A stretch of DNA of 64,000 bases from Octopus vulgaris. Its lineage: Eukaryota. A program made the position numbers and the translations under genes. Where the stretch lies: NCBI GenBank assembly GCA_951406725.2, contig OX597817.1, positions 63,426,001 to 63,490,000 of the forward strand. Reading direction: 5' to 3'. Under the pieces are notes generated by a model that worked only from the letters and a program-made list of their open reading frames with translations, was not told where the DNA came from and did not search any database. Every line of letters starts with the position of its first letter. The stretch's first letter is position 1. Shown here in pieces: positions 1-64,000 of this stretch.

Positions 1-554
1 TAGACAGATAGAAGCGTGAATGATCAGATAAATAGATGGATGAATTAAAGAACAGCTAGATAGATGGACAGGTAGATGTTTAGATAGATCGATTGATAAA
101 AAGAAGGAGGAATGGATAAAAAGATGATAGATAGATAAATAAACTAACAGACAGAGAGTTAGATAGATGGAAGGGTGGCTGGATGTGGATGGATAGATGA
201 ATGGTTGGATAAGTGAGTAGATGGATGGGTAGATGGATAGACCTTCATAGATAGCTAGAGAGATTGATAGATGGTTTGATTGATAGACTGACAGAAAGAC
301 AGACAGGCAGACAGATCGGTAGGTACAAAGATAGATTGGTAGATAGATAGGTATATAGACGAATGGCTGGCTGGATAAACGTGGAGATATGCAAACAGAT
401 AAATAGATAGATGGGTAGATAGATAGAAAGATAGATAAACAGATAAGTATGTATGTATGTTTGTATGGAATGGGCAGAAGAAATTAAGAAAGATACACAG
501 ACACACACATACATAGAGTGAGTGTGAGATATATATTCATATATATATATATAT

Positions 555-597
<43 letters not shown>

Positions 598-651
598 GTG
601 TGTGTATAATATATGTATAATATATATATATATATATATGTGTGTGTATAA

Positions 652-701
<50 letters not shown>

Positions 702-1261
702 TAGATAGATAGATAGATAGATAACAAAAGAAAAATGTTTTGTTCTTAACAGTCTTATTTGTAGGAAAGAAGAAAGTAGAAAGTGGATGAAATTCGGATC
801 AGGTTTAACTTGTTCCGAGATTAGATTTATTAAGCATTATCAACGTATATTTGGCATTACATGTTGTGCCAAAGAGTGAATTTATACATCGGCAACATCA
901 ATTCCACTTCACATTCGAGAATATATCAAATGTAGCCAGCATCTGAAAATCAAACAACCACTCTACTTTCTATCACACGGCAATCCAAAATGTCAGATGA
1001 GATATATGTTTGCGACACACAAGAAAGCAGGTCGACTATGTTATGCCTAAAGTACACAAATTGCCTGACAGTTTATAGACTAAGAACAATTAGCTTAACA
1101 CGTCGACTTTTTACTTTATTCGATTATGTGGTCCTAGATGTAGTATAGCTGAAAATAATGTGGTAGTGTCATGGCTGGACCACCTTTGATCACGGGTCTG
1201 CTCGACCAGGGTTGGTATTGATCTAAACAGTAACAACGAGTGGAAGTGTTATGTATGTATA

Positions 1262-1484
1262 CTCTTTTACTTGTTTCAGTCATGTGACTGTGGCTATGCT
1301 GGAGCACTGCTTTTAGTCGAGCAAATCGACCCCAGGACTTATTCTTTGTAAGCCTAGTACTTATTCTATCGTTCTCTTTTGCCGAACCGCTAAGTTACGG
1401 GGACGTAAACACACCAGCATCGGTTGTCAAGCGACGTTGGGGGTGGGGACAAACACAGACACACAAACATACACACACACATAC

Positions 1485-1533
<49 letters not shown>

Positions 1534-1644
1534 TATGACGGTCTTCTTTCAGTTTCCGTCTCCCAAATCCATTCACAAGTGGGACTGAACCCGGAACCAT
1601 GTGGTTCGTAACCAAGCTACTTACCACACAGCCACTCCTACGCC
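1262..1644 (-). mobile_element. SINE family A (tRNA-type head, internal microsatellite, LINE-like tail), internally deleted copy
   Basis: Reverse complement reads GGCGTAGGAGTGGCTGTGTGG (A-box-like)...GGTTCAGTCCC (B-box-like)...(TA)n...GCTCCAGCATAGCCACAGTC..GACTGAAACAAGTAAAAGAG; more than 10 near-identical copies in the window. Confidence 0.85.
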
Positions 1645-2278
1645 TGTGTATGTATGTATGTTTGTATGTATGTATGTATGTATGTGGGATTGTCACGAAA
1701 CAGTGCCAGGTTTGTTGAGTTTATTGCTATAATATAATGTATTGTAGTGTACTATGCCAGTTATATTATATTGTTCACACACACACACGAATATATATAA
1801 ATTTATCTTAAAAGCAGAAAAGCATAAATTTCACATATTTTTCATACATTGGTTCTGTTCAACAGCTGTTTCATTAATATAACATCTGCCAAGTGTATAA
1901 TTACTTAATTATAATACATAATAAATAATTGAATTAAATTAAATTGAATTTAAAGCAGTGTCTGCCCAAATCATCAGCAATATTGTGTTATGTTAATCAG
2001 GAAACTTTTAATTGTTCTTTTAATTACTGTGAATATATAAATGCCTTGTTTATTTGGATACATACATACGCCCACACATACATACATACATATATACATA
2101 CATACATACATACATACATACATACATACATACATACATACATACATACATACATGCATACATACATATATATATGTGTGTGTGCATGCAAGTTGTGTGT
2201 ATTTATATGTACGTGTAAGTGTGTGCATGTGTATTTCTTTAGGAACAGAGCTAAGACTATGTATGTACCAGGAAAATG

Positions 2279-3504
2279 ATCAAACTGGAAAGAAAGTCTG
2301 ATGTATTTCAAGATGAGAAAGAAAGAAAGTGGTCGAAATTGATATATTTAATCACGATAATATTTCCTCTCATTATTGATAACATATGACCTTTGTTTAG
2401 CAAATTGTTGATCCCATGGGTGTAAAATTTTCAAGTTTCGAAGCAAAGAAGCGCTCAATATCATTTTAAATCTCTTTACTATAAATAAACTAGTTTCTCG
2501 TTAAATAACGTTGCAATGATCTAAAAAGATGTTAACCAGATGGAGCAAGGTTAGGAGAATTAGAAAGATGACGAAGAAATTACATATATAGAATCATAAT
2601 CTTTTCCTGAGTGACTTCGCCAATATATTATCTTGCATTATCGTGTAGGAGCATTACTCATTACAATTAACCAATGATGAGTGATTCTTCTGCAAATTTG
2701 TTATGCAATGTTTCTAACTGAAGAAAATACTTTGCATCAACTGTTTTATTTTGGTTTAAGATTTCACGATAGATGGCACTCTTCATGTCTCACTAAACAC
2801 AGAATATAACTTTTTCATTGGGTGCTAATCATTGTTGTTTTTGTTGGATATAGTTATTGAGAAACCACTTTTCATCGCTTGTGGTGATGATTCTACCCAA
2901 GAATGGTTTGGTAGTCCTCTACTTTTCAATGACGCGCAGAGAGCAACTCCTTGATTGAGCTAAGAAGCAATCAGAGAATTAGGGATCCACTGACCAAGTT
3001 TAGACATTTTCCTAGTTCACGAAGGTGTTTTGTGATCAAAGCCTGACTTGAATTGAACTATTTCACTAATTCTCGTGCTGTTTGCTTTGCATTTTCCTCA
3101 GCTAAAGTTTTCAGAAGATCAATATCGACAGAGCTCGGTCGTTCAGATCGATGGGAATTTACAAGAGAATAGTTTCCCAAACGAAACAGGTCACACCATC
3201 GTTACACCATCAGGTCACACCATCGTTCGGACACTTAAAGCTTCATTTCCATATTTCATTCCCATAGACAGAACGAATATTTTTTGCCAATTCCATTGCA
3301 GAAGAGCCCTTTTTGAATTCATAAGAGCATCTGATATGGGTCTGATCTAAACTCATTTTAAAAGAGTAACATCAATAAGAATTTAACCACTACGGTATAA
3401 AGTTAACTTGAAGGAAACATTTTACCGTAAATATTGAAAAAAACCCAAAAAACTCTCACATGACCATATAGATATCGGGACAGGACTTTCTTTCCAACTT
3501 AATA
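2279..3504 (-). mobile_element. Decayed mariner element
   Basis: Imperfect terminal inverted repeats (aactggaaagaaagtc near 2283; gactttctttccaacttaata near 3485); minus strand gives an LLHDNA catalytic-Asp motif near 2635-2655; ~1.2 kb span. Confidence 0.6.
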
Positions 3505-3902
3505 GAATTAACGTATGGCATTGGCACATTCCTCCGTTCTACTTTTCGATTCTTCGTTTCTATGAAAAATTACTATCAATTTGAATGAAGTTGGAAGACA
3601 CTAAATGGAAACTAAATACTGCAAAACATCCACTCCAGCGTCCTTCAGTCTCGGGTTATCAGTAACTGCCTTTAGCTGTTGGAATAAAAACGATACAATT
3701 TTCTCTGTATCAAGTGGTCTGTTTGCTTGGGAAAGCATTAGCAACAACCATAACTTATCTATTGATTGGTTACTTTGAAACTGTTTTATTGAACCATCTA
3801 AACGTCTGTGTCCCAATCAGATATTATATCAAATGCCTTTTTACCTCTTTTACAAATAAAGATATTTTTTACATGTCTCTGCGTTAAAAGCAACGATGGC
3901 TT

Positions 3903-4003
<101 letters not shown>

Positions 4004-4602
4004 TATCAGTAACATTTACAATCGGTAGGTTTTATTAGAATTTGCGTCGACAAACATTTCCAGTGGCATTGATGGATCGGAGTAATTTTATATTATTTAT
4101 TGATGACAAAATAAAACCTGATCTCTTGAAAGTATACAAAACAGCAGTCTGTTATGCAAACGATATGCCTTCAATAAAGACTAGAAAAAAATGATAAAAA
4201 TACATAGTTGTTATCTGTCTTATAGTTTCACTCATCTCTTTTTACTGTTGTTTAACCTCAATGTCAGTTCTGCTCCAACATATATATGATCAAAACGGCA
4301 TTCCGGCTCAGACCATCCAATCGTTTATTCCATGCATTTTATGCTCTGAACTACATTGTTTCAATATGTATTTATATACGGTCGAGAATGTGGTATATGA
4401 CATGGTGGAAATTGGCTGCTATTTCTAGCATATCAAACGACGAGGTAGGGGCCCATTCGTTGGTTCGCATTAGTCGCATTGATTGGTACAGTATTTACTG
4501 ATTAAACAATGTGCAGAAAATTCTCACTGTCTCCGCTATATATCCTGTCTACCTGTTTGTCTCTCTGTCTGTCCGTATGTCTGTCTATGTCTCTGTCACA
4601 CT

Positions 4603-4751
<149 letters not shown>

Positions 4752-4805
4752 AATCTATCTATCTATCTATCTATCTATCAATCTATCTATCTGTCTATCT
4801 ATCTA

Positions 4806-4937
4806 GGTGCAGGAGTGGCTGTGTGGTAAGTAGCTTGCTCCCCAACTACATGGCAAGTGTCTTCTACTATAGCCTTGTGAGTGGATTTGGTACATGGAAA
4901 CTGAAAGAAGCCGTCATGTATATATATATGTATATAC

Positions 4938-5020
<83 letters not shown>

Positions 5021-5213
5021 TTTGTTTGTCCCCCCAAACATTGCTTGATAACCGATGCTGGTGTGTTTACGTCCCCGTAACTTAGCGGTTAGGCAAGAGA
5101 GACCGATAGAATAAATACTAGGCTTACAACGAATAAGTCCTGGGGTCGATTTGCTCGACTAAAAGCGGTGCTCCAGCATAGCCGCAGTCAAATGACTGAA
5201 ACAAATGAAAGAA
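4806..5213 (+). mobile_element. SINE family A copy
   Basis: GGTGCAGGAGTGGCTGTGTGG head, internal (TA)n(TG)n, tail GCTCCAGCATAGCCGCAGTCAAATGACTGAAAC. Confidence 0.85.
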
Positions 5214-5221
5214 TAATAGAA

Positions 5222-5307
<86 letters not shown>

Positions 5308-5423
5308 CCTGTCTGTTTGTCCCTGTCTGTTTGTCCGGCTGCCTGTCTGTCTGCCTGCCTGCCTGTCTGTCTACCTGTCTGTCTCCTAGTCTGTTACACA
5401 TTTTGATATCATTTTTATATTTA

Positions 5424-5590
5424 AGGTGCAGGTATATGTTTGCGTGGTTAAGCACTTCGCTTTACTACACCGTGGTTTCGGGTACAGTTCTACTGCGTGG
5501 CACTTCGGGCAAGTATCTTCTACTGTAACCTTAGACTGATAAATCCCTTGTGAATAAATTCGGTCGATGGATGTTGCATTGTAAACTCTT
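5424..5590 (+). mobile_element. Diverged SINE family A 5' part
   Basis: actgcgtggcacttcgggcaagtatcttctactgtaacc resembles the family A head. Confidence 0.55.
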
Positions 5591-5595
5591 TGTAC

Positions 5596-5646
<51 letters not shown>

Positions 5647-5717
5647 CATAATGCATACATACATACATACATAACACATATATACATACATATATATATA
5701 TATACATATATATATAT

Positions 5718-5784
<67 letters not shown>

Positions 5785-5803
5785 CATATATATATATACA
5801 TGC

Positions 5804-5877
<74 letters not shown>

Positions 5878-5883
5878 TGTATG

Positions 5884-6008
5884 TAAAAAAAATACAAACT
5901 GGGACAAGAACGTAAAACATTTAGAAGACGATACAAAAAACACAGACGGGACATTCGAAGCCTTGAATCTTACGGTCAAGAACCGGATCATCCTCGCAAT
6001 TTCGGCTC
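5884..6008. repeat. Short fragment of a (TA)n-associated repeat family (longer copy at 46757-47130)
   Basis: Shares aagaacg(t/c)aaaacat...gacgatacaaaaaa...gtcaagaaccggatcatcctcgcaatttcggct with 46757-46906. Confidence 0.75.
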
Positions 6009-6028
6009 GGCGTCCGTATCCTTTTGGT

Positions 6029-6086
<58 letters not shown>

Positions 6087-6090
6087 CATA

Positions 6091-6555
6091 TACGAGGTGT
6101 GTTCAAAAAGTAACCGACTTTATTCATTTCTGCCAAAACTAAAACCTTGTGGGCAAAATCCTTGGGAGAGGGAAGGAGGGGGAAGCAACCTTTTCTGTGT
6201 AGGCATGGAAATTTTTCGCCAGTAGGCCACGTCAGTTTCCGGTTGTTACGCCTAGAGTACAGACGTATAGTGCTTCGGTCACATTGAAAAGAAAAGAATC
6301 TACTTACAGCGGGAGCCAAAGTCACCTTTTATAGACATGAAGAGAATAATTTGCTTTCATTCTCCAGATGATGATTTTGTTTACTGCATTGTTATTAAAG
6401 GCCTAATGGTTGCTATTGAGTGTGAATACAATCCAGAAAACTGTGTCTGATTTCCTGGGAAGTCGTCAAATTAGGAAGAACTTGTGCAAACCCCGTTTAG
6501 CAGTTTCCAGCAATGGGCTGTACATGAGTGTAAAAGTACATTTCCTGTACAGTCA
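6091..6555. mobile_element. Mariner-like remnant
   Basis: Begins TACGAGGTGTGTTCAAAAAGTAACCGACT, a typical mariner TIR start after a TA; no intact ORF. Confidence 0.4.
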
Positions 6556-6952
6556 ACTAGACCAGTGCTCTGAAACCGTCATTCCAAGGCACACTGGTGT
6601 GCCCAGAGACGATGCTAGGTGTGCCGCAGTGTAACCTGAATATATTTTTTTTCCTATACTTTTAGTTATATTTCTAGTTCAGGAATTTTGAGAAAAATAT
6701 AAGTGTACCACAAATGAAAAAAGGTTGCGAAGCAATGATCCAGACTACTCTGAAAATCATGGTGCAATGAGTGATGAGCACGGAAAATGATCCCACCAAG
6801 ACATCAAGACCGTAGAAACTAGATGTCAAGGTAAGTGGAACACAAACATGATGACTACTGCTGGTGTTTGCAAAGAGACTGTCGTGGTACAAGTTATTCA
6901 CGGCACGCGGCAAAGAGTAAGTTCACTCCTTGAAGAGCTGAAACTCCAGATT

Positions 6953-7163
6953 TACTCTTTTACTTTTTTACTTGTTTCTGTCATTTGATTGCGGCCATGC
7001 TGGAGCACCACCTTTAGTCGGGCAAATCGACCCCAGGACTTATTCTTTGTAAGCCTAGTACTTATTCTATCGCTCTCTTTTGCCGAACCGCTAAGTGACG
7101 TGGACGTCAACACACCACCATCGGGTGTCAAGCGATGTTGGGGGGACAAACACACACAAACAC

Positions 7164-7220
<57 letters not shown>

Positions 7221-7348
7221 CGACGGGCTTCTTTCAGTTTCCGTCTACCAAATCCACTCAAGTCTTTGGTCGGACCGAGGCTGTAGTAGAAGACATTTGC
7301 CCAAGGTACCACGCAGTAGGGATGAACCCGGAACCATGTGGTTGGTAA
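6953..7348 (-). mobile_element. SINE family A copy (head truncated)
   Basis: Reverse complement matches the family A body and tail; internal (CA)n(TA)n. Confidence 0.85.
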
Positions 7349-7589
7349 AATTATCGAATTGACAAAATTATTCTAAGATGTGTAATTAAATATTTCGTGT
7401 AATATATTTGTTGAACAATAAAAAGCATAATTTGATTTGTATTAGTTTCTTATTCTACTTTTGCATTCAATGCGAAATAGACAATTTTTGGAAAAGCGAA
7501 TTTTGAGGGCAATTGTGAACTCAGCACTATCAAATTAGGTGGGATTAATTGTATGAAGCATGACAACTAAAACACTTCCCCTGAGTAAT

Positions 7590-8409
7590 ATGCAGTTTAA
7601 TGATGGAAAGTTCCAAGCACTACGCTATCAGCATACAAAGTGATATGCAATACAAATAAAATACAGTGGACTTGGATGGATCGCAGTTCTAGAATTACAA
7701 TTAGTGCGTGACCTGGGTATTGAAATGAGTGATGATGCATCTTTCCATGTGCATATTACTAAGTCGGCAATCAAATTCAGGTTGTTGAGTGGATGGATTC
7801 TTAGAAATTTCAGAACAAGAGAACAGGAGGACATTTGTCCTAAGCTGTCTTGACTATTGCTTCCAACTATGTTCCCCACAGAGTGTGAAATTAATAGTGG
7901 AACTCGAAGTAGTGTAGTGAAGCTACACGAAGATGGCCTCAATGCAGCAAATTAGTTACTGGGAAAGACTCAAGAGGTTAAGACTTTACTCCCTTGGATA
8001 AAGATATGCTGCAATATACATCTAGAAAGACATGTCCCTAATTTTAGCGTTGCTAGTTATATAAACGTGAGAACAGACTGCCGTTGTATAGTGACCCAGA
8101 TTCCTCATCTGCCGTCAAAATACAGAACCAGATACTACAACAGCTTAAGATTCAAGAATATACATCTCTTCAATATCCTCCTGAAGGAGCTGAGAGACCT
8201 ATATGGTGATGTCTTCAAAACTAGACTGGATTTCCTACTGTCAAGAGTCCCAGATGAGCCAACTTCACGGCATGAAGCGGGAACGAGGGCAGTAAGATCA
8301 AACACCACCATTCACCTAATGCCAACTATTAAAGGAGGGTTAATGAAGGTGTAACACAACACACCAGTTGACCGTGCCCAAATATGACCACAGCCCTTGA
8401 GCTGAAACT
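7590..8409 (+). mobile_element. CR1-group LINE 3' fragment, decayed
   Basis: VRDLGI, YWERLKRLRLYSL and LFNILLKELRDL..FKTRLDFLLSRVPDEP motifs; 3' end ccaaatatgaccacagcccttgagctgaaact homologous to 63540-63580. Confidence 0.85.
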
Positions 8410-8544
8410 AGTTAAAGAATGTGTGTGTATATATATATATATATATAAATATATATAATAGTATAAATAATATATAAATATATGCATATATACATACATA
8501 TATGTACATAGTACATATATATATGTATATATACATGCATATAT

Positions 8545-8731
8545 GGGTACAGGACATCAAAAAATCCCCCAAAAACGTGGAACACAAGGAGAAACGAAAA
8601 CATAAAAACAAGAATATAGAAACGAACTTTTTTCAAACAACGACAAAAAAAAAACAGAGTACAAGACATACAACACAAGGAATATTCCCCTTCTTCAGTT
8701 GTCTCTGTTTCATCTACTCCGCGTTTCGAAG
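8545..8731 (-). repeat. (TA)n-embedded repeat family fragment (second copy 26188-26315)
   Basis: Minus strand gacaaCTGAAGAAGGGG...gatgtcctgtacccata matches gacaaCTGATGAAGGG...gatgtcctgtacccata at 26188-26315. Confidence 0.65.
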
Positions 8732-8868
8732 ATATATATATATATATATATATATAAGATTGCTCTATTTCATGTCTAAATTGCAATGAATGAAAAAACC
8801 GGGTTATTAGTTAGAAATCAGTTCTTTCGGCATTGGAAAGAAATACGAAAACTAAAACCAGGAAAACG

Positions 8869-8904
<36 letters not shown>

Positions 8905-9261
8905 ACACATATATTCGAACAGCAACATGGAAGAGCCATCTCAGGTGTTTAAAATTATACAAAACAATTGAATTTATTTCTTCATTTATTTCTTGGTCTC
9001 TAAATGGAGTAATACCAACGTGTTACACAGAAGAAATGCACTATTCCTTCCTCTTACTTAGATTACTTTTACACACACACACACACACACACATGCATAT
9101 GTACACGTATGTGTGAGTATGTATATACAGGTAGCTAGTTATATACATATATATATATATTTATTATAAACATATATGCACATATGTATATATACAGATA
9201 CATACTTGTATACATAGTACATACATGCATTTCATGCACACACATATATACGTGTTTATGT

Positions 9262-9367
<106 letters not shown>

Positions 9368-9493
9368 AAAAATAATCACCTTACTTTGAAATTGTATGGA
9401 TAATACCGTACTAAATTTTGGTGTCTCCACTTGAGTACCATATTCATCTATTCATCTGAATCAAAATTTTTGCTGAACTCATCTACCATAGCC

Positions 9494-9602
<109 letters not shown>

Positions 9603-9646
9603 TTATATATATATATATGCATGTATGTATGTGCCCGTATGTGTAG

Positions 9647-9691
<45 letters not shown>

Positions 9692-10121
9692 AATGAATAT
9701 GCCCATATATAATTCGATGTGTATATATATACGTATTAGTTTTGGACTTGATTTTAAATTAACATATTCCCTCCTACATTTTAATCACCCGTTTGAAATA
9801 TAATTCAATCTACCCTAACAGGAATCGTTTGTTCAATATATCTGTACAACAAAATACGTATTAAAATAAACTCCCTGATGTATACATATATATAGACTGA
9901 TGGTTAGATTGGCAGTAAACCACTAATTACTATCAGAAGGAGTAACCCAACTTGTTGAAATTAACTTCAGTAATTGATCGTTAGTTATTTAATCAACCTT
10001 GGAATAAAGAAGAGAAAAGATTACCTCAGAAGAATATGAACTCAGAACCTAATTATAAACAGCAAAGAAGATTATCGATCGCTTTGCCGATACTTCCTCT
10101 ACTATCTACTTTTCAATATTA

Positions 10122-10236
<115 letters not shown>

Positions 10237-10243
10237 TATAATT

Positions 10244-10595
10244 TAGGGTATCTAAGAGATACCACCACGCAGGTAATAGCAGCCAAAACTTGACTCTAAA
10301 ACCACATTAAATATTCATACAGCACTAGGAGAGAAGACAAGAGGACAAAATAAACTATCAAAAAATTACTGGATGATTCCAGATCCCGGATTTCTGGCTC
10401 TGCATAAGAAATACTTTGCCTCATCAGTCGAATAAACACAGATACTTTGCCTCATCAGTAAAATAAGCACAGATAGTGTTTATTTTATACTTTCGTCTTC
10501 TCTCCTAGCGCTGTATGAACATTTAATGTGGTTTTAGAGTCAAGTTTTGGTTTTGGCTGTTATTACCAGCGTGGTGGTATCTCTTAGATACCCTA
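10244..10595. repeat. Fold-back inverted repeat (~95-bp arms) with an HHR-like motif in the spacer
   Basis: Arm 10244-10338 (tagggtatctaagagataccaccacgc...) is the reverse complement of 10495-10595 (...gcgtggtggtatctcttagatacccta). Confidence 0.9.
10381..10428 (-). ncRNA. Hammerhead-ribozyme-like motif, partly decayed
   Basis: Minus strand: a-CTGATGA-GGC...GCC-A-GAAA-TCCGGGA-TC; the core plus start of stem II is duplicated at 10441-10459. Confidence 0.45.
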
Positions 10596-10597
10596 TA

Positions 10598-10860
10598 TAA
10601 CTGAGAATGTGTGTCTCTCTGTATGTGTGCATCACTAAAACTCGACAACTACCCTACTGAATTCATTCACATTTTGCACATGCCTTACTTGGTGTCCATG
10701 CAGTGTCATGGGTCAAAAAGAATTTTCAACTTCTTGCCTAATGCAAACCCGGAGCATTCTCCTATTTCTTACGCTATTCCAGTATTACGTGTCAAAAGTG
10801 TAACAAGATACTTTCAATATGTATAGATATATACATAGTGAAACTATTAATACTGACACT
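10598..10860 (+). mobile_element. Possible non-autonomous Helitron-like 5' fragment
   Basis: ataactgagaatgtgtgtctctctgt...aactcgacaactacc...ttcattcacattttgcaca resembles invertebrate Helitron-derived repeat heads; recognition only. Confidence 0.3.
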
Positions 10861-10884
10861 ATATATGTGTATATAGATGTGCAC

Positions 10885-10922
<38 letters not shown>

Positions 10923-11029
10923 ATGTGTGTGTGTGTGTGTGTGTATAGATGTATATATATCGATGTAGATATATAAATTTATATGTATACATATATACGT
11001 ACATATGTATATATCTATATACGTATATA

Positions 11030-12015
11030 TATATACATCAATGGCATTACTGACATCATCAATCACAGTAACATAAGAGTCTTTGCAGATGATTTCAAGA
11101 TCCAGAAGGTCATCAATGAAGTGGGTGATCGGGAATGCCTTAAGTCAGATCTACTGGCTGTCATCCAATGGGCGGAAAAGAATAATATGCTGCTGAACGA
11201 GGACAAATTTGAATTAATCCACTTCCGGAAAGAGGATACCATGAAACTCCCATACTCCCTTCTTTCAGGTGGAACTCTCATGGTATCCAACATCAGAATC
11301 GTGTGAGTAATTGTGGACCGCAACACAAGATGTGCCGCTCATATAAACAGCAAAGTTGACATGACCCGCCGAATGTACTCCTGGATTCTCAGAACTTCCC
11401 AGTCGAGAGATATCCATACCCTTATCCTTCTTTTCGCTACTGTTGCCCGACCCCACTTTGAATACTGTTGCTAACTGTGGTCTCCCCACACGAAACAAAG
11501 TATCATGAAAATTGAAAAATCTGAAAGGTCAATTACATAAAAAAATAGTTGACATGACAGGCCTTGACTATTGGGGTCGACTAGAAAAGCTTAAGCTTTA
11601 TTCTCTCCAGCGCCGCCGTGAGCGCTACATCATCTGCATGATGTGGAAAATATTCAATCAGTATTGTCCAAATGATGATGGTATCGACTTTAATATACAC
11701 CCAAGTCTTAGACCCCGTGCTCTCCGCCCACAACATAAATCACACTCGCATCACATAACAACAATACGGCACAATTATTTCACCTCAATTGACCCCGCTC
11801 TTTTTATAACTACACCAAAACACATTGAAGCACAAAAAGACCCCATAAATTTCAAGAAGTCTACGGACAAATTCCTTCAAAAAGTGCTGGATGAACCTTC
11901 TATACCTGGATATGTCTCCCTAAACAATAACTCTCTCTTCGAATGGGCCATATTGTCCGATTCTTGATTTGAATGACTTTGGCAGGTGGTACTTTTAGAC
12001 ATGGCCGAAATCTAT
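11030..12015 (+). mobile_element. CR1-group LINE RT and C-terminal fragment, frameshifted
   Basis: YINGITDIINHSNIRVFADDFKIQK (RT FADD motif), WAEKNNMLLNEDKFELIHF, LDYWGRLEKLKLYSLQRRRERY. Confidence 0.9.
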
Positions 12016-12045
12016 CAAAGTGTATACATACATACATACATACAT

Positions 12046-12083
<38 letters not shown>

Positions 12084-12112
12084 GCATATATATATATATG
12101 TATATATATATG

Positions 12113-12220
<108 letters not shown>

Positions 12221-12308
12221 ATAAGTGTAGATCGTATACGTGTGGGTATACATTTATAAAAAAGAAGTTTGAAACGCCACTATATAAGATAAATTTTAAT
12301 TTTCCTAG

Positions 12309-12360
12309 AAATTTTACATGTTTCGGTTCTTCTTGAAAAAACGAACCTTATCAAAAATAT
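12309..12360 (-). ncRNA. Minimal type I hammerhead ribozyme, U3-A8 core variant
   Basis: Minus strand ATTT-TTGATAA-GGTTC-[13 nt]-GAACC-GAA-ACATGT-A-AAAT: 5-bp stem II, palindromic stem III, GUA triplet, short stem I. Confidence 0.65.
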
Positions 12361-12633
12361 TTTAAAAAGTTAAGTATAATAAAAAAGTTCATAATTGTTT
12401 CTTACTGGTCTCAAAAAGATTTCAGCCACTGACCGTTCGGACACATAAGACAGCTAAAAACAACCACGAGGATTCTGTTGAGACCAGTAAGAAACAATTA
12501 TGAACTTTTTTATTACACTTAACTTTAAATTTACAGCTATTATGCTTACTCCCCACAAAACACCACCATGTGGATTCTGTTGAGACCAGTAAGAAACAAT
12601 TATGAACTTTTTTATTACACTTAACTTTTTAAA

Positions 12634-12686
12634 ATATTTTTGATAAGGTTCGTTTTTTCAAGAAGAACTGAAACATATAAAATTTC
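12634..12686 (+). ncRNA. Second-arm copy of the U3-A8 hammerhead, mutated
   Basis: ATTT-TTGATAA-GGTTC...GAACT-GAA-ACATAT-A-AAAT. Confidence 0.5.
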
Positions 12687-12729
12687 TAAGAAAATTAAAA
12701 TTCATCTTATATAGTGGCGTTTTCAAACT

Positions 12730-12779
<50 letters not shown>

Positions 12780-12867
12780 CCAGGCCTATTCCCCATTATT
12801 TTAGGAAGGAGTAGCCACAACAAGACACACACCAGGTATTCCATTAATTTCCCAGCTCTCTCTCTCT

Positions 12868-12951
<84 letters not shown>

Positions 12952-13554
12952 ATACATATATATATAAAACTACGATGCAAAAATGTTACTGAATAATAAA
13001 GGACTGAGAGATGAAAAAGAAATTCTGATAATTTAATGAGAAGTTAATGCTTTGTTGGCTCAACTTTTTGTAACCAAATTTTTAATTTTTCAAAAATCAA
13101 TAAGTCTTAAATGAATTGCATGTTTAATAAAAATTTTGACAATGAAATCGCTGTCTGATTTATATTTAATTTTTAAAAAATTTCTTTTTCAATTAACATT
13201 CTACTTAATATTAATTTAATATGAATTAATTTTATAAATTTATTTTTTGATATTTTTGAACAATGCAATTTTTCTTCTCAGCAAATTGCTGTTTAAAATT
13301 CTAACTTCAACTCACAGATTCATAAATCTACGTAGATTGTTTGATTGCAATAACCGTACATGGTCAAATACGCTTGTTTGATTTCCCATCCTCACTTAAT
13401 ACAGTTTACAAGCTAACTGTTGGAAAATGTTGAATTATAGTTCAGGGACACAACATATTAACAATGGGGCGGAGACGAACCGCTGCCCTTAGATTCGGTT
13501 GTCTTATCCCAAGCTGAATCAACCAATCGTTCATTTTACTAAACGCTTAAAACT

Positions 13555-13762
13555 TTGAGATCAAATTTTGGCACAAAGCCAGCAATTTCAAGGGCAGAGG
13601 TGAATCGATTACATCGGCCTCAGTGCTCAAATGGTACTTATTTTAACGATCTCGGAATGATGAAACGCAAAGTCACCCTCTGTGGAATTAGAACTTAGAA
13701 TCCAAAAGCCGCTAAGCATTTTTCCCTCTGTGCTAACGATTCTGCTAGCTCGCCACCACCTT
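13555..13762 (-). mobile_element. SINE family B, diverged copy
   Basis: Reverse complement begins ggtggtggcgagctagcagaatcgttagcac, homologous to 54275 onward. Confidence 0.7.
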
Positions 13763-15250
13763 AAGAAGTATTGATATTAATTTTTAAAAAATTAGTTTCA
13801 GAAAGCAGTCAGTTATTTCCATTGCATAATGGTTATGGTGGCGTCTTTGAAAGAAATGCAGTGGAATGTAAGAAGTGATACAGCTTCGGACTAAATGCCA
13901 GACAGCATTTAGATTCGTCCTTCCATGAAGTAATAGCAAATCGCATACGTGAGACCTTTTCCCTTCATCCCACCGGGGGCAGTAAAATATTACTAGGTAT
14001 GTTATGGGGTCCATTAATAGGTTAAAATCTTCCCGTATAAATTCGTAGATTTGTGCTAATGTAAAAAATCGTTAAGATTTGATGGTCTTCAATAGCAGAA
14101 ACAGAAGCAACGGAAAAATTGCCGAGTTGGTTTTCATTTCCTAAGTCTAGATTAATTAGAACCACTTGCATTAATTCAGTTATTGATACCTAATTCTTTA
14201 CAAAAATTGGCCTTGTGCCTAATCAGAGAAAATTGAAATGGTATTTAGTCATAGAATTTCTGACAGGAGATAGTGAGCCAGACTAGGTACGGCCTCTGGT
14301 TTGAGACCATCCCTTTCTACATTTACTGATGCAGTTGTTGTTAACCTCGAGTTCTATGAGAAAAGGAGTTCTAGCTACGAATGTAATGTGTATGTATTTC
14401 AAGCTCTATAACATCCAACATGCACTTGCCGTTCTACGAAAGCTTAGTAAAATCGCTCTAACCCTTTTATTGACATCGGTCAAATCGACGACACATTTTA
14501 CCGAGGCAAAAACAAAAGATTACTAAGATTTTGAAGACAATATGTCACGTGGTAGGAAAATGTCTGAAATACATTAATCAAGTAACCGTATCAAATTTCC
14601 AATGAAAACCTCTCGAGATACAAAACTACCATAAAACCTATTTCAGAAATGTTTTAAAAGTCACATCAATAATTGATTTTCGATGAGATTCTCACAAGCT
14701 TTACCAAAGCTTGTTTCCGATGGTTCTCAAGTAATGATGAAACTGCCCTTTCCGTTATCCTAGCAACTTACTGCTTCGTCACACATTTGGAGTAATACTA
14801 TCGTATTTGGAAAAGCTTCACAAACGTATTTTTCGTGCTGAAAAGTCTTACATCTTAGAAAGTTTGGTTTCCTTTATGATAATAAATCAAACATGACAAC
14901 AAAATTTATTAACCAATGTGTTATCATTTATATTTACATCTAATCGATTATGCAGGAAAAGTAGTAATCCCCTGGTGTATCTTCGTTCAAAGGAACTCGA
15001 TAAATCAGTGATGATGATGATGATGATAATAATAGTAATAATAATAATGATAATAATATCACAAATTTTACGGTCAATAGACCTTTCCTGAAAATGGCGA
15101 CAAATGTGTAATATAGCTTTTCAGTATATCAGAATATTATTGAAAATTTATTGCTATCTCAGTTTATTCTCGATATAGTTACTCATCTTAGGATTTATAA
15201 TATTACTTGGATACTGGTTCAAGTCGATGTATATATGTGTGTATGCATTT

Positions 15251-15768
<518 letters not shown>

Positions 15769-15794
15769 AATATGTTACAATTACTCAATAGTCA

Positions 15795-15857
15795 AGATAA
15801 AACTCTGAGTTTCAGATGCCGAAGTGGAAATCCACAACACCATCTCTTCGGTTATCT
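15795..15857 (-). ncRNA. Type I hammerhead-like motif with CCGAAGA core
   Basis: Minus strand AGATAA-CCGAAGA-GATG..GTGGA/TCCAC..CATC-T-GAA-ACTCAGAGT-T-TTATCT: 6-bp stem I, stem II, near-palindromic stem III, GUU triplet. Confidence 0.6.
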
Positions 15858-15939
15858 GGCCCACCCACCACACACATATATATATATATATAATATGTAT
15901 GTATGTACGTATCTATCTATCTATTTGTCTGTCAGTCTG

Positions 15940-15991
<52 letters not shown>

Positions 15992-15992
15992 A

Positions 15993-16088
<96 letters not shown>

Positions 16089-16124
16089 ATATATATATAT
16101 ATATATATATAATAATAAATATTT

Positions 16125-16405
16125 TAATTAAATTTAATTTATATAAATTATTTTATGTATTGGCTTAAGTCTTTCTTTGTTTGATTTGCATAATAGTGGT
16201 TTTGTCTCTAATTTAATATAATATATATTTTACTATAAAATATTCAATCCTAAATCTGATTTTTCCCTGTAAATTTGGATTTATTCCCTAAGTGGTTACT
16301 TTAATTAAATTTAATTTATATAAATTATTTTATGTATTGGCTTAAGTTTTTCTTTGTTTGATTTGCATAATAGTGGTTTTGTCTCTAATTTAATATAATA
16401 TATAT
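16125..16405. repeat. Partial tandem duplication (~100 bp, two copies) of an AT-rich repeat end flanked by (TA)n
   Basis: ttaattaaatttaatttatataaattattttatgtattggcttaagt...ataatagtggttttgtctctaatttaatata at ~16125 and ~16302; the same terminus is seen inverted at 63306-63335. Confidence 0.85.
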
Positions 16406-17070
16406 ATATATATATATAAATATCGAGAAAAAAGGAGACAGTAAGACATGCATGCTAAATGGCTTTGGTGACCATCAAGAGAGCTTCTTCATGGTCATTT
16501 TATTATTATTTTTTATTAATAGTAATGATGATGGATGAAGACGACACATTTACATTATATGGTTACTTTTATTTTGGAAAGTAGTTCCAATGTTAATCTG
16601 ATTTTTTTCTTCTTCCTCTCTCGTCTCCAAAACAAACAACGTTATTGAAAAGAAACATCTCTCTCTCTCTCACTTTCCCCTCTTTGCTTTTCCTCCCATT
16701 CTCAAAAAAAATATGAAACAAAAATTTCTCCTCTTCTAAACAAAGTAAAAAACATCTATAAAAGAACAAGTAAAAAACGGCACATAGCAGAACAAAGGAA
16801 CGCTCTGTTTTTATCGGTATCATTTTGATTTTAAATCTTACCTTGAAGAGTTCATTTAAACGAACGAAAACGCTAATAATAAAGAATTATATAATAAAGA
16901 ATTAACGCTTTTTCTCGAAATACAATATCTGTATACCACTTCTAACACTTTACATTCACACACACGCACATACCCCCCCACACACATAGGCCCACCCACA
17001 CAGGCCCACCCACACACATATATATAATATGTATGTACGTATCTATCTATCTATTTGTCTGTCAGTCTGT

Positions 17071-17160
<90 letters not shown>

Positions 17161-17174
17161 GCCTGCCTGCCTGC

Positions 17175-17282
<108 letters not shown>

Positions 17283-17955
17283 TAGAATATGGCATTTGGA
17301 CGACGAATTGATAGTGTCTTCGATTCTCAATGATAGGTTTGATAGTTCTGATTTCGGAAAACGGATAAGAATTATCAAACCTATAATTGAGTTTGTTACT
17401 CCTGTCACAGTCTCCACAGTCTCACGGTAAGATTCCCCGAAAACTGAGTTTGTAACTCTAATCGGATAAGATGGAGAAACGTATAGACATAATTCGTGGG
17501 TCTTTGTATGGTCCCTGATATCAGGGATCAGCAACTGCGCAGTTCTTCACCAGGGTGCAGGACTGGACAAGATTTTTTTTAAATGGATTACTGGCATTCG
17601 TTCATGGATGCAAATCTTTTTATTCCATACCATCTATGTTATCAAAGAGGAAGACAACGGCCGATACAACTTAGCAACAAATTTCGTCACAGGGATTACG
17701 TCAGAAAGGCAATAAACCGGAAAAGACAGAGCAATAGATCTCGTTTAACCTGCTATCAATTCAGTCAACCTACTTATTGGCGTAAAAAGGATGAAATTCA
17801 AAGTCGAACTTAGTGATATGTGAAATGAGTGCGCAGCGAGCTGGAACAAATTGTGCGTGACATTGTGTCTGATAATCTAACAACTTGATTACGTTGAATA
17901 ATTATGGATTATGATTTGTCCATAATTATGTATGTATGAATATATACATATATAT

Positions 17956-19010
17956 GTAATCTCTGTGACGAAATTTGTTGCTAAGTTTATAGCCCGTTGT
18001 CTTCCTCAAATTATTTTCGGGAACGGAACTAGCTCTTCTTTCCAGTAAGATAAATATTTTTGTTAACATTTTCCAAATAAGACAGGTTAATTGAAAAATA
18101 GAACAAAGCAGTAAGTCACTGAAACTATGAATAGGACTCATTTCATCGTTTCTTTGAAACTATCGCAATCAGATAGGCTTTGATAAAGCTCGTAAAAATA
18201 TTATCGTTACTCCGTGGTCACACATTAATGTGATAATATAATTTGATTTTGTATTATTGGATTACCGGATAATATAATGAATTTTATACAAAAGTATTAT
18301 GAATTGCAACAGAGGAATTACCAGGACAAAAGTATTATGGATTGCTACAGAGGAATTACCAAGAAGACATATATGAATTTCAAGATTCTCATGCTAAAGT
18401 ATATACAAATTTCACATTTCTAAACTAACTATATGAACTATATTTGGAATACAAGACAATATAATGGATTTTAGATATAAATATGGATTATTGCAGAAGA
18501 ATAACCAAGGAAGTATATATGGATTTAAAGACTCACATCAATTTTTAATTTTTAATTTATCTTTCAAGCAAACACCATTTTGTAGTTTTACTTCAAATTA
18601 AAAAAAACAAAAAAACAAACTACCATTCGATATGTTATACAGAATTCAAGTTATATATCTCTGAAGAGCAGACGCGTTGTCTATAAATGCTTATCAATAT
18701 AGGATTTCATTATAGGGACAACTTTTCTGTGAAACGATCATAACATGCTTTAAATAATTAATTCAAAACTTGTAAACTGTCATATACATTATATATTTAT
18801 ACTTATAGATATTTGCATATATTTTTATACATATTTATATTTATTTATTTTGATTTTCTAATATTTATAATAATATATTATTAATATATATATATATAAT
18901 CGCTCGTATTAAATATATAAATACTTTAATAGTATTAATACTTTGATACAATAGAGCACTCAATATAAATTCAGTATATAATATTTTCATTGGATATATT
19001 TAACTAAAGA
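17956..19010 (+). mobile_element. Composite (TA)n-flanked insertion: copies of local DNA plus an AT-rich Penelope-like non-coding fragment with an HHR
   Basis: 17956-18007 is an inverted copy of 17647-17699; 18011-18237 is a direct copy of 19719-19945; internal ~36-nt tandem repeat at 18289-18362; HHR at 18661. Confidence 0.6.
18655..18745 (+). ncRNA. Hammerhead-like motif with long stem II, partly decayed
   Basis: CTGAAGA-GCAGA..GTTGTC-TATAAATG....CATTATAG-GGACAAC..TCTGT-GAA-ACGATCAT-A; stem I weak. Confidence 0.5.
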
Positions 19011-19016
19011 TTCATT

Positions 19017-19064
<48 letters not shown>

Positions 19065-19119
19065 ACCTATGTGTATGTGTGTGTGTGTGTGTATGTATGT
19101 ATGCATGTATGTATGTATG

Positions 19120-19150
<31 letters not shown>

Positions 19151-19287
19151 GTATGTAATTAAAGTAATTATTCATCATCACCGTAAAGGCAGTGTTATTA
19201 GAGCTAGCACCGGATACGCTGTCTGGCGATATACAGTGCGGTCTTCGGTCTGCTCAGTTGAAATTCCATCAAGAAACATTATTTTCT

Positions 19288-19420
19288 ACTCTAGGCACAA
19301 GGCCCGAAATTTGGGAAGAGGGGGCCCAGTCGATTACATCGACCCCCAGTAAGCAACTGGGACTTAATTTATCGACTCCGAAAGGATGAATGGCAACGTT
19401 GACCTCAGCGGAATTTGAAT
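19288..19420 (-). mobile_element. SINE family B fragment
   Basis: gtcgattacatcgaccccagt...ttaatttatcgac..gaaaggatgaa..gacctcagcggaatttgaa. Confidence 0.75.
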
Positions 19421-20224
19421 CCCCCTCCCCACCAAAAAATATTGAAAAAACCAATGGTAAAACACTAACTCAATAATAAACTTTATAAAGACTGTATCAC
19501 ATTGATATACTGAAAAAAATTCATTGAATATTAGTCATTTTCAGGAAGTGTTAATTAGTAATAAGTCCTATTCTTATTATCGATTTATAGAGCTATTTTG
19601 AGCGGAGTTGTCCACGAGCATTAGAAATGTTCTTATGTTACAGAGTTAATATAAAATGGAATAACAATGTTTCGACCTTTAATTTTGCTATTTGAAAATT
19701 ACAATACGAGTGATTGATTTATTTTCGGGAACGGAACCAGGTCTTCTTTCCAGTAAGATAAATATTTTTGCTAACATTTTCCAAATAAGACAGGTTAATT
19801 GAAAAATAGAACAAAGCAGTAAGTCACTGAAACTATGAATAGGACTCATTTCATCGTTTCTTCGAAACCATCGCAATCAGGCAGGCTTTGGTAAAGCTTG
19901 TAAAAATATTATCGTTACACCGTGGTTACACATTGATGTGATAATTAAAAATTCTTCTGTTTATAAACACACAGTGCGGTTTGAAAGAAGTTTTATGGTA
20001 GTTTTCTATCTTGAGATTTTCAATTACTAATTCGATAAGAATATTTCTTATCGTGTTGATTACCCTATCTCTGATGTTTTGTTGCTACTTAAAGTTTCTC
20101 CATACAGAGGCCAAGACCTAAAATTTGTGGAGAGATATTTAGGTGGTTCAAAGTACTTGACCGATACTTTATTGAATTGTTTGTTGAGGTTATCTCAACA
20201 GATTTCCCATAGAAATTATTGCCA

Positions 20225-20430
20225 GCGGCGAGCCGGCAGAATCGTTAGCCCGCCGGGCGAAATGCTTAGTGGTATTTCGTCTGCCGCTACGTTCTGAGTT
20301 CAAATTCTGCCGAGGTCGACTTTGCCTTTCATCCTTTCGGGGTCGATTAAATAAGTACCAGTTACGCTTTGGGGTCGATATAATCGACTTAATCCGTTTG
20401 TCTGTCCTTGTTCGTTCCCTCTGTGTTTGG
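20225..20430 (+). mobile_element. SINE family B copy
   Basis: gcggcgagccggcagaatcgttagcccgccgggcgaaatgcttag..gagttcaaattctgccgaggtcgactttgcctttcatcctttcggggtcgat. Confidence 0.85.
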
Positions 20431-21354
20431 CCAGCACTGATTTTGTTACGACATTTCGTATTCGAGCATACCTAACGTAAACATCAATGAGATGGAGGAT
20501 AAAAAATGGGTAATAGGTTAATATACCATATTTCAGGAGATTTTGCTTCTTCGTAAGCACCCATCCAACCCATTAGCCATCCATGAGCTCATTGCTTAAA
20601 TAGCCACTAAATTATTGTATCGATCTCGGTAGAATGAAAAGCAAAGTAGACCCTGGTTGGATTTGAACTCAGAACGTAAAAATCCAGAGTAAATACTTCA
20701 AAGTACTTTGACCGACACTCTAGTAATTCGGCTAATCCATCGCCGATATATTTTAGCATCAGTATACGCGTGCAGAATTTGTATGGCCTTTTAAACCGAC
20801 GCGTAATTATTTTACAAATTCCCTTAGGCCTGAAACAAAATATCGACTCCTGTACGAGAGAGAGATAGCGAGGAAGTCGCTAAGTGGTTGGTAGAAATAG
20901 CAGCTAAATCATCATCAGCTCAAGCATTACAGTTATAAAAAGGGAAGGACACATTTCATTAAAGAAAACCCAGGATAGTCACAGCTGGAACATCGTTGAT
21001 TATAAACCCATTTACATAGGGCTAACATACAGCTAAGAATAATGAACGTACAAATGTATGGTTAATAACAAGTCACGATAATGTATAGGCTTGAAAAAAC
21101 ACAGGACTGTCACGGTTGGAACTCCGTTGATTATAGGTTTATTCATACAAAGCAGGTATGCAACATTAAACATAGAAATGCATGGTCCAAATCAAACACC
21201 ATATACTGCCTAACCTGGTTCATAATGTTTTGCTCGTGATTTTATGTCTAAACACAGTCATAATTTCTCTTGAATAGAGTCAAGGCTCTATTTTGTTGAG
21301 AATGATGCATTGATAATTAAATTATTCAACAGGTACTTTGTTTGACCTAAATAT

Positions 21355-21674
21355 AAAAGCGTCGCCCTTTTCGATCCTAGCCAGGCTCATGGGCCCGGTT
21401 TTCCCGGTTTCTGTGGCGTATGTGTCCCCCCCCCCCAGCTGAACGGGACGCCAGTCCATCGCAGCATTACTCAAGAAACAGGAAGAGGGAATGGGAGAAA
21501 GTTGTGGCAAAAGAAGATGCTCAACAGGGGTCGCCACCTCCCCCTGCTGGAGATTCGTGGAGCTTTTAGGTGTTTTCGCTCAATAAACACACACAACGCC
21601 CGGTCTGGAAATCGAAACCGCGATCCTCCGACCGCGAGTCCGCTGCCCTAACCACTGGACCATTGCGCCTCCAC
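21355..21674 (-). mobile_element. SINE family C (tRNA-derived head)
   Basis: Minus strand gtggaggcgcaatggtccagtggttagggcagcggactcgcggtcggaggatcgcggtttcgatttccagacc (A and B boxes); related copies at 22165-22530 and 50210-50486. Confidence 0.85.
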
Positions 21675-21957
21675 GTTTGACCTAAAAATAATTGATAAAA
21701 ATCATAGTCAGCTCTGTATTTCCTTTCGTTGTTTCTGTTTCCACTAGTTCCAGCTACTTAGTGCCTTGACGGTTTTATTCATTGGCATCAACCCACGAAT
21801 CTGTTAGAGAAAGTTTGGCCGATTGAATCATTATATGCTAACAATATAAGCTAAAATGTCTAGTGCTTATTTTAATGACCCCAGTTGCATGAAAGGCAAA
21901 ATACACACATTGGTGTTTTGAAATCAGTATAGCAGGAAGAAACTGGTGTCAATAGTG

Positions 21958-22000
<43 letters not shown>

Positions 22001-22164
22001 AAGAAGAAGAAGAAGAAGAAGAAGAAGAAGATGCTCAACAAAAATTATGGTCTTCGAAATATGAATTAATAAACAAAATTGTATATGACCTGTTCCTGTA
22101 AGTTATAAACAATGAAGAAATATATAATTTGTGGTTATTCCTATAAAATCGTTACATGTTCATA

Positions 22165-22530
22165 AGCATATGCGTGGCACTCCGTCGAGAGTTCCAGTTG
22201 ATCCCATCAACGGAACAGCCTACTCGTGAAATTAACGTGCAAGTGGCTGAGCACCCCACAGACAAGCGTATCCTAAGCGTAGTTCTCGGGGAGGTTCAGC
22301 GTGACAAGGCTGGCCCTTTGAAATACAGGTACAACAGAAACATGAACAAAGAGTGAGAGAAAGTTGTGGTGAAAGTGTTCAGCAGGGTTCACCCACCCCT
22401 GCCGGAGCCTCGTGGAGTTTTAGATGTTTTAGCTAAATAGACACTCGCAACTCTGGTCTGGAAATCGAAACCGCGGACTTACGAACGCGTGTCCGCTGCC
22501 CTACAGTAACCACTGGGCCATTGCGCCTCA
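22165..22530 (-). mobile_element. SINE family C copy with a different 3' part
   Basis: Head homologous to 21530-21674. Confidence 0.75.
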
Positions 22531-22537
22531 ATAAGCA

Positions 22538-22803
<266 letters not shown>

Positions 22804-22804
<1 letters not shown>

Positions 22805-22876
22805 AGTTTCAGCTCACGAGCTGTGGCCATGCTGGGGCACCACCATTAAAATATGTTGCGCCCAACGTGGGGCAAC

Positions 22877-22884
<8 letters not shown>
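22804..22884 (-). mobile_element. Isolated CR1-group LINE 3' tip followed by a 13-bp-arm hairpin, inside (TA)n
   Basis: agtttcagctcacgagctgtggccatgctggggcaccacc matches 63541-63580; hairpin taaaatatgttgc/gcaacatatttta at 22847-22884. Confidence 0.7.
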
Positions 22885-22937
<53 letters not shown>

Positions 22938-24442
22938 TAGCTAGTGTACCGGGTAATTCCCGGGGGTAAATATGTTCTATTGAAACGCCTTATTACTCTG
23001 ATATAAGAAAGCAATTTGGTTATAATGCCACAAAAGGTGTATTTTCCGTCACGAAAATGTACAAAAACTCTCAGCTGGAGGAGGGAGAAATTGTTGGAGG
23101 TTGGCAAAAGAGGTTTTTCGGAGGTTAGCGAGAAAGATTGTCGGAGGTTTGTGAGAGAGGTTATATAAACATATGAATGAAGTGTTTGAAGAAAGTGCAA
23201 TAATAACATTCACACTCACTGATGGTCGCTCTCAGTAACTGCCTTTAGCTTACGGAGTTCTTGTTTTTATAACTATCAAAAAGCAGCCAGAAGATTAGAC
23301 ATTGTTGAGAACAAATGGTTTCGTTGGAGGTCTGTTATCTCCATTCCATCCAGTGGTGGCCTTGAAGAGGTTAGAAGGGTCAAGTGGCAAAGACATTATT
23401 CTGCTTAGCGAAGGCATCTGGGAAATGTATAACTGCTGTCATTCATAGAAAACTATTGTTTTACCGCGAGAAAAGCGCTGTTGAAGTGTTAAGTGAAATT
23501 CGGCAACCGAGGATCGAATCCACGCTATGCCTGTATGAAGCCACTACAAATATGTTATGGAATAAAAAATTTATCTGCTCTCATGGATAAAGTGTAACTG
23601 TAAAAATGCAGAATTATCAGAGTAATGGGCATATATATGTGTGTGTGTCCACAATATATGTATGTATATATACACCTGATGTATTTAATTTTGTGGAAAT
23701 ACCTACAAATTTTAAACAAAGTTTTTCAAACACACACACACACATGCTCACTTATGTGTTTATGTATATGCTTATGTAAATATGATGTATTTAATTTGTT
23801 TTTAATCGTAGCCAGGAGGACGTTGTAGAAATATTAGTGAAAGAAAATGGATGAGATAGTTAAAAAAGTTAGAGAAGCACTGTTGAAAACCGAAACACTT
23901 GCAATTAGAATAAAGCATTCTTTTAATTCCATGAAACGCCTACAGTGAATTATAACGTATGATCTGACAGTACAATACATCGTTTATGTGAGTGCTTCAC
24001 TTCAACACAATGTTTCTCTAACTATGAATTTATAAGTTGAAGTGAAGATTTTAAACACGAACCTATTAATAAGAAAAGTTGTATTGATGAAAACTATTAA
24101 AAGAAAACAAAAAAGAACAAAAAAACTTTTGTAAAATATATTTAAAATAAATTGATATAAAGTAGAATCCTAATTTTAAAAAAGAATTATAAAAAGCATG
24201 AAACTCCACATTAATTACTCGCAAATATTTACCACACAAAATTAAGATTTATTACTGTTTGTGGTTATGTTAAAAAATTGGTTACTATATTTCGTTTTTG
24301 GATTTGGTTTGCAAGATTCTTTATATGAGTTCGTGTGTTGAAGCATATTCTGTTATGTCTGGGGAGAGTCATTTTCTTTTTGTGCCTTATAATTTAACAC
24401 ACTCACCGGTAAAATTTCCACTTATTTCTTATTTTTATTTTT

Positions 24443-24478
24443 CTAAAATTTTCGTTGCGTCCTGCAACCTTTTCAATA
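24443..24478 (-). ncRNA. Minimal hammerhead-like motif, U3-A8 core
   Basis: Minus strand TA-TTGAAAA-G-GTTGC-aggac-GCAAC-GAA-AATT-T-TA; stem I truncated. Confidence 0.45.
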
Positions 24479-25273
24479 TGGTATTAACAATGTAATGTAA
24501 ATAGCAAAAATTTATTTTACAACTTTGAGTCCGTGCTTGCAAGGTTTTTATAGGTAATGCCAAAAGTTATAAAGTTAATGTACTTTAAAGTAGTATATGC
24601 AGAACCGGTAGAGCTCCGGAAAGAATGCTTTGTGGAATTTAATACGTTCTGTGATCCAGTCACTCAGAGGTCTCCTTCCTGATGAATCCCTTTAATATTA
24701 AACTACAAAGAATACTAGCCACATAATTTGACAGTCATTCCTCATTTTCCCACCCCAAATAATAAACAATGTATACATATTTAAAATATAGCTACAGGTG
24801 CCTCAAAACTAAATGCCAATTATTGCGTAAAATTTATAATGATTAACTATACAAGTAATTATCACAGACTTATTCTCCATAGTTTCGACAGCAAAACTAT
24901 GTAATGTCACTTGTTCTAAACAAAGAAATATGTATTACTCTAATGCGCACATCGAGTCTTTTTTCTTGTTTATACTTCTATTAGGTAGTATTTGTTCAAC
25001 AGTTTCTCATTCCCTCAAGACTCCTCAGTAAACTAAGCATACCAACTGAAAATAATTAGGTATAATAATGTATATGTGTGTGTGTGTGTATTATAGTATC
25101 AATATATATATATTGGTTATAATATCTCGAATATCATTATTATTATTGCACGATATCCAATCGTTTCATATCCGTACAAGTCCAGCCCTAACATCTCTTT
25201 CATTTCTATGGTAGTCACTAACATTCCGACAGCATTTATTACTCGCTGTTTGCTTCTTATCATCTTGCTCGAA

Positions 25274-25374
<101 letters not shown>

Positions 25375-25950
25375 ACGTGCATATGTGCATATGCATATAT
25401 AAATATAGTGTGTTTAATTGTTTGAATCGTAATCAGGGGTCACTGTAAAAGTATTATTGAAAGAAAATAGAGCTGATTTTGCTGTTGGCTATGAGGAATT
25501 AGAGTCTAACTGCTAATATAGCAGTCATATTAGCTACACATTCACGCAGCTGAGTTGTTGTCAGTGGTGACGCCTTGTCTAGGACCAGTCTGACTCTGGA
25601 AATGATGACAGTAGTAATTTAGTACTTGTGTTCATTCTTTTCTGTTAGAGTTCTCTATATCTTAGGTTACTTGTGTTCTCCATGGCTTGGAGCCCAACTT
25701 TCCCCGATAGGCAAAATGTGCTCTTGCGCACCAAGCCAGAAATTTCACCAAGCCAGTCCAATGACTTATATGTTCATGGCTTGTAAAATCATGAGCTGAA
25801 GGTGTTTTAGCACCGGCGACATGAGAGTTATACACTTCGCTACGCCATTGCAGCCACCGGAAAATACACAAGGCATATACATTAGTACATCAATGTATAA
25901 GAAACTCTTGCTTTTTGAATTTTAAAGAACATGTTGCTACGTAGAAACGC

Positions 25951-26022
<72 letters not shown>

Positions 26023-26329
26023 GCACGCACGCACGCACGCACACGCACACGCACACACACTCACACGCACACGCACGCGCAGACATATATGTATTTATAT
26101 CATATATATTGCATATTATATTATATATGTATATATATCATATATTATATAGATATGTAAATATATATGTATATATACAAACACCTGACAACTGATGAAG
26201 GGTCATTTTGTGTATTACTTGTCTTGTTTTCTATTTCTTTTCTCTCGTTGTTTGAGTATTAACTCATTTGTTTTCGTATTTCATGTTGTTTATTTTTGGT
26301 GATGTCCTGTACCCATATATACATGTATG

Positions 26330-26364
<35 letters not shown>

Positions 26365-27755
26365 GTGTGTGTGTGTATGTATATGTATATATATATATAC
26401 ACATGCACATATATATGTGTATATATACTTATACATATGTATAAATATATATATGTGTGTGTGTGGGTGGGTGGGTGTGTATGCGTGTATATACATGTAT
26501 GGGTCGGTATGTGTATGTAAAACTATTGAGTCAAAATGAGAGACAATCAATTCATGAAATTAAAAAAAATCCATCAGAAAACGAAGATAATTTAATTACA
26601 TTCCATGTTAAAAAAATTTTTTTTAACAATTCATCTTTTCCCTTAAGAATTTTGTGTTAGTTTTTGTTTTTCCTTAATATGAATTCACTGCTCTTTAATA
26701 TATTCTCCTTTTTGTATAATTTAATACAATGGTTTTTGGAATTGTGAAGAAATTGCTTTAATCGTACGAAATATTGAAAAAGAAATTAAAGAAGTTAAAT
26801 TGTGTGAAAAGTTATATTTTTGTAATGAACATTTCACTCTATGCTCACACACAAAAATAAATATACTCGGACAATGACGCATACACATATACACATACAG
26901 GAACACATATAAACACACATGCACACACACACACACACACAAACACACACAACTACACACATGCGTGTATACTCATACATTGACTCACACATGCAAATAC
27001 ATGCATACACATACGTGTACAAACATACATTCACACACAAATACACATACGTATATTATATACACGAACTCACACATACATACACGGACACATGTAGACA
27101 CGTAGCGTTAAAAGGATCACCGTCGGTTTCGACGATGAGTATTCTGTTTGTTCGATCAATTGAATTGCTTGCTCATTAAATTAGGGCATCAAGTGGTTGA
27201 GTATATGCCCGGCGAACAGCAAGGATGAAAACGATAAGTTACATAATATAGTGTGTTATGAACATACATATATGTGAAAGGAGAAATTGTTATATAATGT
27301 CAAAACAACAGCGATAAGGATACCCACATTCGAATCTGCCGGTTGGCAGAGAGCAGTACGTAACTTTAAATGATTTGCAAACAAAAGCCACAGACTCTTA
27401 TCAGATTGATTAGTACGGCATATATCTTGCTGAGGAAATGATGCCGAAACATCCCTTACGTTGTTCTAAACACCCCTTACGTTGTCCTAAACTCCCCTTA
27501 CGTTAATGAACCGAATGTGTTCTAAACACACATTCATCTGAAAAGACGAAATACAGCAGCAATTAGTTCGAATCTGCCAGAACGTATTAAGAATAAATAT
27601 GTGAGTCATAATTTTGATTTTCACTGTTTACCACGAACATGATGATTATTATTGGTTGGCAGGTATCAACACGTATCAATAAATAATTTTTAAATAGTTT
27701 GCTGAAGTTATGAACAAGAGTTCCAAACTCTTGTTAGATCCATTGGGCTGGGATG

Positions 27756-27796
27756 ACCTTGGCTGAGGAGAAACAAGGTTGTCGAAACACTAGGGT
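27756..27796 (+). ncRNA. Decayed hammerhead motif (stem III partly deleted)
   Basis: ACCTTGG-CTGAGGA-GAAAC-aag-GTTGTC-GAAACA-CTAGGGT; 7-bp stem I with G-U pairs. Confidence 0.45.
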
Positions 27797-28108
27797 AAGC
27801 CTTTGTTTTGATTCTAGCTGTTCATCGTACACATGATGATTTAACATTTAGTACCTTAGAATTTAATTAAACAAATTTCTCATTTGTATATTTGCAATAA
27901 ATATATATCATTATTATCCTAAATTTTATCAACAAACCGCAATCTACGCTATCAAGAAAACCTTTCTCTGCAACATTTCATTGGAGAGTATTTATTTTTC
28001 AGAAAGTTATCATTACCTACCTCTAAAAGTCGCAATTACACCAATTCCGCACCTATTGTGTTATATTCATTTGTACCTCTTTCTCAATATGTAAAGCGTG
28101 ACAGGAGA

Positions 28109-28225
28109 ACCAACCAACCAACCAACCAACCAACCAACCAACCAACCAACCAACCAACCAACCAACCAACCAACCAACCAACCAACCAACCAACCAACCA
28201 ACCAGCCAGCCAGCCAACCAGCCAA
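28109..28225. repeat. (CCAA)n/(CCAG)n microsatellite
   Basis: Read directly. Confidence 0.95.
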
Positions 28226-28274
28226 TCGACGATTCTCTATTTCTGCAAGCTCACAGCGCATAATTATTTCTGGT

Positions 28275-28445
28275 TTAGGTACAAGGATGCAATCCCAGTA
28301 TTTGACTGGTACTTTCTTTTATCGACCCCGGAATAATGAAAGGCAAAGTTGACCTCAGGGGAATCTGAATTCAGAAGGTAAAGAACCAGAAGAAATACTG
28401 CAAAGCATTTTGTTCTTCGTTCAAAGGAGTCTGCCAGCTCACCGC
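28275..28445 (-). mobile_element. SINE family B, diverged copy
   Basis: tatcgaccccgga..atgaaaggcaaagttgacctc..tctgccagctcaccgc. Confidence 0.7.
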
Positions 28446-28659
28446 ACTAAGACCTGCATTGAATGCGAGAACATGCAGTCGAATAAACCGATTCCACTAT
28501 TGTTCTGGTACTAATTTTATTGATCTCCGCATGTTGAAAAGTAATATGAACTGCTGTGTGGATTAAACAAAAGAACCTATAATATTCTCAATATGAGTTT
28601 TAAGATGTTAAGATAACATTGAATTAAGAGTAATAAAGTTATATAATTATTTAAGTACT

Positions 28660-29520
28660 ATTCCATATTTTAACCAGATGCCTAGGATACTGGGAGAAGA
28701 CAGATACAAGCAGAAATATGATAAGGTCCTTTCAGAAATCGCCAAGTGGGCGAAACTGCAAAGAGTCAAGGCTAACAAACATCAGCAACTACCACCACCA
28801 AAGGGTATTAGATTTCTAAAGGAAGGCATCATGCAGCTTCATTCCCCATTGAAGTCGGCTACTGCGGCTTTCCAGCGAGATTGGTGCGCTATTTCCTACA
28901 GAGAATAGGTTGAAGAGCCAAACAACTGATGAAAGCCACGAAGGAGATAGGCACGACAGATGAAACATACTCTAGAAACATTCTCTAGAAAAATGACGAC
29001 GCTGTGGTGATCTCATTCTTGCTCCCAACATCATAAGTGGAAAGTGTAACCTCTCGAAAGAGCTGTTCTTCACTCCTGCTCCAGAGCGTCGGCTGCGGGT
29101 TCACTCCGAAAAGCTCTATCTGCGACGATTTCATCTCAATCGAAGGAGAGGGGCTTTCTCCGTCCGGGTTGCGGATCCATGGAATAAGCTGCCGGACGAG
29201 ATAGTGAAGATGCCGACGACCGCTCGGTTCAAAGTCTCTCTTGACCAGAAATGGCCTGAACTCTTTGCATGAACACCACCCTGTACATAACTCCATGTCC
29301 CCCTACATGGCCTTGCTTTTTGCTTTTTGAGCCAAAAAATTAACTTAACTATACGCAAAGTGGTTATGGCTGATAAGAGGCCACAAGTGGAACTTTTCCG
29401 CTAGCGAAGACTAGTTCAGTCTTCGCTGCCCCACTCAAGCGAAGCATATAGACGAAACCTGTTGACACTACCGAAAGTTTTCCAGCATTGCATGGATTTA
29501 GAAAAGCTTGTAAGACCCCT
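28660..29520 (+). mobile_element. HERO-like (restriction-like endonuclease) non-LTR retrotransposon C-terminal remnant, interrupted by a CR1 fragment
   Basis: HILTRC, then LGEDRYKQKYDKVLSEIAKW (cf. GEGRYxWRHDxVL), FPIEVGYCGFP (cf. PVEVGCRGF), and KEIGTTDETY joined across the insertion to AKWLWLIR. Confidence 0.65.
28971..29350 (+). mobile_element. CR1 LINE 3' fragment nested in the HERO-like remnant
   Basis: SLEK*RRCGDLIL and HSEKLYLRRFHLNRRRGAFSVRVADPWNKLPDEIVKMPTTARFKVSLD*-type C-terminus (stop after QKWPELFA); taact-repeat tail. Confidence 0.85.
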
Positions 29521-30345
29521 GAGTAGCTCCTGCTGTTTCTACGTCGGGCACAGATCTCAGATATTTATTTCGCCTATCTAGTAACTTATATAGTGAGAAA
29601 TATTATGTATGCTATCAGTAATGTTAGAAATATCTTTTACCTGTGAAATAACATCTTAGTTCCTCCTCTTTGATTCTTTCGCTCTCTCTCTCTCTCTCTC
29701 TCTCTCTCATTGTTTCTCTCTCATCAACAGCCTAGAGTCTTTTCTTTATTTCACAATTCCATTATTCCATTTTCAGCGTATTTTCCCTCGTTTGTTTTCA
29801 ACATGACAATAAAGCAGAAAAAATTCCAGACATAAAAATATAAAGAGATTAAGAGAAGCAGAAGAATAAAAACAAAAGAAAAGAAATCGTTTCGTAGGTG
29901 GTGCTATCAGATCATTATTTCTTACAATATATTTGTTAAATGATCGCTATAGTGTGTCACCATATTGAATTCTCATGAGCATTGATCTGCTTATCTTTAC
30001 ATTCGCCATGGTTCTACACAATAGGAAGCAAATTGCTCATATTTTGTTACTGCAGAGTTATTTAATAATTCATTCATCTATTATTTACTTACTGAACAAT
30101 CCGGAATATGGTAACATTAATGTATTTGTCAAAATTAAGCAAACAGCTTAAATTTGTCTTGTCTAAGCGCCTGTTCTTCCTGATAAATAATTCCTCATTT
30201 TGTTTTTAAAATTAAAACGTATGCTTATTTCGAGTTAATGGATTTAAGCAGAATACAATGTAAAACAGTATGTCGTGTGTTGGACAACATATTTTGTTGT
30301 AAGGCATGAATTATATACTGCAATGTATTTCACTAAACAATGATT

Positions 30346-30417
<72 letters not shown>

Positions 30418-30500
30418 TGTGTATGTGTGTGTATGTGTGTGTGTGTTTATGCTGGAGGTGTGCGTGCATATGCATGTATGTATATATATGTATATATATG

Positions 30501-30534
<34 letters not shown>

Positions 30535-30600
30535 TGTATGTATGTATGTATGTATGTATGTATGTATGTATGTATACACACACACACGCACGCAGACACT

Positions 30601-30712
<112 letters not shown>

Positions 30713-30789
30713 GTGATAATTTACCAAAAGGTGTAAAATAGATACAGATAGGATATCAGTTCTCCAGCAACATGAAATTCCTAAACTTT

Positions 30790-31020
30790 AATGCCCCAAT
30801 CATAGGAGACGTAATCCAGCTGAACAAGAATTGACTATAGGAAACATACTAGTGGATCTAATGAAGGTAAAATAAAACAAAAATAAAATAGACAAGTAAT
30901 TGTAAGTAATTGTTTAGTGTATCCAGGTATTTATAAATAAGTTGCACTATCATGGGAGACGTAATCCTTCTGAGTAAGAGTTGGCTATAGGAAACACACC
31001 GTTGGATCTAATGATAAAAT
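30790..31020 (+). repeat. Diverged direct duplication (~65 bp, two copies) in a (TA)n-adjacent repeat
   Basis: atcat(a/g)ggagacgtaatcc..tga..aaga.ttg.ctataggaaaca.ac..tggatctaatga at ~30799 and ~30949. Confidence 0.75.
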
Positions 31021-31561
31021 AAAAGATGGACAAGGACTTCTTTAGGATATAAAGTATTATAAATAAGATGGACAAATATAAATGTAAATATAATTAAGTA
31101 GAAAACAATGCAATAATCCATGGTCGTTCTTCATAAATAGACAGATAAGCATAAATGGGTTACATAAGCGAAAATACAATTGAAAAGAAAGGTGAAAATC
31201 CACGGTAATCTTTTACAGTTATTTCAGGGACTGGGTAACAAATTGATGCAGTAATGTGCATTATGCACACATAGATATGTAATAAATTGACATTAACATA
31301 TAAATATGAAATAAGTCAATTTACGTTATAATCGTGCCGCCACCTAATCTCATCATCGGTTGAGATATTTCTTCAAGTACTATTAAAAGAATATAGTATA
31401 AAGTATAGAATATTTATACAAACAACATTGGAAGGACTATTGCTTTAGATAAAAATCATTTGCATGAAGCGTGAAAATACATGTAATCTTTGATCAACTG
31501 TATCTTAAATACATAATCTTATAAAAGCTTATTTTAAAAATTTGAAGAAACGCAGGTTCAG

Positions 31562-31985
31562 GCCTGCGGGTGTGGTTGTGTGGTAAAAAAATTACTTCCA
31601 AATCACATGGCTCCGGTTTCAGTCCCACTGCTTAGCACCTTGGGCAAATGTCTTCTACTATAGCCACAGAGCCGACAAAAGCCTTGTGAGTGGATTTGGT
31701 AGACGGAAATTGAAAGAAGCCCGTCGTATATATGTATATATTTATATATATCTATGCGTGAATGTGTGTCTTTGTGACTGTTTTTGTCTCCCCACCACTG
31801 CTTGACAACCTGTGCTAGTACGTTCACGATCCCGTAACCTTGCTGTTCGGTAAAAGAGACCGATAGAATAAGTACAAGGCTTTAAAAATAATAAGCGCTG
31901 GGGTCGATACATTTGACTAAAAGTTCTTGAAGACGGTTTCGCAGCACGGCCGAAGTCTAATGATTGAAACAAGTAGAAGAGTAAA
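31562..31985 (+). mobile_element. SINE family A, diverged copy
   Basis: Head, body and tail homologous to 43498-43911. Confidence 0.8.
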
Positions 31986-33739
31986 TGAATAAACATGGAC
32001 AAGCGAGATAATTCAAGTTCAATTGGAATAAACTTCAATCATACCTACTTTTATTTTTTTGTATCTGGCAAATGAAATCCATCACTAAAGCGAGGTGTAT
32101 ATGGATGTTCACCACTCAGCCACTTCGACATATGTGTTTGTAGTTCTATATCGTATCACTGTGTAAGGTGCTAAACGCTTCTTTATAATTTACTGAGTAA
32201 ATATATAATATCCCTTCCAAAAGGGGTAAAATTCCCAGCTCGATGGTAAATAACTGCAATATTATTAGAGACAATTATTCTATCTTTCGTGTACGAAACT
32301 ATCCATCAAAGTTGATAATTGTTATCGACTGATTTTAGAGAAAATGGAAGACTGGGAATTACAATGTTCATAACTTTGCAAAGGCATTACGGAAGTAAAA
32401 GAAATAATTACAACTAAGAATTGAATACATACCATAGATTGAGTTTGCCATGCTACCGGGCCTGTCTGTAAATTTGTTAATTCTAGCCATATCTATGATC
32501 TTTCGAGATGAAAATATAATCGGGCAGTATAGAAGATAGGATTTTAAAATGTTGTAGACACTACAGCGCTGAATCCGCATTTATAAGTGCTGTCAAAATG
32601 TATGTGTTGTTATTCTGTAACACATTAAACAAGTCATATTTAAAAAAATATACAGAAAACAATATTTCGCTAGATGGATGCTTAAATTCGATCCCAGTGA
32701 CATAGAAATATCACCAATCAAGAAATCACTTTATTGACTAAATATTACGCTGATCCAATATTTGATTATCTTGGCAGTAAATTGATCTTCAGACTGACTA
32801 ACGAATAACAAAGTTGTTCCATTTCAGACATTTTCTCCATCTTCTATATATCACAAAATCCCATTAAAAAAATATATAATCTGAAATGGTTTGCACGAAT
32901 GTATCTCATTTGTATCCTACTTAAAAAGTTTTTGCTTCGTCTTTGAGTTATCTAAATTGTATAATTAAACAAATACAACAGTGTATATGGATTTTTGAGT
33001 ATTATTAACAACTTCGTTGTTGGTATTTATACATCCTGTCCTCAGGTACCACATTTTACATATAAATTATACATTTATCTATTGTATATAAAGCATTGTA
33101 AAACCGATCTATAAAACCAGATCAGAATTACATCTAATATGGCCAACCTTTTGAATTATATATTTAAATGAAACATTTGTGAATTGTTATTCACAAAAGG
33201 CATGTACTGTTAACCGCCGTATTGTTCTTGAAAGTTCGACCTACCAATGCCTATATTTAAAAAATCTACTTTACTAAATCCTTTTGAGACCAAGTTTTTG
33301 TTAGTCACCTTTGTACTTTACCTTCAGTATAATCTGCAGAATTATCCTTTCTTTTCCTAACACAGTTCTGATGGATTCTTGTATGTTGTATTGATCTAAT
33401 TGTCTTATACGAGAATGAGTGACTAACAAGCGTTTCGTTCATTCGATCACGCATATCTACGCCATTATTTTATCTTACTAATACAGATACGCGGACCTTC
33501 TATCCGTCGTGTTTGAGGCATTTGTCTTTCTTTGACACGCACAGCATTATTCGCATGAAAACATACACATGTACACGCACACATACATGCACACATATGC
33601 GCACAAAAATTCTCTTTATCTTCCATCCCTCTTCAAATAAAATAAATTCTTTTGACCTTCGTGTCCAACTCAAATTCTTTCACACATCACGTTATATAAC
33701 ATAACATACCGCAATTCTGTTTATTTATATCATCATCAT

Positions 33740-33806
<67 letters not shown>

Positions 33807-33807
33807 G

Positions 33808-33839
<32 letters not shown>

Positions 33840-33860
33840 ACAGCTGCTGCTGCCGCTGCT
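33740..33860. repeat. (TAC)n-(TGC)n compound trinucleotide repeat
   Basis: Read directly. Confidence 0.9.
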
Positions 33861-34162
33861 GTTGTTGCTGGTGCCTTTGCATCATTCTTTTCCTTCTTTA
33901 TAACAAACGCATACCTCTTGTGTTTCAAATCCTTCATGTTCGTATGTAAGCAATCACACGTTTCATATTGTAACATCAGTTTACGCTTCGACATACTTCC
34001 ATGTTGCCACATACAATATATATCAAACACAGCAAAAACAAAATAAAAGCAAAACGTCAATAAAATATGCAGCAATTTGTGTTATGTATATATGTGTGTG
34101 TGTGTAAACATATATATATATGTATATATGAATGTGCGTATATATATGTATATATGAATGTG

Positions 34163-34211
<49 letters not shown>

Positions 34212-34474
34212 AAACATATATATATATATATATATATATACTTGTGTATATGAATGTGTGTAAGTATATATATATATATGTATATGTATATATGTATATA
34301 TATATATGTATATATATATATACATACATACATATATACATATACATATAAATACGTATGTGTATACATATACACATGTATATGTGCTTGTATATTATAT
34401 TATATATATATACATATATATATGTATATGTATGTATATATATATACATATATATATGTATGTATATATATATG

Positions 34475-34556
<82 letters not shown>

Positions 34557-35093
34557 AAAGCGTCACACTCCCCAACAACATGTAGTAATCTTCATCGTTG
34601 TTAACATATCATCTGATAATGTAATACGATTAACAATACTGATATATCCTTGCCTTTCTCTTTCCATTTATCCCCCTTTCTCTCTCGCTTTCTCTTTCTC
34701 TCCTCCCCTCCCTCTGTCTCAGTCACTCGTCTTCTTATATTTACTCATCACCGCCAAACGCCTCTTATTTTAGTCTTTAAGATTCCATTCAATGAACCTC
34801 AGTGAATGAAATGTTTGCGTTCAACTTAATTGCATTTCGAATTGGGAGTTGCAAAAGTACTTTTCACGAAATAGGATTTTCTCCCGCTATCTTCTCCTTC
34901 ACTCTCTCTCTCTCATTCCTTTTATCTGTATCTTCTTTTGAGGCGGGGAACTGTATGTATATCATAATTCATTTTATCCAGATTACTGAATTATATGTAA
35001 AGAAATATTGCGAACCTCTATTAGAGTCTTCGTGGATTTGGATGTTGTTGCTGATGCGCCTGAAGCTGTTGTTGTTGTTATTGTTATTACCAT

Positions 35094-35204
35094 TTCTTCT
35101 TCTTCTTCTTCTTCTTCTTCTTCTTCTTCTTCTTCTTCTTCTTCTTCTTCTTCTTCTTCTTCTTCTTCTTCTTCTTCTTCTTCTTCTTCTTCTTCTTCTT
35201 CTTC
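35094..35204. repeat. (TTC)n microsatellite
   Basis: Read directly. Confidence 0.95.
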
Positions 35205-35285
35205 AATCTTAAATACTTCCCTTATTTCGCAATATGCTGCACATATTACGTATATTAAGACTTCATTAAGTCTAGTTACCATTAA

Positions 35286-35355
<70 letters not shown>

Positions 35356-35422
35356 CATACAGAGAGAGAGAGAGAGATAGAGAGAGAGAGAAAGAGAGAT
35401 AAACAGATATTTAGATAGATAA

Positions 35423-35473
<51 letters not shown>

Positions 35474-35699
35474 TGCACTTTTATGTACGTATGTGTGTAT
35501 GATTGTACACAGTTTGGCAAACATCGCGAAGATTTTATAAAAGAGACCTTTGAGATTAACGATGGAAGAATTCCCGACCGAACAACAAACAGAAATAGTG
35601 AAATTTTTGCATCAAAACCAAGGTTCAATAACTATAACCCAACGATCACATTGCCGCTATTACGGCACAAGAGATTCTCCTAGAAAATCCTTTATTGTT

Positions 35700-36400
35700 T
35701 TGATCAGTGATTGGTCACGTTGCAATTAGTAAATGACCTTCTCCAAAGGCATGGTTAGGAACGAAGCCTCAGTTGAATGTGTATGGGAGAATGTCGTAGA
35801 AGAACCGACCACATCGAGTCGAAGGCGGTCTGGAGAATTTGGAGTCTGTCAGGCTGCGATCCGGTGTAATCTGAAATCCTTGAATTTGTTTCCGTATAAA
35901 ATGCAGTTGGTACAGTTCACGAAAGAGAATTGCATTCCATTAAGTGTACGGTTTAAAGTGGGTGAAGAAGTGATCAGATTTTACTTTTTCCAAGACGACG
36001 TTCGGAACCCTGTGAATATCGGTCTATAATCAAACATTTTTTACTCAGACCAGTTTAAGATAAACATAACACGTGGTTCCAATAGGACGGAGAGGCAGCT
36101 CACACGGCAAGGACGGCAATCCAACTGTTGATGGAAATTTTTAATTTCCCTTTTTTGTAGTATAAGCTGGCTACCACGTTCTCCTGACCTGACGACTCCT
36201 TACTATCGAGCTGTCTAAAAAAAAAAGACCCCCCGCCAAAAAAAAAATAATAAGCTTCAGACACGCCAAGAGCTGAAGAACAACAATAGTTGGACCGAAA
36301 TCAGAATAGTAGAAATTACGCTAAAAGATGCCATGGAAAATACCTTAAAAAGGTCACGCTTATGGGAAGCAGAAAATAAACCATATCTAGCGTACATCCA
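35700..36400 (+). mobile_element. Decayed Tc1/mariner-superfamily transposase remnant
   Basis: VEEPTTSSRRRS..LNLFPYKMQLVQ (ORF 35733-36029), WFQ*DGEAAHTARTA and WLPRSPDLT motifs. Confidence 0.7.
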
Positions 36401-36609
36401 TTCCCCCATCTCTCTCTCTCTCTTACTCTGTCACCATCTGTCTCCTTCTCTCTCTTTTCTTCCTTCGTCTCTCCCTTTCCCTCTTTCTGTATAGATGTGT
36501 ATACATACGTACATACATAAATACATACATACATTCATACATACATTCATACATACATATATACATACATACATACATACATACATACATACATACATAC
36601 ATACATACA

Positions 36610-36640
<31 letters not shown>

Positions 36641-36651
36641 GTATATATACA

Positions 36652-37702
36652 CAGGGATTGGACAAAATAGTGAAAACACCTAGCAGCGTAGCATCATAAT
36701 TTTGAAATATCTATAAAACTGTCAAAAGCTTGTTTATTATGTTTTTGATTTATTAGTGTTGCTTAATATGTTTTGCTAAAATTGCTGTTTCTTTTCAGAT
36801 ATCATCAGAAAAAGGAAATTAAAATTCATTAAAATGACAGACCCGGCGGACTTTCAAAGAGGTAAAGTTGTTGATGCTCGTATGGCAGGCGCTAGCGTAA
36901 TGAAAACAACCGAAATGTTTGGTGTATCAAGAAGTACTGTCTTGAAAGTAATAACACCCTTTGAGAAAAAGGGAAAAAACCTCTTCCTCGAAACAAAACT
37001 CTAGAAAAAACCAAAACTTTCAGATAAGGACCGTCGGACTCTTATTGTTAAAAAGGATCACAAAAGTACACCACCCAAAATTACTGCAGAGCTGAATGAC
37101 CAAAAGAAACATTTGACAGCCAAAAGAAGCATTTGACCCAGACTGCCTTCTTCCAACTGTTAAACATGGATGAGGACCTGTGATGATCGGGGGGGGGGGG
37201 GCTACATCTGGGAAATTCGCAGGCCCAATGGTTTCCTTTCATAGCAGAATTAATAGTTAAGACTATTTATGTTTTTTTTTATCTGATCAAATTCATCCTA
37301 TGGTTGCAGAACTGTTTCCGGAAGGAAACGCAATCTTTCAGGATGACAATGCACCAATTCACACAGTTAAAGTTGTCCCTGAATGGTACGTGAAACATTC
37401 TAGTGAAGTTGAACATCTTATCTGGCCAACACAGTCCCCAGATCTCAATATTATTGAACAATTATGGTGCATATTAGAAAAACAAGTAAGGAGTGGATAT
37501 CCTCCACCATCATCACTACAAGAACTGTAGACTATTTTAGCTGAAGAATGGACAAAAATTCCTTTGGAAACAATTCAAACTTTGTACGAGTCCATACCTC
37601 GTTGAATTCAAGCTGTAATTACTGCCAAAGGCAGTCCTACTCTGTATTAAAATAAATTTGTTTGAAATTTTAAGGTGTTTCCATTATTTTGTCCAACCCC
37701 TG
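36652..37702 (+). mobile_element. Tc1 element (DD34E), internally deleted and frameshifted, both TIRs present
   Basis: TIRs cagggattggacaaaatagtgaaaacacct / aggtgtttccattattttgtccaacccctg-TA; MTDPADFQRGKVVDARMAGAS N-terminus; FQDDNAPIH...WPTQSPDLNIIEQLW. Confidence 0.92.
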
Positions 37703-37774
37703 TATACATACATACATACATACATACATACATACATACATACATACATACATACATACATACATACATACATT

Positions 37775-37859
<85 letters not shown>

Positions 37860-39250
37860 GGTGACTGCCTGCCTACTCTTATGCAGAGTTTGATAACCTC
37901 TTGTACTTACACCTTAACTCTATCATGGCGTCTAAAGTGACTTTCTAAACCAGACAATGTTTTGAAAAACACCCACATAAACTGCATATCTGCTTTGGAC
38001 TACCAAGAGCTGCAGTTAAGTTCTGATCTCTCTTTCTCTCTCTCTGTATATATATACATCAGTATTGTAAATTAATAGCAATTAATAACAAATAATAAAG
38101 ATAAAGTAGGTATTAACTATTGAAACCCTTTCGTGGCAGTCTAGCCACTCATTAGTGGATGCCACTGATCATTGAAATCCATTAATTAATTCGTAGAAAT
38201 AATTAAGAATTAAGCTGATAAATTGTTTGAAGAATTTGCAGGAGATATCACTGAAAAGTGTCGGCTAGTTAAAAAAAGACTTGGAGGAATAATTAATACT
38301 AAAACATCTTCTGTTGACTATCGGAAAAGATGTAAAGATGAAAAGATTTACCACTTTGTTGAGAAATGGGAATAAAGAGAAAGGGAAAAATAGATAAGCC
38401 AATAAATAGATAAAGATAAATATCAATTAATAATTTTATTGAAATAAAAATCTATCATCCTTATCGGGCCTTTTAGAAATAAATAAACTTTGAACTCATC
38501 TATCAATTTCTTAACACATCTCCTTCGTCACCCATCTGTAGTCTCTATATCAAATCGATCGCTCCATTTATCTATTTTCTTTTCCTTTCTTCACCTCCCG
38601 CTTTCCCTTACATTTATCTTACATTTATCTCACGAATCCTATTATTTTATCGTTCTGTCAATTATATAGTTTTGTTCTGTGTAATTGTGTATGTTGCCAT
38701 GTGGATTGACGAAGTGTAATGATCAATTATCTGCCTTGGTAGATATACAATGGTTGCAAGCTGTTCTTCGCTTAATTTATTGTAATCTATATGATAATAC
38801 ATTAACTGCAATAGAAAGTGTGTGCTCTGGTTCGTTTCAAATCCTGGTAGACATATGAAAAGATATAAAAATAAATTCTGCAAATAAAATAATACCAACA
38901 TACACAGATGCGTGCTCGCACTTGCACATATACACTCACGCAAACGCACACTATGAAACATGATTGATGATGAAAGTGTATGTATGCATATGTATGTATG
39001 TATGTAATATATGTAGGTAGGTAGGTAGGTAGGTAGATATGTAGGTAGGTTGGTAAATAGGCAGGCAGGCATGTAGGTAGGTATGAAGGTATGTATGTAA
39101 GTCTCTCCCCCACTCTCTCTCCCACTCTCTCTCCCACTCTCTCTATATATGTATATGGATATATGCACATATATGAATATATGTGTGTACGTGTGTATTT
39201 CATTCTCTCTTTCTTTCTCTCTATATGTATACATATGCGGCGCGCAAACA

Positions 39251-39570
39251 AGTGAAATGCTTAGCGGTATTTCGTCTGCCGCTACGTTCTGAGTTCAAAT
39301 TCCACCGAGGTCATCTTTAACTTTCATCCTTTCAGGGTCGATAAATTAAGTACCAGTTACGCACTGGGGTCGATGTAGTCGACTTAATCTGTTTGTCTGT
39401 CCTTGTTTGTCCTCTTTGTGTTTAGCCCCTTGTGGGTAGTAAAGAAATAGGTATTTCGTCTGCCGCTACGTTCTGAGTTCAAATTCCGCCGAGGTCGATT
39501 TTGCCTTTCTATCCTTTCGAGGTCGATAAAATAAGTAACAGTTGAGCCCTGGGCTCGATTGTAATGGATC
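39251..39570 (+). mobile_element. SINE family B copy with internal head duplication
   Basis: ggtatttcgtctgccgctacgttctgagttcaaattcc occurs twice, as in 54275-54666 and 42195-42457. Confidence 0.85.
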
Positions 39571-39726
39571 TAATTAATCCTGGTTAAGAGTACTAAATCT
39601 TGCACCCCTCCACCAAGTGATATCGAGCAAGTGTGAAAGAGTAGGCTCATCAAAGAAGCATGATCTCGTAAAGAGAACATGCTGAGTCCTGCATCCTGTA
39701 GTGGACTGAATATAGGCAATGCAATT

Positions 39727-40175
39727 CAATACCACAGATTTGCTTGTCAGTAGTTTGACCTTAACCAGTTGACCATGTCCTTGAGTGGCTGACGATATAT
39801 GCATCTCTGATCACGAGCAGAAGTAGTGGGGGAGCATCATAGCCATGTGTTGAGAGGGATTCTTTGGGCTTTGAATAATTCACCTTTGGAAACATGGGTT
39901 TTTCGTTCAACATCCTTAAACAACCCTTATTCAGGGACCTTTTGAGCGGGATGGGCTACTCGACCAGAAGAAAATTCTAACTGGGCCCCACCTGCAAGGT
40001 CATGTGCTGTTTATTTTGATATGAGATCACCATGTCGCGCACATATGGTTGTGATGAATGTGCCTAGTGTATCCTTATCGGACAGGTAGCCATGATGGGT
40101 ATACTGGGCTTCGTATATTTTACCCCAGTGTCACTTTGATGGCATGCACTGCTCTCTCACTCAATGATGATGATG

Positions 40176-40231
<56 letters not shown>

Positions 40232-40773
40232 GTACCAGGCAGTGGCTCTCATGGCTTCTGATCTTAACTGATTGGAAGTGTTATCATGTACATTGTTTTG
40301 TCTTGGTATAAAAGATGGGCTACAGCAAATATTCTGCTCAATACCACAGATTTGCTTGTCAGTTGTTTGACCTTAACCAGTTGAGCATGTCCCTTAGTGG
40401 CTGACGATATGTGCATCTCTGACCACGAGCAGAAGTAGTGGGGGAGCATCATAGCCATGTGTTGAGAGGGATTCTTTGGGGTTTTGAATAGTTCACCTCT
40501 GGAAACATGGGTGGTTCTTTCAACATCCTTAAACAACCCTTATTCAGGGACCGTTTGAGCGGGATGGGCTACTCAACCTGAAGAAAATTCTAACTGGGCC
40601 CCACCTGCAAGGTCATGTGCTGTTTATCTTGATATGAGATCACCATGTCGCGCACATATGGTTGTGATGCATGTGCCTGGTGTACCTTTATCAGACGGGT
40701 AGTCATGATGGGTATATTGGGCTTCGTAAATTTTACCCCAGTGTCACTTTGATGGCATGCACTGCTCTCTCAC
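39727..40773 (+). mobile_element. Two tandem copies of a ~440-540 bp retroposed repeat, each ending in (TAA)n
   Basis: 39727-40163 and 40339-40773 are near-identical (caataccacagatttgcttgtcag...gatggcatgcactgctctctcac), each followed by (TAA)n. Confidence 0.85.
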
Positions 40774-40807
<34 letters not shown>

Positions 40808-40809
<2 letters not shown>

Positions 40810-41460
40810 GACCCACCACACAACCTCTTTCGACATAGCCACCAAGCAAAAAAAAAAAATTGCTTTTCCTTCCCGGCTTAAGGACATTCTTAACGAAGGA
40901 CTCGGACGATAGCCGGATCCGTCTAACACGTGACAATAACTGTTCGTCGCAGCTCCACAAGTCAGCAGTGAACGGGCACTTAACGGTTTCTTTGCTCTGC
41001 ATGCACCTCGGACAAGACCGTCTGACTGCACATCCGTGCTTGTAGAGCTTATAACGAACCGGCAGCGCTCCCTCCCCCACCGGTAGCACTGTCAGGCCAG
41101 AAATTTCTGGAAATTATTCATGGGCCCCGGCCCGAAAGTCCTCCGGAAGAGACCAGCCAGTTGATCCCTCTCGACGCTCACAGTCTCTCCGAGATCGTCG
41201 TCGCTCTTGCCCTCCACTGATCCATATAGAACTCTGTGGTGGAACTTGCACTGACGGCATTGCACGACTGGCCGAGGGCTGTGAGCGCTTGAAGACACTC
41301 TAAGTATCACGCGTCCTGTCTGGGTCTACGCCTGATCCAAGACTTTAGCTCCGTCAAGGGGACGAGCTGCGGAAAAGCGTGTCTAAGAAACGGCGACCAC
41401 ACCTGCCCACCGCTAAGGTATCGCTAGAGATATCGCAACTTCAGCGCATGTCTGTGTATC
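40808..41460 (-). mobile_element. L1/Tx1-like LINE C-terminal fragment between (TAA)n tracts
   Basis: GALPVRYKLYKHGCAVRRSCPRCMQSKETVKCP..LW resembles the zf-RVT/CCHC region of L1/Tx1 ORF2. Confidence 0.65.
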
Positions 41461-41570
41461 AGTGATAATAATAATAACAATAATAACAATAATAACGTAA
41501 TATAAAATGTTAAATGTTTTGGTGCCTGACTTTGGTCCAACCTGCATAATATATATGCACACATATATAT

Positions 41571-41840
41571 ATTATTATTATGGCTGCCCCCTCGTTATCG
41601 AGTATGGTCATTGCACGAAGCTTAGCTGTTACTGGTGCTGCGATCGAATGTGACTTTTTAGCCCAGCTAAAGATCTACAATGTCTTGTACAGAATTGGCA
41701 ACTAATACCTTTCCCGGTAATAGCCGGCTGTAGCTATTACTGGGCTTCATGTACCTTTGCATGTCGTTTAAGTCCTCCTGCCGAATTACACTCTCTTCCA
41801 CATGCCCGACAGATATGATTAGTATGGTGTGTTACACAAC
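41571..41840 (-). mobile_element. RTE-clade LINE 3' end
   Basis: [23 protein letters not shown] (C-terminal C2H2 finger typical of RTE ORFs), stop, 3' UTR, (TAA) tail. Confidence 0.65.
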
Positions 41841-41851
41841 CATATATATAT

Positions 41852-41928
<77 letters not shown>

Positions 41929-42194
41929 TACATACATACATGCATGCATACATATAGTAGACTACATATTTATGGATTTTTACTAAAAAAGTTTGACAGT
42001 GACTTCGAAGTTTTTGTTAAATGACTATTATCAGGTTCTCTGATGGTGGGTAGTGAACCAAAACATCAATGTGACTGTCAATCATTTATATCTTTATACA
42101 TATACATAAATATACACATGTACATATATACATACATATACATATATATTGATGTCTATGTGTATGTGTGCATATATATATGTTATATCTGAGT

Positions 42195-42457
42195 AAGTCT
42201 ACCTCGGCGGAATTTGAACTCAAAACGTAGAGACAGATGAAATACATATTTCTTTACTACCCACAAGGGGCTAAACACAGAGAGGACAAACAAGGACAGA
42301 CAAACGGATTAAGTCGATTATATCGACCTCAGTACGTAACTGGTACTTATTTAATCGACCCCGAAACGATGAAAGGCAAAGTCGACCTCGGCGGAATTTG
42401 CGGCAGAACGTAGCGGCAGACGAAATACCGCTTAGTATTTCGCCCGGCGTGCTAACG
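42195..42457 (-). mobile_element. SINE family B copy
   Basis: Reverse complement of the family B body. Confidence 0.85.
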
Positions 42458-42951
42458 CCCTATGGTAACAATATATTGATATATTGGGTTATATCTGGCT
42501 GTCTATGGATATATCTATACGCGGCCTTCATTGGCGTCTATGTGTGTATATATGTGTGAATATGTCTGTGTGTATATATATATGAATAACTGAAAGGTAC
42601 AGATATCAATCTATCAGGAGAAACACCTGTACATTTCTGTTATTCATTTATATTTCATTCACCTATCTTAGAATCAGCCCTTCGTAAATATAGACAGTAT
42701 ATTTAATATAAAGTACACGTCTGAATAGCTAAGAGCAGATGTTTTCACTCAGCTGGGTCTAACTGTCTACATACACTGCAATAATATTATTCGGCCAGTA
42801 CTTATGTACCAAGTTTGATATTTAATTAATGAATCTTAAATATATATATATATATAAGACAAAAAAGAGTGAAAAAACTACAGAAGCCTTGTGTTATATG
42901 GTTAAAGAATATACATCAAACCACGTGCTTTTCACATACCAACTCTCTCAC

Positions 42952-42983
<32 letters not shown>

Positions 42984-43224
42984 CACACACATACATACAT
43001 ACATACATATATATGTATTTATATATGTATGTATATAACTAAGCTTTTGTCGGTATGCATCAATATATATACTTACAAGAATCCAGGAATCCTTGTATGT
43101 GTATTCCATATATATGCATATATATGTATATGTATATATATATACATATATATTTCTCAGTGTGTGTATATGTATGTGTGCTCGCTTATATATATATTTA
43201 TCTTAGGACACGCAATCACATGCT

Positions 43225-43452
43225 GGTGTGTGTTTTCGTGTCGGTGTGTTTGTCCCCCACCGCCGCTTGACAACCGGTGTTGGTGTGTTTAAGTCCACGT
43301 AACATAGCGGTTTGGCAAAAAGACCAATAGAATAAGTACCAGGGTTACGAAAACTATGTACTGGGGTCAATTTATACGATACAAAAAAAAATTCAAGTCG
43401 ATGCCCCAATATGGCGACTGTCTAATGTCTGAAACAAGTAAACGATAAAAGA
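43225..43452 (+). mobile_element. SINE family A 3' half, diverged
   Basis: cttgacaaccggtgttggtgtgttt..agaataagtacc..gaaacaagtaaa. Confidence 0.7.
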
Positions 43453-43497
43453 TATTATTTGAAAACTAGAGCATCCCTTTTAAGCAAGTAGTTGACA

Positions 43498-43911
43498 GGC
43501 GCAGGAGTGGCTGTGTGGTAAGTAGCTTGCTTACCAACCACATGGTTCCGGGTTCAGTCCCACTGCGTGGCATCTTGGGCAAGTGTCTTCTGCTATAGCC
43601 TCAGGCCGACCAATGCCTTGTGAGTGGATTTGGTAGACGGAAACTGAAAGAAGCCTGTCGTATATATGTATATATATATGTATGTGTGTGTATGTTTGTG
43701 TGTCTGTGTTTGTTCCCCTAGCATTGCTTGACAACCGATGCTGGTGTGTTTACGTCCCGTAACTTAGCGTTTCGGCAAAAGAGACCGATATAATAAGTAC
43801 TAGGCTTACAAAGAATAAGTCCTGGGGTCGATTTGCTCGACTAAAGGCGGTGCTCCAGCATGGCCCCAGTCAAATGACTGAAACAAGTAAAAGAGTAAGA
43901 GAGTAAGAGAG
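43498..43911 (+). mobile_element. SINE family A, near full-length young copy
   Basis: GGCGCAGGAGTGGCTGTGTGG..GGTTCAGTCCC..internal (TA)(TG)..GGCGGTGCTCCAGCATGGCCCCAGTCAAATGACTGAAAC, (AAGAGAGT)-type tail. Confidence 0.9.
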
Positions 43912-44042
43912 CCCAAACACAGGCAAAAACAGAGAATTGCGAATAGCACTATTATCAAGAATTCTAAGGATAGTTTAACTGACCATGAGAAGGAATGAAA
44001 TCTAACATCTCTCTAACACATATTATGAGAACTAAAGGGAAT

Positions 44043-44080
<38 letters not shown>

Positions 44081-44170
44081 TTACACACACATGCACATAC
44101 ATACATACGTACATACATACATACATACATACATACATACATACATACATACATACATACATACATGTAT

Positions 44171-44350
44171 AGGGGAGAGTTCACGAAAAAACAAAAGACG
44201 AAGACAGGTGGTGCATAAAACAACCAGATGTTAGTATAACGCTCAGGAAATTGAAAAAGTCTTTTACGTTTCGAAAGGGACACAGAAAAAAACAAGGAGA
44301 GAAACAAGGAGAAAAAAAATGCGTGTAGTGGCTACCGATCTATCATGGCG
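44171..44350. repeat. Microsatellite-embedded repeat family fragment (second copy 48512-48680), HHR stem II deleted here
   Basis: gaagac.g.tg.g..aa..aacagatg..ttagt.taacgctc.ggaa.tga.aaagt.ttttacgtttcga shared with 48540-48615. Confidence 0.7.
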
Positions 44351-44389
44351 ACTACATATTCATATTAGCATATATGTTTACGTACATTG

Positions 44390-44555
44390 GCGGTATTTTG
44401 GCAGTATCGTTAGCATACAGAGCAAAATGCTTTGTGGCATTTTGTCTATCATTACGTTCTGAGTTCAATTCCACAGAGGTCGACTTTGCCATTCCTCCTT
44501 TTGAGGTCGACCAAATAATTACCGAAATTACTAGCCTAGTACCAAAATGTGAAAC
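44390..44555 (+). mobile_element. SINE family B, diverged copy
   Basis: ttacgttctgagttcaattccacagaggtcgactttgcc. Confidence 0.7.
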
Positions 44556-45045
44556 CTATATATATATATATATATATACACGTTAAAAAAATTGCATGTT
44601 CACAAATTAATGTATGTAAAGAAAGCTTTCTATTTGCATTAATTTGTGAATATACACTTGCAGTGTATAATACTGAGAATATATAATGCAAACATGTATA
44701 CATAATTTCTTCAATAATGAAGAAGGTTGCGAAACGGCCGTAACCTATGGAAGTAATGTGGCTAACTAACTAAATATATATTTCATTTCTCATACCTGCT
44801 GATTTCCTCAATCCCATCTTCTGGATTTTCAGTTGTATGGGGACTTTAAAATACAATCCTTTGTAATTGGTTACAATGTGGACTGATAGACGAGTTCGTA
44901 AAACAAGCTTTCTCTGAAAGTCACACGATTTTCTAAATCCTCTGAATCCACATCTTATTTTTCTCATACACACACATATGTGTGTGAGTGCGTGCGCATG
45001 TGCATGTGTGTGTATCTGTATGTTTGTGTTTGTGCGTATATGTAT

Positions 45046-45161
<116 letters not shown>

Positions 45162-45723
45162 GCATGCGTACATATATAAACCTATACATATATACGTACA
45201 TTCATACATAAATACGTACATAAATACATTATAATATTATCAATCTATCAGGACAGGTTATTATCGGATTCCAATCAGCTGAAGAAACAGTAACAAGCAA
45301 AAAAGAAAACAAAGAACGACAAAAATCATATGGTTATCATAAAGCGGTTCCAAGAAGAACCGTGGATCTGTGTATGCTATTGCTATTATAGTTTATCACA
45401 TTAAGTTGTAATGACGTCAGTTACTTTTAGCACATTTGTCTCACGCACAAAAAGATTATACATAATGCTATTACTATTTAACTTTGCAGTAGCAACGCTT
45501 TTATGACGTCATCTGCTCTCACGCTATTTTTCATATGATAAATAGGTTTATGACTGCCATCACAGTATCCTCTTTATTTGCGTAAAGATATCACACCAAA
45601 AGTAGCAAACATTATTTTCTCGAGAATTAGATACTTACCCCTCACACTGTACTTTTATATATGTCTATGCGTCTCTATAGCCTTATATTTGAGTTTTTAC
45701 ATGTATGCAGTTGTCTAAATTAT

Positions 45724-46128
45724 TACTCTTTTCTCTTTTACTCTTTTACTCTTTTACATGTTTCAGTCATATTACTGCGGCCATGCTGGAGCACCGCCTT
45801 TAGTCGAGCAAATCAACCCCGGGACTTATTCTTTGTAAGCCCACTACTTATTCTATCGGTCTCTTTTGCCGAACCGCTAAGTTACGGGGACGTAAACACA
45901 CCAGCATCGGTTGTTAAGCGATGTTGGGGGGACAAACACAGACACACAAACACATACACACACATACATATATATATACATATATACGACAGACTTCTTT
46001 CAGTTTCCGTCTACCAAATCCACTCACAAGGCATTGGTCGGCACGGGGCTATAGCAGAAGACACTTACCCAAGATGCCACGCAGTGGGATTGAACCAGGA
46101 ACCATGTGGTTGGTAAGCAAGCTACTTA
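45724..46128 (-). mobile_element. SINE family A copy
   Basis: Reverse complement of 43520-43900. Confidence 0.88.
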
Positions 46129-46700
46129 ATTCACATTGATGGAAACAGGAAAAATAGAACTCAAAATATGAGTCTATGTATATTTTTACTAATATATAGC
46201 ACCTGAAACAAATAATTTCTAACATTCTGAAGCAGTTTTACACCGCGGTCGAGAAACACTTTCTTAAGTCTAGTAAATACAATAAAATATTTAATACGCA
46301 CAATGTTTGGCTCGATTTTCCACTAGCCGGAACCTAGCGCAGATCATAGCTGTATACAACGCAAGAAGACTAACTTACTTCTGAAGGACCAATGAAAATA
46401 GTAGACTAGACAAGAAAAATGGCCCCATTAACGAGAATGTTGATAATAGTATACCGAGTGACAGGACAGGAATAGTTAATAACAGAAGAGACTCGAACAT
46501 TAATACCAACATAACACACATTGTATTAAGGGGTGGTAATGCAGTAATGGCCAGCAGTCAACAGAAGACAACTTCAACACAAGCCTATACCTCCACATGT
46601 CAGGGTGCTGAAATCGCTAAAAGTAGCTGCCCACAAACGCCTATATGGATAGAAAGCCGTAATCTGGAACATATTCGCCCGGACAATATATCCCTCTAAA

Positions 46701-46758
<58 letters not shown>

Positions 46759-47260
46759 AACGCAAAACATCCGGACAACTAGGTGATACAAAAAGGGACA
46801 ACAAAACATCCAGATAGACGATACAAAAAAACAAAAAAAACAAGCACGGGTCATTCAAAGACTTTTATATTCAGTCAAGAACCGGATCATCCTCGCAATT
46901 TCGGCTGATTAATCTTGAGATTGCTCCATTCTGCCCAGCCCCAAGGAAAAACTAAGCTAAGAGCATTAGATTCCTTGGAAAAAAGTATCGAATGTATATG
47001 AAAACAAGGACGGAAAAACAGACGATGTTACACGAATATAAATACAAAAATGCAATAATAATAACAGGACATAACAACAAGCGTCTTTCGACTCTGGACG
47101 AATTGAATTAAGCCGGCGTGTGTGGAAATGAAGTTTTACGGCAGAGGGAAGAATATTGATGTGGCAGTGACCGTGGTCAGACGCAAAAGGGCTAGCAGTT
47201 GCCAATCGGTTACGTGAGAAGAGAAGAGAGAGAAAAACAGGAACAAAGGAATAAGGAGGG

Positions 47261-47309
<49 letters not shown>

Positions 47310-47692
47310 TGTGTAGATGTTGATAGATGGAAGAATCAAGGAGTGACGAGAAAAAAAGAGAGACGAGGACATAGTGAGGTGAAAAGTGAGTAAGAAAGGC
47401 AAAGAAATGTGAGAGAGGGGGGGGGAGAAAGAGCCGAAAAAGTCATACAAAATTTAGTGAAATGTGTACTTACATATAAGAGAACAAAGTGTACATGCGC
47501 CGTTGTTCTCTTATATATATAGGGTTCCGAAGGTAATCATTTATATGTATTTCAAGGCTTCCTGATATAAACATAATTTTCATTCTAATATGTTCGAGGA
47601 AGCTATATGATGCTGCACAGAACATAGATAGAGAAAATAGAGACAAAAGACCAAGCGTATCACAATTAGTCGGTCACTGCATGTATGTATGC

Positions 47693-47725
<33 letters not shown>

Positions 47726-47772
47726 TGTATGTATGTATGTATGTATGTATGTATGTATTATGTATGTATGTA

Positions 47773-48178
47773 CGTACGAGATATGATCAATAAGTATCTG
47801 GTCTGTTGCCATAGTAACAAAGCTAAAGCACGCAGAGTGAAGCCGCTTGGCAAAAGTTGACCTTGAACACTGCTGTTTTAACGTTCTAGCTCACTGCCGT
47901 TGTTTACAGCAGTGCTTGGAATGAACGCGTGGAGCGTGTGATCATTGCATTGACCATGACAGAGAAAGTTTTCATGGCGATACTTGCTCAAAGGTCTGTA
48001 GAAAGCTGCAGAAAGTGTATGGGGAGGAGTGTATGAGCCGCACACAAGTGTACGAGTGGTTCAGAAGTTTCCAAGATAGCCGAAAAAATTTCGATATTGA
48101 CAACCATTCTGGGAGACCCGCAACCAGCAGAAATGAGAAAAAAAACGCAGATGTGCGTGCAGCTGTGAGGGGAAATAT
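47773..48178 (+). mobile_element. Mariner 5' fragment (TIR plus N-terminal HTH coding), truncated by a palindrome
   Basis: tacgagatatgatcaataagtatc TIR-like start; LQKVYGEECMSRTQVYEWFRSFQDSRKNFDIDNHSGRPATS. Confidence 0.8.
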
Positions 48179-48291
48179 GTCACATGTTTTTTAGAAATCA
48201 TATATCAGCGCTTGCATCTACTCTAGTAGACTCTTCAGATTCTACTAGAGTAGATGCAAGCGCTAATATATGCTTTATAAAAACATGTGAC
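48179..48291. repeat. Fold-back palindrome (~52-bp arms) centred on a decayed hammerhead core
   Basis: gtcacatgttttt..agcgcttgcatctactctagtaga-ctcttcagat-tctactagagtagatgcaagcgct..aaaaacatgtgac; minus strand AT-CTGAAGA-GTCTAC-taga-GTAGAT-GCA-AGCGCT-G-AT. Confidence 0.85.
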
Positions 48292-48305
48292 ATATTAATA
48301 AAACA

Positions 48306-48364
<59 letters not shown>

Positions 48365-48602
48365 CGCGCGCGCAGCACACACAGATATTTGCATGTATAT
48401 ATATGTGTATCTGTATATGTACGGTTGTATGCGTTTGAGAGTATATGCTTAGATACATATACAAATGCATGCAGACATACGTATAAGCATATAAACATAT
48501 ATGAGCGTATATAGAGAGAATTTACAAAAAAAAAAAAGATGAAGACTGATGTGTAAACAACAAACAGATGTATTAGTTTAACGCTCGGGAAGTGAGAAAG
48601 TT

Positions 48603-48636
48603 TTTTACGTTTCGAGCCTATGCTCTTCGACAGAAA
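48603..48636 (-). ncRNA. Hammerhead-like motif with CUGUCGA core
   Basis: Minus strand TTT-CTGTCGA-A-GAGC-atag-GCTC-GAA-ACGT-A-AAA. Confidence 0.45.
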
Positions 48637-48777
48637 GGAACACAGAAATAAACAGCGAGAGAAAATAGAAAAATAGAGCATATATATATATATATATAGG
48701 TATAAATTTGTATACATATATACGTGCATACATACATACATACATATATGTTTGTGTATATATATATATATATATAC

Positions 48778-48824
<47 letters not shown>

Positions 48825-48977
48825 AATTAAGGACTGAACACGAAAAGTGGACAGTCAACATGCTAGATATAGACGTCAAATCGCCATTCACCACAAAAGA
48901 TTATGTTCTCAGATCAAACTCAACACTTTTCGTGTTCATAATAAACAAGTGAAAAATATACGAAATAAAATAATTAC

Positions 48978-49041
48978 CCATGTACTAATTAGTTTCAGCT
49001 GTTATTTTCCGCAAGGAAAACTGCAGCCATCATCAGCATGG
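48978..49041 (-). ncRNA. Canonical type I hammerhead ribozyme (copy 1)
   Basis: Reverse complement of 49878-49941. Confidence 0.8.
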
Positions 49042-49877
49042 TCCGTTATAAATGTAATTTGCTGGACTAGATGCAAACACGATACCGAAATATCGCGTGC
49101 ATGGAGTTCAGCCTATTACATTTGAATATATCTTTCAAATGCCTTTACTTTGGCGCGTTGAAATCCGAGAAAACTAGCCTGCAACTAATAATTAGCAGCA
49201 GTCAATTTATCGGTTAGAGAACATATTTATTTATATAAAATTAATTAAGGGTAGAAATTGATATTTATCAATTAAGACCAGTGGTCTAGCATATTAAAAA
49301 AGAATCCGAAGATTAAAATATTTATATATACCAATTAAGGACTGAACACGAAAAGTGGACAGTCAACATGCTAGATATAGACCCAAATCGCCATTCACCA
49401 CAAAAGATTATGTTCTCAGATCAAACTCAACACTTTTCGTGTTAGACCACTGGTCTTAATTGATAAAATCGCCTATTAATTTTATAAATAAATATTCTAA
49501 CCGATAAATTGACTAATTAAGCTAGATTATGATATATTCAAATAATCAGATCAAACTCAACACATTTTCGTGTTCAGTCCTTAATTGGTATATATAAATA
49601 TTTTAATCTTCGGATTCTTTTTTAATATGCTAGACCACTGGTCTTAATTGATAAATATCAATTTCTACCCTTAATTAATTTTATATAAATAAATATGTTC
49701 TCTAACCGATAAATTGACTGCTGCTAATTATTAGCTGCAGGCTAGTTTTCTCGGGTTTCAACGCGCCAAAGTAAAGGCATTTGAAAGATATATTCAAATG
49801 TAATAGGCTGAACTCCATGCACGCGATATTTCGGTATCGTGTTTGCATCTAGTCCAGCAAATTACATTTATAACGGA

Positions 49878-49941
49878 CCATGCTGATGATGGCTGCAGTT
49901 TTCCTTGCGGAAAATAACAGCTGAAACTAATTAGTACATGG
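49878..49941 (+). ncRNA. Canonical type I hammerhead ribozyme (copy 2); predicted cleavage after A49936
   Basis: CCATG-CTGATGA-T-GGCTG-cag-TTTTCC-ttgc-GGAAAA-taa-CAGCT-GAA-ACTAATTAGT-A-CATGG: stem I CCATG/CATGG, intact core, stem II, palindromic stem III, GUA triplet. Confidence 0.82.
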
Positions 49942-50209
49942 GTAATTATTTTATTTCGTATATTTTTCACTTGTTTATTGCTATGGTTTTGTGTTGAGTT
50001 TGATCTGAGAACATAATCTTTTGTGGTGAATGGCGATTTGACGTCTATATCTAGCATGTTGACTGTCCACTTTTCGTGTTCAGTCCTTAATTGGTATATA
50101 TAAATATTTTAATCTTCGGATTCTTTTTTAATATGCTAGACCACTGGTCTTAATTGATAAATATCAATTTCTACCCTTAATTAATTTATATATATATATA
50201 TATATATCA

Positions 50210-50486
50210 CCATGATCACCGGTGATGCTGTTGCACATCGCTGGTCACAATGCGCTTTGCATTGTTTTAGCCTTCAAGTGACGCCACCTCGCTGCCTAAG
50301 CGAGCAGGCCAACAGAAGAAAGAGTGAGAGAAAGTTGTGGCGAAAGAGTAGAGCAGGGATCGCCACCACTCCTGCCGGAGCATCGTGGAGCTTACGGTGT
50401 TTACGCTCAATAAACACTCACAACGCCAGGTCTGGGAATCGAAACCACGAGTCCGCTGCCCTAATCACTGGGCCATTGCGTCTCCA
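50210..50486 (-). mobile_element. SINE family C copy
   Basis: Minus strand ggagacgcaatggcccagtgattagggcagcggactcgtggtttcgattcccagacc. Confidence 0.8.
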
Positions 50487-50496
50487 TATATATATA

Positions 50497-50910
50497 GGCG
50501 CAGGAGTGGCTGTGTGGTAAGTACATGGTTCTGGGTTCAGTCCCACTGCATGGCACCTTGGGCAAGTGTCTTCTACTATAGCCCCGGGCCGACCAAAGCC
50601 TTGTGAGTGGATTTGGTAGACGGAAACTAAAAGAAGCCCGTCGTATATATGTATATATATATATATATTTATGTGTGTGTGTGTGCATGTATGTATGTCT
50701 GTGTTTGTCCCCCCAACATCGCTTAACAACCGATGCTGGTGTGTTTATGTCCCCGTAACTTAGCGGTTCGGCAAAAGAGACCGATAGAATAAGTACTGGG
50801 CTTACAAAGAATAAGTCCCGGGGTCGAGTTGCTCGATTAAAGGCGGTGCTCCAGCATGGCCGCAGTCAAATGACTGAAACAAGTAAAAGAGTAAAAGAGT
50901 AAAAGAGTAA
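50497..50910 (+). mobile_element. SINE family A copy
   Basis: Head, internal microsatellite, tail ending (TAAAAGAG)3. Confidence 0.9.
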
Positions 50911-51233
50911 TATATATGTGTGTGTGTGTGTGTATTTCTCGTTTTACACTTTGTTCTTGTAATTTACACTGGAATAACAGGATATGAGATTGTGAAAATC
51001 TCTACTTTCTGTTGTCTACTTATCAAAAGAGAGTTTTGTTCTTTTGAAACAACGACTGTTCAATAAGTCATACTTCTGGAATATATATTCATTTAACAAT
51101 ACCATAGTAAATAAAGAACCGTTTTCTTTTCTATTCTCGTTTGAGTATGTTTTCAGACAGGACTCTCCATCAAGAATAAACTGAATTAATATATATACAT
51201 ATATTGACGTAGGAAAAAGGAATTATATATATG

Positions 51234-51277
<44 letters not shown>

Positions 51278-51516
51278 CGTGTGCGTGTGGATATGTATAT
51301 ATATATACATATATATGTGTGTGTGTATGTGTATGTATATATATATATGTGTGTGTGTGTGTATATATGTAAATATATATATATATATACATATACTGCT
51401 GTTTACATAGGTAGACTAACATATATGTATGCATTATAAAAATGTGTTACTGTTTGTGTATATGTGTGTTGTTGCAGTTTTTATGTTTGTGCGTGTTTAT
51501 GTGTGCGTGTATGTGT

Positions 51517-51585
<69 letters not shown>

Positions 51586-53700
51586 CGTGCGTGCTGCATT
51601 TCTTTTCTTGAAAAATTAAAGGAAATGAAGTGGCGCTTTTGTTTCGTTTCAGTTCCAGTTTGTTTTTCATGTGTTATCAATTTCAACAGGTCCTACCCAT
51701 GCACACAAATATTTATATCGCTTTTGTACGATATCTTCTACTGGAATCTAAAGTTTTCTATTGAAGTTGGAATCCACCGTCGTCTCTGTTTATTTGATTG
51801 CGATTTATTTGTTTATTTTTCTATTTTATTTGTTTTGAGAAATTTCTTGTTTGGTATAGTAATTCATTATTTTCATTGAGTAGGTAGAGAAATCCTCAAT
51901 GGGTGTTTGCTTTTTACATATACCATAATGCATATGAAACCATTCATTCTTCCATTCAATCATCCATCCATCTACAATTCCTCCTAGCGATTCATTTACA
52001 TATATGTGTGCGTGTGTGTGTGTGTGTGGTCTATCATATACGTGATATGTGTGTGATGTATGTGCACGATTGTATTGCTTTTCTTCTTCCTCAGTGCCTC
52101 GAATCTCTTTTTCTTTCTATCGCTTCCTCCCACGCAATTCTCTCGTCGGTTGTCTATCATTTACTGCAAGAAATCATTTACAATATATTGTAGCACAAAA
52201 TTGACAAATCGCGTGGTCTGGTCGTATTGGCTAGGCAGTTGCCTACTCGTTCATTAGCGCGTGGGTTCGATTTAAGATCCGGGAAGTACGATGCCTTTCA
52301 CCAAAGCACTTTACTTCATGTTGCTTCATTTCACTCAGCTAGTATAAATGAACACCAAAACTGTGGGACGACTGGGCCAGCGTTACGTTACTAACCTATA
52401 GTGGCAGCATCTGCCAGTCAGAGGTACGATTAAAAAGATCTCAATTATGAGGATAGTTCAACAGTGAACGATCTTACTTTTTTAACCTTTACACTTTCAA
52501 TAAACAACACGAATGAACCCTTTAGCATTTAAATCGGCTAAATCTAAATGTTTTGTGTTAAAATTAGCTAGAATTGGCCTCCCACATATACCCTACAATG
52601 TCATTCTAAAAATAAACATTTACATAATCAAACTCTTGAAGCTATGTGATAATACATGATTACTTCAAAACAATGTGAACATGCCCTAAATGTGACAAAT
52701 ACATTTGTATGCTAAAAAGTTAAAACTGCGCAGAAAAGTATTTGTTGATGACACTACCATCCTAGATAGTGTTAAACCTGAATTTCAATCTACTCATGTG
52801 TTTTATTTACCCCGTTATTCAGATGGGCTCCTATACTTGCAGTTATCTATAATAAAGTCTATGTACGCAGTTATCCATAAGAATTTCTATAGAGCCGTGT
52901 CTCTATACGCCACTCACTATAAGCAATATCTGTATACCCTGCTTTATGGGAGTGTATAAATTGATAGATTTTTGTTGTAATATCTGTGTACGCAGTTCAC
53001 TAATGTATTATAGTTTCTTTAGACTCAGTTCTCTGCTGAAGTTTCTGTAGTCTCAGCTCAAGTGTTTTTGTTAGTCATAAATGGTATATGAAAATAGATT
53101 CTTTTTAAAGCTTGTTTTGTTTTCTTTTCTTAAATTTATTCAGTATTTCATTGATGAAACTCAGTTCAAAAAGAGCAACGGTCACCAAATTAAAACTGAA
53201 CCGGCGAGAAATTGTGTGTGACCTCAAGAATAAAACGTTATTTTGTGGAAAATCAGTTGCCCTTTGGGTACAAATGGGGTCTGAGAAGTACAGAAGAAAG
53301 ACAATATCTGTTGACCATTGATAAATCCAGTACCCATGATGTTCTTTGAGCTTCATGCCTATCATTATTGAAGTAATAGGATATTACCAACCTGCTTGGT
53401 GCCAAGTATGGCTGAACTTGAATTCTTGGGAAGAGAATACGACGTACTAATTTATGCACTACAAATAATCAAGATATCTAGAGAGCAATATAAATCTGCA
53501 AGATAATCTTAAAATTTAAAGGATATTAAAATATGATGCTTTCCTTCAAATCTTGATATCAAGCAGGTGGCCGGTCAAAATGGAATCATTCGGTCATTCG
53601 GAAGACAAAACAATGCAAAGCACCTTGTGACTAGTGGTGTATAACAATATCCGATAGTCTAGTCGATATATTGATACACACACATACATACGCGCACGCA

Positions 53701-53750
<50 letters not shown>

Positions 53751-54274
53751 CACACACATACATACACGTATACACATATACATACACGTACACTCATATT
53801 CATATATACAAAGAGAAAGGGAGAGAGAAAGTGATTTATGATAAAGAAATTGTATTCATAATTTTGTAAATATATAAAGAAAAATACAGCAGGAGAAATT
53901 ATTTATGACATGCTATAAAGATCCCAAGTTATTTTTAATTATTAACTCACAAAGTATGAGCCTTCGTCTTCGGAAAAGTGGGTTTATATATGAGTGTATG
54001 TGCCAATGCATGTATGTGTTTTTGTTACAAGTATATATTATCTGTGTGTCTGTGTTGTATGTGTCGTGTGTATCTCTCCACATGTAGGTGGATGTGCGCC
54101 TCCCTCTTGCTGCCTGCTGTTATTGTGTACCGTGCATCAATGTAAATGACTTGTTGATTAATAAATAAATGAATTGTAAAATATCTTCTGTTTTTAGGCT
54201 ACAAGAACATATATTGTCGAAAATTAAATGTTGCCCCTTATTTTTATTTTCTGAAAGAAAGAAATTGTTAAAAA

Positions 54275-54666
54275 GGCGGCGAGCTGGCAGAAATGTTAGC
54301 ACGCCGGGCGAAATGCTTAGCTGTATTTCGTCTGTCTTCAGGTTCTGAGTTTAAATTCCGCCGAGGTCGACTTTGCCTTTCATCCTTTCGGGGTCGATAA
54401 ATTAAGTACCAGTTACGCACTGGGGTCGATGTAATCGACTTAATCCGTGTGTCTGTCCTTGTTTGTCCTCTCTGTGTTTAGTCTCTTGTGGGTAGTAAAG
54501 AAATAGGTATTTCGTCTGCTGCTACGTTCTGAGTTCAAATTCCACCGAGGTCGACTTTACCTTTAATCATTTCAGGATCAATAAATTAATTACCACTTGT
54601 GTACTGGAGTCGAGCTAATCAACTAGATCCCTCCCTCGAATTTCGAGCCTTGTACCTAGAGTAGAA
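54275..54666 (+). mobile_element. SINE family B, near full-length, with internal head duplication
   Basis: ggcggcgagctggcagaaatgttagcacgccgggcgaaatgcttag...; second gtatttcgtctg..gttctgagttcaaattcc at ~54507. Confidence 0.88.
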
Positions 54667-54831
54667 AATAATATACATAGATTTTATAATATACAAAATA
54701 CCAGAATAAATCACACAGGCTATGGCATTCTCCTTCGAAAGATGTCGTCCCATGCAAAATGTCAGCCAGCGAGATTCAAACCGAAGCCCACAACATGGAA
54801 TATAAATGCATTCACTTGTATATTATTTTAA

Positions 54832-55198
54832 TTGTTTCAGTCATTTGACTGCGGCCATGCTGGAGCGCCGCATTGAAAGGTTTTAGTCGAATGAATCAAC
54901 ACCAAGATTTATTTTTTTATACCTAGTACATATTCTATCAGGTTCTTTGCCGAACAGCTAAGTTTCAGGGATGTAAACACACCAACACCGGTTGTCAAGC
55001 AGTGATTGGGGAAAACACAGACAGACTCACACACACAAACACACACATATATATGACTAGATTCTTTCAGTTTCCGTCTTCCAAATCCATCCATAAGGCT
55101 TTGGTCCGCCCGAGGCCATAATAGAAGACAGTTGCCCAAGGTGTCACGCAGTGGGACTGAATCCGGAACTATGTGGTCGGGAAGCAAGTTTCTTACCA
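54832..55198 (-). mobile_element. SINE family A copy
   Basis: Reverse complement of family A. Confidence 0.85.
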
Positions 55199-55971
55199 TA
55201 TAGTCAATGTATATATACGTGCGTGTCCCCCTACCGCTTCACGACCGGTGTTCGTTTTGTTACGTGCCCGTGACTCAGTGTTCCAGCAAAAGAGAATGAC
55301 AGACCTTAGGTGTCTATTTGCTCGACTAAATCCCCTGAAAGCGATGCTGTGAGGGGTTTTAGTAAAAACAAGTAAAAGGGAAAAGATAAAATATAAAATA
55401 TATTTTGGAAGACTTTCCCTGAAGGAATCCATTTCAATTTTATTTTTTTTCATAAGCTTACGGGGGAAAATGAATTTAATTCAAACAAAACACCAAGAAC
55501 CAACCACAACAGCGTAATTCATTTTCGTTTCAAATCTTTTTCATTATATTCAATGCTTTATTCATATCATTCATCACAGTTCCTACATCATCACTGGTTA
55601 AAATTAATGCAATTTTTTCTCTCGCTATGTTTCATTAAAAAAAAAAAAAACTATTCCATCACCTTGTTTTTCTAATCTTTCTTGTCCTTCTTTCTTTCTT
55701 CCTTTCTTTCTTTTCTTTTTTTGATTTCATTTTTTTTTTGCATTCTTTTTTGCTTCTTCGTTTCCTTTTCATTTTTATTTTTCATTTTCTTTTTGATTCT
55801 TTCTATTAAATAGTTTCCTCTTTGCATCTCTTTATAGTTGATTGACACATAATTCAACACGTAAATTAACTAAAGATTATATATTCTTATTTTTTCTCAC
55901 CAGAAAAAGAAACCTTCTTCAGCTTTTAGAATAATCAATCATCCTTTTGTTCCGAACTGACAATATGTTCA

Positions 55972-56120
<149 letters not shown>

Positions 56121-56121
56121 T

Positions 56122-56203
<82 letters not shown>

Positions 56204-56317
56204 AAAAAATGGAAGTTGAAAATGTACTGAGAATAGTTAAAATACTTTTATTAATATATTAAAGCTTTAATTATGTCGCAGCTGTCTTGCTTCTGAAGCT
56301 TTGAAGCTTGCCCTATT

Positions 56318-56372
<55 letters not shown>

Positions 56373-56639
56373 TAAAGAACAAGTCTTACATATATGTATG
56401 CACATTTTATTAATTTGCCCGTACGGCTAGTATTCGCTAGCCACTAGTGATGGTATTTTCATCTCTCTCATATTTACTCATAAAGAATTTCACGCATTTC
56501 GTTTGTTTAAATGAATAAAAAAAAGGGAGAGAGTTGAGACACTGAGGAGAAAGAAAAGCAATACAATCATGCACATATATTTGATTTTTTATTACGGATG
56601 GGATGGGGGGCAAATTTTAGTAGTCGTTAGCTAGCAGAT

Positions 56640-56697
56640 TCTGGTTGAAGAGAATCAGGCTCCGTTTTGGTGCTAAATTCGAAACCATGGTGTCAGA
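56640..56697 (+). ncRNA. Decayed type I hammerhead motif
   Basis: TCTGG-TTGAAGA-GAAT...ATTC-GAA-ACCATGGT-G-TCAGA; position 17 is G, so likely inactive. Confidence 0.55.
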
Positions 56698-56781
56698 TTA
56701 AACAGAATTGTTTTTCCTGACCTAGCTGAAGTAAGACGATTTTATTGTTCATCGGAATTTTTTTCCGACTATGCCTGTATT

Positions 56782-56858
56782 AATTTTGTGACTATTCCGT
56801 GGCAAAGATGTATTTTTAACTTCTATTTTTAGCGATGCGGGTACTCATGTAGTTCTCT

Positions 56859-56919
<61 letters not shown>

Positions 56920-56929
56920 GTACACGTCT

Positions 56930-56961
<32 letters not shown>

Positions 56962-57013
56962 TGTATGTATGTATGTATGTATGTATGTATGTATGTATAT
57001 ATGTATGTATATA

Positions 57014-57049
<36 letters not shown>

Positions 57050-57059
57050 CATATATACA

Positions 57060-57091
<32 letters not shown>

Positions 57092-57205
57092 AGACGTGTA
57101 CGTATATATATATATATATATATACATAAGAGGACTACATGAGTACCCGCATCGCTAAAAATAGAAGTTAAAAATACATCTTTGCCACGGAATAGTCACA
57201 AAATT
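56782..57205. repeat. Inverted duplication that includes unique sequence and microsatellite
   Basis: 56782-56865 is the reverse complement of 57122-57205; tacgtacacgtcttatatgtatg is mirrored by catacatataagacgtgtacgta. Confidence 0.92.
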
Positions 57206-57228
57206 TGTATATATATATATATATATAC

Positions 57229-57424
57229 ACAACTTATAAACAAGGGCAAAAGTAATTATTTCCCTACCAATATGCTGATAACAGACTTTTAAATCGTCAA
57301 TTTCCACATATTATACTCACTACAGAAATACAGTGAGTATAATATGTGGAAATTGACGATTTAAAAGTCTGTTATCAGCATATTGACAGGGACATCATTT
57401 CTTTTGCCCTTGTTTATAAGTTGT
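57229..57424. repeat. Palindrome, ~93-bp arms, 10-nt loop
   Basis: acaacttataaacaagggcaaaag...tatactcact-acagaaatac-agtgagtata...cttttgcccttgtttataagttgt. Confidence 0.92.
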
Positions 57425-57513
57425 TTATAATTTAAAACTTTAAAGTTATTTTAATATGCTGCCACTTTTTGATGAATTTTTTCTGTAAAAAACTTCATCC
57501 TTTATTTGTAGTA

Positions 57514-57581
<68 letters not shown>

Positions 57582-57587
57582 ACTCTA

Positions 57588-57681
<94 letters not shown>

Positions 57682-57769
57682 GAAGTTTGGAAAGGAACAC
57701 GCGAGTTGATATATATGCAAAAAAAAAGTTAAGGTAGAAAATGCTAAAATAATTATATAAAAAACATTT

Positions 57770-57805
57770 CAGTACCGGTTTCAGTCATTGAGACTTTTTC
57801 AACTG
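57770..57805 (-). ncRNA. Minimal 36-nt type I hammerhead, U3-A8 core variant
   Basis: Minus strand CAG-TTGAAAA-AGTC-tcaat-GACT-GAA-ACCGGT-A-CTG: all three stems pair perfectly, GUA triplet. Confidence 0.7.
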
Positions 57806-57955
57806 CAAGTATGGAAAACGATTAAATTTATGGAAACAATTAAATCGTATATTTTTATAATTTTATTCACTACAATAATGTTTTGGAAATTTGCCGCTGC
57901 ATTCAAAATGGTCTATACACACATGGTGACGCAAGTATTTTTTAGCACTCAGTGA

Positions 57956-58013
57956 TACTCACTGATGAAGACTAATTGTTTATCACAGGGTTCGAAATTA
58001 CGGGATACGAGTA
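57956..58013 (+). ncRNA. Decayed type I hammerhead motif
   Basis: TACTC-a-CTGATGA-AGAC...GTTC-GAA-ATTACGGGAT-A-c-GAGTA. Confidence 0.5.
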
Positions 58014-58228
58014 CATCTGGGCACTCATTTGCGATTTTAGCTCGCTAACATAAGTTGTTTCTTATTATTTATTCGTTACCTCAAACTCACCACTGCGTAT
58101 AAGTGACTATGGTTTTTGAGTCGTTTTGACTCCTGTTTGTAGCAAAGCTGGTGCTATATAGTACCCTGATTATAAATTAATAATAATTTTTACCTTTATG
58201 GCTATTTTAATGCTTGCTAGTCACTTAT

Positions 58229-58405
<177 letters not shown>

Positions 58406-58629
58406 TAATAATAATATGTTTGTATATATATATATATATATATTTTGTGAAATAGAAAGATGAATAATCTTGTTGCAGATTAATCAAAAGTTTAACCGAT
58501 ACCTTGGTAGCAAAAATCACAGCAGAAGACGGCACGGTTGGAGGTACAACCATATGGTGTTGCAACCGTGCGTTGGTGCGGATAATTGAATTTTAATATT
58601 ATTAGTGAATTGAAGAAATGGAGTGGAAC

Positions 58630-58765
58630 GAAGATTGAACAGAAATCGTTTTATTGCATTCTACACGTGTTTCGAAAGGCACAATTTACCAAATTCCGGA
58701 ATTTGGTAAATTGTGCCTTTCGAAACACGTGTAGAATGCAATAAAACGATTTCTGTTCAATCTTC
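58630..58765. repeat. Perfect loop-less palindrome (68-bp arms) containing a hammerhead 3' half
   Basis: Centre ttcc|ggaa at 58697/58698; the arm reads ..cctttc-GAA-ACACGTGT-A-gaatgc. Confidence 0.92.
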
Positions 58766-59129
58766 ACTAATAATATTATATATATATATATATATATGAT
58801 AATTCTTAGAGCGAGTTATAAACAGTAGCTGCAACACATCGTGACGTATATTTGCCATTTATATATTTTCATATATATATATGAATGAGCAATAATAGTA
58901 GTATGTTGTATATGCTAGAAATTAGTTGTGAAATTTGACTTATTTAATGATATTGTTGATGCTACTTTGTCGAGATTATGTAGAGGCATGAAGGTGATCA
59001 GGAATTTCAGGCTCAATTTTTGTCAATTTTGAGTGTAGAGATCGGGTTTAACATTCATCTTGCTTATGTATCAGGATTTTATATGAATCAGTTGGAAGAA
59101 ACCTGCTCACATAAATATGTAGTGGGGAA

Positions 59130-59525
59130 TACTCTTTACTATTTACTCTTTTACTTGTTTCAGTCATTTGACTGTGACCATGCTGGAGCACCGCCTTTAG
59201 TCGAGCAAATCGACCCCAGGACTTATTCTTTGTAATCCTAGTACTTATTATATCGGTCTCTTTTGCCGAACCGCTAAGTGACGGGGACGTAAACACACCA
59301 GCATCGGTTGTCAAGCGATGTTGGGGGGACAAACACAGACACACAAACACACACACACACATATATACATATATATATATACATATATACGACGGGCTTC
59401 TTTCAGTTTCTGTCTACCAAATCCACTCACAAGGCTTTGGTCAGCCCGAGGCTATAGCAGAAGACACTTGCCCAAGGTCCCACGCAGTGGGACTGAACCA
59501 GGAACCACACAGCCACTCCTACGCC
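59130..59525 (-). mobile_element. SINE family A copy
   Basis: Reverse complement of family A with a small head deletion. Confidence 0.88.
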
Positions 59526-59749
59526 TGAGTAGCATTCAACATTTCAATATTTTGAATACCAACTCTGAGTACTCCTTTTTCATAAATAATTGAAAGTCTA
59601 CTGAAGCGACTCGAATGAAACTTGACTTGAGTGAAGTGTCACTAGAAATCTCAAGAAGACTATTTTCTTAATTTGAATTTAAATATGTTACAGTTTTTAC
59701 AATTACATGAAATAGGTCCCTAATGCAATTGTTATTGCTATCAAGAAGA

Positions 59750-61100
59750 GGTTAAAAATCATCCCTAAAGTTCTTCAAATATTACAGGTGCTGAATGAAA
59801 AGGGTTTATATTTCTTCAGGCAGATCATCATCAGAGCCGCAAAAGTGTTGGAAATGATTGAAACACATCGTTCTGCAAACGTTCAAACGTTCAAACCACA
59901 AATATTATTTCGTAATAATGGCTCACACTTTGTCTTCGCTTTTAAATTTCATTACGGATCTCCCTTGTAGACTAAAATTTAAGTAACTTAAATACATAAA
60001 AATGTCAGATACCTATATGCCACCTTAGATAGTTACAAAAAACTTATTGAACCAATATTTTTTTCATGACTACTCGAATATGTGGGTAATTATTTTTCTG
60101 TGAGTCATCCAACGCACTTCACAATGCAAGAGCAATTGTTGAAAGGCACTGCCTATGTCTTCTCAAAGGAAACGCTTAAAAATACGGATGAACTTTTATA
60201 AAATTCACTGCTTCCACTGCCTTCTCCAGTGTCGTCTTCACTTTCTTCGTAATTTTTCTTGCTGCCAATGTTTCTTCCTGTATGCAGTAATTAGTTCATT
60301 TAACATTTCGAGTATAATACTACGAATATTTGCCCTGAGTTCTCTGTATTTTCCTAACATTATAGGACCCCTACGCATTTTAACCGTATCCAATTCAATT
60401 GTCAATTATGAAGTTGACGATCCAATTCAATTGTCAATTATGAAGTTGTCCAAACTATTTAAAATAAGGTTCACTAGTCATGTGTGTTGGCAATGATTGG
60501 ATAAACAGAAAATCTTCATTAATCGCGCCATTAACTTCATACACTATGAATACAAACATATCGATACGGTTAAAAATATCCGCAAGGAATAATATTCACT
60601 TAATACATTCTTTTCACAAACTGATTTTTAACACTAGTAAACATGTCTTTTATTTGTCACTTCACAATTTTGATAACAGAATCCTGTGAAAAATTGAAAA
60701 TCCTTGAAAATTTGGCATTTGGTAGAATCAGCTCCTCTGCTGTTGGATGTGATTTTCTACTCTGCTATTAGATGAGACACTTCATACGATGGATGCTAAC
60801 ATCAACATTTTGTTATACCATTGTCACTTACTATTGTTTTCTATAGACTTTTGTCGTGAAAGTAGTTGTTTTATTTGGAAATATTCAACATATGTTTTCT
60901 TTGTGCTTTATTTCTAAGTATCGGCGAAATTTGGCAGGCTTCATGTTTTCAAAAAACAACGTTTCAAACACAAAACAGTCTTCTTTTAGCTTTCATGGCA
61001 GCTGTGTATAATTACAAAGGACATGTACTCATCACGTTTACGTGTTTTTCGACTTGATACTTGAGCCAGCATCTTTTCATTTGAACAGGTTACTTACTTA
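59750..61100 (-). mobile_element. Decayed hAT (Buster/Charlie-type) transposase remnant
   Basis: Minus strand at ~60095-60295 gives YCIQEETLAARKITKKVKTTLEKAVEAVNFIK and QQLLLHCEVRWMT (cf. HCxxHREALA..VNFIK and LLLHTEVRWLS); outer limits uncertain. Confidence 0.6.
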
Positions 61101-61250
61101 CCTGCATTTTCACTAACTTTTTGCTTTGATGTGTTTTCAATTTTTAACAAACAATCCTTAATCATCTAAGGATTATAAGGTGAAATATATAACATTTTTT
61201 ATCAGGTAGTAAACATCTTTTTCGGCTTAAGCTAAAATATAAAATTTTTT

Positions 61251-61328
<78 letters not shown>

Positions 61329-61332
<4 letters not shown>

Positions 61333-62588
61333 GTTGGCAACTAAGTTCCCGCCGTTGTTTTAAATTAAAGTTTTTTTAAAGGTTTAAAAAAAAAAAGAAT
61401 AATTAATCAATAATGTATTCACCCTTGCTGTTTACAAATTCTTCCCAATGTTCAATAAGATTTTCAATACCTCGTTGGTAGAAATCACCCAATTTCGACT
61501 CTAATTATTGATCCAACCAAGCTCTCAATTCTGTATCAGTATTGAACAAACCTCCGCGCATAGCATTTGAAAGAGATCGAAAGAGGTGGAAATCTGTTGG
61601 TGCCAAATCAGAAGAGTATGGCGGGTGTGGCACCACTTCCCAGCCATGCGTTTGAATGGCTTCCTTGGTCATATTGGCGATATGAGGGCGGGTGTTGTCG
61701 TGCAGTGAACTCCGTTTTGTCGATTAGGTCTTTTCTCTTGAATAGCCGTGTTGAGTCGTTCCGCCGTGTTGAGTCGTTCTCTTGAATAGCCGCGTTGACC
61801 GTTTGGTTCCGTTCAAGCAATTCGTAATGGATAATCCCTTCCCAGTCCCACCAAACGCACAACAGCGTTTTACGCGGAGGAAGAGCTTGTTATACGCGCG
61901 GTGTCGCTTGTTTACCGGGTGGGGGCACCACTTTTCGTCGGCAGTAACGATTCGGTAAAGAAATCGTTGCTTGTGTCCATGAGTTGAGCGGTGACGAGCA
62001 AGCAAACCAGTGGAGATTGTGGCTCGTTGATTTTTTTTGTTGTCACTTAAAGCATGCAGAACCCATGCACCATACTTTTGAACCTTTCCCATCGAGTGAA
62101 GATGTTTCTCTATAGCAGTGTGGGAGCATTCTATTTTCTCTGCCAGTTCCCATGTCATTTGATGAGAATTTTAGTGCAAAATTTGGTTTAATTGCTCTTT
62201 ATGGAACTCAACTGGACGACCAGAACGAGATGCGCTTTTGAAGTCAAAATTTCCATTTATGAACTTGGCGTACCAATCACGAGCGGTTTATTCAGCTATG
62301 GCATCCTCTCCATACACAGCACAAATGTCGAGAGCAGCTTTTGTGGCCTTAGAACCTTGATTAAAAGCAAAAAGAAAGGGTTGTCGAAAATGCTCGATTT
62401 TCTTAACTTGACATTCCATTTTAATGATCTGAAAATGAACAAAAATTAACTAAAATTAACTAGAAAAAAACGTAAAATAGATTCCAAAATGATTCAAAAA
62501 TAGAATTTTCAAAACAAAAAAAAATAGATTCCAAAATTTAAAAACACAATAAATTCCAAAATTTTAAAAAACGGCGGAAACTTAGTTG

Positions 62589-62592
<4 letters not shown>
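61329..62592 (-). mobile_element. Mariner element (DD34D) with both TIRs, inserted in (TA)n
   Basis: TIRs ttgggttggcaactaagttcccgccgtt / aacggcggaaacttagttgccaa; ~1.26 kb. Confidence 0.92.
61403..62419 (-). pseudogene. Mariner transposase pseudogene
   Basis: MECQVKKIEHFR start; GAWVLHAL, RFLYRIVTADEKW, CVWWDWEGIIHYELL, HPPYSSDLAPTDFHLFRSL; ends KGEYIID*; several frameshifts and deletions. Confidence 0.9.
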
Positions 62593-62629
<37 letters not shown>

Positions 62630-62650
62630 TCCTATATATATATATATATT

Positions 62651-62731
<81 letters not shown>

Positions 62732-63235
62732 TATATATGTATATATATGTATATGTATATATATGTATATGTATATATTTATATATGTACACACACACAC
62801 ACATATATATACATATATAAATCTATATATGTTTGCTTGTGCGCGTGTATGAAAGTGTGTGTGAGCGTGTGTTTTTGCGCTTTATCAAATACGTATTGGC
62901 GTTCGAGCTAAATATAAGTTATGTATTATTTTTTTACATTCTCTTCTTTATGCTTATTCTATAACAATAACGTTGCTAAACCGATAAACGTATGGAAAAC
63001 ATTATCAAGCTCATCTCTAGAATGAAATTATTACATTGGCATTAGTTTTGTCACATTTCTGTAATAGACTGCCAGGAATCATGGCAATGATCTTGTAAGT
63101 AATAAAATCAACAGTTCTGGATTAATTTGTTTAAGTGTTAACTTTTTTCTTACTTTCGTTGCTTACGTTTGTTATATCGGTCTGCTTATTTTGGGCTTAC
63201 ACACACACAAGATATATATACATATATAATATATA

Positions 63236-63303
<68 letters not shown>

Positions 63304-63350
63304 TTTTAAATTAGAGATAAAACCACTATTAGGCAAAAAAAAAAAAAAAA

Positions 63351-63498
63351 TTTTTTTATTAAACCTTTAAAAAAATTTTAATTTAAAACAACGGCGGGAA
63401 CTTAGTTGCCAACCCAATATATATATATATATATATGTATTATTTTAAAAAAAAGCTATATTTTAGCTTAAGCCGAAAAGATGTTTACTACCTGATAA
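63351..63498 (-). repeat. Inverted copy of 61199-61395 (host flank, (TA)n and mariner TIR)
   Basis: aaacaacggcgggaacttagttgccaacccaa..(TA)n..ttagcttaagccgaaaagatgtttactacctgataa is the reverse complement of 61199-61395. Confidence 0.9.
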
Positions 63499-63519
63499 TA
63501 TATATATATATATGATTTT

Positions 63520-64000
63520 GATTTTGATTTTGATTTTTCCAGTTTCAGCTAATGAGCTGTGGCCATGCTGGGGCGCCGCCATTTGGTTTGCTACACGATT
63601 TTACCTCACGGATGCTTTTTAGCAAACGCCATCTGATGCATGAGAGAGTTCGATGCAGCTGCCCTCATCTGCACCTCCTGCCGTGAAGTTGGTTCATCCG
63701 GGACATCTGACAGGAAGAGGTCCAGTCCTACTTTAAAGACATCCGCATCTACACCATGCAGGTTCCTTAGGTTCTTCGGGAGGATATTGAAGAGCCGTGG
63801 GCCTCTGAAGCCCAGGCTATCACAATATCTTGTCCTACATCTTGATGGCAAATTTGGAGTCCTTGGTACTACGCAGTGGCGTCCGGTTCTGGCATTTGTG
63901 TGACTCTCGATGCCAAAGTCTGGGACAAGACCTTCCAGGATCTTCCAGATATATATTTTGGCATATCTTTCTCGCCTACGCTCCAGGGGATAGAGCTTTA
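63520..64000 (-). mobile_element. CR1-group LINE 3' end, running off the window
   Basis: LYPLERRRERYAKIYIWKILEGLVP, GPRLFNILPKNLRNL..FKVGLDLFLSDVPDEP; 3' ggcggcgccccagcatggccacagctcattagctgaaact plus (AAAATC)n tail. Confidence 0.9.

What the first reader, a model, noticed from the sequence alone, without database searches (positions are those of the whole stretch)
48823..50188. ~507-nt ribozyme-bearing monomer in tandem and inverted arrangement: candidate retrozyme or non-autonomous Penelope-like element
Seen: one full monomer plus ~0.2 of the next in one orientation (48823-49440), and another ~1.2 monomers in the opposite orientation (49565-50188) with a different start point, so the unit is circularly permuted. 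The copies are almost identical, there is no credible ORF, and (TA)n lies on both sides. Each orientation has a textbook type I hammerhead (CUGAUGA/GAAA, 5-bp stem I, palindromic stem III ACUAAUUAGU, GUA site). Established: Penelope-like elements carry hammerheads in pseudo-LTRs that occur in tandem or inverted form, and animal non-LTR retrozymes are tandem non-coding monomers processed by type I hammerheads into circular RNAs. Inference: this is a young non-coding family copied from a circular or multimeric ~507-nt RNA.
Basis: partly seen in the sequence, partly recalled or inferred. Interest (0 to 1): 0.82.

Follow-up and report, generated by a model that had tools for sequence, protein, structure and literature searches.

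The report
Two-armed hammerhead retrozyme, Penelope-style insertion
This is one young copy of a highly repeated, non-coding 506-base element with a predicted self-cutting RNA motif, sitting in a TA microsatellite as two back-to-back arms whose ends suggest that a Penelope-type jumping-gene enzyme likely copied it from both sides of one DNA break; the class is known, and neither cutting nor a circular RNA has been shown.

Summary
The structure is real. A 506-nt unit (508 in one arm) forms two 1.2-unit arms, head-to-head inside (TA)n. Each arm has one type I hammerhead with an extra U at position 9a, a trait reported for Penelope-element hammerheads. The unit folds far better than shuffles (z -7.3) and is a high-copy family in public runs under four organism labels. 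No Penelope ORF lies in the window. The 'circular permutation' is not random: the outer ends sit on the unit's two longest TA tracts, 159-166 and 251 nt past the cut site, and read data suggest both ends recur. That matches the two-start-site 'tail' and inverted layout of Penelope-like insertions. Best reading: an animal non-LTR retrozyme copied by Penelope machinery from both ends of a break. The template crossed an intact cut site (circle, uncut multimer or template jump). The arms differ in one 13-nt segment, which argues against one circle copied twice. With one hammerhead per strand, this copy cannot release a monomer itself. Cleavage, circles and the partner enzyme are untested; the central 120-nt patchwork was not seen in reads. 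This scan noted the same kind of element before, in this and other genomes.

The parts
48786..48822 (.). Left (TA)n tract, the likely insertion target; the boundary with arm A is blurred by the unit's own TATATATA
48815..49433 (-). Arm A: 619 nt, 1.2 units (period 508), ribozyme sense on the minus strand; its 3' end is at the unit's 8-nt TA tract
48927..48939 (+). 13-nt replacement in arm A of 11 nt present in arm B; 12 of its letters equal 49565-49576, the inner start of arm B
48978..49041 (-). Type I hammerhead of arm A; predicted cut after the minus-strand A at 48983
49434..49443 (+). Second occurrence (10 nt) of the same switch segment, at the inner end of arm A
49444..49547 (+). Junction patchwork: colinear copy of about 173 nt of the sense unit (49632-49805) shrunk to 104 nt by several deletions; locus-specific or an assembly error
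   Evidence: no cover at 49469-49537 in 4 runs
49548..49564 (-). 17-nt piece in arm A orientation, joined to arm B by the same switch (third occurrence)
49565..50187 (+). Arm B: 623 nt, 1.23 units (period 506; the 117-nt overlap is 100% identical); its 3' end is at the unit's 6-nt TA tract
49580..49691 (+). Three imperfect copies per unit of CTTAATT-N(1-8)-ATAAATA (49580-49600, 49643-49657, 49670-49691). The first and third hold the TA tracts where the arms end; candidate priming or recognition signal (inferred)
   Evidence: 8 matches in the window, all in the element, 0.04 expected (pattern chosen after seeing it)
49878..49941 (+). Type I hammerhead of arm B: stem I 5 bp, CUGAUGA plus extra U, 12-bp interrupted stem II, GAAA, palindromic stem III, GUA; predicted cut after A49936
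50188..50207 (.). Right (TA)n tract

Best explanation
This is one young copy of a high-copy, non-coding 506-nt repeat with a predicted type I hammerhead (an animal non-LTR retrozyme) that was likely pasted into a (TA)n tract by the enzyme of a Penelope-like element, priming from both ends of one break. Proposed steps. (1) Tandem copies elsewhere are transcribed (inferred). (2) The hammerhead cuts after A49936, probably best as a double hammerhead through the palindromic stem III (predicted), and monomers may be circularised (by analogy). (3) A Penelope-type GIY-YIG/RT protein cuts both strands of (TA)n (inferred from PMC11167929). (4) Each DNA end primes inside the RNA at one of two TA tracts, 159-166 and 251 nt past the cut site (positions shown here; priming inferred). 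(5) Many cDNAs seem to stop before or near the cut site; here both ran through it for 1.2 units, so the template was an uncut multimer or a circle, or the enzyme jumped templates (unresolved). (6) The two cDNA ends were joined head-to-head through a 10-12-nt homology with abortive skipping synthesis, leaving the patchwork (inferred).
For: Layout: partial tandem plus an adjacent inverted 5'-truncated copy, one end longer than the other, in (TA)n. This is the described Penelope-like layout (PMC8557442). The anole Penelope protein cuts and extends both strands of AT-rich DNA and starts at two internal RNA sites that make the tail (PMC11167929). The outer ends sit on the only two (TA)3+ tracts of the unit. 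In reads, loose (AT)n follows the first tract in 7 contigs of X11, and summed depth falls 3.5-8.3-fold across 49681 in 4 of 4 DNA or unlabelled runs. The stretch from just past the cut site to the second tract is 1.9-10.2 times deeper than the rest in 4 of 4 runs (depth is not copy number). Nine of 15 listed joints are inversions like this one, and 8 of those 9 start 50-76 nt past the cut site. [quoted passage not shown] The circular fold is -140.2 against -97.8 +/- 5.8 kcal/mol, 0 of 60 shuffles reaching it. The cofold minimum of two ribozymes is the double hammerhead, -48.6 kcal/mol. None of the 10 substitutions listed at 10% or more touches the core, and the listed insertions behind 49930 fall in the stem III loop. 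GC is 33% and there is no ORF.
Against: No partner element was found: no Penelope RT or GIY-YIG among 121 frames of the window, and no genome was held. The tail is 85-92 nt, not the usual 30-40. The anole enzyme starts at RNA sites not homologous to the target, whereas here the sites match (TA)n. The monomer is predicted to misfold: the core strand pairs with the stem III strand with probability 0.94-0.95 in two of three contexts, and stem I is lost in the third. Rfam misses the motif. In the 2026 preprint 8 of 9 tested frog retrozyme dimers did not cleave. The depth steps come from contig depths that the tool says are no copy number, and the peak bin is AT-rich. The joint cluster may be biased because the reference offered only 49400-49443 in arm A orientation. 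Locus-specific junctions were not confirmed in reads.
Confidence: 0.7

Rival explanations
1. The unit is only the terminal (pseudo-LTR and tail) piece of an autonomous Penelope-like element, and this locus is a 5'-truncated insertion of that element, not an independent family.
For: Same layout and hammerhead type as Penelope ends. The part 3' of the cut site is much deeper in reads than the rest, as a shared terminal piece would be. Loose-end tables were cut (262 and 597 rows not shown), so links to an ORF could be hidden.
Against: Both arms repeat head-to-tail at 506-508 nt with no ORF between repeats. The head-to-tail joint 50070 to 49565 is in 4 of 4 runs (5-12 contigs each), and one X4 contig covers nearly the whole unit. 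The whole unit folds as a self-paired circle. No Pfam hit in any frame.
Confidence: 0.12
2. One ordinary insertion was later duplicated and inverted at the DNA level (fold-back or repair), or the inverted arm and patchwork are assembly or base-calling errors at a palindrome.
For: The arms are more than 99% alike outside one segment and share the same letter at three sites where 35-81% of family depth has another (table 3, my division). The same strand switch occurs three times. Sequencing errors at long inverted repeats are known (recalled).
Against: The arms end at different unit positions, each on its own TA tract and its own (TA)n flank, which a fold-back of one arm does not give. Similar inversion joints exist in 4 of 4 public runs. 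An unrelated two-armed insertion in (TA)n lies at 58444-58767 of the same window.
Confidence: 0.1
3. A LINE enzyme (L1/Tx1, RTE or similar), not a Penelope enzyme, copied one uncut multimeric RNA of about 2.4 units by classical twin priming.
For: Arm B's inner start (49565) lies only 24-31 nt before the tract where arm A is primed (49589-49596), close to twin-priming geometry (recalled; PMC2837659 seen in a listing only). One X3 joint starts exactly at 49589. A mixed 508/508/506 tandem RNA would explain the segment that differs between the arms.
Against: There is no poly(A) or LINE-like 3' end, both ends are internal to the unit, and 8 of 9 inversion joints do not have this geometry. The hammerhead has a Penelope-type trait. 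The geometry bears on the template (one multimer) more than on the enzyme and also fits a Penelope protein.
Confidence: 0.08

Closest known systems
Animal non-LTR retrozymes (Cervera and de la Pena 2020, PMC7229834, parts 2-4 of 6 read; Li, Clavereau and Pollet 2026, bioRxiv 10.64898/2026.07.22.740005, parts 1-3 of 5 read, supplements closed)
   Same: Short non-coding tandem unit, type I hammerhead with short palindromic stem III, GC under 50%, strongly self-paired predicted circle, high copy number, Penelope elements proposed as mobilisers.
   Different: At 506 nt it is above the 150-450 bp of the 2020 paper but inside the 51-972 bp of the 2026 preprint. It forms two head-to-head arms with defined ends in (TA)n, a layout not described for retrozymes in the parts I read. 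This locus has one hammerhead per strand, so it fails the preprint's 'active' criterion. The monomer is predicted to block its own core, whereas most animal retrozyme circles were predicted to leave it free.
Endonuclease-bearing Penelope-like elements, especially the Hydra clade (Craig et al. 2021, PMC8557442, passages read) and anole Poseidon PAc (Frangieh et al. 2024, PMC11167929, parts 1-2 of 4 read)
   Same: Partial tandem plus adjacent inverted truncated copy, a one-sided tail from two internal start sites downstream of the hammerhead cut, and an AT-rich or (TA)n target. Hydra elements combine canonical hammerheads with (TA)n insertion and occur in molluscs.
   Different: No RT or GIY-YIG ORF. 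The tail is 85-92 nt against 30-40. The start sites match the (TA)n target, while PAc starts at non-homologous AC-rich sites. Which clade is the partner was not tested.
Penelope-element hammerheads (Cervera and de la Pena 2014, PMC4209133, passages read)
   Same: [quoted passage not shown]
   Different: G-U instead of the conserved G10.1-C11.1 pair; a full 5-bp stem I and a 3-4-bp stem III, so not a minimal motif.

Membership tests
Animal non-LTR retrozyme | Short head-to-tail repeated unit | tested here: met
   1.2-unit tandems at 506 and 508 nt; head-to-tail joint in 4 of 4 runs
Animal non-LTR retrozyme | One type I hammerhead per unit | tested here: met
   Descriptor search: 2 hits against 0 in 200 shuffles; not matched by Rfam
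Animal non-LTR retrozyme | Non-coding, GC under 50% | tested here: met
   GC 33.4%; longest stop-free frame 104 aa on the antisense strand, no Pfam hit
Animal non-LTR retrozyme | Multi-copy family | tested here: met
   20 of 24 listed runs, 4 organism labels, 10 studies hold 53-90% of the words; 919-1,872 contigs per run lay on the stretch
Animal non-LTR retrozyme | Highly self-paired predicted circle | tested here: met
   z -7.3, 0 of 60 shuffles, 66% paired
Animal non-LTR retrozyme | Two consecutive units with complete hammerheads (the 2026 preprint's test for an active locus) | tested here: not met
   One hammerhead per arm, on opposite strands. This classes the locus as an inactive offspring copy; it does not test the family.
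Animal non-LTR retrozyme | Self-cleavage at the predicted site | not testable with these tools
   Folding favours an inactive monomer and an active dimer
Animal non-LTR retrozyme | Expression as linear and circular monomer RNA | tested here: inconclusive
   Only contigs were available and no holder is on record as RNA. One contig of X4 (RNA is a guess) spans the intact cut site and nearly the whole unit.
Penelope-like element (autonomous) | RT plus GIY-YIG ORF | tested here: not met
   None in the element or in 121 frames of the window
Penelope-type insertion footprint | Partial tandem with adjacent inverted 5'-truncated copy | tested here: met
   compare
Penelope-type insertion footprint | One-sided tail from two recurrent internal start sites | tested here: inconclusive
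   An 85-92-nt tail at this locus. Recurrence rests on 7 loose-end contigs in one run and depth steps in 4 runs; no genome-wide count was possible.
Penelope-type insertion footprint | Microsatellite or AT-rich target | tested here: met
   (TA)n on both sides; a target-site duplication cannot be read inside (TA)n
Penelope-type insertion footprint | Shared terminal sequence with an autonomous partner | not testable with these tools
   No genome held; metagenome and prokaryote scans empty

The most novel reading that the evidence does not exclude
A Penelope-type enzyme opens both strands of (TA)n and primes both DNA ends on circular retrozyme RNA. It pairs with TA tracts set in a thrice-repeated CUUAAUU...AUAAAUA signal and rolls through the religated ribozyme junction. 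The arms would then be a direct genomic record of circular RNA used as a retrotransposition template, and of how Penelope inverted repeats and tails arise.
Probability: 0.25. Interest if true: 0.7.

Novelty: new member of a known kind. Interest (0 to 1): 0.45.

Why it matters
Retrozyme mobilisation by Penelope-like elements has been argued from shared hammerheads, co-occurrence and terminal homology. How Penelope tandem and inverted insertions form is named as an open task. A 506-nt ORF-free unit with two defined end sites is a small substrate for testing both. One can ask whether the template is a circle, an uncut multimer or a cut monomer, and whether priming needs homology to (TA)n. I found no paper on a cephalopod retrozyme or on two-armed retrozyme insertions in searches (open-access library only; listings seen), and an Octopus vulgaris repeat annotation has no mention of hammerhead, ribozyme or retrozyme in its main text. 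The class itself is known, so the gain is mechanistic detail.

Tried and rejected
No genome was held, so no copy map or partner search. Rfam gave nothing at gathering score and no hammerhead family to E=10. Exact-pattern scans of metagenome contigs and prokaryote genomes found 0. Sequence look-ups in the scan's notes found no look-alike and nothing near. No RNA holder was listed, which is no evidence on expression. The patchwork had no cover at 49469-49537 in X1, X2, X3 and X11, and only slight X2 depth at 49446-49468 and 49538-49560; a hole proves nothing. The right junction could not be tested because reads were cut at 50173-50218. Random start points: rejected. Stem-loops at the two end sites: they appear in the circular fold but are not stable alone (z 0.5 and 0.54), so I do not claim them. 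Pol III A and B boxes (recalled consensus): 0 matches. A second hammerhead in the unit or its antisense: none. One circle copied from both ends: disfavoured at this locus, because 48927-48939 differs from arm B and recurs at 49434-49443; repeated template switching could still explain that. Copy number was not estimated, because contig depth is no copy number. The host is probably an octopus-like cephalopod (my recall of the repeat landscape, and wording in the scan's notes); not tested. Supplements of the 2026 preprint were closed, and those of the other papers were not opened; they may list related families.

Full report
Observation. The repeat is real. Exact-match decomposition and alignment give arm A at 48815/48823-49433 (619 nt, period 508) and arm B at 49565-50187 (623 nt, period 506), in opposite orientation, with (TA)n at 48786-48822 and 50188-50207. 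In ribozyme sense the arms point outward: their 3' ends join the (TA)n tracts and their 5' ends meet in the middle. They differ by two substitutions (49164, 49184), a 1-nt deletion with a substitution near 49383, and a replacement of 11 nt by 13 nt at 48927-48939. Arm B's 117-nt overlap is identical. No other copy lies in the window. None of the element's frames, and none of 121 selected frames of the window (75 aa or more and not low-complexity, plus frames of 25 aa or more in arm B), matches a Penelope RT or GIY-YIG domain in Pfam.

The ribozyme. Each unit has one type I hammerhead (49878-49941 on +; 48978-49041 on -). It has a 5-bp stem I, CUGAUGA, an extra U, a 12-bp stem II broken by a 2x2 loop and opened by G-U, then GAAA, a palindromic stem III and GUA ending at A49936. 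A strict descriptor finds these 2 and 0 in 200 shuffled windows. Rfam does not find it, so 'textbook' is too strong. [quoted passage not shown] GUA sites occur in active natural hammerheads (PMC1636495, passages). As a monomer the predicted fold is inactive: -21.4 against -18.3 kcal/mol, with the core strand paired to the stem III strand at probability 0.95 (82 nt) and 0.94 (whole unit). In a third context stem I is lost. For two copies the minimum-energy fold is the double hammerhead (-48.6). These models ignore tertiary contacts, so they suggest dimer-dependent cleavage but do not show it. The whole unit as a circle folds at -140.2 kcal/mol against -97.8 +/- 5.8 for 60 shuffles, none reaching it. 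Because the two hammerheads lie on opposite strands, no transcript of this locus can be cut twice to free a monomer.

The family. No genome was held, so I used public runs. Twenty of 24 listed runs, from 10 studies and 4 organism labels, hold 53-90% of the unit's words. In four DNA or unlabelled runs 919-1,872 contigs lay on 49400-50070, and the head-to-tail joint 50070 to 49565 is present in all four. None of the 10 substitutions listed at 10% or more hits the catalytic core. Insertions of T, AT or G behind 49930 fall in the stem III loop (23 further rows were not shown). One 480-nt contig of X4 (RNA is only a guess) matches 49683-49743 and 49771-50172 with one other letter and spans the intact cut site; it has 16 letters in place of 27, so its unit is about 495 nt. 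This is compatible with a circle, an uncut transcript or DNA.

The ends are not random. The unit has only two tracts of three or more TA repeats, of 8 and 6 nt. Arm A ends on the first, 159-166 nt past the cut site, and arm B on the second, 251 nt past it. Both lie in a motif, CTTAATT-N(1-8)-ATAAATA, found three times per unit; all 8 window matches are in the element, against 0.04 expected, though I chose the pattern after seeing it. Three read-level hints suggest these ends recur. Loose (AT)n follows the first tract in 7 contigs of X11. Summed depth falls 5.4, 3.5, 3.9 and 8.3-fold across 49681. The part from just past the cut site to the second tract is 3.7, 1.9, 2.9 and 10.2 times deeper than the rest. 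The tool warns that depth is no copy number and the peak bin is AT-rich, so these are hints. Of 18 joints, 15 were shown; 9 are inversions from arm A orientation to arm B orientation, and 8 of the 9 start 50-76 nt past the cut site (six from X2). The reference offered only 49400-49443 in arm A orientation, which can bias this cluster, but it shows that head-to-head joints exist in other copies in all four runs.

The junction. 49444-49547 is a colinear copy of about 173 nt of the sense unit shrunk to 104 nt by deletions. The same strand switch occurs three times (48926/7, 49433/4, 49564/5). The simplest reading is that arm A's template carried the variant segment in two successive units, and that its 10-12 nt of identity with 49565-49576 let the two cDNA ends anneal after some abortive synthesis. 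That means the arms came from different units, and argues against one circle copied from both ends. Repeated template switching, or an assembly error, remain possible; the patchwork was not seen in four runs. Arm B's inner start is also within 24-31 nt of arm A's priming tract, near the geometry of twin priming on one uncut RNA of about 2.4 units (geometry recalled).

Mechanism. Penelope-like insertions are partial tandems with an adjacent inverted truncated copy and a one-sided 30-40-bp tail; Hydra-clade elements have canonical hammerheads and insert into (TA)n, while cephalopod Naiads are described as long inactive (PMC8557442, passages). The purified anole Penelope protein cuts and extends both strands of AT-rich DNA, starts at two internal RNA sites that define the tail, and does not need hammerhead cleavage (PMC11167929). 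The locus fits this point by point, with two differences: an 85-92-nt tail, and start sites that match the target. I therefore favour two-ended priming by a Penelope-type protein on retrozyme RNA (0.7). Shown: the anatomy, the end positions, high copy number and the folding predictions. Inferred: cleavage, the enzyme, priming by homology and the template form. Rivals: a terminal piece of an autonomous element (0.12), DNA-level inversion or assembly error (0.10), LINE twin priming (0.08).

Comparison and novelty. The family meets the sequence-level features of animal non-LTR retrozymes (PMC7229834; bioRxiv 10.64898/2026.07.22.740005), which are proposed to be non-autonomous Penelope derivatives. 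Cleavage and circles are untested, and 8 of 9 frog elements tested in the preprint did not cleave. This locus fails the preprint's criterion for an active copy. It is not an autonomous Penelope element. Searches listed no paper on cephalopod retrozymes or two-armed retrozyme insertions. The scan's own notes describe the same layout for several families in this and other genomes, including a 490-495-nt family that may be this one. My sequence look-ups did not confirm that, and those notes are not independent support. Verdict: new member of a known kind, with a useful insertion footprint; interest 0.45.

Noticed in passing
window 58424-58797: A second, unrelated two-armed insertion between (TA)n tracts: a perfect 136-nt palindrome (58630-58765) with a long left arm reaching about 58444 and a short right arm; no hammerhead core word was listed there. 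It looks like a 5'-truncated Penelope-type insertion.
   Followed up: partly
window 57955-58025: CUGAUGA ... GAAA ... UC with weak flanking pairing; a possible decayed hammerhead, but its fold is no better than shuffles (z -0.71).
   Followed up: partly
window 48180-48296: About 115-nt imperfect hairpin (MITE-like) just after a Mos1/mariner transposase fragment at 47925-48191 (Pfam HTH_48, E 1.9e-6).
   Followed up: no
window 50223-50470 and 50490-50900: Two very high-copy short repeats on the right flank. The first reaches summed depths in the millions in X1 and X3; the second has about 12 further matches in the window. SINE-like by recall.
   Followed up: no
window 39726-40787: A 450-nt direct repeat (93%, spacing 612) next to a weak zf-RVT match at 40736-41113; perhaps a LINE end.
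   Followed up: no
window 37261-37527 and 61611-61889: Tc1/mariner transposase fragments (DDE_3, E 4e-11; Transposase_1, E 3e-10).
   Followed up: no
Not tested.
   Followed up: no
window 10411-10475: A 31-nt tandem pair in which each copy carries CUGAUGA on the minus strand; no complete hammerhead by the strict descriptor.
   Followed up: no
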